DNA of 63,498 bases, counting the filler, from Acidimicrobiia bacterium (GTDB lineage Bacteria; Actinomycetota; Acidimicrobiia; Spongiisociales; JAHEDJ01), in assembly GCA_029210695.1 (NCBI GenBank). It is 7 parts of 7 records of this genome, joined end to end, with 100 filler letters (N's around TTAATTAATTAA, not from the genome) between each part and the next. Parts side by side here need not be neighbours in the genome. Positions count along the whole stretch, not along the records: positions 47,890 to 55,885 come from JARGFH010000096.1; 6 more parts are not named here. One strand, 5' to 3'. The first letter of the stretch is position 1, and the number at the start of each line of letters is the position of its first letter. This document shows, one piece after another, positions 1-63,498 of the stretch. The translations under genes and the position numbers were made by a program. The notes under the pieces are model-generated. The model did not search any database, was not told the origin of the DNA, and saw only the letters and a list, made by a program, of their open reading frames with translations.

Positions 1-2
1 AA

Positions 3-76
3 ACAACCCGCCCCGGACCCGACCATGAATTGGGTTAGGAACCCGGCGACCTATATCAAAGAGTCAGATACACCTC
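3..76. mobile_element. IS terminus, same end as 63425-63498; family uncertain (possibly IS256-like)
   Basis: 74 bp exact reverse complement of 63425-63498; outer end GAGGTGTATCTGACTC; at a contig edge and truncating an ORF. Confidence 0.75.
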
Positions 77-362
77 ATCCGGGGTGGTCCCGGCGTCAGT
101 CTCCGGAGCGGTCGAATCGATCGCCTCGACCTCCGTCGGTTGAACTGCAGGCTCGTTCGGAACCATCGACGCTACGGCTGGTCCGACGGCGGTGAAGAAG
201 ACAATCGCGGGAACGATGCGGTACCAAACGGGAAGGGCTGCACGATGCCGGCCCGGCGGCGGTCCCTTCGCCAGGAACGCAACCAGGCTTCGCGTCCGAT
301 GTTGCCCAACCCGGGTCGCCCGAACCCGGGGCACCTGCGGTGGCAAGAAGTCCCCCTTCACG
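77..362 (-). pseudogene. N-terminal part of a membrane-anchored/secreted protein interrupted by the IS end
   Basis: Frame of ORF 56..472 has a hydrophobic stretch (WYRIVPAIVFFTAVGPAVA) then a P/T/E linker that runs into the IS end; start uncertain. Confidence 0.45.
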
Positions 363-556
363 CCTCCTTCTGTCGAACATAGCAAAGATTTCGGACTGGG
401 TGTTGGGTAGTGTTTTCGCGATCTCGTGACCGTTGGCGGTACACCGCTACCCCTGGAGGCCCGAGCCGTCAACGGTACGCTTGGCCTTGTGTCGATTGGC
501 CTGCTGAGCCGTCAGGCACTGGCGCGGTGAGCCCCAAGCCGACCCGCGACCCGCGG

Positions 557-2014
557 CTAGCTCGCCATATCCTCCGCCAGGGCGACGAGCGTCCGTACCG
601 CGAAGCCCGACCCGCCCTTGCGGAAGTAATGCTCCTCCTCGGTCCACCTGGCCGGTCCGGCGATGTCGAGGTGGACCCAGCGGTTCTCCCCGACGTATTC
701 CTGGAGAAACAAGGCGGCGTGGATGGCTCCGCCGTAGCGGCCCCCGGAGATGTTCTTGATGTCGGCGATGTCGGAGTCCATCGCCTTGCGATAGTCGGCC
801 GCTAGGGGCATATGCCAGAACCGTTCCCCGGTGCGGGCGGCCGCCCTGAGCACCTGGTCGGCTGCCTCTTGATCGTTCGACCACAGCCCGGCAATCTTGT
901 CGCCGAGCGCGACGTGGCAGGCTCCGGTCAGTGTCGCAATGTCGACCATCAGGTCGGGTTCGTGTTCGGCGGCCAGTGAAAGCCCGTCGGCGAGGACCAG
1001 CCTGCCCTCAGCGTCGGTGTTCAGTACTTCGATCGATGTGCCGTTCCTTGGTACGAGCACATCTCCGGGCCGGGTGGCGCCGCCGCCCGGCATGTTTTCG
1101 GTGATGGGGGTGATGCCAAGGACCTTGATTGGCAGTCCCAGCGCGGCGATGGCCTGCATGGTTCCGAACACCACGGCGGCACCCGACATGTCGGTCTTCA
1201 TGTCCTCCATTGAGGCCGCCGGCTTCAGCGAGAGGCCGCCGGAGTCGAAGACGATTCCCTTTCCAACCAGGGCGAGGAAGGCTCTTGGATTCTCCGGCTC
1301 GTACCACATCTCCACCATCCGGGCCGGGTTGTGGGCTCCTGCGGCGACGCCGGCGAGCGCTCCGAATCGCTCATCGGAGAACTCATCCGGTTGGTAGATC
1401 CGGATACGCAGGGAATGCTCTTCAGCAATCGCGGCGGCGATCCCCGCCAGCGTCTCCGGGGACTTGCCGTTGGCAGGCTCGTTGATGAGGTCGCGAGCCA
1501 GCATCGCTCCCAGAACGCCCGGCCGGGCCGCTTCCGCCGCCTCGGCCGCTGTGTCACTGTCATCGCCGACGAAGGAGAGCGTCTCGATTCGGGCCGGTTC
1601 CGACTCCGACCGGTACTTATCGAAGCGGTACAGCGCCAGGAGAAAACCCTCCGCCACGGCGCGAGCGGCACCGTCGACGTCCACGAGGTGGAGTGTGGTC
1701 GACACCTGGTCCAGGCGGGAGGCTGAGCGGGCCAGCCATCCGGCTGCTTGGCGAACCGTCTCCATATCCGCTTCCTCACCAAGACCGACGAAGGCATATG
1801 AGGAGAAGGGTGCGCCGGTCGATCCCGAGATGATGGCGACCTGGCCCAGCTTGCCGCTGAAGTCGATCAGATCGAGCTGGGCCTCCAGGCCGTGCCCTAT
1901 CGCGGCGACCGCCACGTCGGCGCCGGGCCCCCAGGTGCGATCGCTGAAGACGGGAACGGCGAGGAGTTTCCCCTCAGCCGCGACGAGTGAAGTACCTGCT
2001 GCGAAATCGACCAT
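557..2014 (-). CDS. pepA: Leucyl aminopeptidase (M17)
   Basis: VGKGIVFDSGG, MKTDMSG, NTDAEGRL motifs; ATG at 2014 overlaps upstream TAA (TAATG). Confidence 0.95.
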   Translation of the reverse strand: MVDFAAGTSLVAAEGKLLAVPVFSDRTWGPGADVAVAAIGHGLEAQLDLIDFSGKLGQVAIISGSTGAPFSSYAFVGLGEEADMETVRQAAGWLARSASRLDQVSTTLHLVDVDGAARAVAEGFLLALYRFDKYRSESEPARIETLSFVGDDSDTAAEAAEAARPGVLGAMLARDLINEPANGKSPETLAGIAAAIAEEHSLRIRIYQPDEFSDERFGALAGVAAGAHNPARMVEMWYEPENPRAFLALVGKGIVFDSGGLSLKPAASMEDMKTDMSGAAVVFGTMQAIAALGLPIKVLGITPITENMPGGGATRPGDVLVPRNGTSIEVLNTDAEGRLVLADGLSLAAEHEPDLMVDIATLTGACHVALGDKIAGLWSNDQEAADQVLRAAARTGERFWHMPLAADYRKAMDSDIADIKNISGGRYGGAIHAALFLQEYVGENRWVHLDIAGPARWTEEEHYFRKGGSGFAVRTLVALAEDMAS

Positions 2015-2565
2015 TACTGCTCCTGTTGGGGTCGGGACGGTTGCCACTCGGATTCGGTGGCCCGCACGAGGGTGTAGAGATAATCGGCCAGGCGATTGAG
2101 ATACGGGATCACCGCGCTTGCGTCGAGGCCTCCGGCGCGTGCGTAGGAGACACAGCGCCGCTCGGCACGCCTCACCACGGCCCGGGCGTGATCGAGGGCA
2201 GCGGGCAGCGGTGCCCCGCCCGGGACGAGGAACTCCGTCGGCTGCCCGATCTCGTTGACTACCTCGTCGATCCATAGCTCGAGTTGCTCGACCATGCCTT
2301 GGGTGGTGCGGCTGACTCCGTCCTCGAGTTTGTGACGGTTCTCAGGAGCAGTCGCCAGTTCGGCAGCCACGACGAACAACTCACGCTGGAGTTGCAGCAG
2401 GCGAGCGGCGAGGTCGTCGGTAGCCGCTGCTCGGGCTACGGCCAGCACGGCGACCGCCTCGTCGACGGCTCCGTAGGCCTCCGGCGCCATATCGTTCTTC
2501 CAGACGCGGCCACCGTAAAACAGACCCGTGGTGCCGTCGTCGCCCTTCTTGGTGTAGATACGCAC
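2014..2565 (-). CDS. ATP:cob(I)alamin adenosyltransferase, PduO type
   Basis: IYTKKGDDGTT, YGAVDE, ARAVVRRAER, YLNRLADYL motifs. Confidence 0.93.
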   Translation of the reverse strand: MRIYTKKGDDGTTGLFYGGRVWKNDMAPEAYGAVDEAVAVLAVARAAATDDLAARLLQLQRELFVVAAELATAPENRHKLEDGVSRTTQGMVEQLELWIDEVVNEIGQPTEFLVPGGAPLPAALDHARAVVRRAERRCVSYARAGGLDASAVIPYLNRLADYLYTLVRATESEWQPSRPQQEQ

Positions 2566-2576
2566 TGAGACGGATG

Positions 2577-3266
2577 TTATCCCGAAAGGAGTGAAGATCC
2601 GTCACCCAGCAGTGACCGACCGCTGATCGTTGCACCAACAACGGTGAGGACGGCCAGGTATGAGAGGCCCGTGGCAGCCATGACCCCGCTGTACCCGCGT
2701 TCCCGGAGGGCACCCCACACGCCGGCCATCAGCAGTGCGCTCATCACCACCAATCCGACAAACGCCCAACCGACGACCTGGATGTCCGATTCCCAGGTCA
2801 GGGCACCCCTGGAGGCGAGGATTCCGGCGTCGGCGAGGAGTCCGACCGAGGCGGCCCCGTCGAGTGATTTAAGTGCCCAACGGGGGAGTCTGGGATCGAT
2901 CAGGTACCAGTGCCCGAGCAACATCTCGTCGGTTACTGCCCCGAGGGTGACGGCTCCCGTGACGGTCAGAAGTACACCTCCTGATGCGATCGCCGTGGCA
3001 AAAAATCCGGCGGCTGCGGCGCCGAACGCCAGGGCCATCCAGATCGGTCGACGAACAAGTGAGGCAGCGGCAACTAGAGACAGCAGTCCCACCAGTGTTC
3101 CCGGCGCCACCCCGAAGACGAGGGCGCCGGCTCCCATCAGGGCCGACGATCCGGCGATGAGCCAATGGAATCCCGATCCGACGATACGCCACAGTGCGAT
3201 CGGAATGGCGCCGATGGCAATGCCGGCGGCCCACATGGTCAGGATGAGTTCCGGGCCCAGTTCGAT
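2577..3266 (-). CDS. Integral membrane protein of unknown function
   Basis: Many hydrophobic segments; MLLGHWYL and GVMAATGLSYLA motifs; start uncertain (SD GAGGAG precedes ATC at 3266). Confidence 0.75.
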   Translation of the reverse strand: MELGPELILTMWAAGIAIGAIPIALWRIVGSGFHWLIAGSSALMGAGALVFGVAPGTLVGLLSLVAAASLVRRPIWMALAFGAAAAGFFATAIASGGVLLTVTGAVTLGAVTDEMLLGHWYLIDPRLPRWALKSLDGAASVGLLADAGILASRGALTWESDIQVVGWAFVGLVVMSALLMAGVWGALRERGYSGVMAATGLSYLAVLTVVGATISGRSLLGDGSSLLSG

Positions 3267-3406
3267 GAGGTCTCCTCGCCAGTGGGGGAGTATATGAGTA
3301 GCGGGTCGCGAGTCGCGGGCCTCGAATTGCGGGTTGCGGTGGCTGGGGCCGATGTATTTGATCGCCCGGCGCGCTATGTTGCGATCCTGAGACTGAGGAG
3401 ATGCGC

Positions 3407-4270
3407 ATGAAGTGGAAGAAGAAGTTCGAGACCGTCCTCGGCCACCGCATGGCGTATGTCGAGGCGGGCAAGGGCGATCCCATCGTCTTTCTCCACGGCA
3501 ACCCGACATCATCGTATCTGTGGCGCAACGTCATGCCGCACCTCGAGAAACAGGGCCGCCTGATCGCACCGGATCTCATCGGGATGGGTGACAGTGAGAA
3601 ACTGTATCCGGGTGGCCCCAATGCGTATACGTTCGCCGCGCACCGGATGCACCTCGATGCCTTTCTGATCGAGCTCGGCGTGAAGGCCAACGTCACCCTC
3701 GTCGTCCACGACTGGGGTTCCGGCCTCGGCTTCGACTGGGCCAACCGTCACCGTGACGCGCTGAAGGGCATCGCCTACATGGAAGCCATCGTGGCACCGG
3801 TCTCGTGGGATGATTGGCCGGCCGACGCCACCCAGATCTTCAAGGCCATGCGGTCCGCCGCGGGCGAGGAGATCGTCCTCACCAAGAACGTCTTCGTCGA
3901 GCGGATTCTCCCCGGTTCGATCCTGCGCGACCTCACCGACATCGAGATGAAGGAATACCGCAGGCCGTTCCTGGAGGCCGGTGAAGCGAGGAGACCTACG
4001 CTCACCTGGCCGAGGCAGATCCCGATCGACGGCGAACCGGCGGAGGTTCACGCGGTAGTCGCCGCCTACTCCGAATGGCTGGCAGGCGCCGACCTGCCCA
4101 AGCTGTTCATCAACGCCGAACCTGGTTCCATCCTCACCGGCCGTCAGCGAGAACTCTGCCGGGCCTGGCCCAACCAGACCGAGGTGACGGTCCCGGGCCT
4201 GCATTTCATCCAGGAAGACTCCCCCGACGCGATCGGGTCGGCCATTGCCGGCTGGTACGCCGCCCTCTGA
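3407..4270 (+). CDS. dhaA: Haloalkane dehalogenase (LinB/DhaA-like)
   Basis: [19 protein letters not shown] nucleophile elbow, [16 protein letters not shown] before ATG 3407. Confidence 0.92.
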
Positions 4271-4274
4271 TCTG

Positions 4275-5213
4275 TTGGGGGTTGCGCTGCGGCGCGGCGT
4301 AACCCGGCTCCTGCTGGCGGCCGCAACGGGATTGAGCGTGGCAGCTGCGCTCGGGTTGCTCGGCGAGTTCTGGTGGGTCTTCGACCTCCTGGCGCATCCT
4401 CGCCTGCAGTATTCGGTTCTGCTGGCTGCGACGGCAGGCGGACTGGCGCTGGTCGGCCGCGGCAGACCGGCCGTAGTGGTCGTCCTGATCGCAATCGCCA
4501 ATGGTGTGGTCGTGGCGCCCCTATTCCTGGACAAGCCCGCTGAGAGCGTCGCCGGCGGGCCGGTGCTGACGGTTGTCAGCTTCAACGTTCAGGTACGAAA
4601 CCCTGATCGTGACGCGGTGATTCAGTGGGTGGGCGATCTCGATGCCGATGTCGTATTCCTGTGGGAGACCAGCCAACCGTGGAGAGACGAGTTCACAGCC
4701 GCAGGACTTCCATATTTCCAATCGGAACCCCTTCAGGAAGGCACGACCATCGGTGGTCTCGTGCTCACGAGGGACCCGGCCCGGGTTCGGTTACTCGAGA
4801 CGGGTGAACGATCGTCGATCGAGGTGGTTGTTCCCTTCGGCGATGTCGAGGCCGTCATTCTCGGCGCTCATCCATTTCCCCCGATGTCGGGCCGCCGGTC
4901 CGCGGAACGCGACGCCCAACTCACCACGATTGCGGCGTACGCCGACGACGTCGATGGCCCGTTGATCGTGACCGGCGACTTGAACTCGACGCCCTGGTCG
5001 GCTGCGTTCCGACCCCTTGGGGAGGGATTGACGAACTCGATGAACGGCTTCGGGTGGCAGCCGAGCTATCCGGCGGGGAGCGGGCCCTTCATGCTTCCCA
5101 TCGACCACCTGCTGCACAACGAGTACCTGACCACCGTTGCCCGCTCGGTCGGCCCCGATCTCGGGTCCGACCATCTTCCGATCATCGTCACCCTGGCTGC
5201 CGCCGACCGGTGA
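4275..5213 (+). CDS. Membrane-anchored endonuclease/exonuclease/phosphatase (EEP) family protein
   Basis: N-terminal TM helices; SFNV, GDLNST, IDH, SDHLP motifs; start approximate. Confidence 0.85.
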   Translation: MGVALRRGVTRLLLAAATGLSVAAALGLLGEFWWVFDLLAHPRLQYSVLLAATAGGLALVGRGRPAVVVVLIAIANGVVVAPLFLDKPAESVAGGPVLTVVSFNVQVRNPDRDAVIQWVGDLDADVVFLWETSQPWRDEFTAAGLPYFQSEPLQEGTTIGGLVLTRDPARVRLLETGERSSIEVVVPFGDVEAVILGAHPFPPMSGRRSAERDAQLTTIAAYADDVDGPLIVTGDLNSTPWSAAFRPLGEGLTNSMNGFGWQPSYPAGSGPFMLPIDHLLHNEYLTTVARSVGPDLGSDHLPIIVTLAAADR

Positions 5214-5240
5214 CTCTGGCAGGCCCGGTAGCCTTGCACC

Positions 5241-6686
5241 ATGACCAAGCCCGCCAACACCTACGCTGATCACCGCCGCCGGTTTCTCGCCGACCTGGGC
5301 GACGCTGTCGCAGTGATTCCTGCCGGCCACGAACAACCACGCAACGATGACGTCGACCACGAGTTCCGACAGGACTCAGATTTCTACTTCCTCACCGGCT
5401 TTCCAGAACCCGATGCGGTGGTCGTGCTGGATGCCGATCGTTTCACGTTGTTCGTCCGACCTCGAGACCGCGAGATGGAAACCTGGAACGGCTACCGGGC
5501 CGGAGTCCAGGGCGCCATGGAACGGTTTGGCGCCGATGACGCCTACCCGATCGACGATCTCGAATCAGTCCTGCTGGATCGCCTGATCGGTCACTCCGAG
5601 ATGTACTACCGGTGGGGCGGGCGACTCGACGGCCGCATGTCGGAGCTACTGAAGAAGCTCCCATCTCTTCATGAACGATTCGGGTACCGGGTGCCGTTCA
5701 CGATCACCGATCCGACCTCGATTGTCGGCGAGCTGCGGTTGCAGAAGTCGGAGGCCGACCTCGAGCTGCTCCGGGAGGCGTGCAACGTCAGTGCGGCCGG
5801 CCACCTCGAAGCAATGCGGTTCTCGTCTCCGGGCCGCTTCGAGTATCAGGTTCAGTCGGCGATGGAGTATGTGTTCCGTCAGCACGGCTCGATGCGGAAC
5901 GGTTACCCGTCGATTGTCGCTTCAGGCACGAACGCCACCGTGTTGCACTACACCGAAAACGATCGTCGGATGGAAGATGGCGATCTGGTGTTGATCGACG
6001 CCGCCGCCGAGTGTGGGTATTTCTCAGCAGACATCACGAGAACGTTTCCCGTGAACGGACGGTTCACCGGCCCGCAACGAGCGGTGTACGAGGTCGTCCT
6101 GGCCGCCGAACGGGCAGGAATTGCGGCTGCTTTGCCCGGCGCCACGATGCGCGGCATTCACGAGACGGCGAGGCGGGTGATCGTCGAGGGTCTGGTAGAG
6201 CTGGGGTTGCTGCCCGCCGGCGTCGACGAATCGATCACCATGCATCACTACCGGGAGTTCTTCATGCACGGAACCGGTCACTGGCTGGGCATGGACGTGC
6301 ATGATGCCGGAACATACATGCTCGACGGAGAACACCGACGTCTCGAACCCGGGATGACCTTCACGGTGGAGCCCGGCCTCTATGTGCGAAGCGACCAGGA
6401 CGTAGCCACGTTCCACCTTGCTGAGTACGACCTCGACAAGTGGACGGAGCGTCGGCTCAAGCTCGGGTTGCAGAAGGCAAAGGCGCTCGAAGCTGAGGAG
6501 CTCGACAAGGCCGGGTCGATCGAGCACCCGATCCCCGAGGAGTTCCGCGGCATCGGGGTTCGCATTGAAGACGACATCTTGATAACAACTTCCGGCAACG
6601 AGAACCTGACGGCAGCTGTGCCGGTCGATCTAGAAGCCGTTGAAGCAGTGTGCGGGGAAGCGAGCCGGCTTCCCTTCCTGACTTGA
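5241..6686 (+). CDS. pepP: Xaa-Pro aminopeptidase (M24B)
   Basis: FRQDSDFYFLTG, LIDAA, ADITRT, HGTGHWLGMDVHD, TVEPG, RIEDD. Confidence 0.95.
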   Translation: MTKPANTYADHRRRFLADLGDAVAVIPAGHEQPRNDDVDHEFRQDSDFYFLTGFPEPDAVVVLDADRFTLFVRPRDREMETWNGYRAGVQGAMERFGADDAYPIDDLESVLLDRLIGHSEMYYRWGGRLDGRMSELLKKLPSLHERFGYRVPFTITDPTSIVGELRLQKSEADLELLREACNVSAAGHLEAMRFSSPGRFEYQVQSAMEYVFRQHGSMRNGYPSIVASGTNATVLHYTENDRRMEDGDLVLIDAAAECGYFSADITRTFPVNGRFTGPQRAVYEVVLAAERAGIAAALPGATMRGIHETARRVIVEGLVELGLLPAGVDESITMHHYREFFMHGTGHWLGMDVHDAGTYMLDGEHRRLEPGMTFTVEPGLYVRSDQDVATFHLAEYDLDKWTERRLKLGLQKAKALEAEELDKAGSIEHPIPEEFRGIGVRIEDDILITTSGNENLTAAVPVDLEAVEAVCGEASRLPFLT

Positions 6687-6777
6687 GCCGCGCAAAGCGA
6701 ATCGGAAAGACCATCCCGCGATCTGATCCCTCCGGCCGCTGCTCGACGCCGGTCTAGCCGGTACGATGGGACACGCC

Positions 6778-7560
6778 ATGGCCAGCCGAGATCGAATTCT
6801 CAAACCGCTGTACCGGTTGTATGAAGGACGCCTCGAACGCGATCTCTATCCGGGCGTTGTCCCCCGCCACATCGGCATCATCCTGGACGGACACCGCCGT
6901 TACGCCCGCAGTGAGGGACTTCCCGATTACGCGGCTAGTTATCGAGTAGGCATGGAGAAGTTTGAGGAGTTCCTCGGCTGGGCACATCATCTTCAGGTGC
7001 CGGCCATCACCGGGTGGTTGCTCTCGACTCACAACCTGCAGCGACCGCCGGCTGAGCTCGAGCCCTACTTCGAAGTCCTGATTGAGCTGTTCGAGCGACT
7101 CCCTTCCCGTGCCGTCGAACAGGAAATGGCTGTTCGGTTCATCGGTAGCCTCGACCTTCTCCCGGCGGAACTCGTGGCCGCGGCCAAAGCGCTCGAGGAA
7201 CGCTGCGCGGAGGGCACGCGCCGTCTCACCATGGCGGTCGGTTATGGAGGCAGGCAGGAGATCGTGGACGCCGTTCGAGAATTGGTCTCGGACCTCGCCG
7301 CCGACGGTGTGCAAGCATCAGACATCGCAGACCACATCGACATCGACGCCGTCCAGGCCCATCTGTACACAGCCGACCTGCCGGACCCCGATCTGGTCAT
7401 CCGTACCTCCGGGGAGGCGAGGCTGTCGGGGTTCCTGTTGTGGCAGAGTGCGTACGCCGAGTACGTCTTCGTGGACGTCTACTGGCCGGCTTTCCGTCGC
7501 GTTGATCTCCTACGCTCTCTGAGGGATTTCGCACGCCGGGAACGCCGGTTCGGCAAATAG
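6778..7560 (+). CDS. uppS: cis-prenyltransferase (polyprenyl diphosphate synthase)
   Basis: HIGIILDGHRR, YGGRQEI, PDLVIRTSGEARLSGFLLWQSAY; start 6766 or 6778. Confidence 0.92.
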   Translation: MASRDRILKPLYRLYEGRLERDLYPGVVPRHIGIILDGHRRYARSEGLPDYAASYRVGMEKFEEFLGWAHHLQVPAITGWLLSTHNLQRPPAELEPYFEVLIELFERLPSRAVEQEMAVRFIGSLDLLPAELVAAAKALEERCAEGTRRLTMAVGYGGRQEIVDAVRELVSDLAADGVQASDIADHIDIDAVQAHLYTADLPDPDLVIRTSGEARLSGFLLWQSAYAEYVFVDVYWPAFRRVDLLRSLRDFARRERRFGK

Positions 7561-7717
7561 GTACCGGCATCGCATTCAGGAAACGGATCAGGTGCAGGAC
7601 ACGAGATGGCTCGTTAACTGAAGCGACCGCCCTGGGCCGGGGCGGTCGCTATGGTCGGGCTAACACGGGAGGCGGATTCGTGTTATGTGTCCACTATCGG
7701 CCACGGAGAGCGGTGAC

Positions 7718-8272
7718 TTGAGCGGTTTTTTTGGAAACCTGATAGACCACCTGCGAGGCAATGCGGTGCGCACCGATGGGCCGTACACCCTGCGTTCGGG
7801 GCAGGTGTCATCTTGGTATATCGATGCCCGGCAGACCACCTTCGATGGTGGCGGTGCGCGCCTGGTCGGCGCGGCCGTGTTGGAGCGACTCGCCAACGAG
7901 GTGACCGCGGTGGGTGGTATGACCATGGGAGCGGATCCCATTGCGGTCGCCACCGCCGTCGTCGCAGCAGAAACCGGACGGCCCCTCCGTGCCTTCTCCG
8001 TTCGTAAAGAGGCAAAGGATCATGGTGTCGGCGGCCGCTTGGTCGGGCCGGTCGTCGAGGGCGACGTCGTTGTCGCGCTCGATGACACGGTGACCACGGG
8101 AACGGCGCTGATCGAATCGATCGACGTCATGATCGAAGGTGGACTCCGAGTGGCGCAGGCAATCTGCCTGGTTGATCGCAGTGGGGGACAAGCAGAACGC
8201 AGATGTTCGGAACTCGGCGTCCCGTTCGTCGCGCTGGTATTGCCGGCCGATCTCGGCGTGGAGGGTCCATGA
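7718..8272 (+). CDS. pyrE: Orotate phosphoribosyltransferase
   Basis: TLRSGQVSSWYID, VRKEAKDHG, ALDDTVTTG PRPP motif; start approximate. Confidence 0.93.
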   Translation: MSGFFGNLIDHLRGNAVRTDGPYTLRSGQVSSWYIDARQTTFDGGGARLVGAAVLERLANEVTAVGGMTMGADPIAVATAVVAAETGRPLRAFSVRKEAKDHGVGGRLVGPVVEGDVVVALDDTVTTGTALIESIDVMIEGGLRVAQAICLVDRSGGQAERRCSELGVPFVALVLPADLGVEGP

Positions 8273-8826
8273 CTACGGTCCGGGTCGGACGCTCACCCAT
8301 CCGGATGTGGCTATTTGCTTTGGCCGGCGTGCCGTTTGTTGTCGTCGGGGCCGATTTTCTCGCCCGGCGTCGCATCCTGAACTGGCTAGTGACGCTCGTC
8401 TACGAAGATCGGACCCCGGATGCCTTTGAAGCTCGCGATACGCTGTGGGCAATCCTTTTCCTCCTGTTTGGACTCGTGCTGGTCGTTGTGGGGCTGAAGG
8501 AACTCCTCCGCCCGCGACCGACCCTCATCGCGGACGAAGCCACCACGCGCTGGGCCCTGCGCGGTCCGTTCCGGTCACTTGTCGAGATTCCATGGGAGAT
8601 GATCACGGGTTGGTCGGCCGTGGTAGTCGACGATGCCGGCACCGCAGTCCCGGCGCTGGTTCTGGAACTGACGGATCGCGTGGGTCTTCCAGGTAATCCA
8701 TGGGCAGCACGATGGCAAGGTGAGGCCACCTTGATCGTGTTGACCGAAGACTGGGAGCAGTCGGCCCAGGTGGTCGAGGCGGCGCTCCATGAACTCGACT
8801 CCGGCCGGTCTCGTCCCGACCGCTAA
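8269..8826 (+). CDS. Hypothetical two-TM membrane protein
   Basis: ATGA overlap with pyrE stop; two hydrophobic helices. Confidence 0.7.
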
Positions 8827-8836
8827 GGTGCGCGAC

Positions 8837-9604
8837 ATGCTCGTTGGAGTCCACGTGCGCGGATCTGACCCGCTGGCGGCCGCGGTTGCGCGGGAAGCCG
8901 GCTGTGTTCAGGTCTTCCTCAGCAACCCGCAATCTTGGAAGAAACCACTTCCCCGTGAAGATGCCGCCGACCTCCGCGCCTCGAGCCTGCCCATCTATGT
9001 GCACGCTCCGTATCTCATCAACGTGGCGTCGCCGAACAACCGCGTACGGATTCCCAGTCGCAAGATCCTCGCCGATACCTGTGCGGCTGCCGAGGAGATC
9101 GGTGCCGCCGGAGTGATCGTTCACGCTGGGCACCTAACCGGTTCGGACGACCCGCTCGAGGTCGGGTTCGATCGGTGGAGGAAGGCGCTGGAGAGCTTCG
9201 AGACCTCGGTCCCGATTCTGATCGAGAACACTGCCGGCGGTGAGAACGCGATCGGCCGGGAGGTTGAAGTCATCGGGCGCCTCTGGCAGGTCATCGGCGA
9301 CCTCGACGTCGGTTTTTGCCTCGACACGTGCCACGCCTGGGCGTCGGGCCAGGACCTCGACGGGATTGTGGAGCGGGTGCTGGCGGCAACGGGGAGGATC
9401 GACCTCGTTCACTGCAACGATTCGCGCGACCCGTTCGACTCGAGGCGCGATCGCCACGCCAATCTCGGTGCAGGAGAGATCCCCCCCGAACTCATTCTGA
9501 GCGTCGTCAGGCAAGCCGCCGCGCCGGTCGTTGTGGAGACTCCCGGCGAGCCGGAGGATCAAGCGGCCGACATCCGCTGGCTGCGGCAACACCTGTCTGG
9601 TTGA
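8837..9604 (+). CDS. nfo: Endonuclease IV (actinobacterial type)
   Basis: [39 protein letters not shown]. Confidence 0.93.
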
Positions 9605-9607
9605 GCA

Positions 9608-10444
9608 TTGACGGAGCTCTTGGCGCTGACGTCGGCGATGGCGTACGGGGTGGCGGACTTCCTGGGGGGCTTCGCCACGAAGCGACGCCACGTGCTCCGT
9701 GTTCTCGCCGTCGCTCATTCAGTCGGATTGGCGGTCGTGCTGGGCGTTGCCCTGATCGGAGGTGGTTCGCCAGGTCTCAGCGACCTCTGGTGGGGAGCAG
9801 CGGCGGGTTCGGCCGGCCTGGTCGGCCTCGGGTTCTTCTACTGGAGCCTCGCAATTGGGACGATGGGAGTGGTTGCGCCCGTGACGGCGGCCGTCGGCGC
9901 AGCTATCCCCGTGGTCGTCGGTCTGGTGATTGGAGAACGGCCGGCACCATCGGCGGCCCTCGGCGTGGTCGCCACCCTTGGAGCGATCGTGTTGGTGAGC
10001 GCAGGTGATTCGACCGGCTGGATCAAGCACCCGGCGGCGATGAGGAAATCACTGATCGGCGCGGTGGTAGCCGGCGGCGGCTTCGGTTTCTTCTTCGTTC
10101 TTCTGTCGCAGGTTGATGCGGCGGCGGGAATGTGGCCGCTGGTGGCGGCCAGGTCCACTTCCACCGGCATCGTTGTCGTGCTCCTTCTGCTCCTTCGGCC
10201 GGCCGCGACTCCCGGTGGCGTCGCCCCCAGTTCGGCAGCGGGCGTTCTCGACATCACCGCCAACGTGTTTGTTCTGGCGGCCTTCAACGGAGGAATGCTC
10301 GTCATCGTATCTGCGCTGGCCGCCCTCTATCCGGCCGTTACCGTGCTCCTTGCTCGCTTCGTCCTCCACGAACGGCTTCGTCCGGTTCAACTCATCGGAT
10401 TGGTACTGGCGATAACGGCGGTAGCGATGATCTCGGTGGCCTGA
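9608..10444 (+). CDS. EamA/DMT family transporter
   Basis: About 10 TM; YGVADFLGG, GERP, LYPAVTVLLA..LHERL. Confidence 0.9.
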   Translation: MTELLALTSAMAYGVADFLGGFATKRRHVLRVLAVAHSVGLAVVLGVALIGGGSPGLSDLWWGAAAGSAGLVGLGFFYWSLAIGTMGVVAPVTAAVGAAIPVVVGLVIGERPAPSAALGVVATLGAIVLVSAGDSTGWIKHPAAMRKSLIGAVVAGGGFGFFFVLLSQVDAAAGMWPLVAARSTSTGIVVVLLLLLRPAATPGGVAPSSAAGVLDITANVFVLAAFNGGMLVIVSALAALYPAVTVLLARFVLHERLRPVQLIGLVLAITAVAMISVA

Positions 10445-10489
10445 CGGGAGGTGGATCCCGACACCTTCTGCTGTTGTAGGGTGTCCTGC

Positions 10490-10879
10490 ATGGATGTTCT
10501 CCTACAAACTCATTCGGGTTATCGCTGGATCGTGCTGGCAGTCCTGCTCGGCGTCGGGATCCTCGGACTGGTCCGATCGGGGCAAGGTGCCATCTGGTCG
10601 AAGGACGCCGAACGGCCGTTCACACTGGCGACGATCTTGTTCGATCTCCAAATTGCGCTCGGCATTGCGCTGTGGATCGGCAACAAAGGGTGGGACCAGG
10701 ATTTCTTCATCAAGGTGATCCATCCGCTGGGGATGATCCTGGCGGTCGGTGTCGCCCACATGGCCGTGATGAGAACTCGCAAGGGTGACCCCACCAAAGC
10801 CTTTCGTATGGCCGGAATCGGCCTCCTGGCGGCTCTGGTGATCGTGGCCGCCGTTGTTCCCCGCGACGCATGGTTCTAA
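10490..10879 (+). CDS. Small 4-TM membrane protein with His residues (cytochrome b-like, tentative)
   Basis: HSGYRW, DLQ..LG, HP..M..A...AH pattern. Confidence 0.7.
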   Translation: MDVLLQTHSGYRWIVLAVLLGVGILGLVRSGQGAIWSKDAERPFTLATILFDLQIALGIALWIGNKGWDQDFFIKVIHPLGMILAVGVAHMAVMRTRKGDPTKAFRMAGIGLLAALVIVAAVVPRDAWF

Positions 10880-10899
10880 TCCTGGTACTCGATACCTAG

Positions 10900-10970
10900 G
10901 TGGCTGCCGAAAAAGTGGCTTTCGGTGAGGTTGGTTGGCGGCGGGCCAGTCGTGGGTGATGCCGGAGACC
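10900..10970. mobile_element. IS terminus (IS5/IS1182-like) at CTAG target
   Basis: CTAG|GTGGCTGCCGAAAAAGT...; identical to the end starting at 39493; first 17 bp shared with 21580. Confidence 0.8.
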
Positions 10971-11070
10971 NNNNNNNNNNNNNNNNNNNNNNNNNNNNNN
11001 NNNNNNNNNNNNNNTTAATTAATTAANNNNNNNNNNNNNNNNNNNNNNNNNNNNNNNNNNNNNNNNNNNN
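10971..11070. other. Artificial contig linker (also 21652-21751, 30712-30811, 39565-39664, 47790-47889, 55886-55985)
   Basis: N44-TTAATTAATTAA-N44, stops in all frames. Confidence 0.99.
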
Positions 11071-11258
11071 GCCCAGGACGCGCTCAGGACGCGATCCGGT
11101 CGTGGAGTGGGTGTCTAGGCGGTCCATCAATTCGGCGAGATCACCTTTCTATGCGGATCTGTTGCAGGGCTTGACCGCGGTGCAATTGACTATGAACGAA
11201 GCGCTCGGTCGAGGTCACTGAGCGGAGCAACACACACGTGCCGACGAAGTCGGCACGC

Positions 11259-13088
11259 CTACTCTGCTAGTGCCCTAGCCGACCTCAACCACAGGACCCC
11301 GACCGTTCCTATGATCGCCACCAGAACGGTCAGCATCGAGATGACGATGAATGGGGACCGACCTCCCTCGCCCCCGCCCTCGTCACTCAGGAACATCGAC
11401 AGCCCCTGACCGTCATCGTCCGATGGGTCGTCTCGTTGCTCCGAGTCCGGGATCTCGACTTCCTCATCGGGCGTGTCGACCCCGACTTCCGTGTCGGACG
11501 ACTCGTCGGCTTCGCCGGTCAGTCCGAGGATGAAGTCAGCAACCGCCGCGATTTCGTCGCTTGTCATTCGCCCGGAGTACGCGGGCATCGAGTCCCGACC
11601 GTCGGCGGTCACTGAGATCAACTCAGAACGGGAGAGGGAGGTGCCGGCGACGGGACCACCGACACCCCCTGATCCGTCGGCGCCGTGGCAAGCCGCGCAG
11701 TATTTGGCGTAGAGAGAGGTGCCGTCGACGCCTCCTGGATCTGCGGAAGATGTGGAGGAATCACCGCGGAGTGCTGACAGGTAGGCGACGACGGCATTGA
11801 TTTGTTCGGTGCTGAGGCGGCCGCTGAATCCGGGCATTGACCCCCGGCCGTTGTTTGTGACTGTGCGAAGTTGGGAATCGGTTAGCGCATGATCCACCAG
11901 GTCGCCACCGGAGGCGCCGTGACAAGCAGCGCAGGATTCTGCCCAGACGCTGGCCCCACTCGGAGGAGGTGACCCGGGGGCGGTCGTTGTGGTCGTGGGG
12001 GTAGCGCTCCCCAATCCGGCCACATATGTCGAGACGGCGGTGATCTCGTCAGTCGTGAGCTTGCTGGAGAACCCGGGCATTCCGCTGGTTCCGCTCTTGG
12101 TGACGGCCGACACCTGTGACGTGGTGAGGCCGCGCCCAACAAGGTCGCCACCAGACGCACCGTGACAGGCTGCGCAGTTGGCTGAATAGACGGCGGCTCC
12201 GCTCGGCGGTGGCGGGGGAGGCGTCCCCGGCGCGGTGGTGGTAGTAGTGGGAGGAGCGATGGATTCGACGAAGGTGATGATCGCCTCGATCTCGGCTGAA
12301 GTGAGACTGCCTGAGAACGGGGGCATGCCACCGCCGGTGCCGTTGGCAGTTGCCGAAACGAGCTGGCTATGGGACAGGGTCGAGGTGACGAGATCTCCAC
12401 CGTTGGATCCGTGGCACGCCGAACACTTCGAGGCGTACAGAGCCGATCCATCAGGCGGTGGTGGGGGAGGAGTGCCTGGCGCGGTGGTAGTAGTGGCGGC
12501 GGGAGCACCGTCGGCATCGAGCACGTATTGAGATACGAGAATGATCTCGCTCGAGGTCAGGGTGCCTGTGTATCCGGGCATGCCTGTGACTCCGTTGGCA
12601 ACTGCCGTTGTGAGTTGACCGAGGGTGAGCCCGCGGCCGAGCAGGTTGCCGCCCCCGCCGCCATGGCAACCGGCGCAGTTGGCCTGGTAGATGGCTTCGC
12701 CGCTTCCAGGTGGCGCTGCGATCGTCGTGGTCGTGACGACCGTCGCTGGATTGTCCGCCCCGGCCCCTGGGAAGGTGCCGGCCTGGATCTCTTGGAGGTT
12801 GGTGTATCCGTCACCGTCGCTGTCGAGGTTCTGGACAGCGACGAAGTCTTTGTCTGCCTCATCGAAGTCGTCGGCAAACTGGTTCTCGTCCCACTTGCCC
12901 TCGGAATTCGTGAAATGGCACAACGAGCAGGTGTCGAGACGGGTTCCGGCTGCATCCGGATATGCAATCCGGAAAGCCGGAAGGAAGTCCTCGGCATCCT
13001 CGGCGGCCGCCCCCTCGCCGAGGACCAACAACGACCCGACGACCAGAGTCCCCACCAGCGTGAGCATGGCCGCAGCTCGCGCTTTCAT
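11259..13088 (-). CDS. Secreted, C-terminally anchored multi-domain c-type cytochrome (6 CxxCH)
   Basis: Signal peptide; CSLCH, CAGCH, CSACH, 3x CAACH; five repeats with a distal MP motif; P/T linkers; DSDGDG; C-terminal TM. Confidence 0.9.
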   Translation of the reverse strand: MKARAAAMLTLVGTLVVGSLLVLGEGAAAEDAEDFLPAFRIAYPDAAGTRLDTCSLCHFTNSEGKWDENQFADDFDEADKDFVAVQNLDSDGDGYTNLQEIQAGTFPGAGADNPATVVTTTTIAAPPGSGEAIYQANCAGCHGGGGGNLLGRGLTLGQLTTAVANGVTGMPGYTGTLTSSEIILVSQYVLDADGAPAATTTTAPGTPPPPPPDGSALYASKCSACHGSNGGDLVTSTLSHSQLVSATANGTGGGMPPFSGSLTSAEIEAIITFVESIAPPTTTTTAPGTPPPPPPSGAAVYSANCAACHGASGGDLVGRGLTTSQVSAVTKSGTSGMPGFSSKLTTDEITAVSTYVAGLGSATPTTTTTAPGSPPPSGASVWAESCAACHGASGGDLVDHALTDSQLRTVTNNGRGSMPGFSGRLSTEQINAVVAYLSALRGDSSTSSADPGGVDGTSLYAKYCAACHGADGSGGVGGPVAGTSLSRSELISVTADGRDSMPAYSGRMTSDEIAAVADFILGLTGEADESSDTEVGVDTPDEEVEIPDSEQRDDPSDDDGQGLSMFLSDEGGGEGGRSPFIVISMLTVLVAIIGTVGVLWLRSARALAE

Positions 13089-13217
13089 CTCGCACATCCT
13101 TCGATACTCGGTTCCTACCCACCGTCAGTATCGGTCGATGGCGCCTAACGCCCTACCAATGAATGGTTAACGAGCGGTTAAGAATTGGGGGGCCTCCATG
13201 TCTGGTTGAATGCTGCG

Positions 13218-14225
13218 ATGCGCGACTGGTCGACCATGCCGAAGGTGGAGCTTCACCTTCATCTAGAGGGTGCAATTCCTGTGCCGACTCTGTGGGAGTT
13301 GATCGAGCATCACGGCGGTGATCCCGTGATCAAGAGCGTGGATCAGTTGGTCGAGTTCTACGAGTATCGCGACTTCCCGCACTTCATGGAGACCTGGGTG
13401 TGGATGAACGGCTTCCTGAAGACCTACGACGACTTCGAGTTCGCCGCCGAGGCCGTGGCCCGTCATCTCGTCGCGCAGAACATCCTGTATGCGGAGGCCT
13501 TCTTCTCACCAACGGATTTCCGACGTCACAACCTGACCCGGCAAGTCATTGCCCTGGCGATCCGGGCGGGATTGAGCAAGGTGCCTGAGATCGAAGTCCC
13601 GCTGGTCGTCGATCTCGTACGAGATCGCGGCCCCGACGGCACGGCGGCGACCCTGGCGGCCGTTCAGGAGGTTGCCAATGAGGCGGGCATCATCGGGATC
13701 GGCATCGGAGGGTATGAGGCAGAGCACCCACCCGAGCTGTTCACTGAGGTATACCGGACGGCGCGGGAGGCCGGCTTCCGTCTGACCGCTCACGCCGGTG
13801 AGGCGGCAGGCCCGGAGAGCGTGTGGGGGGCCATCAACAGCCTCGGTGTCGAGCGGATCGGACACGGCGTCCGCTCGGTGGAGGATCCCCGGCTCATGGA
13901 GTATCTCGTCGAGCATCAACTGCCGCTCGAGGTCTGTCCGACCTCGAACATCCGCACCGGGGTGGTACCCGGCTGGGACGACCATCCGGCCAAGACGCTC
14001 ATCGAAGCCGGGGCCATGGTGACGATCAACACGGACGACCCGGCGATGTTCCATTCGACCCTGGCCGGCGAGTTCCGGGTCCTGGAAGAGATCTTCGCCC
14101 TCGACGACGAAACGCTTAGAAGAATCTCTCTGGCGCCGGTAGAAGCCTCGTGGGCGTCTGAGGAAACCAAGCAACGTCTGCGAACTGACATCGAACACTG
14201 GTGGGCTTCTCCCCCCGGCCGTTAG
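13218..14225 (+). CDS. add: Adenosine/adenine deaminase
   Basis: PKVELHLHLEG, HAGE, RIGHG, CPTSN, NTDDP. Confidence 0.93.
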   Translation: MRDWSTMPKVELHLHLEGAIPVPTLWELIEHHGGDPVIKSVDQLVEFYEYRDFPHFMETWVWMNGFLKTYDDFEFAAEAVARHLVAQNILYAEAFFSPTDFRRHNLTRQVIALAIRAGLSKVPEIEVPLVVDLVRDRGPDGTAATLAAVQEVANEAGIIGIGIGGYEAEHPPELFTEVYRTAREAGFRLTAHAGEAAGPESVWGAINSLGVERIGHGVRSVEDPRLMEYLVEHQLPLEVCPTSNIRTGVVPGWDDHPAKTLIEAGAMVTINTDDPAMFHSTLAGEFRVLEEIFALDDETLRRISLAPVEASWASEETKQRLRTDIEHWWASPPGR

Positions 14226-14419
14226 GCCGGGGGGAGTGCCGAGTCTTCGAGGCGAGGGGGGCTACCGCTTGGCGGCGGTAGCTTCGAGTTGCTGCGCAAG
14301 TCGGGCAGATGCTTTCTCCCCCGGCCGGAAGGACGGGGGGAGTGCCGAGTCTTCGAGGCGAGGGGGGTTACCGCTTGGCGGCGGTAGCTTCGAGTTGCTG
14401 CGCAACTCGGGCAGATGCT
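14207..14419 (+). repeat. Two tandem ~106-bp units, each a REP-like double hairpin (family 1) plus a conserved linker
   Basis: TTCTCCCCC..GGGGGAGTGCCGAGTCTTCGAGGCGAGGGGGG at 14207 and 14314, each followed by near-identical TACCGCTTGGCGGCGGTAGC...GCAGATGCT. Confidence 0.9.
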
Positions 14420-14476
14420 CCACAACTCGCCCCACTACTTACTACCTACTACCTGCTCCCCCTCTACCATCCCTCC

Positions 14477-15277
14477 ATGCCTTTCATCACCCTCACGACC
14501 GACTTCGGTACCCGCCAGGGCAGCGACACGGTGCTGCACGGAGCCATCTACAACATCGCCCCGGACGCGGTGATCACCGATCTCTCACACGAGGTGAAAC
14601 CGCAGGACATCCGCGAGGCGAACTTCGTGGTCAACAACAGCGTCTTCTTCTTCCCGCCGGGAACCGTGCACGTGATCGTGGTCGACCCCGGAGTCGGTAC
14701 CGAACGCCGCCCGATCGCCGGCCGAATCGGCGAGCACTACTTCGTTGCCCCCGACAACGGCGTGCTGAGTTCCTGTCTGGCCCGCGCGGAGGCCGAGGGT
14801 TGGACGACCGAGTTCGTCCACGTCGACAAACCGGAGTACTGGCTGCCGAACGTCACGATGACGTTCCACGGCCGCGACCTCTTCTCGCCGGTGGGCGCCC
14901 ATCTGGCCGCCGGTGTTCCCCTCACCGATCTCGGCACCCCTATCGACGACATCATCACGATCCCGCTCTGGGGAGCGACTCGCAACGACGACGGCAGCGT
15001 CGAGGGCGAGGTGATCTACATCGACGACTTCGGCAACGCCATCTGCTCGATTCTCCCCGAAGACATCGCCCATCTCCCGGTCCCCGACGGGGTCGAGGTG
15101 GAACTCTGCGGCGCCCGCATCGAAGGCATGGTCAGCACGTTCGGTGATTCGGAGTACGACTCCGACACCCTCATCGCCTTATGGGACTCGAGCGGCTACC
15201 TGCTCGTCTCGGAGAACAACGGCACCGGCGGCAAGGTCATCAAACCGAAACCCGGCGACCGCGTCGTAGTTCGCTAA
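14477..15277 (+). CDS. SAM hydrolase / SAM-dependent halogenase family (DUF62)
   Basis: ITLTTDFG, VVDPGVGTER, FVAPDNG, TFHGRDLF, IDDFGN. Confidence 0.93.
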   Translation: MPFITLTTDFGTRQGSDTVLHGAIYNIAPDAVITDLSHEVKPQDIREANFVVNNSVFFFPPGTVHVIVVDPGVGTERRPIAGRIGEHYFVAPDNGVLSSCLARAEAEGWTTEFVHVDKPEYWLPNVTMTFHGRDLFSPVGAHLAAGVPLTDLGTPIDDIITIPLWGATRNDDGSVEGEVIYIDDFGNAICSILPEDIAHLPVPDGVEVELCGARIEGMVSTFGDSEYDSDTLIALWDSSGYLLVSENNGTGGKVIKPKPGDRVVVR

Positions 15278-15282
15278 TCCCG

Positions 15283-15330
15283 TTCTGGCGTCAGGAAGCG
15301 CGCAATTCTGTCGGGTTTCTAACGCCAGAA
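15283..15330 (-). repeat. REP-like palindrome family 2 between convergent genes
   Basis: Reverse complement of the 38541-38588 copy with 1 mismatch. Confidence 0.85.
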
Positions 15331-15335
15331 GCCAC

Positions 15336-16082
15336 TCAGAGGCGGCCGGCGTCGATGATACGCTGGAGGAACTGCTGGGTGCGCGCTTCGCGCGGTGACG
15401 AGAAGATCTCTTTCGGAGGGCCTTGCTCCAGGATCATGCCCTGGTCGAGGAAGCAAACTCGATCGGCGACGTCACGGGCGAAGCCCATCTCGTGGGTGGC
15501 GATGAGCATCGTCATGCCCGTGTCCTTCAATCCGCGAATGACGTTGAGTACCTCGGCCACTAGTTCGGGGTCGAGGGCAGAGGTGACCTCGTCGAACAGC
15601 ATCAGTTCGGGTTCGGTGGCCAGTGCCCGGATCACCGCCACCCGTTGTTGTTCTCCGCCGCTGAGCCGATCGGGGTACTCGTTGATCTTGTCGGTGAGTC
15701 CGAACTGCTCGAGCAACCGCCGGGCGTGATCCTCCGCCTGTTCCTGAGGTACGCCGTGGACTTTGCGTGGACTGAGGGTGATGTTGTCGAGCACCTTCAT
15801 ATGGGGGAAGAGGTTGAAGGCCTGGAAGACGATGCCCATCTTCTCCCGCACTTGGTTGGGGTTGACGCCGGGTGCGGTGATGTCGTTCGTGTCGAGGAAG
15901 ATCTGTCCTTCGTCGATGGGGACGAGCAGGTTGATTGCCTTGAGCATGGTCGACTTGCCCGACCCGGATGATCCGATGAGACAGATGACGTCGTGATGCC
16001 CGACGGTGAGGTCGACGTCGCGCAGCACGACCTTGTCGTCGAATGACTTGCGAACGTTCTTGAGTTCGAGTTTCGAGGTCAT
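15336..16082 (-). CDS. Polar amino-acid ABC transporter ATP-binding protein
   Basis: GSSGSGKST, LSGGEQQR, FDEVTSALD, THEMGFA. Confidence 0.95.
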   Translation of the reverse strand: MTSKLELKNVRKSFDDKVVLRDVDLTVGHHDVICLIGSSGSGKSTMLKAINLLVPIDEGQIFLDTNDITAPGVNPNQVREKMGIVFQAFNLFPHMKVLDNITLSPRKVHGVPQEQAEDHARRLLEQFGLTDKINEYPDRLSGGEQQRVAVIRALATEPELMLFDEVTSALDPELVAEVLNVIRGLKDTGMTMLIATHEMGFARDVADRVCFLDQGMILEQGPPKEIFSSPREARTQQFLQRIIDAGRL

Positions 16083-16948
16083 CAGTTACTCACCGCCTGT
16101 TTGCGTCGCCGATCCCGATCGGTGTACCAGTCGGTGAATCGGGCTACCGGCACACTCACCAGCAGGAACAGGATGGTGGCGGTCACATAGCCGCTGTAGT
16201 TGAACGTCCTGGCCGCATAGATATCGGCCTCGCGGACGCCCTCACGGATACCGAGTACGAATACCAGCGCCACGTCCTTCTGGAGCGAGACGAACCCGTT
16301 CAGCAGGGCGGGGATGACGTTGCGGATCGCCTGCGGAACGATGACGTAGCGCAGCGCCTGGATCTGTGTGAGGCCCAACGACCTGGCCGACATCCGCTGC
16401 GACTCGTGCACCGACTCGATACCGGCCCTGTACACCTCGGCCGTGTAGGCGCTGTAGCTGATAACGAGGGCGGTCAGTCCCCAGAAGATGGCGCTGCGCG
16501 GGACGCCCGGCAACTGCAGAGCGGGCACGCCGAACCCGAGCAAGAGGATCAGCAAGATGATCGGGACACCGCGGATCAGATCGATGAATGTGATCGCCAG
16601 TGCCCGCAGCGGGAAGAAGGCCGGTCCGCGCAGCGAGCGGATCATGGCGATGACCAACGAGATGGTCAGAATCAGCACCTCGGCGAGGAGGAACAGGCGG
16701 ATGTCTAGCCAGAACCCGCCGGCTATGTCGGGGAACGATTCGACCATCCGGTCCCAGTTGAAGAACTGCCGTTGAACTGCCGGCCAGGCTTCCGAGGTCA
16801 GGATCACCCACAGGGCGACTCCGAGGAAGATCACCGTGGAGGCGGCGGCAATCAGCGCGCCGCGCGCACCCTCTTCTCGGGAGCGGGGACTACGTGGGGG
16901 TCCGATAAGTCTCGGACCCCCAACGAGTTCTTCGACCGGATCGGTCAA
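16082..16948 (-). CDS. Polar amino-acid ABC transporter permease
   Basis: IRGVP, AYTAEVYRAGI, EAA-loop equivalent, PQAIR. Confidence 0.95.
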   Translation of the reverse strand: MTDPVEELVGGPRLIGPPRSPRSREEGARGALIAAASTVIFLGVALWVILTSEAWPAVQRQFFNWDRMVESFPDIAGGFWLDIRLFLLAEVLILTISLVIAMIRSLRGPAFFPLRALAITFIDLIRGVPIILLILLLGFGVPALQLPGVPRSAIFWGLTALVISYSAYTAEVYRAGIESVHESQRMSARSLGLTQIQALRYVIVPQAIRNVIPALLNGFVSLQKDVALVFVLGIREGVREADIYAARTFNYSGYVTATILFLLVSVPVARFTDWYTDRDRRRKQAVSN

Positions 16949-16960
16949 GGCGTTTCCCGG

Positions 16961-17836
16961 CTAGTCCGAGATGGTGGGAATGCCACCGCCCTGAGTCAGG
17001 TAGGTGTCCTCGAGTTCTTGGAGTTTGCCACTGTCTTTGATGGTTTCCAGTGCATCGTTGATGCAGCCGACCAGGGTGTTGCCCTCGGCAAACAACATTC
17101 CGTATTCATCGGGTGCTGCAGCTTCAGCTTCGAACTGTCCGGCGATGATCGAGCCCTCGACCTGGGCTGCGGTGATGTAATAGGCGGCCGGGAGGTCGAC
17201 TACAAGGCCGTCAATCTGGCCGGCGTTCATGGCAGCTTCCAGATCAACGTTCTCGTCGTAGACGTTCGGATCCGTATCAGGCTTGATCACATCCTCGATG
17301 AAATCGAGGCTGGTCGTGCCGATCGCGGCACCCAGGATGGCGTCCTTGAGGTCGTCGGTGCTGGTTGCTCCGGCGAACGGCGAGTCCGGGTAGAGCACGA
17401 GTGCCTGGCGGGTTGTGTAGTACGGATCGCTGAAGTCCATGATTTCATCGCGATCTGCTGTGATCGAGTACTGCTGGATGTTGAAATCCCAGTCCTTCGG
17501 TCCGGGGGCGATGGCATCGAAAAAATCTGTGCGAACCCACACGACGTCCGCTTCGGCAAAGCCGAGTTCTTCTGCCAGTGCGTAGACGATGCCCGCTTCG
17601 AAGCCGAGCTTCGAGGTGGGGTCGTCGAAACCGTTGCCGTCGTTGTCACCGACCCATGGTGGGAAAGCGGGTTCTCCGGTGGCGACGGTCAACTTGCCTT
17701 CGGTGACCAGTTCTAGTTCCTCAAACTCGCAGGACCCGGACGCACCCGAATCCCCATCACTGTCCCCACAAGCCGCCGCCAGCATGGCGAATGCGACCAG
17801 CAAGATCAGGAATTTGGCCCACGTAGATGAGCGCAT
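16961..17836 (-). CDS. Amino-acid ABC transporter substrate-binding lipoprotein
   Basis: Lipobox LAAAC; GKLTVAT..PAFPPW; FSDPYY; SD GGAGG. Confidence 0.93.
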   Translation of the reverse strand: MRSSTWAKFLILLVAFAMLAAACGDSDGDSGASGSCEFEELELVTEGKLTVATGEPAFPPWVGDNDGNGFDDPTSKLGFEAGIVYALAEELGFAEADVVWVRTDFFDAIAPGPKDWDFNIQQYSITADRDEIMDFSDPYYTTRQALVLYPDSPFAGATSTDDLKDAILGAAIGTTSLDFIEDVIKPDTDPNVYDENVDLEAAMNAGQIDGLVVDLPAAYYITAAQVEGSIIAGQFEAEAAAPDEYGMLFAEGNTLVGCINDALETIKDSGKLQELEDTYLTQGGGIPTISD

Positions 17837-17943
17837 CTCTCCTCCAAATTGATTAGGCCAAAAGCCTAGCGCCTGCCGATTGCGACCCCTCAGCCCCGTG
17901 AGAAGCCTCACTCGTGTTTCTCCCCCTCGGCGAGTGCTCGCGT

Positions 17944-18223
17944 TTCTCCCCCACGACAAGTGGGGGAGATGCCGAGTCTTCGAGGCAGAGGGGGATCCTT
18001 CCCGAACGGGGATCGGAGAGGCAAGAGCGCGTCCCGGACGCCCAGTCGAGTTTCTCTCCCGCTTGAGCGGGTCGATATACCGAGACCCGACTATTGGGTT
18101 TGGATCTGAGCTGAAGGGTCTCTCTATATCGAGGAGGAGTCGCCGGACCTCAGCGACAGCTCGAACTCGCGTTTCTCTCCCGCTTCAGCGGGGGAGATGT
18201 CGCCGTTGCGGCGACAGAGGGGG
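17944..18223 (+). repeat. REP-like family 1 copies (17944-17994, 18173-18223; partial at ~17917 and ~18051)
   Basis: CGCGTTTCTC lead-in and the same double-hairpin layout. Confidence 0.8.
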
Positions 18224-18295
18224 TGGCTTGCTTGCTCCCACCGTCTCTCGACCGACGAGGCCCCCATAACCCGCACCGCATGCGAACATGTCCAC

Positions 18296-19123
18296 GTGCA
18301 CACGTCGGACCTCCTCAACACCTCATCTCTTCCCCGCCACGAAGCAGAACGTCTGCTCATGACGGTGACGGCGAGTTCCCGCGCCGACCTAGTCGCCGGC
18401 GTCGAGGTCGACACCGAACAGACGGAAACGTTCAACGCTCTCGCCGCTCGCCGCGCAGCAGGCGAACCGCTCCAATACATCGAAGGCACGGTCGACTTCG
18501 GCCCCATCGAGTTACTGACAGACAACCGCGCCCTGATCCCACGCCCGGAGACGGAAGCAGTCTGGGACGAGGCCCGACGGATGCTGGGCGAGGCTGGACG
18601 CGGGACGGTGATCGTTGATCTCTGCACAGGCAGCGGTGCGATGGCGCTTGCTCTGAAGTCTGTGTTCCCGGAAGCGCGCGTCTTCGCCACGGACATCAGC
18701 GAGGACGCTCTCTCGCTGGCCAAGGAGAACGCGGCCCGACTCGATCTCGACATCGAGTTCTTCCACGGCGACCTCTTCGATGCCCTGCCCAAATCGATCT
18801 ACGGTCGCATCGATCTTCTGGTCAGCAATCCCCCCTATATAGAGGAGGGGGAGTGGGACGGCCTTCCTTCGGACGTACGTGATCACGAACCGCGCCGGGC
18901 TCTCGTTTCTGGCCCGGAGGGAACGGAGATTCTGGAACGCATCGCCGACGACGTCTACTGGTGGCTCGGCGTCGGCGGCTGGGTTCTCTGCGAGATAGGG
19001 GAGACTCAGGGTCGTCGGGCCGACGAATTGTTCGGCCAGTGGCTCGACACCGAAGTCCGCCCCGACCTGACCGGCCGCGATCGCATCCTGGTCGGCCGCA
19101 AGGGTGCCCGCTGCTGCGTTTGA
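18296..19123 (+). CDS. prmC: Release factor glutamine methyltransferase
   Basis: GEPLQYI, LIPRPETE, DLCTGSG, SNPPY. Confidence 0.95.
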   Translation: MHTSDLLNTSSLPRHEAERLLMTVTASSRADLVAGVEVDTEQTETFNALAARRAAGEPLQYIEGTVDFGPIELLTDNRALIPRPETEAVWDEARRMLGEAGRGTVIVDLCTGSGAMALALKSVFPEARVFATDISEDALSLAKENAARLDLDIEFFHGDLFDALPKSIYGRIDLLVSNPPYIEEGEWDGLPSDVRDHEPRRALVSGPEGTEILERIADDVYWWLGVGGWVLCEIGETQGRRADELFGQWLDTEVRPDLTGRDRILVGRKGARCCV

Positions 19124-19129
19124 AACGCG

Positions 19130-19686
19130 TTCTCCCCTCACTGAGTGGGGGAGCCCCGAGTCTTCGAGGGGAGGGGGGCAAGCACTCAAACCTTCGACCG
19201 GCACTTGAAGGTTGACGACACCGTTTTCCTCCGCCGAAGGGGTAGTTTCTCGAGCCGTCAGACGAGAACCAGAGGGGGTCTCAAAACCCCACCAACCCTC
19301 AACCACCCCCTGAAGGTTGCGAGCCGCCGCCGAAGCGGGGATAGGGGAGGGCTACCCCCCTACGTTCTCCTCCCAGGGAGTGGGGGGAGTCCCGAGTCTT
19401 CGAGGGGTGGGGGGCTGCGACGGTGATTGGTGCGCGGGACGTGTTCTCATCTAGGAGTTGTGGCAGGTCCCTGCCCTGCTGGCCGCACTGAAGGGCAGCG
19501 TTCTCCCCTCACGGAGTGGGGGGAGTCCCGAGTCTTCGAGGGGAGGGGGGCCGCGACGGCGGTTGGTCTGCGGGACGTGTTCTCATCTAGGAGTTGTGGC
19601 AGGTCCCTGCCCTGCTGGCCGCACTGAAAGGCAGCGTTTTCCCACCACGGAGTGGGGGGAGTCCCGAGTCTTCGAGGGGAGGGGGG
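19130..19686 (+). repeat. REP-like family 1 cluster: single copy 19130-19178, then copies at 19365, 19501, 19637 (136-bp period)
   Basis: GGGGGAG(T/C)CCCGAGTCTTCGAGGGG(A/T)GGGGG repeated; 86-bp linker near-identical between units. Confidence 0.92.
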
Positions 19687-19691
19687 TCCTC

Positions 19692-20384
19692 CTACGCGTC
19701 AACCACCACAGCACTATCAAGGAACAAGGCGTTCGGCACTTCGGCATGCCCGCCGTCCATCAACTCAAGCCGTGTCGTGGCGGTGCCGATCTCGGTGATC
19801 CGACCGTGGCTGCCGCCGACGCGAATCGTCTGTCCCTCCTGATACCTGTCTCGCACATGCCGACCGGCGGCTACCTGCTTTGCCATGGGCACGGATCCCA
19901 GCCCGATCGCCAGTCCGGCTGCCAGTGCTCCGGCCAGACACAACGCTCCCACCAAGAGCAGGATGATGTCTGTGGAGATGCCGATCTGCTGTAAAGCGAT
20001 GATCACGCCGACGGCGAGGATCAGCGACGACGTCGCCATCCGCGCCCTGGCGGCGATAACGGGCGACACCCTCGTGAGCGCGGCCTCGATCAGAGTTCCG
20101 GTGATCTTCCCAAGGGCCCGGGCAATGATCACGACGATGAGTGCAACAAGTGCCTTCGGCAGATACCGCAGCGTCGAGTCGAGCAGGGTGTTGGCCTGGT
20201 CGGGATCGATGATGATCAAGGCAGTCACGACCACCACCGCCACGTACAGGACGGGTAGCACCTGGTCGATCAAGTCGGCCACTTTGTTCGGTAGTCGTTT
20301 GCGGAGGATTCGCCAGGCGATGGAAATCAGAAGGAGTCCGACCAGCACGCCGCCGGCGGTGGTGAGGGCATCGCGCAGGTTCAT
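19692..20384 (-). CDS. Small-conductance mechanosensitive channel (MscS)-like protein
   Basis: TM helices, LQQIGI, AIGLG, then G.I.EIG...T beta domain ending VPNALF. Confidence 0.8.
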   Translation of the reverse strand: MNLRDALTTAGGVLVGLLLISIAWRILRKRLPNKVADLIDQVLPVLYVAVVVVTALIIIDPDQANTLLDSTLRYLPKALVALIVVIIARALGKITGTLIEAALTRVSPVIAARARMATSSLILAVGVIIALQQIGISTDIILLLVGALCLAGALAAGLAIGLGSVPMAKQVAAGRHVRDRYQEGQTIRVGGSHGRITEIGTATTRLELMDGGHAEVPNALFLDSAVVVDA

Positions 20385-20386
20385 GA

Positions 20387-20671
20387 CTAATCCTTTCCGA
20401 GGCCGGGATCGAGGTAGCGGGTGAAGGCCTTGAGCATGTCGGCCACGATACCGCCTCCGAGTTTGGCGGCGTCGATCACGAACAGTTCGAGGCGAATCAT
20501 GGCCACGATCGGTTCGACCAAATCGTGTTCGAGTTCGCCTTCCCATAGCTCGGCCAGGAACGCCTGGCATTCTTCGCAGTCGGCGACGTGGTTGTCGAAG
20601 TCGAGGTCGAGATCAAGACCATCGGCGAAGGCGATGAGACGATCATCGCGAACGTCACATGAGCGGTTCAT
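20387..20671 (-). CDS. Short zinc-binding (ZAS) anti-sigma factor candidate
   Basis: HVADCEEC (HxxxCxxC); ATGA overlap with the ECF sigma stop. Confidence 0.75.
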   Translation of the reverse strand: MNRSCDVRDDRLIAFADGLDLDLDFDNHVADCEECQAFLAELWEGELEHDLVEPIVAMIRLELFVIDAAKLGGGIVADMLKAFTRYLDPGLGKD

Positions 20672-21201
20672 CGCCACTCCTCCAAGTGAGGTCGCAGGGC
20701 CCGGCGGGCGCGCAGGATGCGGGTGCGCACTGTGTTGAGGGGGACCCCGGTCCGTTCGGATATCTCGGCGTAGCTGAGTTCCTCGTATTCGCGCAGGACG
20801 AGCGGTTCGCGCAGGCTGTCTGGGAGTTGTTCGATGGCAGACCGGACGTCGACCGTGAGCGCCTCTGTGTGTAGGCGCCGTCCGGGGTCGGTGTGATCCA
20901 CCCGGTCGAGATCCTGGTCGGTCGGCCACTCGCGGCGGCGGGATACTTCGTTCTTGGCGAGGTTGGTGGCGATGCGATAGAGCCATGACCTCACTCCGGC
21001 GTCCCCGCGGAAACTGTCGCGGGCCCGGAAGGCGCGCAGGAATGCCTCATGGGTGAGTTCCTCTGCGATGGGTCTGTTCCGCACGACTCTCATGGCTGCC
21101 CCGAAAACGAAGTTCTGGTGTCTTCTGATCAACTCTCCGAACGCTTCTAGGTTCTCGCCGGCGCCTTGTAGTAGCTCGAGGTCGGAGCAGTTGTCCCACA
21201 T
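20668..21201 (-). CDS. ECF sigma-70 factor
   Basis: Region 2 AEELTHEAFLRAF..SWLYRIATN; region 4 LSYAEISE..GVPLNTVRTRILRAR. Confidence 0.92.
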   Translation of the reverse strand: MWDNCSDLELLQGAGENLEAFGELIRRHQNFVFGAAMRVVRNRPIAEELTHEAFLRAFRARDSFRGDAGVRSWLYRIATNLAKNEVSRRREWPTDQDLDRVDHTDPGRRLHTEALTVDVRSAIEQLPDSLREPLVLREYEELSYAEISERTGVPLNTVRTRILRARRALRPHLEEWR

Positions 21202-21579
21202 TCGGTGACTTGGACCCGCGGAGGGCGCGCAAGGTTCCGTAGTTTCTGAGGTGCGGATTTCGGGGGAACTCTCGGTCAAGTTGTGTGTCCAACCGGGTGG
21301 TGTGGTTCGCAGCTTAGGAGGATCCAGTTCGTCATACCGCACGGTATGGCTGCCTCTCAGGCAGGATCCGGATATCAGTTCAGGGTGGGGAACCCCCTGA
21401 ACAGACCGCAAATCCGGTACGGGCCACGGCGCCAGTTGGGGGTCTCTCCGGAGACCCCCAGCCCCTTTTCTGGGAACTTCCTGTCCGCGTTTGTGTCATA
21501 GCTTGCAGAGGAATCGGTGCCCGCTTGTCTCACGACGCCGGCGCCGGTTCCACTACCCAAGTGGTAAGTATCTAACTAG

Positions 21580-21651
21580 GTGGCTGCCGAAAAAGTTGGT
21601 GGTTGTGGGTCGGGGGTGCTCGCGTTCGAGGTCGTTTTCGGTCACACTGGA
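21580..21651. mobile_element. Opposite terminus of the CTAG-targeting IS
   Basis: CTAG|GTGGCTGCCGAAAAAGT, then diverges from the 10900/39493 end. Confidence 0.75.
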
Positions 21652-21751
21652 NNNNNNNNNNNNNNNNNNNNNNNNNNNNNNNNNNNNNNNNNNNNTTAAT
21701 TAATTAANNNNNNNNNNNNNNNNNNNNNNNNNNNNNNNNNNNNNNNNNNNN

Positions 21752-22363
21752 CAACCCGCCATCGACCCTGACCGACTCCTCGACGGCGGCAACCACACCC
21801 TCTACATTTGCGGGCCACTCCACGAACAAGCACGGCTCCGACCGCTCTTCACTGCACTCATCGAACAGACCGTCGCCCGGATCTACGACCGCGCCAACCG
21901 ATCCGCCGACAAGCTCCCCAAGCCGCTGCTGCTCGTCATCGACGAAGCAGCCAACATCGCTCCCCTTCCCGACCTGGCTCAGATCGCCTCCACCGCTCGC
22001 GGCGTAGGGATCCAACTCGTCACCGTCTGGCAGGACTTCGCCCAGATTCAGGCCCGCTACGGCACCTTCGCCCAGACCGTCATCAACAACCACCGGGCCA
22101 AGGTTGTCCTCGCTGGCGTCTCCGACACCCCCACCCTCGACTACATCAGCCGGCTCATCGGCGACGAGCAAGCCGCCGAGGAATCCCGAACCCGCAACCC
22201 GGATGGACGAGAAACCGTCACTGAATCCACCCGGCATCGGCCCCTCGCCCCCACCTCCGCCCTCCGGCGCTCCGACACCGGGACCGGCGTCCTCATCTAT
22301 GGCAACTTCCACCCAGCGCGACTGAAGTTACGGCCGTGGTACCAACGAAAATGGGGCTCATAG
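21752..22363 (+). CDS. Type IV coupling protein (VirD4/TraD-like), 5'-partial; not in the ORF track
   Basis: Open frame from contig edge: LLLVIDEAANIAPLPDL..STARGVGIQLVTVWQDFAQIQARYG..LDYISRLIG..LRPWY. Confidence 0.9.
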   Translation, partial: QPAIDPDRLLDGGNHTLYICGPLHEQARLRPLFTALIEQTVARIYDRANRSADKLPKPLLLVIDEAANIAPLPDLAQIASTARGVGIQLVTVWQDFAQIQARYGTFAQTVINNHRAKVVLAGVSDTPTLDYISRLIGDEQAAEESRTRNPDGRETVTESTRHRPLAPTSALRRSDTGTGVLIYGNFHPARLKLRPWYQRKWGS

Positions 22364-22822
22364 CTGGAAGAGCCGGGGGCGCTGTCGTCATCGTGCGGTG
22401 CCCTCTCGCCCGTGTCGTCGCAGAAAACGCGTACCTTCACCGTGTGGCGAGGTGTGACAGAACTGGTGATTTGCATGTGAGTTTCAGCGGTGCGTGGCGT
22501 GACCCCTGTAGGGCTGGGTGGCGCACGGGGGTCCCACAAAATGCCAGATCCCCGGACAGTCTGTTGTTCCTGACGAGGGTTCGGTCCGCGAATATGCGGG
22601 CACTGGCGACAAGGCCATGACGAGTGCACACCGCCCGGCCTGACGCTCGGCGGCTATCCATTGCGCGACCTAGTTCTACCCAGTCGTTGCCCTTTGGGGT
22701 ACAGGAAAACTGGCGGGTGCTTCGACGGACGACGCGCTCCGTGTCTCCTTCTCTGGTCTGCAACCAGAATCGGGTGCCCGTCAAGCCGGGTCAATGCCCC
22801 TCCGGGGTATCGGTGATCCAAC

Positions 22823-24076
22823 TCACAATCCAGGCCGGCTCAAGCGGTTGGGCACCTTCCGTATGCTTTCTCGCTGGGGGAGGCCTCCGGCTTCGAGGAA
22901 TGGCTCGACCACGAGGATGGCGGCGCCGAGCGCAACGGCGTCGGGGCCCAGATGGCAAAGCTCGATCGAGACACGATCGAAGGGAGGACGCAGCGCGTGA
23001 CGGCGGGCCTCGTCGATAGCGATTGGTAGGAGATGCTCCCCGAGCAGCAGACCGGCCCACCCTCCGAGCACGATCTTGTCGGGATTGAGCAGGTTGATCA
23101 GGTTCGCCATCCCGACGCCGAGGTACCGACCCGTCTCCCGCACCGTGCGGAGTGCAGCTTCCTCTCCGGCTATGAGGCGGACCCGGAGTTGCTCGAGGGC
23201 GAGGCGCTCGTCGATCGCGGTGTCGGAAGGGGCGTCTTGTGCGGGCTGATATGCGCCGAGGATCCCGCGGGCTCCGACGTAAGCCTCGAGGCAGCCTCTG
23301 GCTCCGCAGCGACAGCTTCGGCCGTTGAGTGCAACGGTGGTGTGACCCCATTCACCCGCGCTCGAGGTCGCCCCACGAAACACGCGACCGTCGGTGAGAA
23401 TCGCGGCTCCTACCCCCGTGCCGATTAGGGCCACGACGACATTACTCGCGCCGCGGCCGGCGCCGTACCACGCCTCTGCCAGCGCCATGGTCTTGGCGCC
23501 GTTATCGACCAGAACCCGGGAGGGGAGCGCCTCCCTGAGCATCTCTTGGAGCGGCATGTGGTCCCAGCCGAGGCTCGGGGCGTGGACGTACTCCCGACCG
23601 TCACGAACGATGATCCCCGGTACGCCGACGCCGATCCCGAGAAGCTCATCCAACTCGACGGGTAGCGCTGACGTCACGTCCTTCACGACCTCGGCAATGA
23701 CCGTCACTAGCGTCTCGACGTTTTCGGGAGCGAGCTCCACCTGCTTCTGGACCGCCGCCATCTTGTGGAGCGCAAGGTCGAACAGTTCGATCGTGGCTCC
23801 GGTTTCCCCGATGTCCACACCAATCACGTAAGTGTGGGCAGGGTTCACCTCGACGAGGATCGCCGGCCGTCCACCGTCCGAAGCGACTTGGCCCGTCTCG
23901 ATTGCCACTCCGCTCTTGAGTAACTCCGAGATCACATTGCCGACGGTTGCCCGGCTCAGCCCGGTGTCGTTAGACAGTGCGATCCGGCTGGCCGGTCCCC
24001 CCTCATAGAGGTGCTTCAGAACGGCGGCCTGGTTGGCGCGGCGAACATCCCGGGTGGTGGTCCGTTGTTCGGGCAT
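22823..24076 (-). CDS. ROK family transcriptional repressor
   Basis: N-terminal HTH, GGRP, GVDIG, GIGVGVPG, AGEWGH, CRCGARGCLE. Confidence 0.95.
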   Translation of the reverse strand: MPEQRTTTRDVRRANQAAVLKHLYEGGPASRIALSNDTGLSRATVGNVISELLKSGVAIETGQVASDGGRPAILVEVNPAHTYVIGVDIGETGATIELFDLALHKMAAVQKQVELAPENVETLVTVIAEVVKDVTSALPVELDELLGIGVGVPGIIVRDGREYVHAPSLGWDHMPLQEMLREALPSRVLVDNGAKTMALAEAWYGAGRGASNVVVALIGTGVGAAILTDGRVFRGATSSAGEWGHTTVALNGRSCRCGARGCLEAYVGARGILGAYQPAQDAPSDTAIDERLALEQLRVRLIAGEEAALRTVRETGRYLGVGMANLINLLNPDKIVLGGWAGLLLGEHLLPIAIDEARRHALRPPFDRVSIELCHLGPDAVALGAAILVVEPFLEAGGLPQRESIRKVPNRLSRPGL

Positions 24077-24169
24077 GCCTGATCTCCACGGGTCGTTGTG
24101 ATTATGACAAGAACTTAGTCCAACAATCGTAGAGCTATGAGCTCCCCTTGGGAGAAGGCTTGTTTTCTA

Positions 24170-24208
24170 TTGACTCCGGAATAATTGATACCTAAGATTA
24201 AGTCTTAG
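24170..24208 (+). promoter_or_regulatory. sigma70-type promoter with overlapping palindrome (candidate ROK operator)
   Basis: TTGACT-17bp-TAAGAT; CTAAGA-TTAAG-TCTTAG at 24192-24208. Confidence 0.6.
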
Positions 24209-24258
24209 ATCAAGGACGGTCTCCCTTGAAGAGACGAGTGGACGAGTTTGTTTGTGGT

Positions 24259-26223
24259 ATGAATACTGTTCGAATCTCCCGAAGGCGCGCGTGGCTCGGC
24301 TTGGCGACCTCGATAGCGATGATTGCCGTCCTGGTCGGTACCACGACCGTAGCTTCGGCATCGACCACCGTCGAGGTCTGGCTTACCACCCCCGACGGTG
24401 TTAACCAGCTGACCCAACAACCGGATGTGGTGCTCGGCCCTGTCGGCGGGGGGTCGATCAACGTCTCCGTGAACGACAGCCGCCAATACCAGACGACTAC
24501 CGGGTTCGGAGCCAGTTTCTCTGATTCCTCGACCTTCCTCATGTCGCAGCTGAAGGGCTACGACCCGGCGGCGTACGCCACGATGATGGACGAGCTCTTC
24601 GGTGTCACCGGTGGGATCGGTCTCACCTTTTGGCGAGTGCCTATGGGCGCCAGCGACTTCACCGAGGCGACCGCGCACTGGACGAACGCCGACACGGAGG
24701 GCCCGCCCGGGGAGCCGTTGCAGTATTTCGCACTGACCAGCCATGACACGGACCACATCATTCCGGCCATCCAGGACGCGCTGGCGATCAACCCGAACCT
24801 GAAGATCATCGGCAGCCCTTGGACGGCGCCGGCGTGGATGAAGACCACTGACAAGCTGATCTGCTCGTTCCACAACAAGAAGGGGGCGTTGCTCCCTGAG
24901 TACCGGCAGACATGGGCCGACTACTTCGTGAAGTGGATCAATGCGTACGAGAACGCGGGGGTGCCGATCTGGGCGGTGACTCCCCAAAACGAGCCCCAGT
25001 ACTGCCCAAACAGCTACCCGGGGATGATGTGGGAACCCGAAGACGAGGCAAGCTGGGTGCACGACTACCTGAAGCCGGCCCTCGCCGCCGCTGGTCTCCA
25101 GCCGCAGATCCTCGGATACGACCACAACTGGGACCTGCCCAGCTATCCCACCACGCTGGTTACGGGCCCGACGAGCGGCGACTACGACGGCATCGCCTGG
25201 CACTGCTACAACAACTCGAGCGACCCCACCGAGATGACGAAGCTCCACAATCTGTATCCGGGCTTCGATCAATACGAAACGGAATGCTCGTCAGACACCG
25301 AACCGACCGACATCATCCCGTTCAGCACCGCCGAGATGGCCCTCCTCTCGGTCCAGAACTGGGCCCGAGGTGTGGTGTTGTGGAACTTGGCGCTCGACTC
25401 GAACAACGGGCCCCATCTCGGCGGCTGTGAGGTGTGTGTCCCCGTTGTCACCATCGACGTGACCACCGACCAATCGGGGGCCGTGACATCGGCCGCCTAC
25501 TCCCTGGCGGATAACTACTACCACCTTGGTCAGATCAGCGACTTCGTCTCTGTCGACGCCACCCGGATCGACTCGACCGTGAACGCCCACGGCATCGTCA
25601 CCGCTGCCTTCGAGAACCCAGACGGTCGCGAGGTACTGATCGCCACGAACCGCAACACCGCCGACACGACCTTCACCGTTACATGGAACGAGCAGGGTTC
25701 GTTCACCTACACCTTGCCTTCGCGGGCCACCGTCACGTTCATCGCCACGGTCGATCCTGCCCCTCCCACCTCGTACGTACCACAGACCGGTGGTACGTAC
25801 ACCGTCGAGGCACGGCCGAGTGGCAAGCCCGTCGACGTGGCGAACGGCTCGACCAGCAACAAGGCACCGATCCTTCAGTTCACCGACAGCGGCGACCTGA
25901 GTCAGCAATGGGTGCTTGTCGACGCAGGGGCGGGCTATGTCAACATGATCAACGTCAACAGCGGGATGGCGCTCACTAACCCGCGGGCTTCGAATCGGAA
26001 CGGGATCCAGATGCAGCAGTGGTCGATCACCGGCACCGGCTCACCAGAGCAGCAGTGGCAGCTCACTGCGGTCGATTCCGACTACTACACGATCACGAAC
26101 CGAGCCAGCGGCAAGGCGCTCGATCTCCGTGACGGTTCGGTGAGTGACGGGGCGATCATCCAGCAGTGGGACCTCGATCCGGCCAACCCCAATCAGCAGT
26201 GGCTGTTCACGTCGGTCCCGTGA
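24259..26223 (+). CDS. Secreted GH30 glycoside hydrolase with C-terminal ricin-type (CBM13) domain
   Basis: GFGASF, PWTAPAWMK, QNEP, GYDHNW, WHCY, ETECS; QQW repeats. Confidence 0.92.
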   Translation: MNTVRISRRRAWLGLATSIAMIAVLVGTTTVASASTTVEVWLTTPDGVNQLTQQPDVVLGPVGGGSINVSVNDSRQYQTTTGFGASFSDSSTFLMSQLKGYDPAAYATMMDELFGVTGGIGLTFWRVPMGASDFTEATAHWTNADTEGPPGEPLQYFALTSHDTDHIIPAIQDALAINPNLKIIGSPWTAPAWMKTTDKLICSFHNKKGALLPEYRQTWADYFVKWINAYENAGVPIWAVTPQNEPQYCPNSYPGMMWEPEDEASWVHDYLKPALAAAGLQPQILGYDHNWDLPSYPTTLVTGPTSGDYDGIAWHCYNNSSDPTEMTKLHNLYPGFDQYETECSSDTEPTDIIPFSTAEMALLSVQNWARGVVLWNLALDSNNGPHLGGCEVCVPVVTIDVTTDQSGAVTSAAYSLADNYYHLGQISDFVSVDATRIDSTVNAHGIVTAAFENPDGREVLIATNRNTADTTFTVTWNEQGSFTYTLPSRATVTFIATVDPAPPTSYVPQTGGTYTVEARPSGKPVDVANGSTSNKAPILQFTDSGDLSQQWVLVDAGAGYVNMINVNSGMALTNPRASNRNGIQMQQWSITGTGSPEQQWQLTAVDSDYYTITNRASGKALDLRDGSVSDGAIIQQWDLDPANPNQQWLFTSVP

Positions 26224-27719
26224 AGGAGATCAGAAGGAACAGCGCGAGGTTGGAAGAGGCTGCGAGCGGTAGGCAGTATCTGACCGCATTCGGGCCGGAC
26301 TTTGTTTGGGGCGCAGCGACCGCTGCCTACCAGATCGAGGGCGCCACTACAGAGGATGGTCGTGGCCCTTCGATCTGGGACACGTTTAGCCGCCTTCCTG
26401 GGAAGACCCGAAACGGCGACACCGGCGACGTCGCATGTGACCACTACCATCGATGGCGCGAGGACCTGACGATTGCCGCTGACCTTGGTCTTGCCGCCTA
26501 TCGGTTCTCCGTCTCGTGGGTTCGCCTCCAACCCACCGGTCGGGGCAGCCTGAACCGGAGTGCCGTCGGTTTCTATCGGTCCCTGCTGGAGTACTTGCAC
26601 GAGCTCGGTATCCGACCTTTCGTTACGCTCTATCACTGGGATCTGCCACAGGAGCTCGAGGACGTCGGCGGATGGCCCGAGCGCGACACAGCCCTTCGCT
26701 TCGCCGAATACGCGCAGCGCACCGCCGAGGCGCTCGGAGATCTGGCCGAGGATTGGATCACGCTGAACGAGTCCTGGTGTCAGGCGTTCAACGGCTATCA
26801 CTTGGGTGTCCACGCCCCCGGACGTCGGGAACTGCCGGCAGCGGTGGCAGCGGCGCATCACCTCAACCTGGCCGGCGGCCTGGCCACCCAGGCCATCCGC
26901 TCCGTTCACGCCAAGGCGTCTGTGGGGATCGCTCACATCCTCACCGACGTGCGGCCCGCGTCGCAAGACCCAGAGGACGAAGCAGCGGCCCGTCGGGTCG
27001 ACGCCAACCACAATCGGCTCTTCCTCGATCCGCTCCTGGGCGGTGGGTATGGGGAAGAGGTCGTCGAACTCCACGGCCCCCACGGCCTGCTCGAACGGAT
27101 CAAACCGGGCGACGACGAGGTGATGGCCGAGGCGATCGACTTCCTGAGAGTGAACCACTACCAGCAGGTCATGGCATCCGACGATCTGGACGAGCCGTTC
27201 CTTCGCTCACGCATCCGCGCGGCTGCGCCGGCCGCTACGAGCCTGGGCTGGTCGGTGCGACCCGAGTCGTTGCGCAACGTGTTGGTGCGCGTGGACCGTG
27301 AGTATGGCCACATCCCGTCGTACGTGACGGAGAACGGCGCCTGCTTCGAGGACTACGTCGGGCCGGACGGCGAGGTGAGAGATCGGGAACGTATTGACTA
27401 CCTCGACCGCTACGTGACTGCGGTTGCCCAGGCGGCCAGCGAGGGGGTCGATGTTCGTGGCTACTTCGCTTGGTCCCTGCTCGACAACTTCGAGTGGGCC
27501 GAAGGGTACCGCAAGCGGTTCGGCCTCGTCTATGTCGACTACCGCACGCAGGAGCGCATCCCCAAAGCGAGCGCCCGCTGGTACCGGGACCTAATCCTGC
27601 AGCACCGGAATCTGCTCGGCGTCCCCGCCCGCCACGATGTCGCCCGAGTCCGTAACCCAGCTATCAACCCTGCCCCCCCGGTGTCGATGCGTCAGGCACC
27701 GAGACAGAAAGAGATCTGA
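26220..27719 (+). CDS. GH1 beta-glucosidase
   Basis: FVWGAATAAYQIEG, TLYHWDLP, TLNE, TENG, WSLLDNFEWAEG. Confidence 0.92.
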   Translation: MKEIRRNSARLEEAASGRQYLTAFGPDFVWGAATAAYQIEGATTEDGRGPSIWDTFSRLPGKTRNGDTGDVACDHYHRWREDLTIAADLGLAAYRFSVSWVRLQPTGRGSLNRSAVGFYRSLLEYLHELGIRPFVTLYHWDLPQELEDVGGWPERDTALRFAEYAQRTAEALGDLAEDWITLNESWCQAFNGYHLGVHAPGRRELPAAVAAAHHLNLAGGLATQAIRSVHAKASVGIAHILTDVRPASQDPEDEAAARRVDANHNRLFLDPLLGGGYGEEVVELHGPHGLLERIKPGDDEVMAEAIDFLRVNHYQQVMASDDLDEPFLRSRIRAAAPAATSLGWSVRPESLRNVLVRVDREYGHIPSYVTENGACFEDYVGPDGEVRDRERIDYLDRYVTAVAQAASEGVDVRGYFAWSLLDNFEWAEGYRKRFGLVYVDYRTQERIPKASARWYRDLILQHRNLLGVPARHDVARVRNPAINPAPPVSMRQAPRQKEI

Positions 27720-27798
27720 CGGTGAGCATGGCAATGGAAGAATCAACAGGGGATCGGCTCGGATCGCCGGCGCCGTTCACCAAGAGCGAAAGGAAGGC

Positions 27799-28692
27799 AT
27801 GATGCGTGAAAGTGTGTGGTGGCGCCGGGCAAGCGCTCTGCTGGTGCTCGTTCTCGTGGCGAGTGCCTGCACGTCGGGGGATTCGACGGGCGACGACGAA
27901 ACCGATGGCACGGTCACCGACACTGGGGGAGCCCAAGTCGTCCGGGTGCTCGCAGTTGCGGGCCCCGAGACCGACGCCCTGATCGCCGGAGCGGCGGAGT
28001 TCGAGGAGATGACCGGAATCACCGCCTCGATCGAGCAGGTGGCACGGCCGCTGTGGTCACAGCGGAAGGTCCGCGAGCTCATCGAGGATGCCGGGTTGTA
28101 CGACGTCGTGATGATCGGCGGCGGTGACGACAACACCTGGGTTAAGGAGAAGGCCCACGTCAAGGACCTGGCGGAGTACCTGTCGGAGAGCGACATCGAG
28201 CAGATCGTCTCTGCCGACAAGTTCACGCGGGAGGACGGCACCCTGGTCGGTGTGCCCCAGTACTACAACTTCCCGATGCTGTTCTACCGGAAGGACCTGT
28301 TGGAGGATCCCGCCGAGCAGGCGGCGTTCCAGGAGCGGTACGGGCGTGACCTCGCTGTGCCGACAACGTACGAGGAGATGTACGAGGTAGCCGAGTTCTT
28401 CACGAGGCCCCCGGATCTGTACGGTTTCTTCATCGGCGGCGTCGACTGGTCGATCTTCCTGGATCACACCTACTTCGTGTACGGCCACGGTGGCAACTAT
28501 GGGGATCTCGGCTCCGGCGAGCTGACCTTGAACTCTCCGGAGCAGGAGCAGGCGATGCAACAGCTGGTCGCCTTCACCCAATTCAATCCGCCCGGCTGGG
28601 AGACCCAGAGCTTCTTCGACGGCGATCAACTGGTCCAGGACGAGAAGGTCGCCATGTACCAGAATTGGTTCTATATCTGGAAAACCTTCCAG
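27799..28692 (+). pseudogene. Sugar ABC substrate-binding lipoprotein truncated by IS1634
   Basis: Lipobox VASAC; LFYRKDL, PTTYEE; frame runs into the IS and stops at 28710. Confidence 0.85.
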
Positions 28693-30634
28693 CAGGGGTT
28701 CCGCAGATGAAGGCTGTTTCTGGGCACACGTGAACGCGAAAGTGCTGGTCACGGCGTTGAGGCTGGCTGGCGGCCGCGAAATGTGTAGGCACACGCTAGG
28801 TGTTAGAGGTTCTTGGTTAGGTGAGTTAGCTGATGTAGAGTGTGGGCATGTATCTGCGGACGATCCAGCGGCGCAACAAGGACGGGTCGGTGGTCCGCTA
28901 CGTGCAGCTGGCCCACAACGTGCGTCATCCCCAGTCGGGGAACCCGGTGGCCAAGGTGATCCACAGCTTCGGGCGGGAGGACCGGCTGGACCGGGAGGCA
29001 CTGGGCCGGCTGGTCCGCTCCATCGCCCGCTATCTGGGTCCCGACGCCGAACTGGAGGCGACGGCGCCGGGCGGTGCGACGGCGCCGCTGCGGTTCGTGT
29101 CGTCCAAGGCGCTGGGCGGCGCATGGGCCCTGGACGGTCTGTGGCGGCGGGTGGGGATCGGCGAGGTGCTGGCCCGCCTGCTGGAGGGTCGACGCCTCGA
29201 TCCGCGGGCCGAGCGGGCCGTGTTCGCCATGGTCGCTAACCGTGCCCTCGAACCGCTCTCCAAGCTCGCCGCCGCCCGCTGGGTGGCGGAGCGGGCCGTG
29301 ATCCCGGGTCTGGACGACGTCGACGAGGACACCTTCTACCGGGCCATGGACTGGCTGTTGGAAGTCGAAGACGATTTGGTCGAGGCCGTGTACTGGGCCA
29401 CCGCCGATCTGTTGAACCTAGAGGTCGACCTGCTGTTTTTCGACACCACCTCCACCTACTTCGAGATCGACCAGCCCGACGCGCCGGGTGAGGGGGAGAC
29501 GGTCGGGTTCCGGGCCCGAGGCCACTCCAAGGACCACCGGCCCGACCTGCCTCAGGTGGTGATCGGCATGGCCGTCACCCGAGAAGGCATCCCCATCCGG
29601 GTGTGGTGCTGGCCAGGCAACACCAACGATCAGGCGCTGATCCGCCAGGTCAAAGACGACCTCAAAACGTGGAAGCTGACCCGGGTGGTGTGGGTCGCCG
29701 ACCGTGGCTTCTCCTCGGCGGAGAACCGCCGCTACCTCCAACGGGCAGGCGGCCACTACATCATCGGCGAAAAGCTCCGCGGCGATGGCCGCGAGGCCCA
29801 GGCGGCGCTGTCCCGCCAGGGCCGCTACCGCACCGTGGCCGCCAACCTGGGGGTCAAAGAGGTCGTCATCGACGACGCCACCATGCGCGACCGGTTCGTG
29901 GTTTGCCACAACCCCGAACAAGCCGAACGAGACCGGACCGTGCGCGACCAGCTTCTCACCCAGCTCGCCGACGCCATCGACGGCTCCGACCAGCTCACCA
30001 AGACCGCCCGCGCCGAGTTGGCCGGCGAGCTGGGCAACTACCCGGGGCTGAAACGGTTCCTGCGCACCACCCCCGGTGGGCTGCTGCGCATCGACCGCAG
30101 AGCCGTCGCCGCCGAGCAACGCCTCGACGGCAAGTTCCTGTTGCGCACCTCCGACCCCACACTGTCCGCCGAAGACATCGCCTTGGGCTACAAACAACTG
30201 CTCGAAGTCGAACGGGGCTGGCGGGACATGAAATCCACCCTCGACCTGCGGCCCGTCTACCACCGCCTCGAAGGCCGCATCCGCGCCCACGTGCTGCTGT
30301 GCTGGCTCGCCCTGCTCCTCATCCGCCTGGCCGAAACCGCCACCGGCGACACCTGGCGCAACCTCCGCCACCAGCTCGACCGCATGCACCTCGGGCTGTT
30401 CGCCGGTCCCGCCGGCCACGTCCTGCAACGCACCGAAACCACCCCCGGCCAGGCCGCCATCTTCAAGGCCCTAGGCGTCAACCAACCCAAACAGTTCCTC
30501 GACATCACCCCCGCCGGCACCGACAAGACTCCCGCCAGCGCGTAGGCACTACACGTCCCCGACAGTCCCGCGCGTTCTCCCTGCTCACGCGCACTTTCGA
30601 TGCCTACGCCGGCAGGCCAACTGCGGAACTCCGG
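28693..30634 (+). mobile_element. IS1634-family element, 1942 bp
   Basis: IRs CAGGGGTTCCGCAGATG and CCGGAGTTCCGCAGTTG (14/17); CCAG on both flanks. Confidence 0.88.
28848..30545 (+). CDS. IS1634-family DDE transposase
   Basis: FDTTSTYFE, GHSKDHRPDLPQV, VADRG, VERGWRDMK, RIRAHV. Confidence 0.93.
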   Translation: MYLRTIQRRNKDGSVVRYVQLAHNVRHPQSGNPVAKVIHSFGREDRLDREALGRLVRSIARYLGPDAELEATAPGGATAPLRFVSSKALGGAWALDGLWRRVGIGEVLARLLEGRRLDPRAERAVFAMVANRALEPLSKLAAARWVAERAVIPGLDDVDEDTFYRAMDWLLEVEDDLVEAVYWATADLLNLEVDLLFFDTTSTYFEIDQPDAPGEGETVGFRARGHSKDHRPDLPQVVIGMAVTREGIPIRVWCWPGNTNDQALIRQVKDDLKTWKLTRVVWVADRGFSSAENRRYLQRAGGHYIIGEKLRGDGREAQAALSRQGRYRTVAANLGVKEVVIDDATMRDRFVVCHNPEQAERDRTVRDQLLTQLADAIDGSDQLTKTARAELAGELGNYPGLKRFLRTTPGGLLRIDRRAVAAEQRLDGKFLLRTSDPTLSAEDIALGYKQLLEVERGWRDMKSTLDLRPVYHRLEGRIRAHVLLCWLALLLIRLAETATGDTWRNLRHQLDRMHLGLFAGPAGHVLQRTETTPGQAAIFKALGVNQPKQFLDITPAGTDKTPASA

Positions 30635-30711
30635 CCAGGCGCTGTACGTCAACCACCAACGCCGCTAGTCGCAATGGGCGGCGTAGTCTGATTTCGTGAA
30701 GATATCTGCCG
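30635..30711 (+). mobile_element. Probable end of a second IS (IS701-like?) abutting IS1634
   Basis: 77-bp contig-terminal segment starting at CCAG; not an SBP continuation; TAGTCT-6nt-GTG leaderless-type start. Confidence 0.4.
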
Positions 30712-30811
30712 NNNNNNNNNNNNNNNNNNNNNNNNNNNNNNNNNNNNNNNNNNNNTTAATTAATTAANNNNNNNNNNNNNNNNNNNNNNNNNNNNNNNNN
30801 NNNNNNNNNNN

Positions 30812-30887
30812 CGAAGAAATCATTGCCAAAGTCAAACGAGGACGAGCCGCCCTCAACCAGATCACTGAATCCGCGACAGACCACTAG
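30812..30887 (+). mobile_element. 3' end of an IS630-family element
   Basis: Encodes EEIIAKVKRGRAALNQITESATDH*, with the stop in terminal CTAG. Confidence 0.75.
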
Positions 30888-30908
30888 TCATTTGGGACGA
30901 TGGTGGTG

Positions 30909-32381
30909 ATGGATCTACATCGATCGACACTGCTCCTCTGTCTGGCCTTGTTGACCTCGTGCACAACGAGCAATCCGCCTGGAGAGCGCGGAGACTCGAT
31001 CACCGCCACCTCCACGCTGCTGTTCGCCGGAGATGTGATGCTCGGTCGAGGGATCGCCCCGATTGCCGCCGCCGATCCGGACGGTTTGTTCGCAGACGTG
31101 AGCTTCGTCGTGCGATCGGCCGATCTGGCGTTCGCCAACCTCGAATCACCGCTAACCGACCTACCCCACGTTTCGGCGAACCCCTACGCGCTCGAAGCGT
31201 CTCCGGGCCTCGCCGTCCTACTCTCCCGGGCTGGATTCGACGTCATGAATATCGCCAACAACCACGCGGGAGATGCAGGGAGACCTTCGGTCATCGATAC
31301 CATCCAGGCGCTAGAGGCGGCCGACATCGGAGTGGTCGGTGGAGGCGCGGACGGCGCAGACGCCGCCAGGCCCCGGTACTCCGCGACCGCGGCGGGGTTG
31401 ACCGTTGCATCGCTCGCCTTCGACGCCAGTCAGACGGGAATCGAGGCAGGCTCGGGGCCCGGTATCGTGCGCTGGAATCGCGAGTCGGCGCGGGTAATGG
31501 TGGCAGAAGCGCGGGCGGCGGCCGACATCGTGGTGGTTTCATTGCACGGTGGTGTCGAATACGAAACCGATTCGGACCCAGCCTTTCTCCAGCATGCCAC
31601 CGACCTGGCTTCGTGGGGTGCAGATGTTGTATGGGGGCACGGTCCCCACGTCGTCCAACCCACCCGGGTCGTCGACCCCGACGGGGATGGGCGGAGGACG
31701 GTGATCGCCGCCAGCCTCGGCAACTTCCTCTTCGACCAGCAGCCAATCGATACACAACGAGGAGCGCTGCTCGAGACGCTCGTCACCGGCGGGGGCGTCG
31801 TCGCTTTTCGGATAGGCGTCACCGACCACACCGATCGAAGGGTTCATTTCGTCGAGTGGGAACCTCCCGCCGCCAACGCGGTGCTGCTCGGACTCGACTG
31901 GTGGACTCCGGTGGAGCCCTACAGCCTTGCACCCACGATCCCCGAGATTCCCCGGGACTTCGCGGCAGGCGACGTGGTTGACGCCGGACGTGGATACGTC
32001 AGAGGAGAAGACGAGGTCGACCTGGTTGTCTCATTTCGAAGGCCATTCGAGGAAACCGCAATAACCCGCCTCTTCCCCGATCGGGATTGGGTGGACTCCG
32101 CCGGCCGGAGTGCCCATCTCGGTGTCTACCGACCGGAGGATTACCGCCAGTGGTGGGTGGCGGGAAGTTTGTTTCGTCCGATCGCCGCCCTCGCCGTGTG
32201 CGATGGCGGAATCGCCGTCGCCTACTCGGAGCTGGACGACCCGGCGACGGTCGCCACCGGCGCCTTTCGGTGGGAGGGGTTCGGTTTCGCCGGCGCCGTC
32301 GAACTGACAGGTAACGGAAGCCCGGCATGCGCCGATATCGACCGCAACGGAGAAAGCGACCCTCTTGTTCTCAAACGATGA
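30909..32381 (+). CDS. CapA (PGA_cap) metallophosphoesterase-fold lipoprotein with C-terminal extension
   Basis: Lipobox LTSC; AGD, NLE, ANNHAGD, SLHGG, GHGPH, SLGNF. Confidence 0.88.
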   Translation: MDLHRSTLLLCLALLTSCTTSNPPGERGDSITATSTLLFAGDVMLGRGIAPIAAADPDGLFADVSFVVRSADLAFANLESPLTDLPHVSANPYALEASPGLAVLLSRAGFDVMNIANNHAGDAGRPSVIDTIQALEAADIGVVGGGADGADAARPRYSATAAGLTVASLAFDASQTGIEAGSGPGIVRWNRESARVMVAEARAAADIVVVSLHGGVEYETDSDPAFLQHATDLASWGADVVWGHGPHVVQPTRVVDPDGDGRRTVIAASLGNFLFDQQPIDTQRGALLETLVTGGGVVAFRIGVTDHTDRRVHFVEWEPPAANAVLLGLDWWTPVEPYSLAPTIPEIPRDFAAGDVVDAGRGYVRGEDEVDLVVSFRRPFEETAITRLFPDRDWVDSAGRSAHLGVYRPEDYRQWWVAGSLFRPIAALAVCDGGIAVAYSELDDPATVATGAFRWEGFGFAGAVELTGNGSPACADIDRNGESDPLVLKR

Positions 32382-32443
32382 AGAAAGGACCGGCATCGGG
32401 AACCAGTCCCGCTTCGCCGGCGTTTACCGCCATGGAGGTTGAC

Positions 32444-34723
32444 ATGCACCGGCCAACGGCCTTGTTGGTCGTCGCCGTCCTCACCGTGACAGCTTGCACG
32501 GGCACCGGCGCCGACACCACGAACCCGCCATCCACGACCCTACCCCCGTCCTCGACGACTCACGCGCCCCCCGTCACCACGTCGACACAACCCGTGTCGA
32601 CGACGACGGTTCCGATCGCCGTCACCGCCTCCATGCAGATCCAGCCACGGCCGATGGAGGCTTTCGCTCAGATGGACGACATCCCCCTCTTGGGAGATAC
32701 GCCTTTGTATGCCGGGCTTCCCCTTCCTTCGTCACTCGCCGGCGTCACGCTTTCCCCGCCTGTGCAGGCACTACTCGATGGGTATCCGGACGTGGAGTCG
32801 GCCTTGCTCGCCAACGGATTCGTCGTGGTCCCGGGTTGGGCGTCACTCTTCCAGAACGTGTACGGCCAGTTCGCATACGACAACCACGCAATGTTCGTGA
32901 CCACCGACATCGCCTACCACTACCTCCACCTGGCGTTCTCCAAGGTACTGCGCGACAGCGAAGAGGTCGTGCTCCTCCCGATCCTCGAGGAATTCGTCCT
33001 CGGATCGCTGGAAGCGACCAGGGACCAAGCATTGGAACTCAAAGGAACCGGACTCGAGGAGGCGGCAGACCGGGCGGAGCAACTGCTCGAAGCAACCGCC
33101 ACTCTGCTGGGCATCGATGTGGGGCCGATCGGCCCGCTCGCTCAGGAAGAAGTGGCGCTGGCTCTCGAAGGAGTGGCCTTCGTTCCCTCCCCGATCACGA
33201 GCTTCGTCGAAGGCAGCGCGGCAGTCTCAGCTGCGAACCTCGTCGACTACAGCCTGTTCAAACCGAGGGGCCACTACACACGCAGTGCCGACCTGGAACG
33301 CTACTTCCGCGCCATGTCGATGCTCGGCCAGGGATCCTTCTTCCTCAACGACTCCCGTTCTCTGCAGATCGGTGCCCTCGTGGCGAGGGCGGTATTCACC
33401 GACCCGGACCTGGTGGACGCATGGACCTTGATCTACGAGCCGACCGCATTCATGGTCGGCCTGGCAGATGACTACACGCCTCTGGAACTTCTGGCCATCG
33501 TCGACGACCTGGCCCCCGGCCTCGCAACCGATCCTGTCGCGCTGGCCGACCTGGACCTGATTGAGCGGATCTCCACCGACCTGGCTCAAACCCGGGCGGT
33601 GGGCATCAACCCCGAAGCCGCCGCGGTTCGCATCATGGGCGCTCGCTTCGTCATCGACTCGTTCGTGCTGGATCAGCTGGGCTGGCCCAGTGTCGGAGAA
33701 CCACCACCCGAGAAGCACCGGGTCTCAGTGTCGCCGCTCGATGTGGCTGCGGTCATGGGGTCCAACCTGGCGCTCGAGATACAGCGGGCTGCGGAGGAAC
33801 CTGCCTACCTCCACTACGAAGAACAACTAGCGAGCCTTCGCGACCTCCTGGCCACCAGGACCATCAACGAATGGGCCGCCACGGTGTACGACGCCTGGTT
33901 GTATGCGCTCCAGCCGAAGTGGTCGGAGAAAACCGGGGCGTTCCCCGACTTCATGCAGACGCCGGCCTGGACGGCCAAGGACCTGATGACCGGATTGGGT
34001 TCGTACACGGAGCTCAAGCACGACACGATCCTCTACGCCAAACAGGCGGTGCTGAACGAGGGAGGCGGCGACTGGATCGAACAGGAACCGCGTCACTGGG
34101 TGGAGCCTGACCCCGTTGCGTTCTTCCGGGTAGCACAGGTTGCCTTGCTGTTGAGGGACGGCCTGGACGACCGGGGCCTGCTCACCGAAGAACACCGGAC
34201 GCTACTCAACGACCTGATCTCGTTCGTCGATCGACTCGGTGGTATCGCCGGGGATGAGCTGGCAGGACGACCGGTTTCGACCGCCGACAATGACTGGCTC
34301 GAAGCCGTCGCCACCACGATGGAGGCGTTGTGGCTGGCGTCTTCGGACATCGATCCTGCGACCGGGTTGCCGTCCAGTCTCGACTCGATGGATGCCCTGA
34401 TCGCAGATATTGCCCGATCTTCGTTCTTGTACCTGGAGATCGGAACCGGGTACATCGATCGACTCCTCGTCCTGGTTCCCACCGATGATGGGCGCTTCCA
34501 GGTGGCTGAAGGAGGTGTGTACTCGTACTACGAGTTCTGGCGGCCGGAGGAGGAGGGGCGACTCACCGACGAGGAGTGGCGCAGCATGCTGCAGGCCTCA
34601 TGGGACTCCGGAGCCGACACCGGCGTTCCGGACCGATTCGAACCCGTCCCATTCGGTCACCCGGACGGGGGTGAACGCCTCCGGCCCGCCTGGCAAACCG
34701 CGTTCCTGGTTGAAGCAGGTTGA
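32444..34723 (+). CDS. DUF3160 family lipoprotein
   Basis: Lipobox VTAC; PRGHYTRS, SYTELKHDTILYAKQ, VYSYYEF, RLTDEEW; SD GGAGG. Confidence 0.88.
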   Translation: MHRPTALLVVAVLTVTACTGTGADTTNPPSTTLPPSSTTHAPPVTTSTQPVSTTTVPIAVTASMQIQPRPMEAFAQMDDIPLLGDTPLYAGLPLPSSLAGVTLSPPVQALLDGYPDVESALLANGFVVVPGWASLFQNVYGQFAYDNHAMFVTTDIAYHYLHLAFSKVLRDSEEVVLLPILEEFVLGSLEATRDQALELKGTGLEEAADRAEQLLEATATLLGIDVGPIGPLAQEEVALALEGVAFVPSPITSFVEGSAAVSAANLVDYSLFKPRGHYTRSADLERYFRAMSMLGQGSFFLNDSRSLQIGALVARAVFTDPDLVDAWTLIYEPTAFMVGLADDYTPLELLAIVDDLAPGLATDPVALADLDLIERISTDLAQTRAVGINPEAAAVRIMGARFVIDSFVLDQLGWPSVGEPPPEKHRVSVSPLDVAAVMGSNLALEIQRAAEEPAYLHYEEQLASLRDLLATRTINEWAATVYDAWLYALQPKWSEKTGAFPDFMQTPAWTAKDLMTGLGSYTELKHDTILYAKQAVLNEGGGDWIEQEPRHWVEPDPVAFFRVAQVALLLRDGLDDRGLLTEEHRTLLNDLISFVDRLGGIAGDELAGRPVSTADNDWLEAVATTMEALWLASSDIDPATGLPSSLDSMDALIADIARSSFLYLEIGTGYIDRLLVLVPTDDGRFQVAEGGVYSYYEFWRPEEEGRLTDEEWRSMLQASWDSGADTGVPDRFEPVPFGHPDGGERLRPAWQTAFLVEAG

Positions 34724-34734
34724 GCAAAGGAATC

Positions 34735-34766
34735 GGGTGGGGTGGGCCAAAAAGCCCGCCCCACCC
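34735..34766. terminator. Hairpin between convergent genes
   Basis: GGGTGGGGTGGGC-CAAAAA-GCCCGCCCCACCC. Confidence 0.6.
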
Positions 34767-34794
34767 GATGGCCATCCGCTGGAGTTTCTTCCGA

Positions 34795-36219
34795 TTAGGT
34801 GTCGTAGTACATCGAGAACTCGTGCGGGTGCGGACGCAGCCGCAGCGCATCGACCTCGTGCACCTGCTTGTAGTCGATCCAGGCGTTGATGAGATCCATC
34901 GTGAACACGTCACCCTGAAGCAGGAAGTCGTGGTCGGCCTGGAGAGCAGCCAGCGCCTCTTCGAGGCTGCCGGGCACGGACGGCAGGTTCGCCAACTCGG
35001 AAGGCGGCAGGTCGTAAATATCCTTGTCGACCGGAGGGGGCGGCTCGATCTGGTTCTGAACCCCGTCGAGACCCGCCATGAGCATCGCCGCGAAGGCGAG
35101 GTAGGTGTTGGCCGAAGGATCCGGGCAGCGGAACTCGAGACGCTTGAGCGCCGGCTTCTGGGAGTACAGCGGGATACGCACCGCAGCCGACCGGTTGCGC
35201 TGGCTATACACCAGGTTGACCGGAGCTTCGTAGCCGGGCACGAGGCGCCGGTACGAGTTGGTGGTCGGAGCGGCGAATGCCAGCACCGCAGGAGCGTGCT
35301 TGAGAAGTCCTCCAATGTACCAACGGGCCATGTCCGAAAGCCCGGCGTATCCGTTCGGATCGTAGAACAGCGGCACGCCGTCCTTCCACAGGCTCTGGTG
35401 CGTGTGCATCCCTGAGCCGTTGTCCATGAACACCGGCTTCGGCATGAACGTGACCGTCTTGCCGTGTGCCCAGGCGACGTTCTTGACGACATACTTGAAG
35501 ATCGTGACGTCGTCGGCCTGGCGCAGCAGTGTGTTGTAGCGGATGTCGATCTCGGCCTGACCGGCAGTCCCGACCTCGTGGTGATGGACTTCGACCTTGA
35601 TGTTGAGCTTCTCGAGTTCGAGCGACATCTCGGATCGCAGGTCCTGGAAGTGGTCCGTCGGAGGAACCGGGAAGTAGCCCTCTTTGTATCCGGGCTTGTA
35701 GGCGAGGTTCTTACCATCCTCTTCGGCCGCGGTGTTCCATGCACCCTCGATCGACTGCACCTCATGGAACGACGAGAACTCATTCTGCATGAATCGAGCG
35801 GAATCGAAAATGTAGAACTCGGCCTCGGGGCCCCAGAATGAGGTATCGGCTATGCCGGTTCCGGACAGGTAGGCCTCAGCCTTGGCTGCGATGTAGCGCG
35901 GATCGCGGTCGTACGGCTCACCGGTGATTGGATCATGGACGAAGCAATAGAGCACCAGGGTCTTGTGCTTCATGAACGGATCGACGAACGCCGTGGCCGG
36001 GTCGGGCTTGAGGATCATGTCCGATTCCTGGATCTCCTGGAAGCCCCGAATCGAAGATCCGTCGAAACCGAACCCTTCAGTGAAACCATCCTCGTCGAGT
36101 TGGTCGGCCGGGATGGTGAAGTGCTGGACTTGACCCGGCAGATCACAGAAGCGAAGGTCGACGAATTGGCATTCCTCAGAAACGAGTTGCTGAAGAATAT
36201 CGGCTGCTGTTTTGCTCAC
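34795..36219 (-). CDS. glnA: Glutamine synthetase type I (adenylylatable GSI-beta)
   Basis: [43 protein letters not shown] adenylylation site; GTG with SD GAGGAG. Confidence 0.96.
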
Positions 36220-36295
36220 GTTGGGATTCTCCTCGGGTACCGGTTCCGGGCGCCGCTCTGCGGCCCCTGCGCTCCCCTGAGCGTTCCACGGATCC

Positions 36296-36333
36296 GTTTC
36301 CGCCGGGTTGCCCGAATGTGAATGGACGGTTAA
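36296..36333 (-). promoter_or_regulatory. GlnR binding boxes upstream of glnA
   Basis: TTAAC-n6-TTCAC-n6-GCAAC-n6-GAAAC, fitting the Streptomyces gTnAc-n6-GaAAc consensus. Confidence 0.75.
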
Positions 36334-36574
36334 CAGATCCGGGCTTGGAAAGGCCTGGGTGATGGGTCCAAACCCCGTCTCAGATTCCACGTTTCGGGCA
36401 GGTCCACCTTGAATCGTCAATAGCGACAAAGGCGAACGCCGGTCGCGATCTCATGGATGCACCTAGGAACCCGCACTGGGATTTGGCATTCGGCACCTGA
36501 CTCGAGGTTCGCATTGAGAGACGGCGAGCTTCATTCGGGTATCGTTTCCGACGTCGACCAAGAAGGAGGACCAC

Positions 36575-37900
36575 GTGGACAAACAGGCCGAGTATGTACT
36601 TCGCACCGTCGAAGAGCGGGGCATCCGGTTTGTCCGCCTGTGGTTCACCGACGTCCAGGGATTCCTGAAGTCGGTATCCATCAGTCCGGCTGAACTGGAG
36701 ACGGCGTTCGACGAAGGCATGACGTTCGACGGGTCGGCCATCGACGGCTATGCCCGGGTTCAAGAGGCCGACATGCTGGCCGTGCCGGATCCCGCCAGCT
36801 TTCAAATCCTCCCGTGGCGGCCCGAACAGCAGGTCGCCCGTATGTTCTGTGACATCGTCACTCCCGATGGGGAGCCCTTCGAAGGCGACCCCCGCTACGT
36901 GCTGCGACGCAACCTCCAGCGGGCCGCCGATCTCGGCTTCTCGTTCTACGTCGGACCCGAACTCGAGTACTTCTACTTCAAGAGTTCGAAAGGCAAACCC
37001 AAGGTGCTCGATCAGGGCGGCTATTTCGACCTGACCCCGCTCGACGTTGCGCAGGAATACCGGCGAACCACGATCAATGCTCTTGAGCAACTCGGCATCC
37101 CGGTGGAATACTCGCACCACGAGGTAGCGCCGAGCCAGCACGAGATCGACCTTCGCTATACAGACGCACTGACGATGGCCGACAACGTCATGACGTTCCG
37201 CCTCGCCGTCAAGGAAGTCGCCATCGAACACGGCATCTATGCCACGTTCATGCCGAAACCACTCGAAGCACACGACGGCTCCGGATTCCATATGCACCTG
37301 TCACTGTTTGAGGGGGACCGGAACGCCTTCTACGAAGCCGGGGCCGACAACGGGCTCTCGAAAGTGGCAGAGGGGTTCATCGCGGGCATCCTCAAGCATG
37401 CTCCCGAACTGACTGCCATCACGAATCAATGGGTCAACTCGTACAAACGTCTCGTGAAGGGTTTCGAAGCACCGATCTACACCTTCTGGGCGCGCAACAA
37501 CCAGTCCGCACTGATCAGGGTCCCAACGGTCAAGCGCGGGAAGGCCTCCTCGACGCGCATCGAGTACCGCGCACCCGATTCCGCCTGCAACCCGTACCTC
37601 GCCTTCTCGGTGTTGCTGGCTGCCGGCCTGGCCGGGATCGAGAACAACTACGAACTACCCGCCGAGGTGTCCAACAACATCTTCGAGATGACGACCGCCG
37701 AACGTAAGGCGCTGGGAGTCGGCAGGTTGCCGGCCACGCTCGATCATGCACTCGACGCCATGGAGGCTTCTGAGCTGATGGCGGATGCGCTCGGCGAGCA
37801 CATGTTCTCGTGGTTCCTTCGCAACAAGCGGAAGGAATGGGACAAATTCCAGAACCACGTGTCTGAGTTTGAACTCGAGAGGTATCTTCCCATCCTGTGA
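36575..37900 (+). CDS. glnA2: Glutamine synthetase family protein (GlnA2-like)
   Basis: VRLWFTDVQG, FDGSAIDG, HHEVAPSQHEID, ERYLPIL C-terminus. Confidence 0.9.
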   Translation: MDKQAEYVLRTVEERGIRFVRLWFTDVQGFLKSVSISPAELETAFDEGMTFDGSAIDGYARVQEADMLAVPDPASFQILPWRPEQQVARMFCDIVTPDGEPFEGDPRYVLRRNLQRAADLGFSFYVGPELEYFYFKSSKGKPKVLDQGGYFDLTPLDVAQEYRRTTINALEQLGIPVEYSHHEVAPSQHEIDLRYTDALTMADNVMTFRLAVKEVAIEHGIYATFMPKPLEAHDGSGFHMHLSLFEGDRNAFYEAGADNGLSKVAEGFIAGILKHAPELTAITNQWVNSYKRLVKGFEAPIYTFWARNNQSALIRVPTVKRGKASSTRIEYRAPDSACNPYLAFSVLLAAGLAGIENNYELPAEVSNNIFEMTTAERKALGVGRLPATLDHALDAMEASELMADALGEHMFSWFLRNKRKEWDKFQNHVSEFELERYLPIL

Positions 37901-38523
37901 TAACCGTCGCCGTTTCCTCCGCCGCAGACCTGCAGGAGCTGACCGAGGCTCTGATGCTGGCCGGTGCCCTCGCCACCCCGGTCGAGGCGGGTGACGCCGA
38001 CGGCGAATGGGGTGTCGCACTGGTCGATCTTCGTTCGGAACCGCTGCAGCAGCTGCGAGAAGCCAGGCGAATATCGGAAGACATCGGCTGTCCGGTCATG
38101 GTGGTGATCACGTCGACCCAGACCACACTCCTCGAACACGAACGATGGATCGCCGACTTCATCAACGAACCGATCGACACGCTCGAACTCCGCTTGCGGG
38201 TGAGCCGCCTCGCCGGTCACGAGGAGGGGATCCAATCGGTCGAGTACAAGAGCCTCGAACTCAACCTCGCCACCTACCAGGCGACCATCGACGCAAAGCC
38301 GATCGACCTCACCTACATGGAATACGAACTGCTGCGCTACTTCATCGAGCACCAGGGGCGGGTCTGGAGCCGCGAGCAGTTGCTGCAAAAAGTGTGGGGA
38401 TACGACTACTTCGGGGGCGCCCGCACCGTGGACGTCCACGTGCGGCGCCTGCGTTCCAAGTTGGGCGAAGAGCGGGCGAGCTGGATCACGACGGTGCGAT
38501 CGGTGGGCTACCGGTTCGGTTGA
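37897..38523 (+). CDS. glnR: Orphan OmpR-family nitrogen regulator GlnR
   Basis: Atypical receiver; VWGYDYFGGARTVDVHVRRLRSKLG; GTGA-coupled to glnA2. Confidence 0.8.
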   Translation: MITVAVSSAADLQELTEALMLAGALATPVEAGDADGEWGVALVDLRSEPLQQLREARRISEDIGCPVMVVITSTQTTLLEHERWIADFINEPIDTLELRLRVSRLAGHEEGIQSVEYKSLELNLATYQATIDAKPIDLTYMEYELLRYFIEHQGRVWSREQLLQKVWGYDYFGGARTVDVHVRRLRSKLGEERASWITTVRSVGYRFG

Positions 38524-38537
38524 CCACCAGCTTTTGA

Positions 38538-38591
38538 CCGTTCTGGCGTCAGAAACCCGACAGAATTGCGCGCTTCCTGACGCCAGAACGG
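38538..38591 (+). repeat. REP-like palindrome family 2
   Basis: CCGTTCTGGCGTCAGAAA...TTCCTGACGCCAGAACGG. Confidence 0.88.
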
Positions 38592-38607
38592 GGATTACCC
38601 TTGGCCC

Positions 38608-39414
38608 ATGGACCCGCTCATCCCTGCGGAGATCGACAGGCACTACTCTGACCTGTACGCCGAATCTCAGCGCCTCAGTGAGGACGGCCTCGGCAGGATC
38701 GAGCTGATCCGGACCAAGGAGATTCTGGTGCGCTACCTCCCGGAGGCTCCCGCCGAGATCCTGGACATCGGTGGAGGCCCCGGCGTGTATTCGGTCTGGC
38801 TCACCAGCCTTGGTCACAGACCGACATTGATCGACCCGGTCGCCCTCCATGTGCAACAGGCGCGGGAGGCCGGAGTACCGTCGGCCGAGCTCGGTGTGGC
38901 CGGCCAACTCGAGTTCACCGACGACAGCTTCGACGCAGTTCTGATGTTCGGTCCGCTCTATCACCTTCAGGAACGCTCCGACCGCCTGGCAGCCTTGCGT
39001 GAGGCCCACCGCGTCCTGAGGCAGGGCGGTCTCCTATTCGTGGCAGGGATCACCCGATACGCCTCCGCCATCGACGGACTCGACTCTGGTTTCATCGACC
39101 ACGAAGACTTCGAACGGACCGTGCACGTCGATTTGGCAACGGGCAAGCACACCAACCACACCGCAGATCCCAGGTTCTTCACGACCGCGTATTTTCATCT
39201 GCCGGATGAACTTGTAGGAGAACTCGAGGCGACGGGGTTCACAGATGTGGAGATCGTGGCAGTGGAAGGCATGTCGTGGGCGGCCCGGGACTTGGAAGAG
39301 CGAATCTCCGATCCCGACAAGCTGAGGGCAGTACTCGACCTCCTTCGCCGTTTGGAGTCGGCCCCCTCACTGCTCGGAGCGACTCCACATTTCCTGGCGA
39401 TCGGTCGAACCTGA
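38608..39414 (+). CDS. Class I SAM-dependent methyltransferase
   Basis: ILDIGGGPG, FDAVLMFGPLYHL, RVLRQGG. Confidence 0.9.
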   Translation: MDPLIPAEIDRHYSDLYAESQRLSEDGLGRIELIRTKEILVRYLPEAPAEILDIGGGPGVYSVWLTSLGHRPTLIDPVALHVQQAREAGVPSAELGVAGQLEFTDDSFDAVLMFGPLYHLQERSDRLAALREAHRVLRQGGLLFVAGITRYASAIDGLDSGFIDHEDFERTVHVDLATGKHTNHTADPRFFTTAYFHLPDELVGELEATGFTDVEIVAVEGMSWAARDLEERISDPDKLRAVLDLLRRLESAPSLLGATPHFLAIGRT

Positions 39415-39420
39415 CCACTA

Positions 39421-39478
39421 CCCCATTCTGGCGTCAGAAACCCCCCAGAATGGCGCGCTTCCTGACGCCAGAACGGGG
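39421..39478 (+). repeat. REP-like palindrome family 2
   Basis: Direct-orientation near copy of 38538-38591. Confidence 0.88.
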
Positions 39479-39492
39479 GGCTAGCTCTCTAG

Positions 39493-39564
39493 GTGGCTGC
39501 CGAAAAAGTGGCTTTCGGTGAGGTTGGTTGGCGGCGGGCCAGTCGTGGGTGATGCCGGAGACCA
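39493..39564. mobile_element. IS terminus identical to 10900-10970
   Basis: CTAG|GTGGCTGCCGAAAAAGTGGCTTTC... Confidence 0.8.
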
Positions 39565-39664
39565 NNNNNNNNNNNNNNNNNNNNNNNNNNNNNNNNNNNN
39601 NNNNNNNNTTAATTAATTAANNNNNNNNNNNNNNNNNNNNNNNNNNNNNNNNNNNNNNNNNNNN

Positions 39665-39739
39665 GAGCCCTCCTCTACGCCGGAAAACCCAACTGGAATC
39701 TACTCGCCACCATCACACCCCGCTGAAATCCGATGAGCC
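39665..39739 (+). mobile_element. 3' end of an ISL3-family element
   Basis: Encodes ALLYAGKPNWNLLATITPR*; terminus AATCCGATGAGCC (GGCTC-type IR). Confidence 0.8.
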
Positions 39740-39830
39740 AGATAACGGGCGGCAACAGGGTCTAAGTGCCCGACCTTCAGACGCTCCTAGGCAGGCCATT
39801 CTGTCCCAATCGAACCGCAGAATCAGATGT

Positions 39831-40775
39831 ATGGGTAATCTCAGATTGTTCAAGAGAGGAGCAACTGTCACCAGCCGACCCGAACCGCGTGCCCGAGTTG
39901 AGCTCCGCCTGAGCGGAGGAAGCGACGGTGCCATTCCTCTGAACGAACTCGCTCAGGTCGCAAACCATGCGCAAGAGCTTGTTCGCAAGCTAGCCCGGGC
40001 GATAGCGGACAAATCTGGGCCGGGACGCCCACCCGCCGTGCTCGATCAGATGTCGGCGCTCGTTGCGGTTGGGATTCATCAAGGCAGTGCTGTCCTTGAC
40101 ATCGAAGCACCTTCGTGGAGTGGCGAATTCGACCTCGCAGAAGATGTCGGTTTCGACGCAGGGATTCAGGCGCTCGAAATGGTGGCGGACGCAATGGCCG
40201 CAGTAGCAGGTTCCCAGCCACTTCCGGATAAGTTCAACGAGTCCAGCCGGGCGGACCTCGCACAACTCCTTGAAGCGACATCGTCGTACGAGAGACTCGA
40301 ATGGAACCTGTCGCACCACGGCAAAGAAGTGAGGGCCAGCGTGTCACCGATGGCAATCTCCGTGCCGGCCCTGCATCAGCCGACAAAGCGGCCACCTGGG
40401 CGCGGAACGGTGGAGGGCGAGCTATACGCCCTGAACGCTCGCACCGGGAGCTATCAACTTGAGGATGCCGCTCTGTACACCATTCGCTGCCACGTCGAAC
40501 CTGGCAGCATTCTGGCCGCAGAGCTTGATCGCCTCGTCCGCCGAACGGTCGCGGTGACGGGGATCGTCGATTGGGACAAAGCCGGCAGAGCGACCGACGT
40601 GAGGGTCGAGGCCATCAACGCACGGCCGCATGAAGCTACGAATGATTTCTGGGACTTCAGACTTGAGAAGGCCCTTTCGGATGTCCACGAAATCACCGGA
40701 ATCGAAGATCTCGCTCTTGCGGAAATAACTCCAGAAGAAGCTGACGCTTTCAGAACGGCGATGGGATTCGAATGA
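39831..40775 (+). CDS. Uncharacterised 314-aa protein coupled to a PIN gene
   Basis: Long ORF; beta-rich C-terminal half; ATGA overlap with the PIN gene. Confidence 0.75.
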   Translation: MGNLRLFKRGATVTSRPEPRARVELRLSGGSDGAIPLNELAQVANHAQELVRKLARAIADKSGPGRPPAVLDQMSALVAVGIHQGSAVLDIEAPSWSGEFDLAEDVGFDAGIQALEMVADAMAAVAGSQPLPDKFNESSRADLAQLLEATSSYERLEWNLSHHGKEVRASVSPMAISVPALHQPTKRPPGRGTVEGELYALNARTGSYQLEDAALYTIRCHVEPGSILAAELDRLVRRTVAVTGIVDWDKAGRATDVRVEAINARPHEATNDFWDFRLEKALSDVHEITGIEDLALAEITPEEADAFRTAMGFE

Positions 40776-41185
40776 CCCCGGATGCGGTGGTCGTGGACAC
40801 AAACGTCTTCTCCGCCGTGCTCACCCGCCGATTGCTTGCATCCCAATACGCGGAGTATCTCTCCGGCAAACGCCTAATCATTTCATTCCAGACAGTCGCC
40901 GAGATTCGCTTTGGTGGCATGGCTGCTGGATGGGGAGAGGCCCGAATGCGGGAGGCGGAACGAGCCATCGCCAAGGCAGCGACGATTCCGCCACACGATG
41001 AACTTGCGACGGAGTGGGCCTCGTTACGAGTGGAGTGCAAACGGGTCGGCCACGCCCTCGCTTCCAAAACCCACATGAGTGATCTCTGGATCGCGGCCAC
41101 GGCCAGCCTGATCGGAATACCACTCGTCAGCCATGACGCGATCTTCAAGGGAACACCGGGTCTCACCGTCCTCACTCTGCTGTGA
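40772..41185 (+). CDS. PIN-domain (VapC-like) nuclease
   Basis: VVDTNVFS, TVAEI, SDLWIAATA, LVSHD. Confidence 0.92.
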   Translation: MTPDAVVVDTNVFSAVLTRRLLASQYAEYLSGKRLIISFQTVAEIRFGGMAAGWGEARMREAERAIAKAATIPPHDELATEWASLRVECKRVGHALASKTHMSDLWIAATASLIGIPLVSHDAIFKGTPGLTVLTLL

Positions 41186-41258
41186 ACTTGTGAATCACCG
41201 AAGACCCAAGGCGTTGGAGGTGACTCTGAAGGAACTGTGCGGTGCCGACCCTTGCTAG

Positions 41259-42980
41259 GAGCGTGGGTCAGTATCTGCCAGCGAGGCGATCGGCTGGCTG
41301 ACGGTTGAAGGTGTTGTGGGTTCTCGCGTTTTGGGTTGGGTTCGACGAGAATGCGGGGCATGTCCTACGACTGTGATGATGATGCCCTTTTCGAGATCGC
41401 CGACGACGATGAACCGGCGGTGAAGGTTCCTGCGGGGAGGTCGAAGGTGTTCCGTCGTTACGACCCGGACCAGTCGTTCCTGATGCCGCCGTCTCTTGAT
41501 GACTGGCTCCCGCAAGACCATACGGCCCGGTTCGTTTCTGAGGTCGTTGACGACCTCTTGGATCTCTCGGTGGTGTATGACTCGTATGTTTCAGCGTCTG
41601 GTGCACCGCCGTATGACCCGACGATGATGTTGAAGCTCTTGTTGTATGCGTATTCGACGGGGGTGACGTCGTCTCGGGAGATGGAACGTCGCTGTCACAT
41701 TGATGTGGCGTTCCGTTGGCTGTCTGCGAACAACGCCCCGGATTACCGGTCGATTGCCCGGTTCCGTCGCCGTCACCTCGCTGCGTTGGACGACTTGTTC
41801 ACCCAGGTCCTTGTCCTGTGCTCAGAAGCAGGACTCGTCACGTTGGGTCGGGTTGCTTTGGATGGTACGAAGCTGCGGGCGTCTGCTTCTCGGCACAAGG
41901 CGATGAGTTATGGGCGTCTCGGACCCAGGATTGAACAGCTCGAGGCTGAGGTCGCGGCGATCCTTGCTGAGGCTGAAGCTGTTGACCGGGCAGAAGATGA
42001 CGAGTTCGGGGAAGACCGGCGTGGTGATGAGGTCCCACCGGAGTTGGCTCGTCGCGAGTCCCGTCTCGTCAAGTTGCGTGCAGCCAAAGAAGCGACCGAG
42101 GCCGAGGCGGCAGACAAGGCCGCGAAGAAAGCGGCAGACAAGGCTGAGAAGAACGGTGCCGACGAGACCGCGATAAGCGAGGCCGCAGCGACAGCTGCTG
42201 GTGGGGCGACCCCCGCTGATCGGACGCAGCGGAGTTTCACGGATCCCGAATCTCGGATGATGAAAACGACCGACGGTTTCCACTACGCCTACAACGCCCA
42301 AGCAGTTGTCGACGAGTACTCACAGGTCGTTCTTGCGGCAAACGTCACCGATCAGGCAGGCGACGTTCAACAGCTGATCCCGATGATCGACGCTACAACA
42401 GACAGCCTTACAGATGCCGGTATCGAAACGACCCTGGGGGTGGTGCTTGCCGACGCTGGCTACTGCTCCCAAGACAACCTGGAACACATCTCAGATTCAA
42501 AAGTCAACGCTTTGATAGCCACGGGACACATCAGACGCAACGAACAGGTACCAGACACGCCAAGAGGCCCGATCCCGAAAGACGCAACCCGACGCGAACG
42601 GATGGCACGCCGGCTGCGTACCAAACCCGGGCGGGCCGACTACGCCAGACGCAAAGCAATCGTCGAACCAGCATTCGGACAGATGAAAGTCCGCCAACAC
42701 GCCGGGCATCTCCGGCTACGAGGAATCGCCGGAGCGCAAGGCGAGTGGACCCTCCATGTCATCTGCCACAACCTACGCAAACTCGGAAACGCCGCCAATA
42801 TGGCCACCGCAGCAGCTTCCTGACACCCACCGGGCCACTTCTGGCGCCATTCGAACGATCTGGGGTCCTGTCATCTGCGGGCTCCGATGAAGGTTCCATC
42901 ATGATTCTCGGTCACATCGGATCCAAGACCTTGACCTACCCCAAGAATCGGGCACACGACACCAATTCTGACTCATGCTC
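41259..42980 (+). mobile_element. Complete IS1182-family element, 1722 bp, CTAG target duplication
   Basis: IRs GAGCGTGGGTCAGTAT and GAGCATGAGTCAGAAT (13/16); CTAG at 41255-58 and 42981-84. Confidence 0.92.
41360..42823 (+). CDS. IS1182-family transposase
   Basis: PPYDP.MMLK, PDYRSIARFR, LDGTK, TDPESR, ADAGY, VEPAFG, HNLRKL; start uncertain. Confidence 0.93.
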   Translation: MSYDCDDDALFEIADDDEPAVKVPAGRSKVFRRYDPDQSFLMPPSLDDWLPQDHTARFVSEVVDDLLDLSVVYDSYVSASGAPPYDPTMMLKLLLYAYSTGVTSSREMERRCHIDVAFRWLSANNAPDYRSIARFRRRHLAALDDLFTQVLVLCSEAGLVTLGRVALDGTKLRASASRHKAMSYGRLGPRIEQLEAEVAAILAEAEAVDRAEDDEFGEDRRGDEVPPELARRESRLVKLRAAKEATEAEAADKAAKKAADKAEKNGADETAISEAAATAAGGATPADRTQRSFTDPESRMMKTTDGFHYAYNAQAVVDEYSQVVLAANVTDQAGDVQQLIPMIDATTDSLTDAGIETTLGVVLADAGYCSQDNLEHISDSKVNALIATGHIRRNEQVPDTPRGPIPKDATRRERMARRLRTKPGRADYARRKAIVEPAFGQMKVRQHAGHLRLRGIAGAQGEWTLHVICHNLRKLGNAANMATAAAS

Positions 42981-43023
42981 CTAGGGCTGCCACAGCTCGG
43001 ACACACCCCGTGAGCTACGAGCG

Positions 43024-43716
43024 CTACTCCAATCGATCACTCTTCTGGATGTTGTGCTTCGCGCAGAGAAGTTGAATGTTGTCGGCAGTGAGTGACGAAC
43101 CTCCCCAAGAGAACGGGATCATGTGATCGAAGTGGAGATTCTCCGTTGATCCACACTTCACACATTTGCCCTTGTCGCGCTTCCACACTGCCAACTTCAC
43201 ATGAGTGGGAACAAGCCGTGTGTGATCAAGCTCCTGATCTTCAGGGTCCACGGCTTCGGCGTCCTCCTCGACTAGTGCCAGCTTGAACTTGCAGACGTAG
43301 CGGCCCTCGAGCTCCTGTTGCCAGGCGTCGACGAGATGGAACAAACCGGTGTACACCCAGATACCCGAGCGGACCTTCTCATAGACCCGCACCCGCTCAG
43401 GCGGTAGTTCATTGTTCTGGAATGCTTCAGCCGCCATGTAGAACAGGCCGTTCTGAGTGAGGGTCCCGTTTTCTGTGAGTAGCGGTTGGTCCAGGGTCTT
43501 GGGGTCAGGGTTGTCGGTACTCTTCGGTTGATCGTGCCCTTCGTAAATGAGAGTGCGACCTTCGTCGGTTATCTGGTCCTCGTATGGAGCTCCGGGGCGC
43601 ACGCTCATCAGCAAAACGCTGTGGTCCGGTCGGAGTCGAAAGTTCATACCCCGTTGGAGCATGGCGCCTTCGCGGGAACACATCTCGAGGTAGGCAATCA
43701 CGTCACCGGGTTGCAC
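43024..43716 (-). CDS. HNH endonuclease with N-terminal SRA-like domain (putative modification-dependent restriction)
   Basis: PYED..LIYEG..NG..VRVYEK..YTGLF.LVD; CVKCGS..DHMIP..GG..NIQLLC..HN. Confidence 0.8.
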   Translation of the reverse strand: MQPGDVIAYLEMCSREGAMLQRGMNFRLRPDHSVLLMSVRPGAPYEDQITDEGRTLIYEGHDQPKSTDNPDPKTLDQPLLTENGTLTQNGLFYMAAEAFQNNELPPERVRVYEKVRSGIWVYTGLFHLVDAWQQELEGRYVCKFKLALVEEDAEAVDPEDQELDHTRLVPTHVKLAVWKRDKGKCVKCGSTENLHFDHMIPFSWGGSSLTADNIQLLCAKHNIQKSDRLE

Positions 43717-43769
43717 GAACTACATGGTATCCGCCACTTTCTGTCAGCCGCGTCCTGTATGTTCCGGGT

Positions 43770-45425
43770 GTGGGGAAATACGACGCATGGCGACCGTTCT
43801 TCAGGGATCTCAAGCCTGGTGAACGTCGCGTGCCGCTCGAGGCCCTAAGTGATCTACTTGAGGGTGGATTACCGCAAGCCGCATATGAGCACCAGGCCTG
43901 GTGGTCGAACACGGGATACGCATCCGCGGCCTGGGCTGAATACGACTGGTACGCGCATCCGAAGCTGCGCGACGGGTACGTATTGTTCAATCTCACGCCC
44001 GGCCGTCGCGGCCGAAGCCCCGCTTCATCCAAACGAAGCAGCTATTCGGACCCAAGAACGATTACACCGAACACGCCTCCCCAGACTCAATCGAAGTCGG
44101 CAGCGGAGGTGATCCTGTTGGGCTGCGTTTCGGAGAAACGAGACCACCCGGCGCCAGCAAAAGACCTCTATATCTCCCCGTTGTGGGAACGGCGCCGCGC
44201 ATATGCCGAAGCGTCGGGACAGCCGTGGTACATCCTGAGTGCCGAACACGGCCTCCTGCATCCGGAGCAGGTCACCGCACCCTATGACGTCTCACTCAAA
44301 GATCTATCGGTTGATCAACGCAGGGCTTGGGCGCGTCGCACAGCACCTCGGTTGCTCGAGACACTGGTCGCCGCTGAGGCGGAGACAGTGGAGATCCATG
44401 CCGGCACCGCCTACACGGAATCAGGGCTCCGGCAGGCACTCGAGGCGTTGGGTTTTCAAGTTTTCATCCCGTTGGCCCACCACCGCATCGGTGTGCAACT
44501 CGCCTGGTACGACAATCCCAACCACCCGGATATCACCGCTCCGAGGTCGAGCCCAACGTCTAAGCCGCTCCAACAGCCGGCGCCGGATCATGTGGTGCGA
44601 CTCGCTGCTGACTACCGCTCGAAGGCGCTTGGCGGGGGGTGGGACGGACTTCCCGAGGTCGTGTGTGTAAAGGCAATGCGGGCGGCCGGTGCCGACGATC
44701 GAACCATTCGCCGGTGGATCACCTTTGCTGCTGCCATGGATCGCGCCCGCGACGCCGTGCAGCTATGGGAGGCATCCGTGGAGGCATATCGTCAGGCACC
44801 ATGGATTTACGATCCGTGGCAGGTCATTGCGAGACCTCACGACGATCTCCAGGCTGCTCTGCGACAGTACTCGGTGAGTCAGCGCCACGGCCCCGACTCC
44901 GACGCCTGGCAAACCATCGCCCAAACACTCACCGACACGGCCTGCCCAGGGTCAGTCATCGCAGCATTGAACGGCAAACCCACGAATGCATCAGACCTGC
45001 TTGAGGCGCTGCAGCGGAAGGGCCCCCAAGGAGTTCCCCGGTTCCCGCTACTTAGAGGGCCGAAGATCGGTCCGCTGTGGGTGCGGATGCTCGCTTGTCC
45101 GGGCGGTGCCGACATTCGCGGTATGGAGGTGATCCCAGTGGCCGTTGACACCCATGTTCAGCGGGTTACTGAGATGTTGGGTTTGGTGAGTCCAGTCGAA
45201 CTGAGTGGTCGCCACCGACGTGACATCCAGCAGGTTTGGTTCGATGCTGTGAACCAGGCGGGGATGTTCGGAGCTCCTTCTCCCATCGATGGCACGTCAG
45301 CCGGTATCGATCCCGCCCTCTGGGCTCTAGGCAGGGAAGGTTGCTCGAACTGCGAGCGGGCGAAAATAAAGCGACCAATCGGGTCGATATGCGATCTTTG
45401 CGTGCTGGGCCGGGTTGAATCATGA
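43770..45425 (+). CDS. Three-domain protein: DUF7662-like + DUF6884 + HhH-GPD glycosylase-like with CxxC..CxxC tail
   Basis: GKY..LPQAA..AWWSN..AW; LLGCVSEK..AKDLY.SPL..ILSAEHGL..PYD; LRGPKI..PVAVDTHV.R; DPALW; CSNC..CDLC. Confidence 0.8.
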   Translation: MGKYDAWRPFFRDLKPGERRVPLEALSDLLEGGLPQAAYEHQAWWSNTGYASAAWAEYDWYAHPKLRDGYVLFNLTPGRRGRSPASSKRSSYSDPRTITPNTPPQTQSKSAAEVILLGCVSEKRDHPAPAKDLYISPLWERRRAYAEASGQPWYILSAEHGLLHPEQVTAPYDVSLKDLSVDQRRAWARRTAPRLLETLVAAEAETVEIHAGTAYTESGLRQALEALGFQVFIPLAHHRIGVQLAWYDNPNHPDITAPRSSPTSKPLQQPAPDHVVRLAADYRSKALGGGWDGLPEVVCVKAMRAAGADDRTIRRWITFAAAMDRARDAVQLWEASVEAYRQAPWIYDPWQVIARPHDDLQAALRQYSVSQRHGPDSDAWQTIAQTLTDTACPGSVIAALNGKPTNASDLLEALQRKGPQGVPRFPLLRGPKIGPLWVRMLACPGGADIRGMEVIPVAVDTHVQRVTEMLGLVSPVELSGRHRRDIQQVWFDAVNQAGMFGAPSPIDGTSAGIDPALWALGREGCSNCERAKIKRPIGSICDLCVLGRVES

Positions 45426-46269
45426 GGAGCGGAGCGAGAACGTGGCTCTCTCAACGCTCCTCCTAGGCCTCAGAACACCTATCGAAGAAAATCTCTTCGT
45501 TGGCAAGGCCCGGTGGGAGATGCTGACCGCGAAGGTGGCTCAGCAAGAGGATGCGCCGCACGCCGACTACTACGACGAGCAAGTGTGGACCTTCTTGTTG
45601 GCGTGCGGGTACGCCGTCGGAGGCCCGGAAGGAGTCTCTGCACTCGAAGATCTTCTGACCGGCGGCGCCGGAGCATGGCGGACCGGTCACAAGATCTGGT
45701 TCGAGGTCCTGCCCACTCCCCCACGATTTCAGGAGGGCAACACCAATGTCGACCTTGCCGTGGGCGACATCCGGCTGCGCAGCGGCGTGGAGGGCGGGAT
45801 CGAGCTCGATCCGGAGTCGACGCCCAACTGGGTTTGCCTGACGGAGGCGAAATGGTATTCGGATATCGACACGAAGGTGTCCAACCAGCGAGAGCGCAAC
45901 CAGCTGGCGAGGGTGGCGGAGAACGCAGCTTGCCTGCAATCAGAAGGAGCCATCGTTGATCGACCGTTTGTGACACTGTTGACGCCGAGGAGGTTTCGTT
46001 CCAGCGAGCTCCGATCGCGGCTTTACGTCTACAAGTACCACGAATACCGGGATGATCCTGCACGGTTGGCCTTCGAATGGCGAGCAATGGACAATGCAAT
46101 GCCACCCCGGTCAAACAGCGGCTGGCGGTACCCGAAAAACCCCGACGAACGGGCCCGATCAATTCGCTTCCACTGGGTCACCTACGACGACCTTCTGAGC
46201 GAGGACAACCTGCCTGACACCCCAATCCGTGATGCCCTCGTTCGGGCTTTCGAGGATTGGACTCCCTAG
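45415..46269 (+). CDS. Putative PD-(D/E)xK nuclease-fold protein
   Basis: WFE..TNVDLAV..TEAKW..RNQLAR; overlaps the upstream gene. Confidence 0.7.
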   Translation: MNHEERSENVALSTLLLGLRTPIEENLFVGKARWEMLTAKVAQQEDAPHADYYDEQVWTFLLACGYAVGGPEGVSALEDLLTGGAGAWRTGHKIWFEVLPTPPRFQEGNTNVDLAVGDIRLRSGVEGGIELDPESTPNWVCLTEAKWYSDIDTKVSNQRERNQLARVAENAACLQSEGAIVDRPFVTLLTPRRFRSSELRSRLYVYKYHEYRDDPARLAFEWRAMDNAMPPRSNSGWRYPKNPDERARSIRFHWVTYDDLLSEDNLPDTPIRDALVRAFEDWTP

Positions 46270-47162
46270 CCCGCCACACGCGCCGGCCCGTGGAACACCT
46301 GCTCCCGGTGCCATTCGACGTACTGCTCGTCGACGGGCCGCGCCCCTGACTGTGGGCCGCGCACGTCTGCGCCGGCCAGGCTGAGCACCAGCCGCTCCGC
46401 CGATTCACCCGACCCGGAGAACCGCTGTGACACAGCGATGGTGTGATCGATCGTCAGGCCGACGACGCCGAGGTCGAGCAGCTTGTGATGGATCGTGCAG
46501 AGAGCCAGACCGTTGGCAACCTCGTCGGGCCCTTCAAAGGCATGCCACCGCACGTGAGCAGCATCGAGCCCAATGGTGCGGTCGGCGAGCCGTCCATCGA
46601 AACCGCAGAAGGCGCATCGACGCTCGTAGGCGGTCAGCACCTTGTCGCGGAACTCCGGGTCGCGGCGACGAATCGTCCGGGATACGACGGTCAATGCAAG
46701 AGGGCTCTCGGTGAGCCCGACGTCCTCCAGCAAGTCGGTGCGATAGGAATCACCGAACTCCTCCAGCAGCGCCCCCACGATGGTTGCCCGGATGGCCGGG
46801 TCGGTGATGGCCGCCGCTAAATCCTCGGTGATTTCCCCGATGCCGACCTCGCGCAGTTCCGACAACCGGGTCTCGGGCCACGGCCGGCCGTCCGAGGTGC
46901 TGACTCGCCAGAAACCCTCGTCGTTCTGGAGATGATGAAACGGGTACTGGGGGGTTGCCTTGGTGACGGGCGGGCCGTACCGGTCGAGGAGATCGGCAAC
47001 CACGGGTTCCGCTTCTGCGAACGTGACTCGCCGGCTGCCCGTCTGGGTGAATCGTCCGATCATGTAGAGGAGTAGGAGCGGCTTGTGCGGTGCCCGAACT
47101 CCACGTTGCGACCAGCGACGGAGGCTTGAGATACGTTCGACCCAGTCGGTGGCGGTCAACAT
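46266..47162 (-). CDS. Phosphorothioate-DNA-binding restriction endonuclease (SBD-HNH)
   Basis: RAPHKPLLLL..YPFHHL..GFW sulfur-binding signature; FRDKVL.AY..CAFCG..AAHV..NGLALC..HH. Confidence 0.88.
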   Translation of the reverse strand: MLTATDWVERISSLRRWSQRGVRAPHKPLLLLYMIGRFTQTGSRRVTFAEAEPVVADLLDRYGPPVTKATPQYPFHHLQNDEGFWRVSTSDGRPWPETRLSELREVGIGEITEDLAAAITDPAIRATIVGALLEEFGDSYRTDLLEDVGLTESPLALTVVSRTIRRRDPEFRDKVLTAYERRCAFCGFDGRLADRTIGLDAAHVRWHAFEGPDEVANGLALCTIHHKLLDLGVVGLTIDHTIAVSQRFSGSGESAERLVLSLAGADVRGPQSGARPVDEQYVEWHREQVFHGPARVAG

Positions 47163-47190
47163 CTGAGATTGAACCTACCAAGCGGCCGGC

Positions 47191-47713
47191 TCAACCCAGC
47201 AAGTTCTCTCGAACGGCTTTCTCGATTCTGGTCATCCGGTTCCGAACGGTCTTGGGAGCAAGTCCGGTGACTGCTGCTGCCTCGTCTACTTCGGCATTCG
47301 CAATCCAGATCATTCGGGCGATCGTCCGGTCGGCGTCGTCCTCCGCTATGGCATCGACGGCCTCCATAAATCGATCGGTCGTGTCGACCGTCCCCCAACC
47401 GAGACCCAGGTCGTAGCCGAGACGCGACCCGTGGTCTATGACCTGTGAGTAACCGCCCTCATCAACGCGCACCTGCGCATCCTTGATCCGCTTCCAAACC
47501 CTGAGGGCGTCCCTGGCGCGATCTCCGGCGACCTTCCTTACGAACCCGTGTGGATTATCGATCTCGTGACCGGCCGACGCTTTGCGCCAATACTCCTCCA
47601 CCGCAATGGCTGCTACCTCATCGTTCAGATTCAGTGCCGCGGATCGAAATATGACCCGATCTACCTCTTCTCTGGCAGCCATAAGCAACTCGGCGTCGAG
47701 TGTGTTGTCGGAC
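47191..47713 (-). pseudogene. ECF-sigma-like protein with its 5' end cut by IS21
   Basis: GFVRKVA...ARD region 2; EAAAVTGLAPKTVRNRMTR HTH; frame open up to the IS boundary. Confidence 0.6.
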
Positions 47714-47789
47714 TGACCACGCTCATTGAAACTCCCCAGACCTGCTCACTGAAATTCCCCACCTCCTGAGAGGGAATACCCACTGTTGG
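47714..47789 (+). mobile_element. IS21-family terminus
   Basis: TG start; repeated GCTCA(T/C)TGAAA(C/T)TCCCCA boxes. Confidence 0.75.
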
Positions 47790-47889
47790 NNNNNNNNNNN
47801 NNNNNNNNNNNNNNNNNNNNNNNNNNNNNNNNNTTAATTAATTAANNNNNNNNNNNNNNNNNNNNNNNNNNNNNNNNNNNNNNNNNNNN

Positions 47890-47965
47890 GCGTAGTAACC
47901 ATCAGATTGGCAGAGCCCTCCTAATCAACCGGGAACCCCTACACCCCGCTCAATTCCGAAGCGCC
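47890..47965 (+). mobile_element. ISL3-family terminus
   Basis: Ends CCCCGCTCAATTCCGAAGCGCC; contig-terminal 76 bp. Confidence 0.65.
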
Positions 47966-47978
47966 CTATTCGCTGGTT

Positions 47979-48743
47979 GTGGCCGTCGTTCTCCTGGGCG
48001 TCGGGTGCAGCACCGCCGCCACCTCGAGCACGGCTGCCATATCGAGCACCGTCGTCATGCCGAGCACCGACGCGACATCGGGCATCGCCGTCTCACCGGG
48101 TTCGACGGCCGGGACGGTGGAGGATACGGCGTGGCAGAGCGAGTTCGGCCTCGACCAATGCGATCTCGCAACCGTCGGCGGAAATGATTACTTCATCCTC
48201 GAGCCAGGTTTTCAGCTGGTGCTCGAGAGTGCAGCCGAACGCCTGGTGATCACCGTTCTCGATGAGACCGCGACAATCGACGGAGTCGAAACCCGGATCG
48301 TGGAGGAACGCGAGTGGAGGGGCGACTCCCTCATCGAGGTTTCTCGTAACTTCTTCGCCACCTGTGCGGCAACCGGTGACGTCTTCTACTTCGGGGAGGA
48401 GGTGGACGACTACGCAAGCGGGGAGGTCGTGAACCATACCGGAGCGTGGTTAGCGGGCGAGGCCGGGGCCGGGGCCGGGCTCATCATGCCGGCGCAACCC
48501 AGAATCGGCATGCGCTACTTCCAGGAGGTGGCTCCCGAGGTGGCTATGGATCGGGCCGAGGTCGTGAGCCTCACGCACACGCTCGAGACGCCGGCGGGCA
48601 CGTTCTCCGACTGCCTGCGTACCCAGGAAGGATCGGCGCTGAAGCCGGGTGAACGGGAGTTCAAGACGTATGCACCCGGCATCGGCCTCGTTCAGGATCA
48701 ATCCCTTCTGCTCGTTGCGTACGGGTACGACCTGGTGCCGTGA
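47979..48743 (+). CDS. Uncharacterised lipoprotein; signal n-region probably removed by ISL3
   Basis: Lipobox LGVGC; IDGVET..E...FFA...GDVFYFGE..W.AG..GAG..MP..YAPGIG. Confidence 0.75.
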   Translation: MAVVLLGVGCSTAATSSTAAISSTVVMPSTDATSGIAVSPGSTAGTVEDTAWQSEFGLDQCDLATVGGNDYFILEPGFQLVLESAAERLVITVLDETATIDGVETRIVEEREWRGDSLIEVSRNFFATCAATGDVFYFGEEVDDYASGEVVNHTGAWLAGEAGAGAGLIMPAQPRIGMRYFQEVAPEVAMDRAEVVSLTHTLETPAGTFSDCLRTQEGSALKPGEREFKTYAPGIGLVQDQSLLLVAYGYDLVP

Positions 48744-48753
48744 GGCGAGCCCG

Positions 48754-49698
48754 TCACCCGCTGATCGGGTCCGTCAATCCGTAGACGTCCGGACTGATCT
48801 CGTACCCATGGGCTTCCAGATCGAGGACCGCCTCCCGCGCCACCGTTCGGTCGGCGCCGCTCAGCGTCACTACCGAGACGAGCTCCAATTCCTCCCGGCC
48901 CTCGTCGGTGCCACTCCAATCGACCTTGATGTTGCCAACACCGGCAGCGAAGTACTTGTGCTGAAAGGCCCCCGGTTCCTCGACGTTGAACTCGTCGATG
49001 ATCAGAACATCCTCGTAGCATCCGGTTGCGACGCAGACGCTTGCACTGAACCGGCCCACTATTGCCCTGTCGATAAACTCGACGGCCGGCCCCCATCCCT
49101 GGGAATAGCTGGTCGATCCCACCTGCGGATCGCCGCGCATGGCGATTCCGGCGCGTGCTCCGGCGATGCCGGATATCCAGGTCGGCGCATCGACGAGCGC
49201 GCCCGCGTCGTATTCTTCGGGATGCTCTCCCATTCGCCACACGTTGCCGTCATCGTCCTGGGCGAAGAAGGCCAACTCGGTTTCGGCGAGTTCGCCGGCG
49301 CTGTAGTCACGGGCCCAAACCACGAGCGTTTCGATTCCGTCGATGACCTTGGTCATGTCCGTTGCCGTGTAGACGACCCGATGCTCGATCATTTCGAACT
49401 TGTTCGTGAATCCCTTGTAGACGAGCTTGGTCCATGGTTTGAACGGCAGGAAGGGGTTGTCGATCACGGTGGGATCGCTGAAGCGGTCGTAGTCGAGCGT
49501 CTCGTACTCAGTTCGGGGTGCCTCGACCTCCGGGAGTGCCATGACCGTCGATGCTGTCGGTTGGCTGGCCGCCAGGCGGACCGACTCTGAAACGGGAGCC
49601 ACCGTCAGGGGCGTGGGCTCTGCGGCACAGGCAGCCGACATGATCAGAACCACCACACCCGTAGACGCCGCCACGTCGAAACGTCGCACCTCGTTCAC
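48754..49698 (-). CDS. Uncharacterised lipoprotein, paralog of 47979-48743
   Basis: Lipobox SAAC; IDGIET..E...FFAQDDDGNVWRMGE..W.SG..GA.AG..KYFAAGVG. Confidence 0.8.
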   Translation of the reverse strand: MNEVRRFDVAASTGVVVLIMSAACAAEPTPLTVAPVSESVRLAASQPTASTVMALPEVEAPRTEYETLDYDRFSDPTVIDNPFLPFKPWTKLVYKGFTNKFEMIEHRVVYTATDMTKVIDGIETLVVWARDYSAGELAETELAFFAQDDDGNVWRMGEHPEEYDAGALVDAPTWISGIAGARAGIAMRGDPQVGSTSYSQGWGPAVEFIDRAIVGRFSASVCVATGCYEDVLIIDEFNVEEPGAFQHKYFAAGVGNIKVDWSGTDEGREELELVSVVTLSGADRTVAREAVLDLEAHGYEISPDVYGLTDPISG

Positions 49699-49894
49699 CT
49701 CCTTGGCACCGGCGTACCGGCGCCTCCCACACCATTGCTCCTCACCCTACGTGTTCGGGGACGCGGTTGCGGGCCAATGTGGGGATTGTTCGACACGAAT
49801 TGGAAACTCGCAGATCATCGGGCGGGTTGAGCCGGCGATGGACGCATTCGAAAGGAACCTTTCCACGCCGGGTACATGAGTCGGGGACCCGGCG

Positions 49895-50860
49895 CTAAGG
49901 GCCGGCGAACGACAGGAACCACAGGTAATCAACCAGACTGCGGGTCTCCTCGACGGTGAACAGCGTCCCGAAATTGGGCATGTCGGTGCCCATCCCTCCC
50001 CGGCGGATCTTGGCGTACCAGATGTCGCCCCGGCGCAGCCAGGCGGCTTCGGCGAACGCGACGGGCGGATCTATCGTCGATTCGGCCACCGGTCCATCTC
50101 CGCCGCCGCGCTCTCCGTGGCAGGCCGCGCAGTTCTTCGCGAACAACTCGACTGCCTGTTCCGTTGGAACGGTATTCGACCACAGGTAGGCGACGACGTC
50201 GATCAGGAGATCATCCGGTGTGTCGCGGTTGGCGGCGCGAAGCAGTCCGAGACCACCCTCGGGCGTGTGCTGCAGCCGCCAATCTGGTTCGAGAAGTTCG
50301 GCCGGTACCTCGACCGACCCGACACTCGCTTGCCCGCGTGCACGGTCCGGGACGATTCCGTCCACGGTCTGAGGGTCGGCGTCGATATCGATCCCGGCTG
50401 CCACCAATGCCTCGATGATCGGGTCGGGGGGTGACGACAGCGGACTCGCAGCATCGGGGTCGACCACCTCGAGGACGCCGCGCATCCTCCAGTGGCTAGG
50501 ACTGCACCAAGTGTTGCAGTAGTACGTATAGATCCCGGGCGAATCGACCGTAAGCGTTATCTCCCCGACGTGACCGGGGTCTACCTGGCCGATGTCGACC
50601 CCGAGGCCGGGTCCGATGGCGATTCCATGGACGACGTCGTCGGCTGCGAATCGCAGTGTGACCGTTTCCCCGACCTCCATCCGCACCAGGTCCGGTTGGA
50701 ACCCACCATTCTCCGGAACGCGGGCGGTGATGTCGATGATGCGATGATCGGCGAACACCGGGCGAAGTCCGTACTGGTATCCAACGATCGTGAGGGGGAT
50801 ACCGACCAGGATGGCAATCAGCGTGACAATGGCCGTCCGGTTGCCCCGCCCGTTGGTCAT
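49895..50860 (-). CDS. Membrane-anchored CuA-type cupredoxin + cytochrome c fusion
   Basis: TM; DVVHG..CNTWCSPSHWRM; CAACH..MPNF; ATGA overlap at 50857-60. Confidence 0.88.
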   Translation of the reverse strand: MTNGRGNRTAIVTLIAILVGIPLTIVGYQYGLRPVFADHRIIDITARVPENGGFQPDLVRMEVGETVTLRFAADDVVHGIAIGPGLGVDIGQVDPGHVGEITLTVDSPGIYTYYCNTWCSPSHWRMRGVLEVVDPDAASPLSSPPDPIIEALVAAGIDIDADPQTVDGIVPDRARGQASVGSVEVPAELLEPDWRLQHTPEGGLGLLRAANRDTPDDLLIDVVAYLWSNTVPTEQAVELFAKNCAACHGERGGGDGPVAESTIDPPVAFAEAAWLRRGDIWYAKIRRGGMGTDMPNFGTLFTVEETRSLVDYLWFLSFAGP

Positions 50861-52263
50861 CCGAGGTAGAGCCAGAGGAGGGCGAGGGTGGACGCCAGCA
50901 AGAACGCGACGACGGGAACGGCTGCCCGGGTGGCGGTAGTGCCGGAGGGGTCGTGACGGAAACCGACTCGCAGGGTCGTGCGGATACTGAATAGAAGTCC
51001 GCCAACGAGAATGGCGGCTTGGATGGCCGGTGCAGTGCCGGAGAGGTACGGAGTCCATCCGGTCTCGCTCGTTCCGAAGAGGTTCCATCCCCAGCCGAGA
51101 GGGTCCGAGACGGCGGCCAGCGCGTAGCTGCCGTTGGTCAGGGCGAAACCGACGCTGAAGGCCATCCAGGCCGCCAGGCCCAGCGGTATGAGAGAGTGGG
51201 CATATTCGCGATATGCCTGACGGATGGTCACGCCGGTGGCTGACCGTCTTTGCGCGGCAAAGACGGTCAGCCAGAAGACCCCTGGAACGAAGAGCAGCGT
51301 TGCAGAGAGGAAAGCGGTCGCATAGATGGCCCATCCCCAGAGCGATTCGACCGATGCCCACCCCCTGACCGTCGCCCACGGCCCGAACAACACCGCCGGA
51401 TAGATGATGGAGCACGCCAGCATGATGAGTGCCTTGTACGCCTCGTCGATCTGCTTGCCGCCTCCCGGTTTGGCGAGATCGGCACCCGGACGGCGCAGGT
51501 TGATCACGACGTTGTCCATCGTGCACGTTTTCAGACACTCGGTACAGAAACCACAATCGAGGTTGCGGTCGAGTTTCCCTGGGTAGACCATCCACGGACA
51601 GCCATAGCCGCGCTCGTTGCCGGTGATGCAGTCCTTCGAACGGTGGTCCACGCACACCTGTGTGTCGCGGACCCTCAGTTCGATGGGGGCAGCCATCGAG
51701 TAGAGCCCGATGAACCCACCGATCGGGCACACGTACTTGCAGAACACACGGTTCTCGAAGAGCAAACTCATGCTCACGGCAACTCCGGCCAATCCGAGTA
51801 TCACGCCTGCGGACACGGTCGGACGGGTGAGGATGATCATCGAAAACAGAGCGAGGATCAAGAACCCCACATTCTGAATCCACATGTTGCGAAGCCGGCG
51901 GGGCCAGCGGAGCCCCAGGGTGCGCAGCTTCCCCCCTCCGCCGATGATGCCGCGCCGCTGTATCCACTCACCCGGCGCAGGGATCGGGCAGATGGTGCAC
52001 CATATGCGACCAAAACCCGGGACCATCAGCACCATCAGCACCGCCCACCACACGATCCATACGAACACGATGCCGAAGTTGCGATTCCCGGCCGATGTGC
52101 CCAGCAGGCCGGCGACGATCGCCAGCGCGAATGGAGCCAGCAGCAGCAGCATCGACACCGGTTGGAAGGAGCGGGACATGACTACTCGCCTGAGCCGAGG
52201 CATCCGGCCGAGCACATCGAGTCGGCGCTCATCTGCCGGGGGCTTGCGCACGAGCGTCTTCAC
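50857..52263 (-). CDS. Membrane polyferredoxin (NapH/NosR/CcoG-like)
   Basis: GRIWCTICP, FCKYVCP, C..C..GCP, CGFCTECLKTC; many TM. Confidence 0.88.
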   Translation of the reverse strand: MKTLVRKPPADERRLDVLGRMPRLRRVVMSRSFQPVSMLLLLAPFALAIVAGLLGTSAGNRNFGIVFVWIVWWAVLMVLMVPGFGRIWCTICPIPAPGEWIQRRGIIGGGGKLRTLGLRWPRRLRNMWIQNVGFLILALFSMIILTRPTVSAGVILGLAGVAVSMSLLFENRVFCKYVCPIGGFIGLYSMAAPIELRVRDTQVCVDHRSKDCITGNERGYGCPWMVYPGKLDRNLDCGFCTECLKTCTMDNVVINLRRPGADLAKPGGGKQIDEAYKALIMLACSIIYPAVLFGPWATVRGWASVESLWGWAIYATAFLSATLLFVPGVFWLTVFAAQRRSATGVTIRQAYREYAHSLIPLGLAAWMAFSVGFALTNGSYALAAVSDPLGWGWNLFGTSETGWTPYLSGTAPAIQAAILVGGLLFSIRTTLRVGFRHDPSGTTATRAAVPVVAFLLASTLALLWLYLG

Positions 52264-52721
52264 GCCGACCGCCGGGTCCCGGCGCCGATCAACATCGCCG
52301 CCGCCGCAATGACGGCGATGGCGCTCGCCCGCCACAGAGGCTCATTCGGGCCGACGACCAGTTCACCGATCATGAACGGGTGCAGTGGGCCGCAGGATAC
52401 GGAGCAGCGGTAGTTGAACTTGCCGGACCGGTCCGCCGAAACCGTGAACTGCTGCGAGATGCCCGGTTCGACTCTGGCATCGATCTCGTAACCATCGAGG
52501 AAAAAGCCGTGGACGACATCAGAAGCCGTCAGCGTCACCTGCAATGTGTCACCACGATTGACTGTGAGGCGACCCGGGGAGTATTCGAACTGGGACGCAT
52601 CGATTGAAATGCGGTGGGTCTGTGGGGCGTGGAAGGCGGGGACGGGGACCAACAACGCCGCTAGGACAAGCAGCAGGAGGACGGACCTCCGTGCGATGAC
52701 CGGACGTTTCGAGGTCTGCAT
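52260..52721 (-). CDS. CuA-type cupredoxin (COX2-like) with C-terminal TM
   Basis: QFEYSP, DVVHGF, CSVSCGPLHPFM. Confidence 0.88.
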   Translation of the reverse strand: MQTSKRPVIARRSVLLLLVLAALLVPVPAFHAPQTHRISIDASQFEYSPGRLTVNRGDTLQVTLTASDVVHGFFLDGYEIDARVEPGISQQFTVSADRSGKFNYRCSVSCGPLHPFMIGELVVGPNEPLWRASAIAVIAAAAMLIGAGTRRSA

Positions 52722-52734
52722 GCGGCGACTGGAT

Positions 52735-53205
52735 CTACGCCGGGGGGAGCGGAGTCGGCGTCGCAGGGCCAAACTTGCCGTAGCGCCCGTCCACGTACTG
52801 CCGGATTTCAGCCGGGGCCTTGCCGTCTCTCGTCATTCGCATCGTGTCCTGTGCGATGTCCACGCAGATGCCGCACCCCGTCGCGTGCGTATCGAAGGTG
52901 ATGGTGCCGTCGACGGCGATGTCTGCGATGAAGCAATCGAGATTGCTTGTATGGCCCATAGACCCGCAGCCGCAGTAGCAGGGTTGGTGGGAGAGATCAT
53001 CTGGATGGGCGACGGCGAAGAGGTATGCCTCTTGCACTGTGCTCGGAGCGGATCGGGCAAACTCGGGCAGCATCGACTGGTCGGCCAGGTCCATGTCGTG
53101 GCTCTCTCCGCAGGCGGAAACAGCCAAACCTGAGGCGACGATCATCAGCGCCCCTATCAGAGAGATACTCCTCGTGGCGGGCATAGTGCCAAACCTCCCT
53201 GTCAT
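52735..53205 (-). CDS. PCYCGC-motif lipoprotein
   Basis: Lipobox VSAC; PCYCGC, GH.SNLDCF, H..GCGIC. Confidence 0.9.
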   Translation of the reverse strand: MTGRFGTMPATRSISLIGALMIVASGLAVSACGESHDMDLADQSMLPEFARSAPSTVQEAYLFAVAHPDDLSHQPCYCGCGSMGHTSNLDCFIADIAVDGTITFDTHATGCGICVDIAQDTMRMTRDGKAPAEIRQYVDGRYGKFGPATPTPLPPA

Positions 53206-53251
53206 CGTCCGGGCTCCAGGCTCAGAGGGAACGGTGTCCCGGCGCCCATGT

Positions 53252-53740
53252 TCATTGCACCCAGTTCGAGAGAATGGTGATCTGGCGGTCTGGATTGGCC
53301 GGGTCGTTGGTCGGTAAGTGAAGTCGAAAGTCGTGAGGTCCGTCCATGCCGGCGTGCATTGTGAAAGCGACTACGACTTTTGTTGACTCTCCGGGGTTGA
53401 GGACCATCGAACCGATGGTCGGTGTGGGCGGTCAACACCCATCCTTGAGTTCGACGAAGGGCATCTCCGCAAAGAGAAGCGCCGCGTCGCCTGAGTTCGT
53501 CACTTCGAAGACAGCCTCGACCATCTGGTTGAACGGCACGTCACCAAAGTCGACGTAGTCGGAATCGACGGTGAGTGCCGGCGTCCCAGTCGTATCGATG
53601 GCCTCCTGCGACTGATCGGGCTCGTTTCCGGACGCGATGATGGAAACGATTGCGAGGGCCGCGATTGAAGCTCCGGTGAAGAGCAGGGTGCGGGAGCGAA
53701 CCGTCTTCCGGCTCGGTCGTCGATCCGATTGCTTGCTCAC
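53252..53740 (-). CDS. Putative selenoprotein: membrane-anchored DUF1573-like Ig-fold protein with a CU motif (162 aa via UGA at 53432-34)
   Basis: Frame continues 59 codons past TGA: ELKDGC-U-PPTPTIGSMVLNPGEST..MHAGMDGPHDFRLHLPTNDP..SNWVQ*; hairpin 11 nt after UGA. Confidence 0.8.
53402..53420 (-). promoter_or_regulatory. Candidate bacterial SECIS element
   Basis: GACCAUCG-GUU-CGAUGGUC perfect 8-bp stem, with 11 nt between UGA and stem. Confidence 0.7.
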
Positions 53741-53861
53741 GTGTTCCTCTCGTTCATTAGTGATCTTGATCTGTAATTATCAGACAAACTGATGGATACT
53801 GGTGGAGCCAGAAGTCCCAACGCCTCGCGAAAGGTCCCAATGCCGGTTCCGTCACACGATC

Positions 53862-55010
53862 TCATATCGACGGAATCCGCAGCACAAAAGTCGAACCATG
53901 TCCAAGACCCGGTGATTGAGCGCTGATGTCCCCGCCGTGGCGTCTGGCGATAGCACGGGCGATGGTGAGCCCGATGCCGCTGCCGCCGGGTTCGCCTTGG
54001 TGGCCCCGATAGAACCGCTCGAATACGGCGGCTTCTTCTTCTCGCCCGAGGCCCCTTCCTGTGTCGGTAACCTCGACAACAGCCTCGCCGTCCTCGGCGT
54101 GCACGGAGATCGAAACCTTGCCGCCGGGACTGGTGTAAGTGAGCGCGTTGCCGATCACGTTGGTGAGCACCTGCGAGATCCTGTCCCTGTCGGCGAAGAC
54201 GGGGGTGGCTTGTCGAGTGTCCTCGATCATCAACGCCACACCCTTGGCGTCGAACTGCACCCGTAAGTGGCTTCCGACCTCATGGGCGAGGTCGGTCAGA
54301 TCCAGATTCTGGAGGTCGAGAGGCTGGTTGCCTTCCTCGGCCCTCGAAACGGCGCTCAAATCGTCCGCCAGTCGGGTGAGCCTGCGCAGCTCCCGGCCGG
54401 ATGCGGCCAGGATTTCATCGGTCGGCTCGAACACCCCGTCGAGCATGCCTTCGAGGTACCCTTCGATGGTGGTGAGCGGCGTCCGCAGCTCGTGGGATAT
54501 CTCAGAGATCATCCGGATCCTCCGTCGCTCGGTCGAGTCCAATGATTCCGCGAGTGCGTTGACATCCTCGGCCAGGGCTGCGAGCTCTCTTTCGGCGGGC
54601 GGTTCGATCCTCTCCGCGTAGGCGCCGGCTGCCAGCCTGCGCGTGGTGTCTCGAACCGTTTGAAGGGGTGAGAGAATTCGCCGGGTTACGAATCCACTCA
54701 CAACAGTGGCTGCAAGTGCGGCGATCGCCAGCGAGATGAGCAGGGCTCGTCGAAGGGAGCTGTCGAACGCCTGCTGAAGGCCAATATCGATTGCCGGTGT
54801 GAGGAAGCCCGCCGACGAATCACCCATCATGCTGCCGTCCATCATCATGTTGGTGCCCGTCATCATCGCGTTCATGAGTTCGACGTCGCTCTCGAAGAAC
54901 GACGGGGCCAGCAGCTCGGAAATCGCCACGAGCGTTGCGGCGCCCACCAAGAGGACGAGGATCTGGGCGGTCAGCATGCGTGACCACAGGCTTCCGAAAT
55001 GCCTGGTCAC
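53862..55010 (-). CDS. HAMP sensor histidine kinase with Met-rich extracytoplasmic segment
   Basis: SHELRTPL, NVIGNA, DTGRG, FERFYR, GSGIGL; MNAMMTGTNMMMDGSMMG. Confidence 0.93.
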   Translation of the reverse strand: MTRHFGSLWSRMLTAQILVLLVGAATLVAISELLAPSFFESDVELMNAMMTGTNMMMDGSMMGDSSAGFLTPAIDIGLQQAFDSSLRRALLISLAIAALAATVVSGFVTRRILSPLQTVRDTTRRLAAGAYAERIEPPAERELAALAEDVNALAESLDSTERRRIRMISEISHELRTPLTTIEGYLEGMLDGVFEPTDEILAASGRELRRLTRLADDLSAVSRAEEGNQPLDLQNLDLTDLAHEVGSHLRVQFDAKGVALMIEDTRQATPVFADRDRISQVLTNVIGNALTYTSPGGKVSISVHAEDGEAVVEVTDTGRGLGREEEAAVFERFYRGHQGEPGGSGIGLTIARAIARRHGGDISAQSPGLGHGSTFVLRIPSI

Positions 55011-55711
55011 GATTCCACCCCGATGAATTTGTAGCCGACTCCGCGGGCCGTGGCGATGAAACGCGGTTCGAGTGGGTCGTCGTCTAGCACTTTGCGGAGA
55101 TTGGAGATGTGGACGTCAACCACCCGATCGACGCCCACATAGTCCCATCCCCATACCCGTTCCATGAGTTGGTCACGGGAGAAGACACGCCGGGGAGCCT
55201 GGGCCAGCGCGATCAGCAGATCGAATTCGAGGGCACTGAGGTCGAGCAACCGCCCGTCAAGGTGGATCTCACGGGTCCCGAGGTCAATGACCAGTCCTTC
55301 GAACTGCAGCACCTCTGAGGAGCGGGAATCCTGGACGGCAGTTGCGCGTCTCAGAACTGCCCCGATCCGGGCGACGAGTTCCCGGGGAGAAAACGGCTTG
55401 GTCACGTAGTCGTCGGCTCCAACGGTGAGACCGACCACGCGATCAACCTCCTCAGACCGCGCGGTGAGCATGATCACCGGCACCGCTGATAATGCCCGCA
55501 GCCGGCGCAGGACTTCGAAACCATCGATGTCCGGCAAGCCGACGTCGAGCACGACCAGGTCGGGTTCCTTGCCGGCTGCCAGGCTGAGGCCGTCGATCCC
55601 CGCTGCAGCCTCCAGGACCTCGAACCCGTCGGCTTTCAGGTAGCTCGACAGCATGGTTCGGAGGTCCTGCTCGTCATCGATGATCAGTACTCGTCGTGAC
55701 ATATCGGTCAC
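55007..55711 (-). CDS. OmpR-family response regulator
   Basis: IIDDE, LDVGLP, GADDYVTKPF, RVVDVHISNLR. Confidence 0.95.
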   Translation of the reverse strand: MTDMSRRVLIIDDEQDLRTMLSSYLKADGFEVLEAAAGIDGLSLAAGKEPDLVVLDVGLPDIDGFEVLRRLRALSAVPVIMLTARSEEVDRVVGLTVGADDYVTKPFSPRELVARIGAVLRRATAVQDSRSSEVLQFEGLVIDLGTREIHLDGRLLDLSALEFDLLIALAQAPRRVFSRDQLMERVWGWDYVGVDRVVDVHISNLRKVLDDDPLEPRFIATARGVGYKFIGVES

Positions 55712-55733
55712 GGATGGTAGGGGGATGCGATCG

Positions 55734-55885
55734 TTATCGACCGAACCCCATCCCGCCCCCGGACCCCATCGGCCCCAAACCGTCTGGCACGATCGTTTGA
55801 CCGTCGTTCCAGATCGAGTCGTGCATTTGGTTCATCCAGGCGGCGTCTTGGTCGGTGAGTGTTTCGTTGTTGTTCCACATGGAGT
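55734..55885 (-). CDS. C-terminus of a Met/His-rich repeat protein (5'-partial; not in the ORF track)
   Basis: SMWNNNETLTDQDAAWMNQMHDSIWNDGQTIVPDGLGPMGSGGGMGFGR*. Confidence 0.65.
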
Positions 55886-55985
55886 NNNNNNNNNNNNNNN
55901 NNNNNNNNNNNNNNNNNNNNNNNNNNNNNTTAATTAATTAANNNNNNNNNNNNNNNNNNNNNNNNNNNNNNNNNNNNNNNNNNNN

Positions 55986-56062
55986 CATCACTGGCGAGCA
56001 GGTGGTCCCATCCCCCTGGCGAAACTCATCTCAAGGTGGTCCCATCCCGCTGGCGGGCGACA
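55986..56062. mobile_element. IS21-family terminus
   Basis: Repeated GGTGGTCCCATCCC.CTGGCG boxes ending GGCGACA. Confidence 0.78.
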
Positions 56063-56063
56063 T

Positions 56064-56108
56064 GCTGCCATCGGCCTCGTCGCCGTCACCCGTCGCGACG
56101 TCGTCTGA
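56064..56108 (+). pseudogene. 3' remnant of an ABC permease cut by IS21
   Basis: AAIGLVAVTRRDVV* (RRDV terminus). Confidence 0.45.
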
Positions 56109-56139
56109 ACAGTGAGCAGGAACAATCCCAGCTGTTGAG

Positions 56140-56192
56140 TGCGTCCCCAGTTGCATCGCAGAAGTGCGACCTTGCGATCAACTGGGGACGCA
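56140..56192. repeat. Long palindrome (REP-like or terminator)
   Basis: TGCGTCCCCAGTTG...CAACTGGGGACGCA plus inner ATCGCA/TGCGAT. Confidence 0.7.
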
Positions 56193-56195
56193 ACC

Positions 56196-56368
56196 ATGAC
56201 CAGACGCCACATCGACGCTCGAGAGATCGTGGAGGCGTTCCCGAGCCTGACGGAAGAGGACATCGAGGCGGCCAGGGCGCAGCTGGCATCGGTTGCGTAG
56301 ATGCGGGTTCGTGCTCGACGCGGACGTCGACGCCATGGCCGTTGGATCGTTCCTTCGTCGGCGCGGGG
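56196..56368 (+). pseudogene. Degraded DUF433 antitoxin / DUF5615 PIN-like toxin pair
   Basis: EIVEAFPSLTEEDIEAA (56196-56300), then ATG CGG G TTC GTG CTC GAC (MR-fs-FVLDADV), cut at the tRNA fragment. Confidence 0.6.
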
Positions 56369-56411
56369 GATCTACGGATCGGAAGGTTGGAGGTTCGAGT
56401 CCCTCTCGGCG
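56369..56411 (+). other. Degenerate tRNA-Arg(ACG) 3' half (att remnant)
   Basis: CTACGGATCGGAAGGTTGGAGGTTCGAGTCCCTC; similar to 58980-59027. Confidence 0.7.
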
Positions 56412-56627
56412 ATCTTCCGCCGATTGCCATGCCTCGCCATCGGGCGCCAGGCCGCGGCTGGGTGCGACTGAAGCCACGCCAACCGGGAAGAGGGGGCCTA
56501 GACATCTGGCCTAGGTGTGGCTTTCACATGCAGGTCCGACCCTGAGGAGCCGCAAACCTAACGAGAGCCGAAGTGCAGTCATGGGTATTTGACGCCACTG
56601 ACCCAATCGTTAAGAAAGTCAGATGCG

Positions 56628-57413
56628 TCAGAGTTCGGTTCGATTCCACTTCCAGAAAGCAACGAAGGTGAAGATCCCACACGCTACAACGGTGAAAACA
56701 ATGGCACCCGGCGCGGATACTGGTTGGCCTGTGATTAGGGCACTGGCAACGGATGTGTCTGACTCGTTGGTCGCTACGACGAGCGCCCAGGGGAGGACCG
56801 AACCCAGACCGGGGATTCCAACGATCAGTTGTTGTCCGAATGCGAAGGCCAACGGAATGGCGATGACCGGTCCGGCTGAATCGAACAGGGTGCCGAGCAT
56901 CAAGGTGAGTGTCAGGAAAAACATCAGGTTCAGCGCAGCGACCGACGCTCCCAATGCGAACCGAGGTGTCGAAACTTCGATGCCTGCCAGCGTGAGCTGG
57001 AGGAGCAGCAGGACAGAAGGGATGGCAATCATGGTGGCGATCACGCCGACAGCGTTGGGGACGAGCTTAGAAAGCATGAATGCTTGTCTTGACGCCGGTT
57101 TCGAGAGCACCCATGCGGCTGTCCCGCTGCGTTTCTCCCCAACGATGGCTTCCTGCATGACAATGGCCACAGCGATTGCGGCGAACATCGACATGACGCT
57201 ATAGAGCGTAAACACGTCAAGCTCGTCCGGCGCGTCGCCCCAGACGAACGCGGCCAAGGACCCATTGATTACAACGGTCCACAGGAGAGCTTGTATCCAC
57301 CACTCTTTGGTTCCCCACCAGGAGCTAAACCCGGCGCTCATCAGATTCGAGAGGCCCCCACGCCACCCGCTTTCGAGACGAGGCTCGAGAGCGGCAATCC
57401 CGGCTTTAGTCAT
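56628..57413 (-). CDS. ABC-2 type exporter permease
   Basis: IVGEKRSGTAAWVLSKPASR..LSK; about 6 TM. Confidence 0.88.
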   Translation of the reverse strand: MTKAGIAALEPRLESGWRGGLSNLMSAGFSSWWGTKEWWIQALLWTVVINGSLAAFVWGDAPDELDVFTLYSVMSMFAAIAVAIVMQEAIVGEKRSGTAAWVLSKPASRQAFMLSKLVPNAVGVIATMIAIPSVLLLLQLTLAGIEVSTPRFALGASVAALNLMFFLTLTLMLGTLFDSAGPVIAIPLAFAFGQQLIVGIPGLGSVLPWALVVATNESDTSVASALITGQPVSAPGAIVFTVVACGIFTFVAFWKWNRTEL

Positions 57414-58368
57414 CCGTCGGTCCTTCCGCGACAAGTTCGACGAAGACTTCTTCGAGATTTGCCGAATGTCTAGCGAACTTCTTGACAATGAGGGTCTCAT
57501 CTTCCAGCAAGACCCGCTGCAATCTCGTCTCCGCCGCGTTCGCGTCATTCGCCGTGACTCGCAACCGGGCCGGCGGTCCGTCGTCGTCTACCACAACCCG
57601 ATCCACCCAAGACTGGCCAAGAAGAGCAGTCCTTGCCCGTTCGACATCGCCTTCGATCTCGACAGTGAACACCGAGTCGGTACCGACCGAAAGCACCTCA
57701 CCAATCTGCCCCTGGCTGATGATCTGACCCTTGTTCAAGATGCAGACCATGTCGCTCACCCGCTGAACATCGTCGAGGATGTGCGTGGAGTAGAAGACAG
57801 TCGATGTGGCCCGGAATTGCTCCAAGATGGCCAACACGTCACGCCGCCCCAACGGGTCTAGAGCCGCGGCCGGTTCGTCGAGGATCAGCAGATCAGGCTC
57901 GTGAATCTTGGCCTGAGCGATTCCCAGCCTCTGCGTCTCGCCACCCGAAAGGGTTTTGATCGGACGGTCAGCCTTCTCCGCAATCCCCACCAACTCCAAC
58001 ATCTCATCAATTCGGGCTTCAATCCGATCGCCCGGCCCTGAGAAGAAGAACCCGGCAGCGAAACGAAGCGTCTCTCGTGCGGTCATGTGCGGGTAGAAAC
58101 GTGGCTCCTGTGGCAGGTAGCCGATTCGGCGTCGAACCTCCGAGCTGTCAGCCACGATATCCAGGCCAAAAACGGTTCCGGACCCTGCTGAAGGTCGGAT
58201 GAGACCGAGCAACATCTTCATCGTCGTTGTCTTGCCTGCGCCATTCGGACCGAGAAACCCAAAGACAGAATGATGAGGGACTTTCAGGTCAATCGAGTCA
58301 ACTGCATGTACACCGTCGTAGGACTTCGAGAGAGCCGTTGTTTCCACAGCCAGATCGGCAGCATTCAC
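57406..58368 (-). CDS. ABC exporter ATP-binding protein
   Basis: GPNGAGKTT, LSGGETQR, LDEPAAALD, STH; GTG with SD GGAGG. Confidence 0.93.
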   Translation of the reverse strand: MNAADLAVETTALSKSYDGVHAVDSIDLKVPHHSVFGFLGPNGAGKTTTMKMLLGLIRPSAGSGTVFGLDIVADSSEVRRRIGYLPQEPRFYPHMTARETLRFAAGFFFSGPGDRIEARIDEMLELVGIAEKADRPIKTLSGGETQRLGIAQAKIHEPDLLILDEPAAALDPLGRRDVLAILEQFRATSTVFYSTHILDDVQRVSDMVCILNKGQIISQGQIGEVLSVGTDSVFTVEIEGDVERARTALLGQSWVDRVVVDDDGPPARLRVTANDANAAETRLQRVLLEDETLIVKKFARHSANLEEVFVELVAEGPTDD

Positions 58369-58853
58369 CGAGAAACCTCCCCCGCACAACAAAGCCTGCT
58401 CAAAGAAGAGCAACCCTAACTACCGAGACCCCCGGTTTCCAGTCCACTTCTCGGGAGCCTTTCACGGTTGCGTCGTGGTCACCTCCCTCGCCGGTAGGCG
58501 ATTCGCCGTAATCGGCGGCTCCGGAAACGGGGCAACCGGTGGGGCTCATCTTCGGATGACGAACGCTCCGGCCTGTTTCCGACTGTCGCGTTGTCCTCCA
58601 TCCCGGACAGATCGCCGACGGCCGAGCCTGTTTCGCCCAACTCCACGTCTCGAACCTTCGTGATACTCAACCCCGGGGGTGTCGGGTGGCGCGGATCCTC
58701 GTTTCGATTGGACTCCCGACGCTGGTCACCACCGGCTCCAGTCATGCTGGTTCTCCGGGAGGATGTTCCCATCCAGGTGAGCACCGAGGGGTGATCTCTC
58801 GAAGCGCAGCCGACCCCCGCCGCGCCTGCGGGCCATGAGCTCGTCGGCCTTTC

Positions 58854-59027
58854 TTGGGAGCCAAGTTGGGAGCCATTCGCGGTGGATTCCGACGGACGGC
58901 TGTGGACGCCGGTGGAATCGAAAGCCTGTCGTTCTGGACTGGTGTGGACGGCTGTGGACGCCTGTGGACACGGCTTGGAGATCTACGGATCAGAAGGTTG
59001 GGGGTTCGAGTCCCTCCGGGCGTGCTA
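58854..59027 (+). mobile_element. att-like site: arm-type direct repeats plus tRNA-Arg(ACG) 3' half
   Basis: TTGGGAGCCA x2, GGACGGCTGTGGACGCC x2, then CTACGGATCAGAAGGTTGGGGGTTCGAGTCCCTCCGGGCGTGC with no tRNA 5' half. Confidence 0.78.
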
Positions 59028-59059
59028 CCGAAACCCCTGCGTGAGCCGGGATGTCGTTG

Positions 59060-59752
59060 TCATCTCCCGCCGAATTCGATGCCCCGTGACGAGCGGTTGG
59101 GCCGCGACTGGGCCGCGAGACTTCGAGCCCGCCAGGTGGCAACTGCGAAAGCCATGCTCAGGAAGATCAGAACGATGGCGGGGTCCTCGATGACCTGGGC
59201 CGGATGAATCGTGGTCACGAATGGAGCGAGACCGAGGGTGGTCACAAGCGCGGCGAACCCAGCCCGGCGCGGCGCCGCCCGGCGAGCGGTCTCCGAGGTT
59301 CCGTCCTCCAGGCGCCACAGCACAATGACCATGGCGATCACCAGGTAGAACGCAGACGGATTCACTACGCCCGCGAGCATGAAGTGCACGTTGAGGAATG
59401 TGGCGACTGCCAAGGCGCCGACGACGCGCCGGTTCAGGGCGAGCAATGCGGCAATGACCAGTTCGGCGATGCACACCATCGGCGCGACCACGCCAGCGAA
59501 CGGCTCAACCACTTGGGTGAGGAAGGGCTGGTAGATCGTGACCGCGTGGGAAGTATCTACTTCGAGGAATAGACGCAGCGCCTCACCGCTCCACCATCCA
59601 TCGGTGATCGCGTTCGCGGTGCCCGCCCGCAGCCAGCCAATCGCTAGGAAGAGCTGCGGGAGAAGTATCCATGCAGGCATCTGTCCGCTGCGCCACGCTG
59701 TCGGGTTGATGAGCCGGTCGAGCCGGCGTTTCAGACTTTTCTCGCCCGCCAT
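59060..59752 (-). CDS. DoxX-like membrane protein
   Basis: LFLAIGWLRAG, AELVIA..L, FLNVHFMLAG. Confidence 0.7.
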   Translation of the reverse strand: MAGEKSLKRRLDRLINPTAWRSGQMPAWILLPQLFLAIGWLRAGTANAITDGWWSGEALRLFLEVDTSHAVTIYQPFLTQVVEPFAGVVAPMVCIAELVIAALLALNRRVVGALAVATFLNVHFMLAGVVNPSAFYLVIAMVIVLWRLEDGTSETARRAAPRRAGFAALVTTLGLAPFVTTIHPAQVIEDPAIVLIFLSMAFAVATWRARSLAAQSRPNRSSRGIEFGGR

Positions 59753-59936
59753 CTCCGAGACATACGGAGGAACCTGGCCATCGGTTCTCGGGCGGGTCTT
59801 CCACACTGCTCCCCGCCGGGGATGATGGTCACCCCTCGGTAGACGGAGGGGTGAAGTGACGACAACGGCTGAACCAAAAGCGGATCTGTAACGTACTGTT
59901 ACCGACCGTATCGGCAAGGATGGAGGAGGAGATCCG

Positions 59937-60350
59937 ATGAGGAAAGTACTCGTGGTTGTGATCGTGCTGGTCGTGGCTGCACTGGCGCTCCCGGCTGCGG
60001 CCAGCGGCCGCCCACTCGACGCAACGCTTACGGGAGCGGCTGAGGTACCCGTATCGGGCGACCCGGACGGGAGTGGCTCCGCCAGCGTGACGCTGAACCA
60101 GGGCCTCGGTGAAGTCTGCTGGGACATCACCTTCGCAGGCATCGCCGCGCCATTCGCGGCACACATCCATGTTGGCGAGGCCGGAGTAAACGGGCCTGTC
60201 GTAGTCCCTCTCAATACTTCGAGCGGATGCGTCGACGGCGTTGACAAGGATCTGATCAAGGACATCCGCCAGAACCCGTCCGACTACTACGTGAATGTGC
60301 ACAACGCGGACTTCCCGGGCGGCGCTTTGCGCGGCCAGTTGGAGAAGTAG
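59937..60350 (+). CDS. Secreted CHRD-domain protein
   Basis: LTGAAEVP..GDPDGSG, AHIH.G.AG.NGPVV, YVNVH..FP.GALRGQL. Confidence 0.92.
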   Translation: MRKVLVVVIVLVVAALALPAAASGRPLDATLTGAAEVPVSGDPDGSGSASVTLNQGLGEVCWDITFAGIAAPFAAHIHVGEAGVNGPVVVPLNTSSGCVDGVDKDLIKDIRQNPSDYYVNVHNADFPGGALRGQLEK

Positions 60351-60509
60351 CCCTACCCACTTCCGCGGCGAGCACCAGTTCCGGAAACCGGTGCTCGCCG
60401 CCGCGGTGGAGTCAGGTATTGGCGGCGAGGCTCACAGCGGACGATCATTGCACCATCGCCGATCAACCGGTATGAACAGGAACGAGCCGAACCTGAAATC
60501 ACGCCGACC

Positions 60510-61470
60510 GATGCCTGTTTGGTTGTCAAGGGGGTGTTTGGGCGCGTTTGGGATTCCGGCTCGACCGGCGATCGGTAGTTGGGCGTAGGCTGGGGGGTGG
60601 CCCGGGGTGGCTGCGCTGAAGAGCCGGTGATCAGGATGGAAAGCCGGCCGCGCAAGCGTCAGGGACGTTCCTGTTTGCCCCCGGGTCCTAGCTTGTCTGT
60701 TGGTCGGCTTGGAGGTGGCGGTAGACGACGTCGGAGAGGCGCCGTTTCAACGCCCGGATCGCTTCTTTGGGTGTTCTACCTTCTTCGAGTTTGCGTTCGT
60801 AGAAGATGCGGCCCTCGGTATTGGGGTGATGCAGCTGGCAGATGGCAATGGTGTGGATGGCATGGTTGAGCATCCGGTTGCCTCGGGGGTTGAGCCGATG
60901 CCGTTTCCGTGATCCTGATGATGCTTCGATGGGGGCGGTGCCGTTGTAGGCGGCGTAGTGATGGCTTATCGGGAACCGAGAGACGTTACCGGTGTGGCCG
61001 ATCAACAAGGCGGCGACGACGGGTCCGACACCGTAGATGTTGACCAGGGTGGTGCCCGACGCCTCCACGGGCACGGCCAGGCGGGTCTTGGAGGCATCTC
61101 GTTCTTTGTTGAGTCTCCGCACCTCCCCCAACAGCTGGTGGGCGATACGTTTGCGTTCGGTCTCGATCATCGATACCGGCCGGACCCGCTGCAGCAGCCC
61201 GGCGGCTCTGTTTGGGGTCATCTCAGTGCCCAGACCACCGGGGATCAGGGCCGCCAGCACAGCGTGAAGCCGGCAGGCAGCCTGGGTCTTGAGGCTGAAG
61301 AGCTGGGTGTGACGGTTGGCCAACATCCGCAGCACCGTCACATGATCCTCGGTAGTCACCGCCCGCAGCCCCGACTGACGAAGCGCCACGATCGCCACCG
61401 AGCGGGTGTCGTCGGAGTCGTTCTTCTGCGAGCGGGTCGAATCGAGTACCCGGACCCGGGCCGCCTGGGC
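60510..61470 (-). mobile_element. 5'-truncated IS110-family element (transposase remnant 60688-61470 plus 3' non-coding end)
   Basis: KND..D, GVGPVVAA, GTAPIEASSG, HRLNPRGNR, RALKRRLSD; N-terminus lost at CTAG 61471; outward TTGACA at 60524-29. Confidence 0.82.
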
Positions 61471-61607
61471 CTAGATGGCCGCCAGCCGGGTTATCGGGCG
61501 GTGGGAGTTGGGTCTTTTTCCTCTGGTCGGATTGTATGGATTGGGTTAGTTCTGTTGTAGCGGAGCTATGGCGAGACGCGCTGCCGCAGGTGGCGCCGAG
61601 GTGACTC

Positions 61608-62879
61608 GTGGCAACGACACCGCAGGCCCCGGGAGGGGCGCGGCTGACCGACTCCCTGTCGGAGGTGGTGGGGAGCGCCGCCGCGGAGGCGGGCACGACC
61701 CCGGAGCCCGGCCCGTCCCCACTCGCGTCCGAGGTTCGGCCCGACGAGCCGATCGGCCGCAGCACAGCCTTCGACGCCCGTGTGGAGGAGGTCCGCTGGC
61801 TGTTCGGCTCTACCGCTCGGTCGCTCTTCTCCCCTCTGGTGGGTTCGATTCGGCGCCGGCTCGGGCTGGCTCCGCAGAGTTCGGGAGCCTTGGCGTTAGC
61901 CGGTTCACTGGGGGTTGGCATCAGGCTGGGTCTGGCGCTGCTGGTCACCGCGCTGGTCGGGCAGTGGACCGACATTCCTTGGGGCCGTTGGACGGCGATC
62001 GTCGTGTTCTCCGGGTTGTTCGACGCTATGAAACTGCTGGCGTCGCCGCCCGTCGATGTCGAGCCGCGGCCGTGGATCAGGCAGTTGGGGGAGAACATGA
62101 CACCGCTGCTTCCCACGATCGTGCGGGAATCCGACCTCGAGGATCTGGCTGCCGCGATGCGGCGCTGGTCCCGGCCGTCGGTGATGGTGGCTTGCGGTGT
62201 GGCGGTGGCGACCCTCATGCTGGGGGCCGGCTGGCTGTTTGCTCCAACGGGGATGGACGAGCTTCCCGCCGGCAGCGTCGTCCTGCTGGCCCTGCTGCTC
62301 TACGAATTCGGGGCGCTGATGGTCTTCGGGGACTTCTTCGAGTGGGCGTTCGCGGCCCGCCAGGCCAGGTACCACCACGATCTCTTTTGGCCGAGCCCGG
62401 CCGACTCGCCCGAAGTCCGGACGGCGATGCAGATGTGGAACGTGAGAGCGCTGGCGTGGTGGATCACCGTCTATTTGGTGCTCATGTTGGTCCTGGTGTC
62501 CTGGGATTCACCGGTAGTGGTACCGCTGGCGGTGGGGTTCATCGTGATCGGCTACCTCACCACGATTGGCGCAGCCTTTGGGGACCGGGCCAGCGTCCGC
62601 AAGATCGTCGAGCGGACCCGCCAGCAGCAACTAGAGGAGCTGCGACAGCTTATCAAGCCCTTCAAGTCACGGTACACCGACCTTTCAACACAAGAGTCGG
62701 AGCAGCTCCGGGATCTGCTCTTCCTCCACGACAGGATCCGCGATGCCCCTGCGACTACCTCCACCACCCGCACCCTCCTGCGTGCCGTGGCGGGATTGAT
62801 CGTTCCCACCATCGTGTTCGTTATCACCGTGTTCGGTGAGGTATCGGCCGAGCGCCTCCTCGACGCCATCCTCCCCTGA
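61608..62879 (+). CDS. Multi-pass membrane protein of unknown function
   Basis: 423-aa ORF with about 7 hydrophobic segments and a soluble helical C-terminal loop. Confidence 0.75.
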   Translation: MATTPQAPGGARLTDSLSEVVGSAAAEAGTTPEPGPSPLASEVRPDEPIGRSTAFDARVEEVRWLFGSTARSLFSPLVGSIRRRLGLAPQSSGALALAGSLGVGIRLGLALLVTALVGQWTDIPWGRWTAIVVFSGLFDAMKLLASPPVDVEPRPWIRQLGENMTPLLPTIVRESDLEDLAAAMRRWSRPSVMVACGVAVATLMLGAGWLFAPTGMDELPAGSVVLLALLLYEFGALMVFGDFFEWAFAARQARYHHDLFWPSPADSPEVRTAMQMWNVRALAWWITVYLVLMLVLVSWDSPVVVPLAVGFIVIGYLTTIGAAFGDRASVRKIVERTRQQQLEELRQLIKPFKSRYTDLSTQESEQLRDLLFLHDRIRDAPATTSTTRTLLRAVAGLIVPTIVFVITVFGEVSAERLLDAILP

Positions 62880-62959
62880 GCGAAAAGCCGACTCGCAGCT
62901 ATCCGGATCGGCGGATGTTGCGAGGCGAAATCGGGGACCTGTGGATGAGGTTGGGTCAC

Positions 62960-63424
62960 CCTTGAGAACCGGCAGGGTGATGATGTGGGGGCCTGGTCGA
63001 GCCACCGCCGTTGTTGGTGGTTGGTTACGGTTGGGTGGTCTCCTTGGGGTCCGGTCTGACCCACGAACCGGCTGACGCCAGGTTGGTTGTCTTGTGAATG
63101 ACGAGTCGGCCGGACTCTCTGGGGGACGCCGGCACTCACCGGTCGGGCGGTGCGACGCCGGTCGGGCTGCGGTAACAGCTCGAGCCGTGTCGGTGTCCGC
63201 CGTCCCGGTGGTGCGTGCCAACCCTTTGCCCATAGGTCGAGAGAAAGGGATGGCCATGACCATGGTATCTGCGGGTTTGATCACCGGTGGGGTGGATACC
63301 CACCTCGATGTTCACGTCGCCGCCGCGTTGGATCGGATCGGGGGCTTGTTAGGCGTCGCTGAGTTCGACACCACCCAGGCGGGCTATGAGGCGCTGTTGG
63401 CCTGGTTGTTGAGCTTCGGTTCCC
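62960..63424 (+). mobile_element. IS110-family left end with long non-coding leader and transposase N-terminus (63256-63424), interrupted by another IS
   Basis: ITGGVDTHLDVHVAAALD..G..LG..EF.TT..GY..L..WL; left boundary approximate. Confidence 0.8.
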
Positions 63425-63498
63425 GAGGTGTATCTGACTCTTTGATATAGGTCGCCGGGTTCCTAACCCAATTCATGGTCGGGTCCGGGGCGGGTTGT
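63425..63498. mobile_element. IS terminus, same end as 3-76
   Basis: Exact reverse complement of 3-76. Confidence 0.75.

Follow-up and report, generated by a model that had tools for sequence, protein, structure and literature searches.

The window analysed here (63,498 nucleotides, filler included, joined from seven parts of the genome of an Acidimicrobiia bacterium, GCA_029210695.1) contains a 102-residue open reading frame that closes with TGA in the middle of a domain, which raised the question of whether this codon ends the protein or encodes selenocysteine (Sec). The original prediction was that it is read as Sec, next to a cysteine, in an extracytoplasmic redox or metal-binding protein that annotation pipelines would split. 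We find that the TGA almost certainly encodes Sec beside a Cys, judging from the comparative evidence for selenium insertion set out below. The full explanation, in which a 162-residue Ig-like protein has UGA103 decoded as Sec and would form a copper or redox site encoded in a CuA operon, is highly probable.

One gene continues across an in-frame TGA codon

The annotated 102-aa ORF (53740..53432, minus strand) terminates in ...ELKDGC followed by TGA, and the same frame stays open through a further 59 sense codons (104-162), closing with a second TGA at 53254-53252. LNPGES, TNDP and MHAGMDGPH are all encoded downstream of the TGA at codon 103, and the peptide spanning this codon, if read through, is DGC-U-PPTPTIGSMVLNPGESTK; translation confirmed the original description of an ORF halting at KDGC with these motifs beyond it. 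A Shine-Dalgarno-like stretch, GAGAGGAA, lies 5 nt ahead of the GTG start. The features of the gene are as follows.

53252..53740, minus strand: complete predicted selenoprotein gene of 162 codons, from a GTG start at 53740 to a terminal TGA at 53254-53252
53432..53434, minus strand: in-frame TGA, codon 103, in the motif Gly-Cys-Sec-Pro-Pro, predicted to be read as selenocysteine
53630..53680, minus strand: hydrophobic helix near the N-terminus, residues 21-37, preceded by a basic stretch and representing either a signal anchor or a signal peptide (AlphaFold2 secondary structure)
53273..53581, minus strand: Ig-like (ASH/PapD-like, DUF1573) beta-sandwich domain, residues 54-156 (Pfam, model and Foldseek)
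53333..53359, minus strand: MHAGMDGPH motif (alignments A4, with 56 rows, and A6, which includes deep paralogues)

Two Pfam matches span the TGA, namely HYDIN_VesB_CFA65-like_Ig (PF22544; residues 54-156, 42.9 bits against a cut-off of 25.5) and DUF1573 (PF07610; residues 57-130, 30.0 bits against a cut-off of 26.1), in agreement with the DUF1573-like fold that had been proposed to continue across the stop. The AlphaFold2 model has a single confident domain, with a pLDDT of ~96-98 over residues 51-162, and Foldseek matched it to ASH/PapD-like domains and to 2qsv, all of them generic Ig-like domains. The stretch 53740..53252 is one gene, continuous across the TGA, and the reading of two separate genes was rejected. 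Since the terminal stop is TAG in two relatives of the same genus, the second TGA is a true stop. An alternative genetic code was ruled out, as codon 163 of the gene is itself a TGA stop and is TAG in those relatives. The N-terminal region lacks a lipobox Cys, and its hydrophobic helix suggests that the protein would be extracytoplasmic, either exported or membrane-anchored.

The TGA codon is paired with cysteine in homologues

Of 29 loci examined, 17 carried a G-C-x-P-P motif (12 distinct sequences, 44-100% identical to that in the window), and the codon at x was TGA in 17/17. The gene was present in 3/61 related genomes, and each copy had one TGA. At the position of codon 103, all 53 aligned full-length homologues in alignment A4 had Cys (GCCPP), and the C102 and C103 columns were invariant through its 56 rows, 53 of which are natural Cys forms; both columns stayed invariant when deep paralogues were added in alignment A6. 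Met128, Met132 and His136 were likewise invariant in the two alignments, and His129 was nearly so. In the sequences compared, the TGA is conserved and pairs with Cys in homologues, the pattern of TGA or Cys at this codon that had been anticipated.

The pairwise synonymous-difference rate was 0.339 for codons 115-162 compared with 0.335 for codons 56-100, and more than one codon was used at 19/20 invariant degenerate columns downstream of the TGA and at 16/16 upstream. Coding constraint downstream of the TGA is the same as upstream, so the downstream frame is conserved, as had been expected of it together with the hairpin.

Eleven of the 120 database homologues listed were 97-107 aa long, in line with the anticipated splitting of the gene by pipelines; ten of these were aligned, and 10/10 end in ...DGC. 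One short entry carries the NCBI name 'DUF1573 domain-containing protein' at 101 aa. The conservation of TGA and Cys, together with the conserved hairpin and the Sec machinery described below, indicates a real selenoprotein truncated by gene callers. For annotation this means that an entire clade is deposited as 101-103-residue fragments, so the half of the domain with the invariant Met and His residues is missing from every database.

A conserved SECIS-like hairpin follows the TGA codon

The original prediction placed a perfect 8-bp hairpin with a GUU loop 11 nt downstream of the TGA, and it was found exactly there, at 53420..53402, with the sequence GACCAUCG-GUU-CGAUGGUC. The original prediction also gave 11 nt from UGA to stem as the spacing of the E. 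coli SECIS. Two elements can be drawn.

53402..53420, minus strand: putative SECIS upper stem-loop, with an 8-bp stem and GUU loop or a 7-bp stem and GGUUC loop, starting 11 nt after the UGA
53382..53436, minus strand: possible extended SECIS, with the lower stem GUUG/CAAC plus CCG/CGG, taking in part of the UGA (RNAalifold consensus; support weaker than for the upper stem-loop)

Individual lower-stem pairs were retained in between 7 and 17 of the 17 rows, U-A having become U-G in places; in the divergent loci L046-L048 they were broken. For the upper hairpin we used the bacterial SECIS consensus model of Zhang & Gladyshev, as given in PMC13188914, which specifies a loop of 3-9 nt with a G within its first two positions, a stem of 4-16 bp, a UGA-to-loop distance of 16-37 nt and an MFE of -7.5 kcal/mol or lower. 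The hairpin passed 4/4 of these, with a 3-nt loop beginning G-U (3 nt being the lower limit of the model), an 8-bp stem, 19 nt from UGA to loop and an MFE, for the hairpin alone, of -10.5 kcal/mol. It thus resembles E. coli-type bacterial SECIS elements in that the stem-loop lies within the ORF, closely follows the UGA and agrees with the consensus, but differs from them in that its sequence is unrelated to that of fdhF, its loop has 3 nt (5 nt with the closing G-C open) and the bulged U is absent.

The hairpin was kept in 17/17 loci, with 100% of cells paired. Seven of the eight stem pairs were invariant, and one pair changed from A-U to G-C on both sides in 3/12 distinct rows, through Thr108Ala and Val113Ala. 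Since L053 is nested in the tree among sequences with A-U, this switch occurred at least twice. Within codons 107-113 there were no synonymous differences in 462 codon pairs, compared with a rate of ~0.34 on either side, and 0/4 degenerate invariant columns varied. Gly110 was GGT in 12/12 sequences, while the other invariant Gly columns used four codons. In these alignments, the putative SECIS is conserved, with covariation. It would dictate the peptide encoded, with a single stem change having needed two coordinated amino-acid substitutions, and so offers studies of SECIS elements a clear example.

Several observations bear on how much weight the hairpin can carry. The seven pairs that never vary are uninformative either way, leaving a single covarying pair, and the covariation score was reached in 3/500 shuffles and is of a kind that can arise from relatedness alone. 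The I-G-S-M peptide encoded by the stem is also present in many Cys forms, so part of the conservation of the hairpin is at the protein level. The 76-nt region folded with z = -1.29, and 25/200 shuffles folded at least as well; the case for a SECIS therefore rests on conservation and not on fold energy. As a control, seven Cys paralogues with TGT or TGC at the site had only non-conserved perfect hairpins of 2-6 bp over the same interval, although their peptide differs. Across the genome, 433 of 109,884 TGA trinucleotides (0.39%) were followed by a perfect hairpin of at least 8 bp in SECIS geometry, which makes a chance hairpin at a given TGA unlikely, though possible. When the genome was screened for a TGA combined with a hairpin and an open frame, 96 candidates emerged, mostly high-GC open frames.

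An Rfam scan of 53150-53900 with E up to 10 returned only a chance miRNA match (14.1 bits versus 64), a promoter/terminator scan found no promoter-like site, and a viral-contig scan found no DNA of a GCCPP Cys orthologue.

The host genome encodes the selenocysteine machinery

The genome carries selD, which has an in-frame TGA of its own (Sec-containing), selA with selB adjoining it, and a tRNA-Sec gene (selC; 73.3 bits, anticodon TCA). A second selenoprotein gene, related to AhpD, is also present, and in both selD and this AhpD-like gene the TGA is recoded at known Sec sites. In the five other carrier genomes, selA was found in 5/5, over the cut-off in four and as a fragment at a contig end in the fifth. 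All four sel genes that the original prediction called for were thus present, and its selenoprotein reading is supported by the homologue, hairpin and sel-gene comparisons, which together argue for selenium insertion.

The hairpin after the UGA of selD has a loop that likewise begins GUU, and the string UCGGUUC is common to that hairpin and the one studied here. This string was not in the hairpin of the AhpD-like gene of the same genome; since that hairpin differs, no organism-specific SECIS loop motif is claimed.

The gene lies in an operon with CuA cupredoxins

The selenoprotein gene is linked in an operon with the PCYCGC, cupredoxin and Fe-S protein genes below; these, and the regulatory gene pair that precedes it, lie on the same strand.

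53862..55711, minus strand: gene pair immediately upstream of the selenoprotein gene, encoding an OmpR-type response regulator (55711..55007) and a sensor kinase (55010..53862)
52735..53205, minus strand: PCYCGC-family lipoprotein, Cys form (Pfam PF13798, 112.8 bits), 46 nt downstream of the selenoprotein gene
52260..52772, minus strand: small cupredoxin, membrane-anchored, whose CuA ligand pattern is CSVSCGPLHPFM (Pfam COX2/Cupredoxin_1)
50857..52335, minus strand: polytopic Fe-S membrane protein (Fer4_5, Pfam) with weak NapH likeness
49895..50860, minus strand: fusion of a CuA cupredoxin (CNTWCSPSHWRM) with a c-type cytochrome (CAACH) (Pfam); its ATG overlaps the preceding stop

The sensor kinase has a Met-rich sensor loop, and the best named matches of the kinase and response regulator, heavy-metal subfamily models among them, all scored below cut-offs. 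The Fe-S membrane protein reached 19 bits with the NCBIfam NapH model, far under its cut-off, and the PCYCGC neighbour 69.3 bits with NF041379, CYCXC (seleno)protein, whose cut-off is 90. The PCYCGC protein is the Cys form in the window and in 13 aligned sequences. Its gene adjoins the selenoprotein gene in 7/8 orthologous loci inspected and is adjacent in 4/4 paralogous loci tested by Pfam, one of which also adjoins a plastocyanin-family gene. Linkage to a CuA cupredoxin gene was seen in both divergent Sec lineages. In L040 the gene upstream encodes a MerR-type metal regulator for which the CadR/PbrR, MerR and CueR models scored about equally, all below cut-offs. A complex prediction of the natural Cys-form Ig-like domain with the PCYCGC neighbour from L029 gave a score of 0.07, the mark being 0.32, which counts neither for nor against binding. 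A sequencing-run look-up listed no RNA run, and four DNA runs with 0.12-0.17 of words.

Proposed function and alternative explanations

We propose that the UGA at codon 103 would be decoded as Sec by SelA, SelB, tRNA-Sec and SelD, directed by the hairpin within the coding sequence 11 nt downstream, and that Sec would stand where the Cys forms, with G-C-C-P-P, have the second residue of their invariant vicinal Cys-Cys pair. The Cys-Sec pair, with Met128, His129, Met132 and His136, would most likely form either a redox-active selenenylsulfide or a site for a soft metal, Cu(I). The PCYCGC lipoprotein encoded next to it may act together with this site, and the other predicted products of the operon are two stand-alone CuA cupredoxins, one of them joined to a c-type cytochrome, and an Fe-S membrane protein. 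The invariant Cys/Sec, Met and His residues and the copper-protein neighbours point to copper binding or a redox role, and we infer the partnership with the PCYCGC protein. Of the extracytoplasmic redox or metal-binding protein originally envisaged, the vicinal Cys-Sec pair stood up to analysis, but the location and role of the protein are suggested only through the hydrophobic helix, the invariant residues and the copper-protein neighbours.

That the TGA is instead a simple nonsense mutation or assembly error, leaving a pseudogene from which a 102-residue N-terminal piece or nothing is made, is extremely improbable. Although gene callers stop at the TGA, the same codon is TGA in 17/17 loci, which come from independent assemblies and are as little as 44% identical, and identities of 44-87% exclude copies of one recent pseudogene; moreover, the purifying pattern after the TGA is the same as before it, and the hairpin is conserved at synonymous sites. 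In favour of this reading, the gene was found in only 2/6 other genomes of the genus with the query used, two of the four without it being <80% complete, which makes it dispensable in some relatives. Read-through or recoding of the UGA other than as Sec, whether by near-cognate Trp or Cys or by hairpin-driven read-through or pausing that yields short and long products, draws on the fact that the evidence for Sec comes from sequence alone, and a stable hairpin behind a stop codon can favour read-through. We consider this highly unlikely in view of the Cys at the aligned site in 53/53 natural full-length homologues, which is the signature of Cys/Sec pairs, the fit of the hairpin to the SelB-type consensus (including the G-U at the loop start), the occurrence of selA in every carrier genome checked, and the recoding of TGA at known Sec sites in selD and the AhpD-like gene of this genome. 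As Sec insertion seldom reaches full efficiency, a 102-residue product likely coexists with the full-length protein.

A further explanation accepts a genuine selenoprotein but sees in its Cys-Sec pair a thiol/selenol oxidoreductase, or else a trap for Hg or other soft metals, unrelated to copper, with the neighbours belonging to a shared envelope-stress regulon. A vicinal Cys-Sec pair is, after all, the redox centre of mammalian thioredoxin reductase, and the regulator upstream in L040 matches CadR/PbrR, MerR and CueR models about equally, all below cut-offs. Furthermore, a 2026 review includes a MerB-like lyase among proteins with vicinal CU motifs and connects many of the metal-associated selenoproteins it covers with Hg/As resistance. 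Against this, CuA cupredoxin linkage recurs in both divergent Sec lineages, a paralogous module lies beside a plastocyanin-family gene, and the invariant Met and His residues would, from general coordination chemistry, favour Cu(I) over Hg(II). We therefore hold a role unconnected with copper to be possible, though unlikely.

Returning to the copper or redox site, a more specific proposal is put forward tentatively and is itself doubtful: the Gly-Cys-Sec-Pro-Pro loop, together with the Met and His residues, might act as a selenenylsulfide switch or as a Cu(I) site that contains selenium and, with the PCYCGC lipoprotein, load or reduce the copper centres of extracellular stand-alone CuA cupredoxins, as part of an undescribed CuA/polyferredoxin electron-transfer module common to Acidimicrobiia and Chloroflexota. 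If true, no copper-assembly factor before this one would have been a selenoprotein. The catalogue of bacterial selenoproteins would gain a predicted exported vicinal Cys-Sec protein, and selenium use would be tied to an as yet unstudied operon encoding stand-alone CuA proteins; we found little literature on selenoproteins in Acidimicrobiia. The Cys/Sec site would be the functional centre of the CC-type DUF1573 branch and of its PCYCGC companion, both unstudied families, and so provides the residues to mutate.

Comparison with known systems

DUF1573 selenoproteins have precedent, and the novelty originally attached to this gene was overstated. According to PMC1976440, OS_HP2 was first predicted in Olavius symbionts and has been in print since 2007, and OS_HP2, or a 'DUF1573 domain-containing' selenoprotein, is listed with the motif UGC in PMC9312934 and PMC13188914. 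The protein described here shares with OS_HP2 (NF041425) the DUF1573 fold superfamily and a Sec in the Cys-bearing loop after the fourth strand, and both were predicted from Cys/Sec pairs and a SECIS within the coding sequence. However, it scored 17.6 bits (17.7 on the genome) with the OS_HP2 model, whose cut-off is 100, and has G-C-U-P-P where OS_HP2 has U-G-C or C-G-C. Profile alignment to the classical DUF1573 C-G-C matched Cys102 with the first Cys of that motif and Sec103 with its Gly; the original placement of the UGA at the Cys motif of the family is thus exact within its own subfamily (GCCPP), but relative to the classical motif the UGA falls one column later. Sec here is likewise one column later than in OS_HP2, in the same loop, and in a vicinal Cys-Sec pair (C-U-P-P). 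The invariant M-H-x-x-M-x-x-x-H is absent from classical DUF1573 sequences, and the host is a member of the Acidimicrobiia, whereas OS_HP2 comes from deltaproteobacterial symbionts. By these comparisons, the protein is a different, unlisted subfamily of a fold known to include selenoproteins.

The CYCXC/OS_HP4 family (PF13798, PCYCGC; NF041379), for which a review table gives Sec forms with UxxC, is that of the adjacent gene and has a different fold. Genes of this family are coupled to the Ig-like CC/CU protein in orthologous and paralogous modules.

Sco and PCuAC are helpers in the insertion of copper into CuA and oxidases. The protein resembles them, as a functional analogy only, in being a small, predicted extracytoplasmic protein that has Cys or Met/His ligands and whose gene neighbours those of CuA proteins; Sco, PCuAC and CopZ-like families were absent from its Pfam and NCBIfam matches and from the Foldseek matches listed.

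The redox centre of mammalian thioredoxin reductase is Gly-Cys-Sec-Gly, with Cys and Sec vicinal. The predicted site is similar in that a Gly precedes a vicinal Cys-Sec pair that would be able to form an eight-membered selenenylsulfide ring. In contrast to the flexible C-terminal tail of that enzyme, the pair here would sit in an internal Ig-like loop and be followed by Pro-Pro, in a bacterial, predicted exported protein that has no flavoprotein partner.

Reading frame across the TGA codon

The gene lies on C177, a contig of 7,996 bases in this genome that spans window 47890-55885. Between window positions 10971 and 55985, runs of N mark several joined contigs with paired 44-N spacers between them, and neighbourhood arguments are valid only inside 47890-55885. 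The original prediction of a hidden selenoprotein had described a 102-codon ORF, a 59-codon continuation, a domain spanning the stop and an 8-bp hairpin with a GUU loop 11 nt on, and all of these elements were found:

53740, minus strand: GTG start, with GAGAGGAA just before it
53434-53432, minus strand: in-frame TGA after 102 codons, following ...FVELKDGC
Past the first TGA, minus strand: 59 further sense codons, PPTPTIGSMVLNPGES...MHAGMDGPHDFRLHLPTNDP...LSNWVQ
53420-53402, minus strand: hairpin GACCAUCG-GUU-CGAUGGUC, a perfect 8-bp stem 11 nt past the TGA
53254-53252, minus strand: second TGA, the end of the open frame

According to Pfam a single domain runs across the first TGA, matched by two models, HYDIN/VesB/CFA65-like Ig (residues 54-156; 42.9 bits, cut-off 25.5) and DUF1573 (residues 57-130; 30.0 bits, cut-off 26.1).

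Conservation of the TGA and pairing with cysteine

The gene was present in three of 61 related genomes, the window's own included, with one in-frame TGA per copy; four same-genus genomes, 56-92% complete, gave no match. Scanning contigs brought in nine more loci from metagenomes and eight from genomes. Among the 29 loci examined, 17 carry the motif G-C-x-P-P, and x is TGA in every one; they comprise 12 distinct sequences with 44-100% identity to that of the window. The other 12 comprise seven Cys paralogues (G-C-C-P-G), two classical DUF1573 genes (C-G-C) and three distant matches without the motif.

A protein-database search gave 127 proteins at E <= 0.001 among 205 candidates. Eleven of the 120 homologues listed are only 97-107 residues long, and all ten of the short homologues aligned stop exactly at ...DGC; one bears the NCBI name 'DUF1573 domain-containing protein [Acidimicrobiia bacterium]'. 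Full-length homologues (~160 residues) read G-C-C-P-P, and those with a named source are Chloroflexota. The 56-row protein alignment, in which three rows have Sec and 53 are natural forms with Cys, has invariant columns at G101, C102, C103, P104, P105, P116, G117, M128, M132, H136, S158 and W160. Since C102 and C103 are invariant among the Cys forms, Sec takes the place of the latter of two adjacent, invariant Cys residues.

Codon variation was counted in the 12 distinct Sec-form sequences, with duplicate loci L043, L044, L045, L048 and L050 dropped.

Codon variation among the 12 distinct Sec-form sequences (pairwise synonymous-difference rate; invariant degenerate columns with more than one codon)
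Codons 56-100, upstream: 0.335; 16 of 16
Codons 107-113, stem: 0.000; 0 of 4
Codons 115-162, downstream: 0.339; 19 of 20

Non-synonymous rates were 0.288 upstream and 0.265 downstream. On the evidence of these sequence comparisons, the frame past the TGA is coding.

A conserved, probable SECIS hairpin

Perfect hairpins of at least 8 bp in SECIS geometry stand behind 433 of the 109,884 TGA trinucleotides in the genome (0.39%), and 25 of 200 shuffles of the 76-nt region were at least as stable as the native fold (z = -1.29). Given this chance rate and an unremarkable fold, the case is weak on the hairpin alone, and we regard the comparative evidence as decisive for the gene being more than chance. 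Across stem codons 107-113 none of the 462 codon pairs differed synonymously, all 12 sequences using CCG, ACC/GCC, ATC, GGT, TCG, ATG and GTC/GCC, while invariant Gly, Pro, Ser and Ile columns elsewhere draw on two to five codons. The stem varies solely at pair 2, where A-U gives way to G-C by the joint changes Thr108Ala and Val113Ala; loci L046/L047/L048 and L053 carry this version. Thus seven of the eight pairs are invariant, and one has both partners substituted in 3 of the 12 distinct rows; every cell (100%) is paired, against 12-72% in the slid controls. In a maximum-likelihood tree, from which the same five duplicates were dropped and L025 was left out of the outgroup, L053 falls inside the A-U sequences, grouped with L051/L052 at 94/89 support, and L046/L047 form a separate clade. 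Since these carriers lie apart on the tree, the double change arose at least twice.

The hairpin also satisfies the bacterial SECIS consensus in the form quoted in a 2026 review (PMC13188914).

Hairpin features against the consensus quoted in PMC13188914 (required; observed)
Apical loop: 3-9 nt; 3 nt
Upper stem: 4-16 bp; 8 bp
[quoted passage not shown]
UGA to loop: 16-37 nt; 19 nt
Minimum free energy: -7.5 kcal/mol or lower; -10.5 kcal/mol

RNAalifold proposed a possible extra lower stem that takes in part of the UGA and is more poorly conserved than the upper stem. Behind their TGT/TGC codon, seven Cys paralogues show nothing but non-conserved perfect hairpins of 2-6 bp; this is a partial negative control, made with paralogues and not with true GCCPP orthologues.

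Selenocysteine decoding in the host

Judged by its predicted gene content, the host decodes Sec. The selA (433.8 bits) and selB (298.2 bits) genes are neighbours on contig C160; tRNA-Sec scored 73.3 bits, and ARAGORN called tRNA-SeC with anticodon TCA. The selD gene (398.6 bits) has its own in-frame TGA, at ...SHGSG-U-ACK..., and an AhpD-related gene of the window's genome carries one as well:

Contig C94:13659-14588, minus strand: selD, itself a selenoprotein gene
Contig C11:17728-18651, plus strand: AhpD-related gene, in-frame TGA in C-F-Y-U (NF041238, 228.9 bits)

In the selD hairpin past the UGA the loop likewise starts GUU, and the string UCGGUUC is common to both hairpins. In five of five other carrier genomes examined selA was present, above the cut-off in four and, in the fifth, as a piece of 94 positions where a contig ends.

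Taken together, we consider it very likely that the gene encodes a selenoprotein. It is no fundamentally new mechanism; its value lies in annotation, as a clean SECIS example and as an entry to a so far unstudied operon with copper links.

Predicted structure and possible chemistry

The AlphaFold2 model from the 56-row alignment (mean pLDDT 84.5, pTM 0.67) has a low-confidence N-terminal helix at residues 21-37 and a beta-sandwich with pLDDT of about 96-98 over residues 51-162. Among the Foldseek matches were ASH/PapD-like Ig domains and a Porphyromonas protein whose function is unknown (2qsv), with no family of metal proteins standing out. The N-terminus, a basic stretch followed by a 20-residue hydrophobic helix with no lipobox Cys, suggests that the protein may be exported or membrane-anchored. 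Orthologues and deep paralogues conserve C, C/U and P, then M-H-x-x-M-x-G-x-H, a combination that typifies Cu(I) ligands. Vicinal Cys-Sec pairs can also form a selenenylsulfide, the GCUG centre in thioredoxin reductase being an example. A metal or redox role is plausible.

A copper-linked neighbourhood

The following genes flank the Sec gene:

55711-53862, minus strand: OmpR-type regulator and sensor kinase, upstream; all named matches below cut-off
53205-52735, minus strand: PCYCGC lipoprotein gene, downstream (112.8 bits)
52772-52260, minus strand: small cupredoxin with CuA pattern CSVSCGPLHPFM, downstream
52335-50857, minus strand: Fer4_5 polytopic Fe-S protein, downstream
50860-49895, minus strand: fusion of CuA (CNTWCSPSHWRM) and cytochrome c (CAACH), downstream, its ATG overlapping the preceding stop

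Both cupredoxins (49895-52772, minus strand) have full CuA ligand patterns. Neither haem-copper oxidase subunit I nor the NosZ catalytic domain was found on contig C177. In the sensor kinase (53862-55010, minus strand) the predicted sensor loop, MNAMMTGTNMMMDGSMMGD, is rich in Met, as is that of its orthologue in the related genome G005, and this loop is reminiscent of Cu(I)-binding Met motifs.

The downstream gene order is kept in seven of the eight related loci inspected, a judgement based on the order and length of the ORFs and on the end sequences they share, with PCYCGC genes confirmed by alignment; in the divergent locus L047, Fer4_5 and cupredoxin-cytochrome c genes, identified with Pfam, stand upstream of the Sec gene instead. 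The upstream regulator at L040 is a MerR-type metal sensor (CadR/PbrR, MerR and CueR models, 86-95 bits, all below cut-offs). Loci L024-L030 of other Acidimicrobiia genomes hold the paralogous family, E-G-C-C-P-G...M-H-x-G-M-D-G-x-H. A PCYCGC gene adjoins this paralogue in four of the four loci tested with Pfam, and at L029 a plastocyanin-family copper protein gene (925-1410) adjoins it as well. Because PCYCGC adjacency recurs in orthologous and paralogous loci, the data suggest that the Ig-like CC/CU protein and PCYCGC form a conserved, cupredoxin-associated two-gene module of unknown function.

Small Met/His/Trp-rich ORFs with MWNN...MHDSxW repeats lie upstream of the regulators (window 55734-55880 on the minus strand, where the contig end truncates it; L050:2-376; L030:1109-1447); their sole Pfam match was a SHOCT tail in the L030 ORF, and they may be copper-binding peptides. 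Window 47979-49698 holds two oppositely oriented ORFs, of 254 and 314 residues, whose N-termini look signal-like and for which neither Pfam nor NCBIfam gave a match at the thresholds applied.

Relation to known selenoprotein families

In their family listings, PMC9312934 and PMC13188914 give 'DUF1573 domain-containing protein', motif UGC, as a prokaryotic selenoprotein family, and both credit this row to their Olavius-symbiont families reference; OS_HP2 is named among the new families of the Olavius-symbiont study (PMC1976440). From the model name and its match to the DUF1573-fold Sec protein, we infer that NCBIfam NF041425 (OS_HP2_seleno) is the listed DUF1573 row. Sec forms of PCYCGC (OS_HP4/CYCXC) are also listed, whereas the window's neighbouring gene is a Cys form. 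The terms GCU, CUP, HYDIN, choice-of-anchor, cupredoxin and periplasmic are absent from the main text of PMC13188914, and the subfamily was not described in literature on DUF1573 with selenocysteine or copper, on PCYCGC or on Acidimicrobiia selenoproteins; supplementary tables of large screens may list it.

Aligned by profile to a classical DUF1573 sequence, the protein matched at 97.6% probability, and against NF041425 it scored 17.6 bits (cut-off 100). In OS_HP2, Sec replaces the first Cys of C-G-C, whereas our protein has Cys102 at that position and Sec103 on the Gly, which puts Sec one column later, and it has the added Met/His motif. The low NF041425 score and the shifted Sec column therefore identify it as a different subfamily of the same fold.
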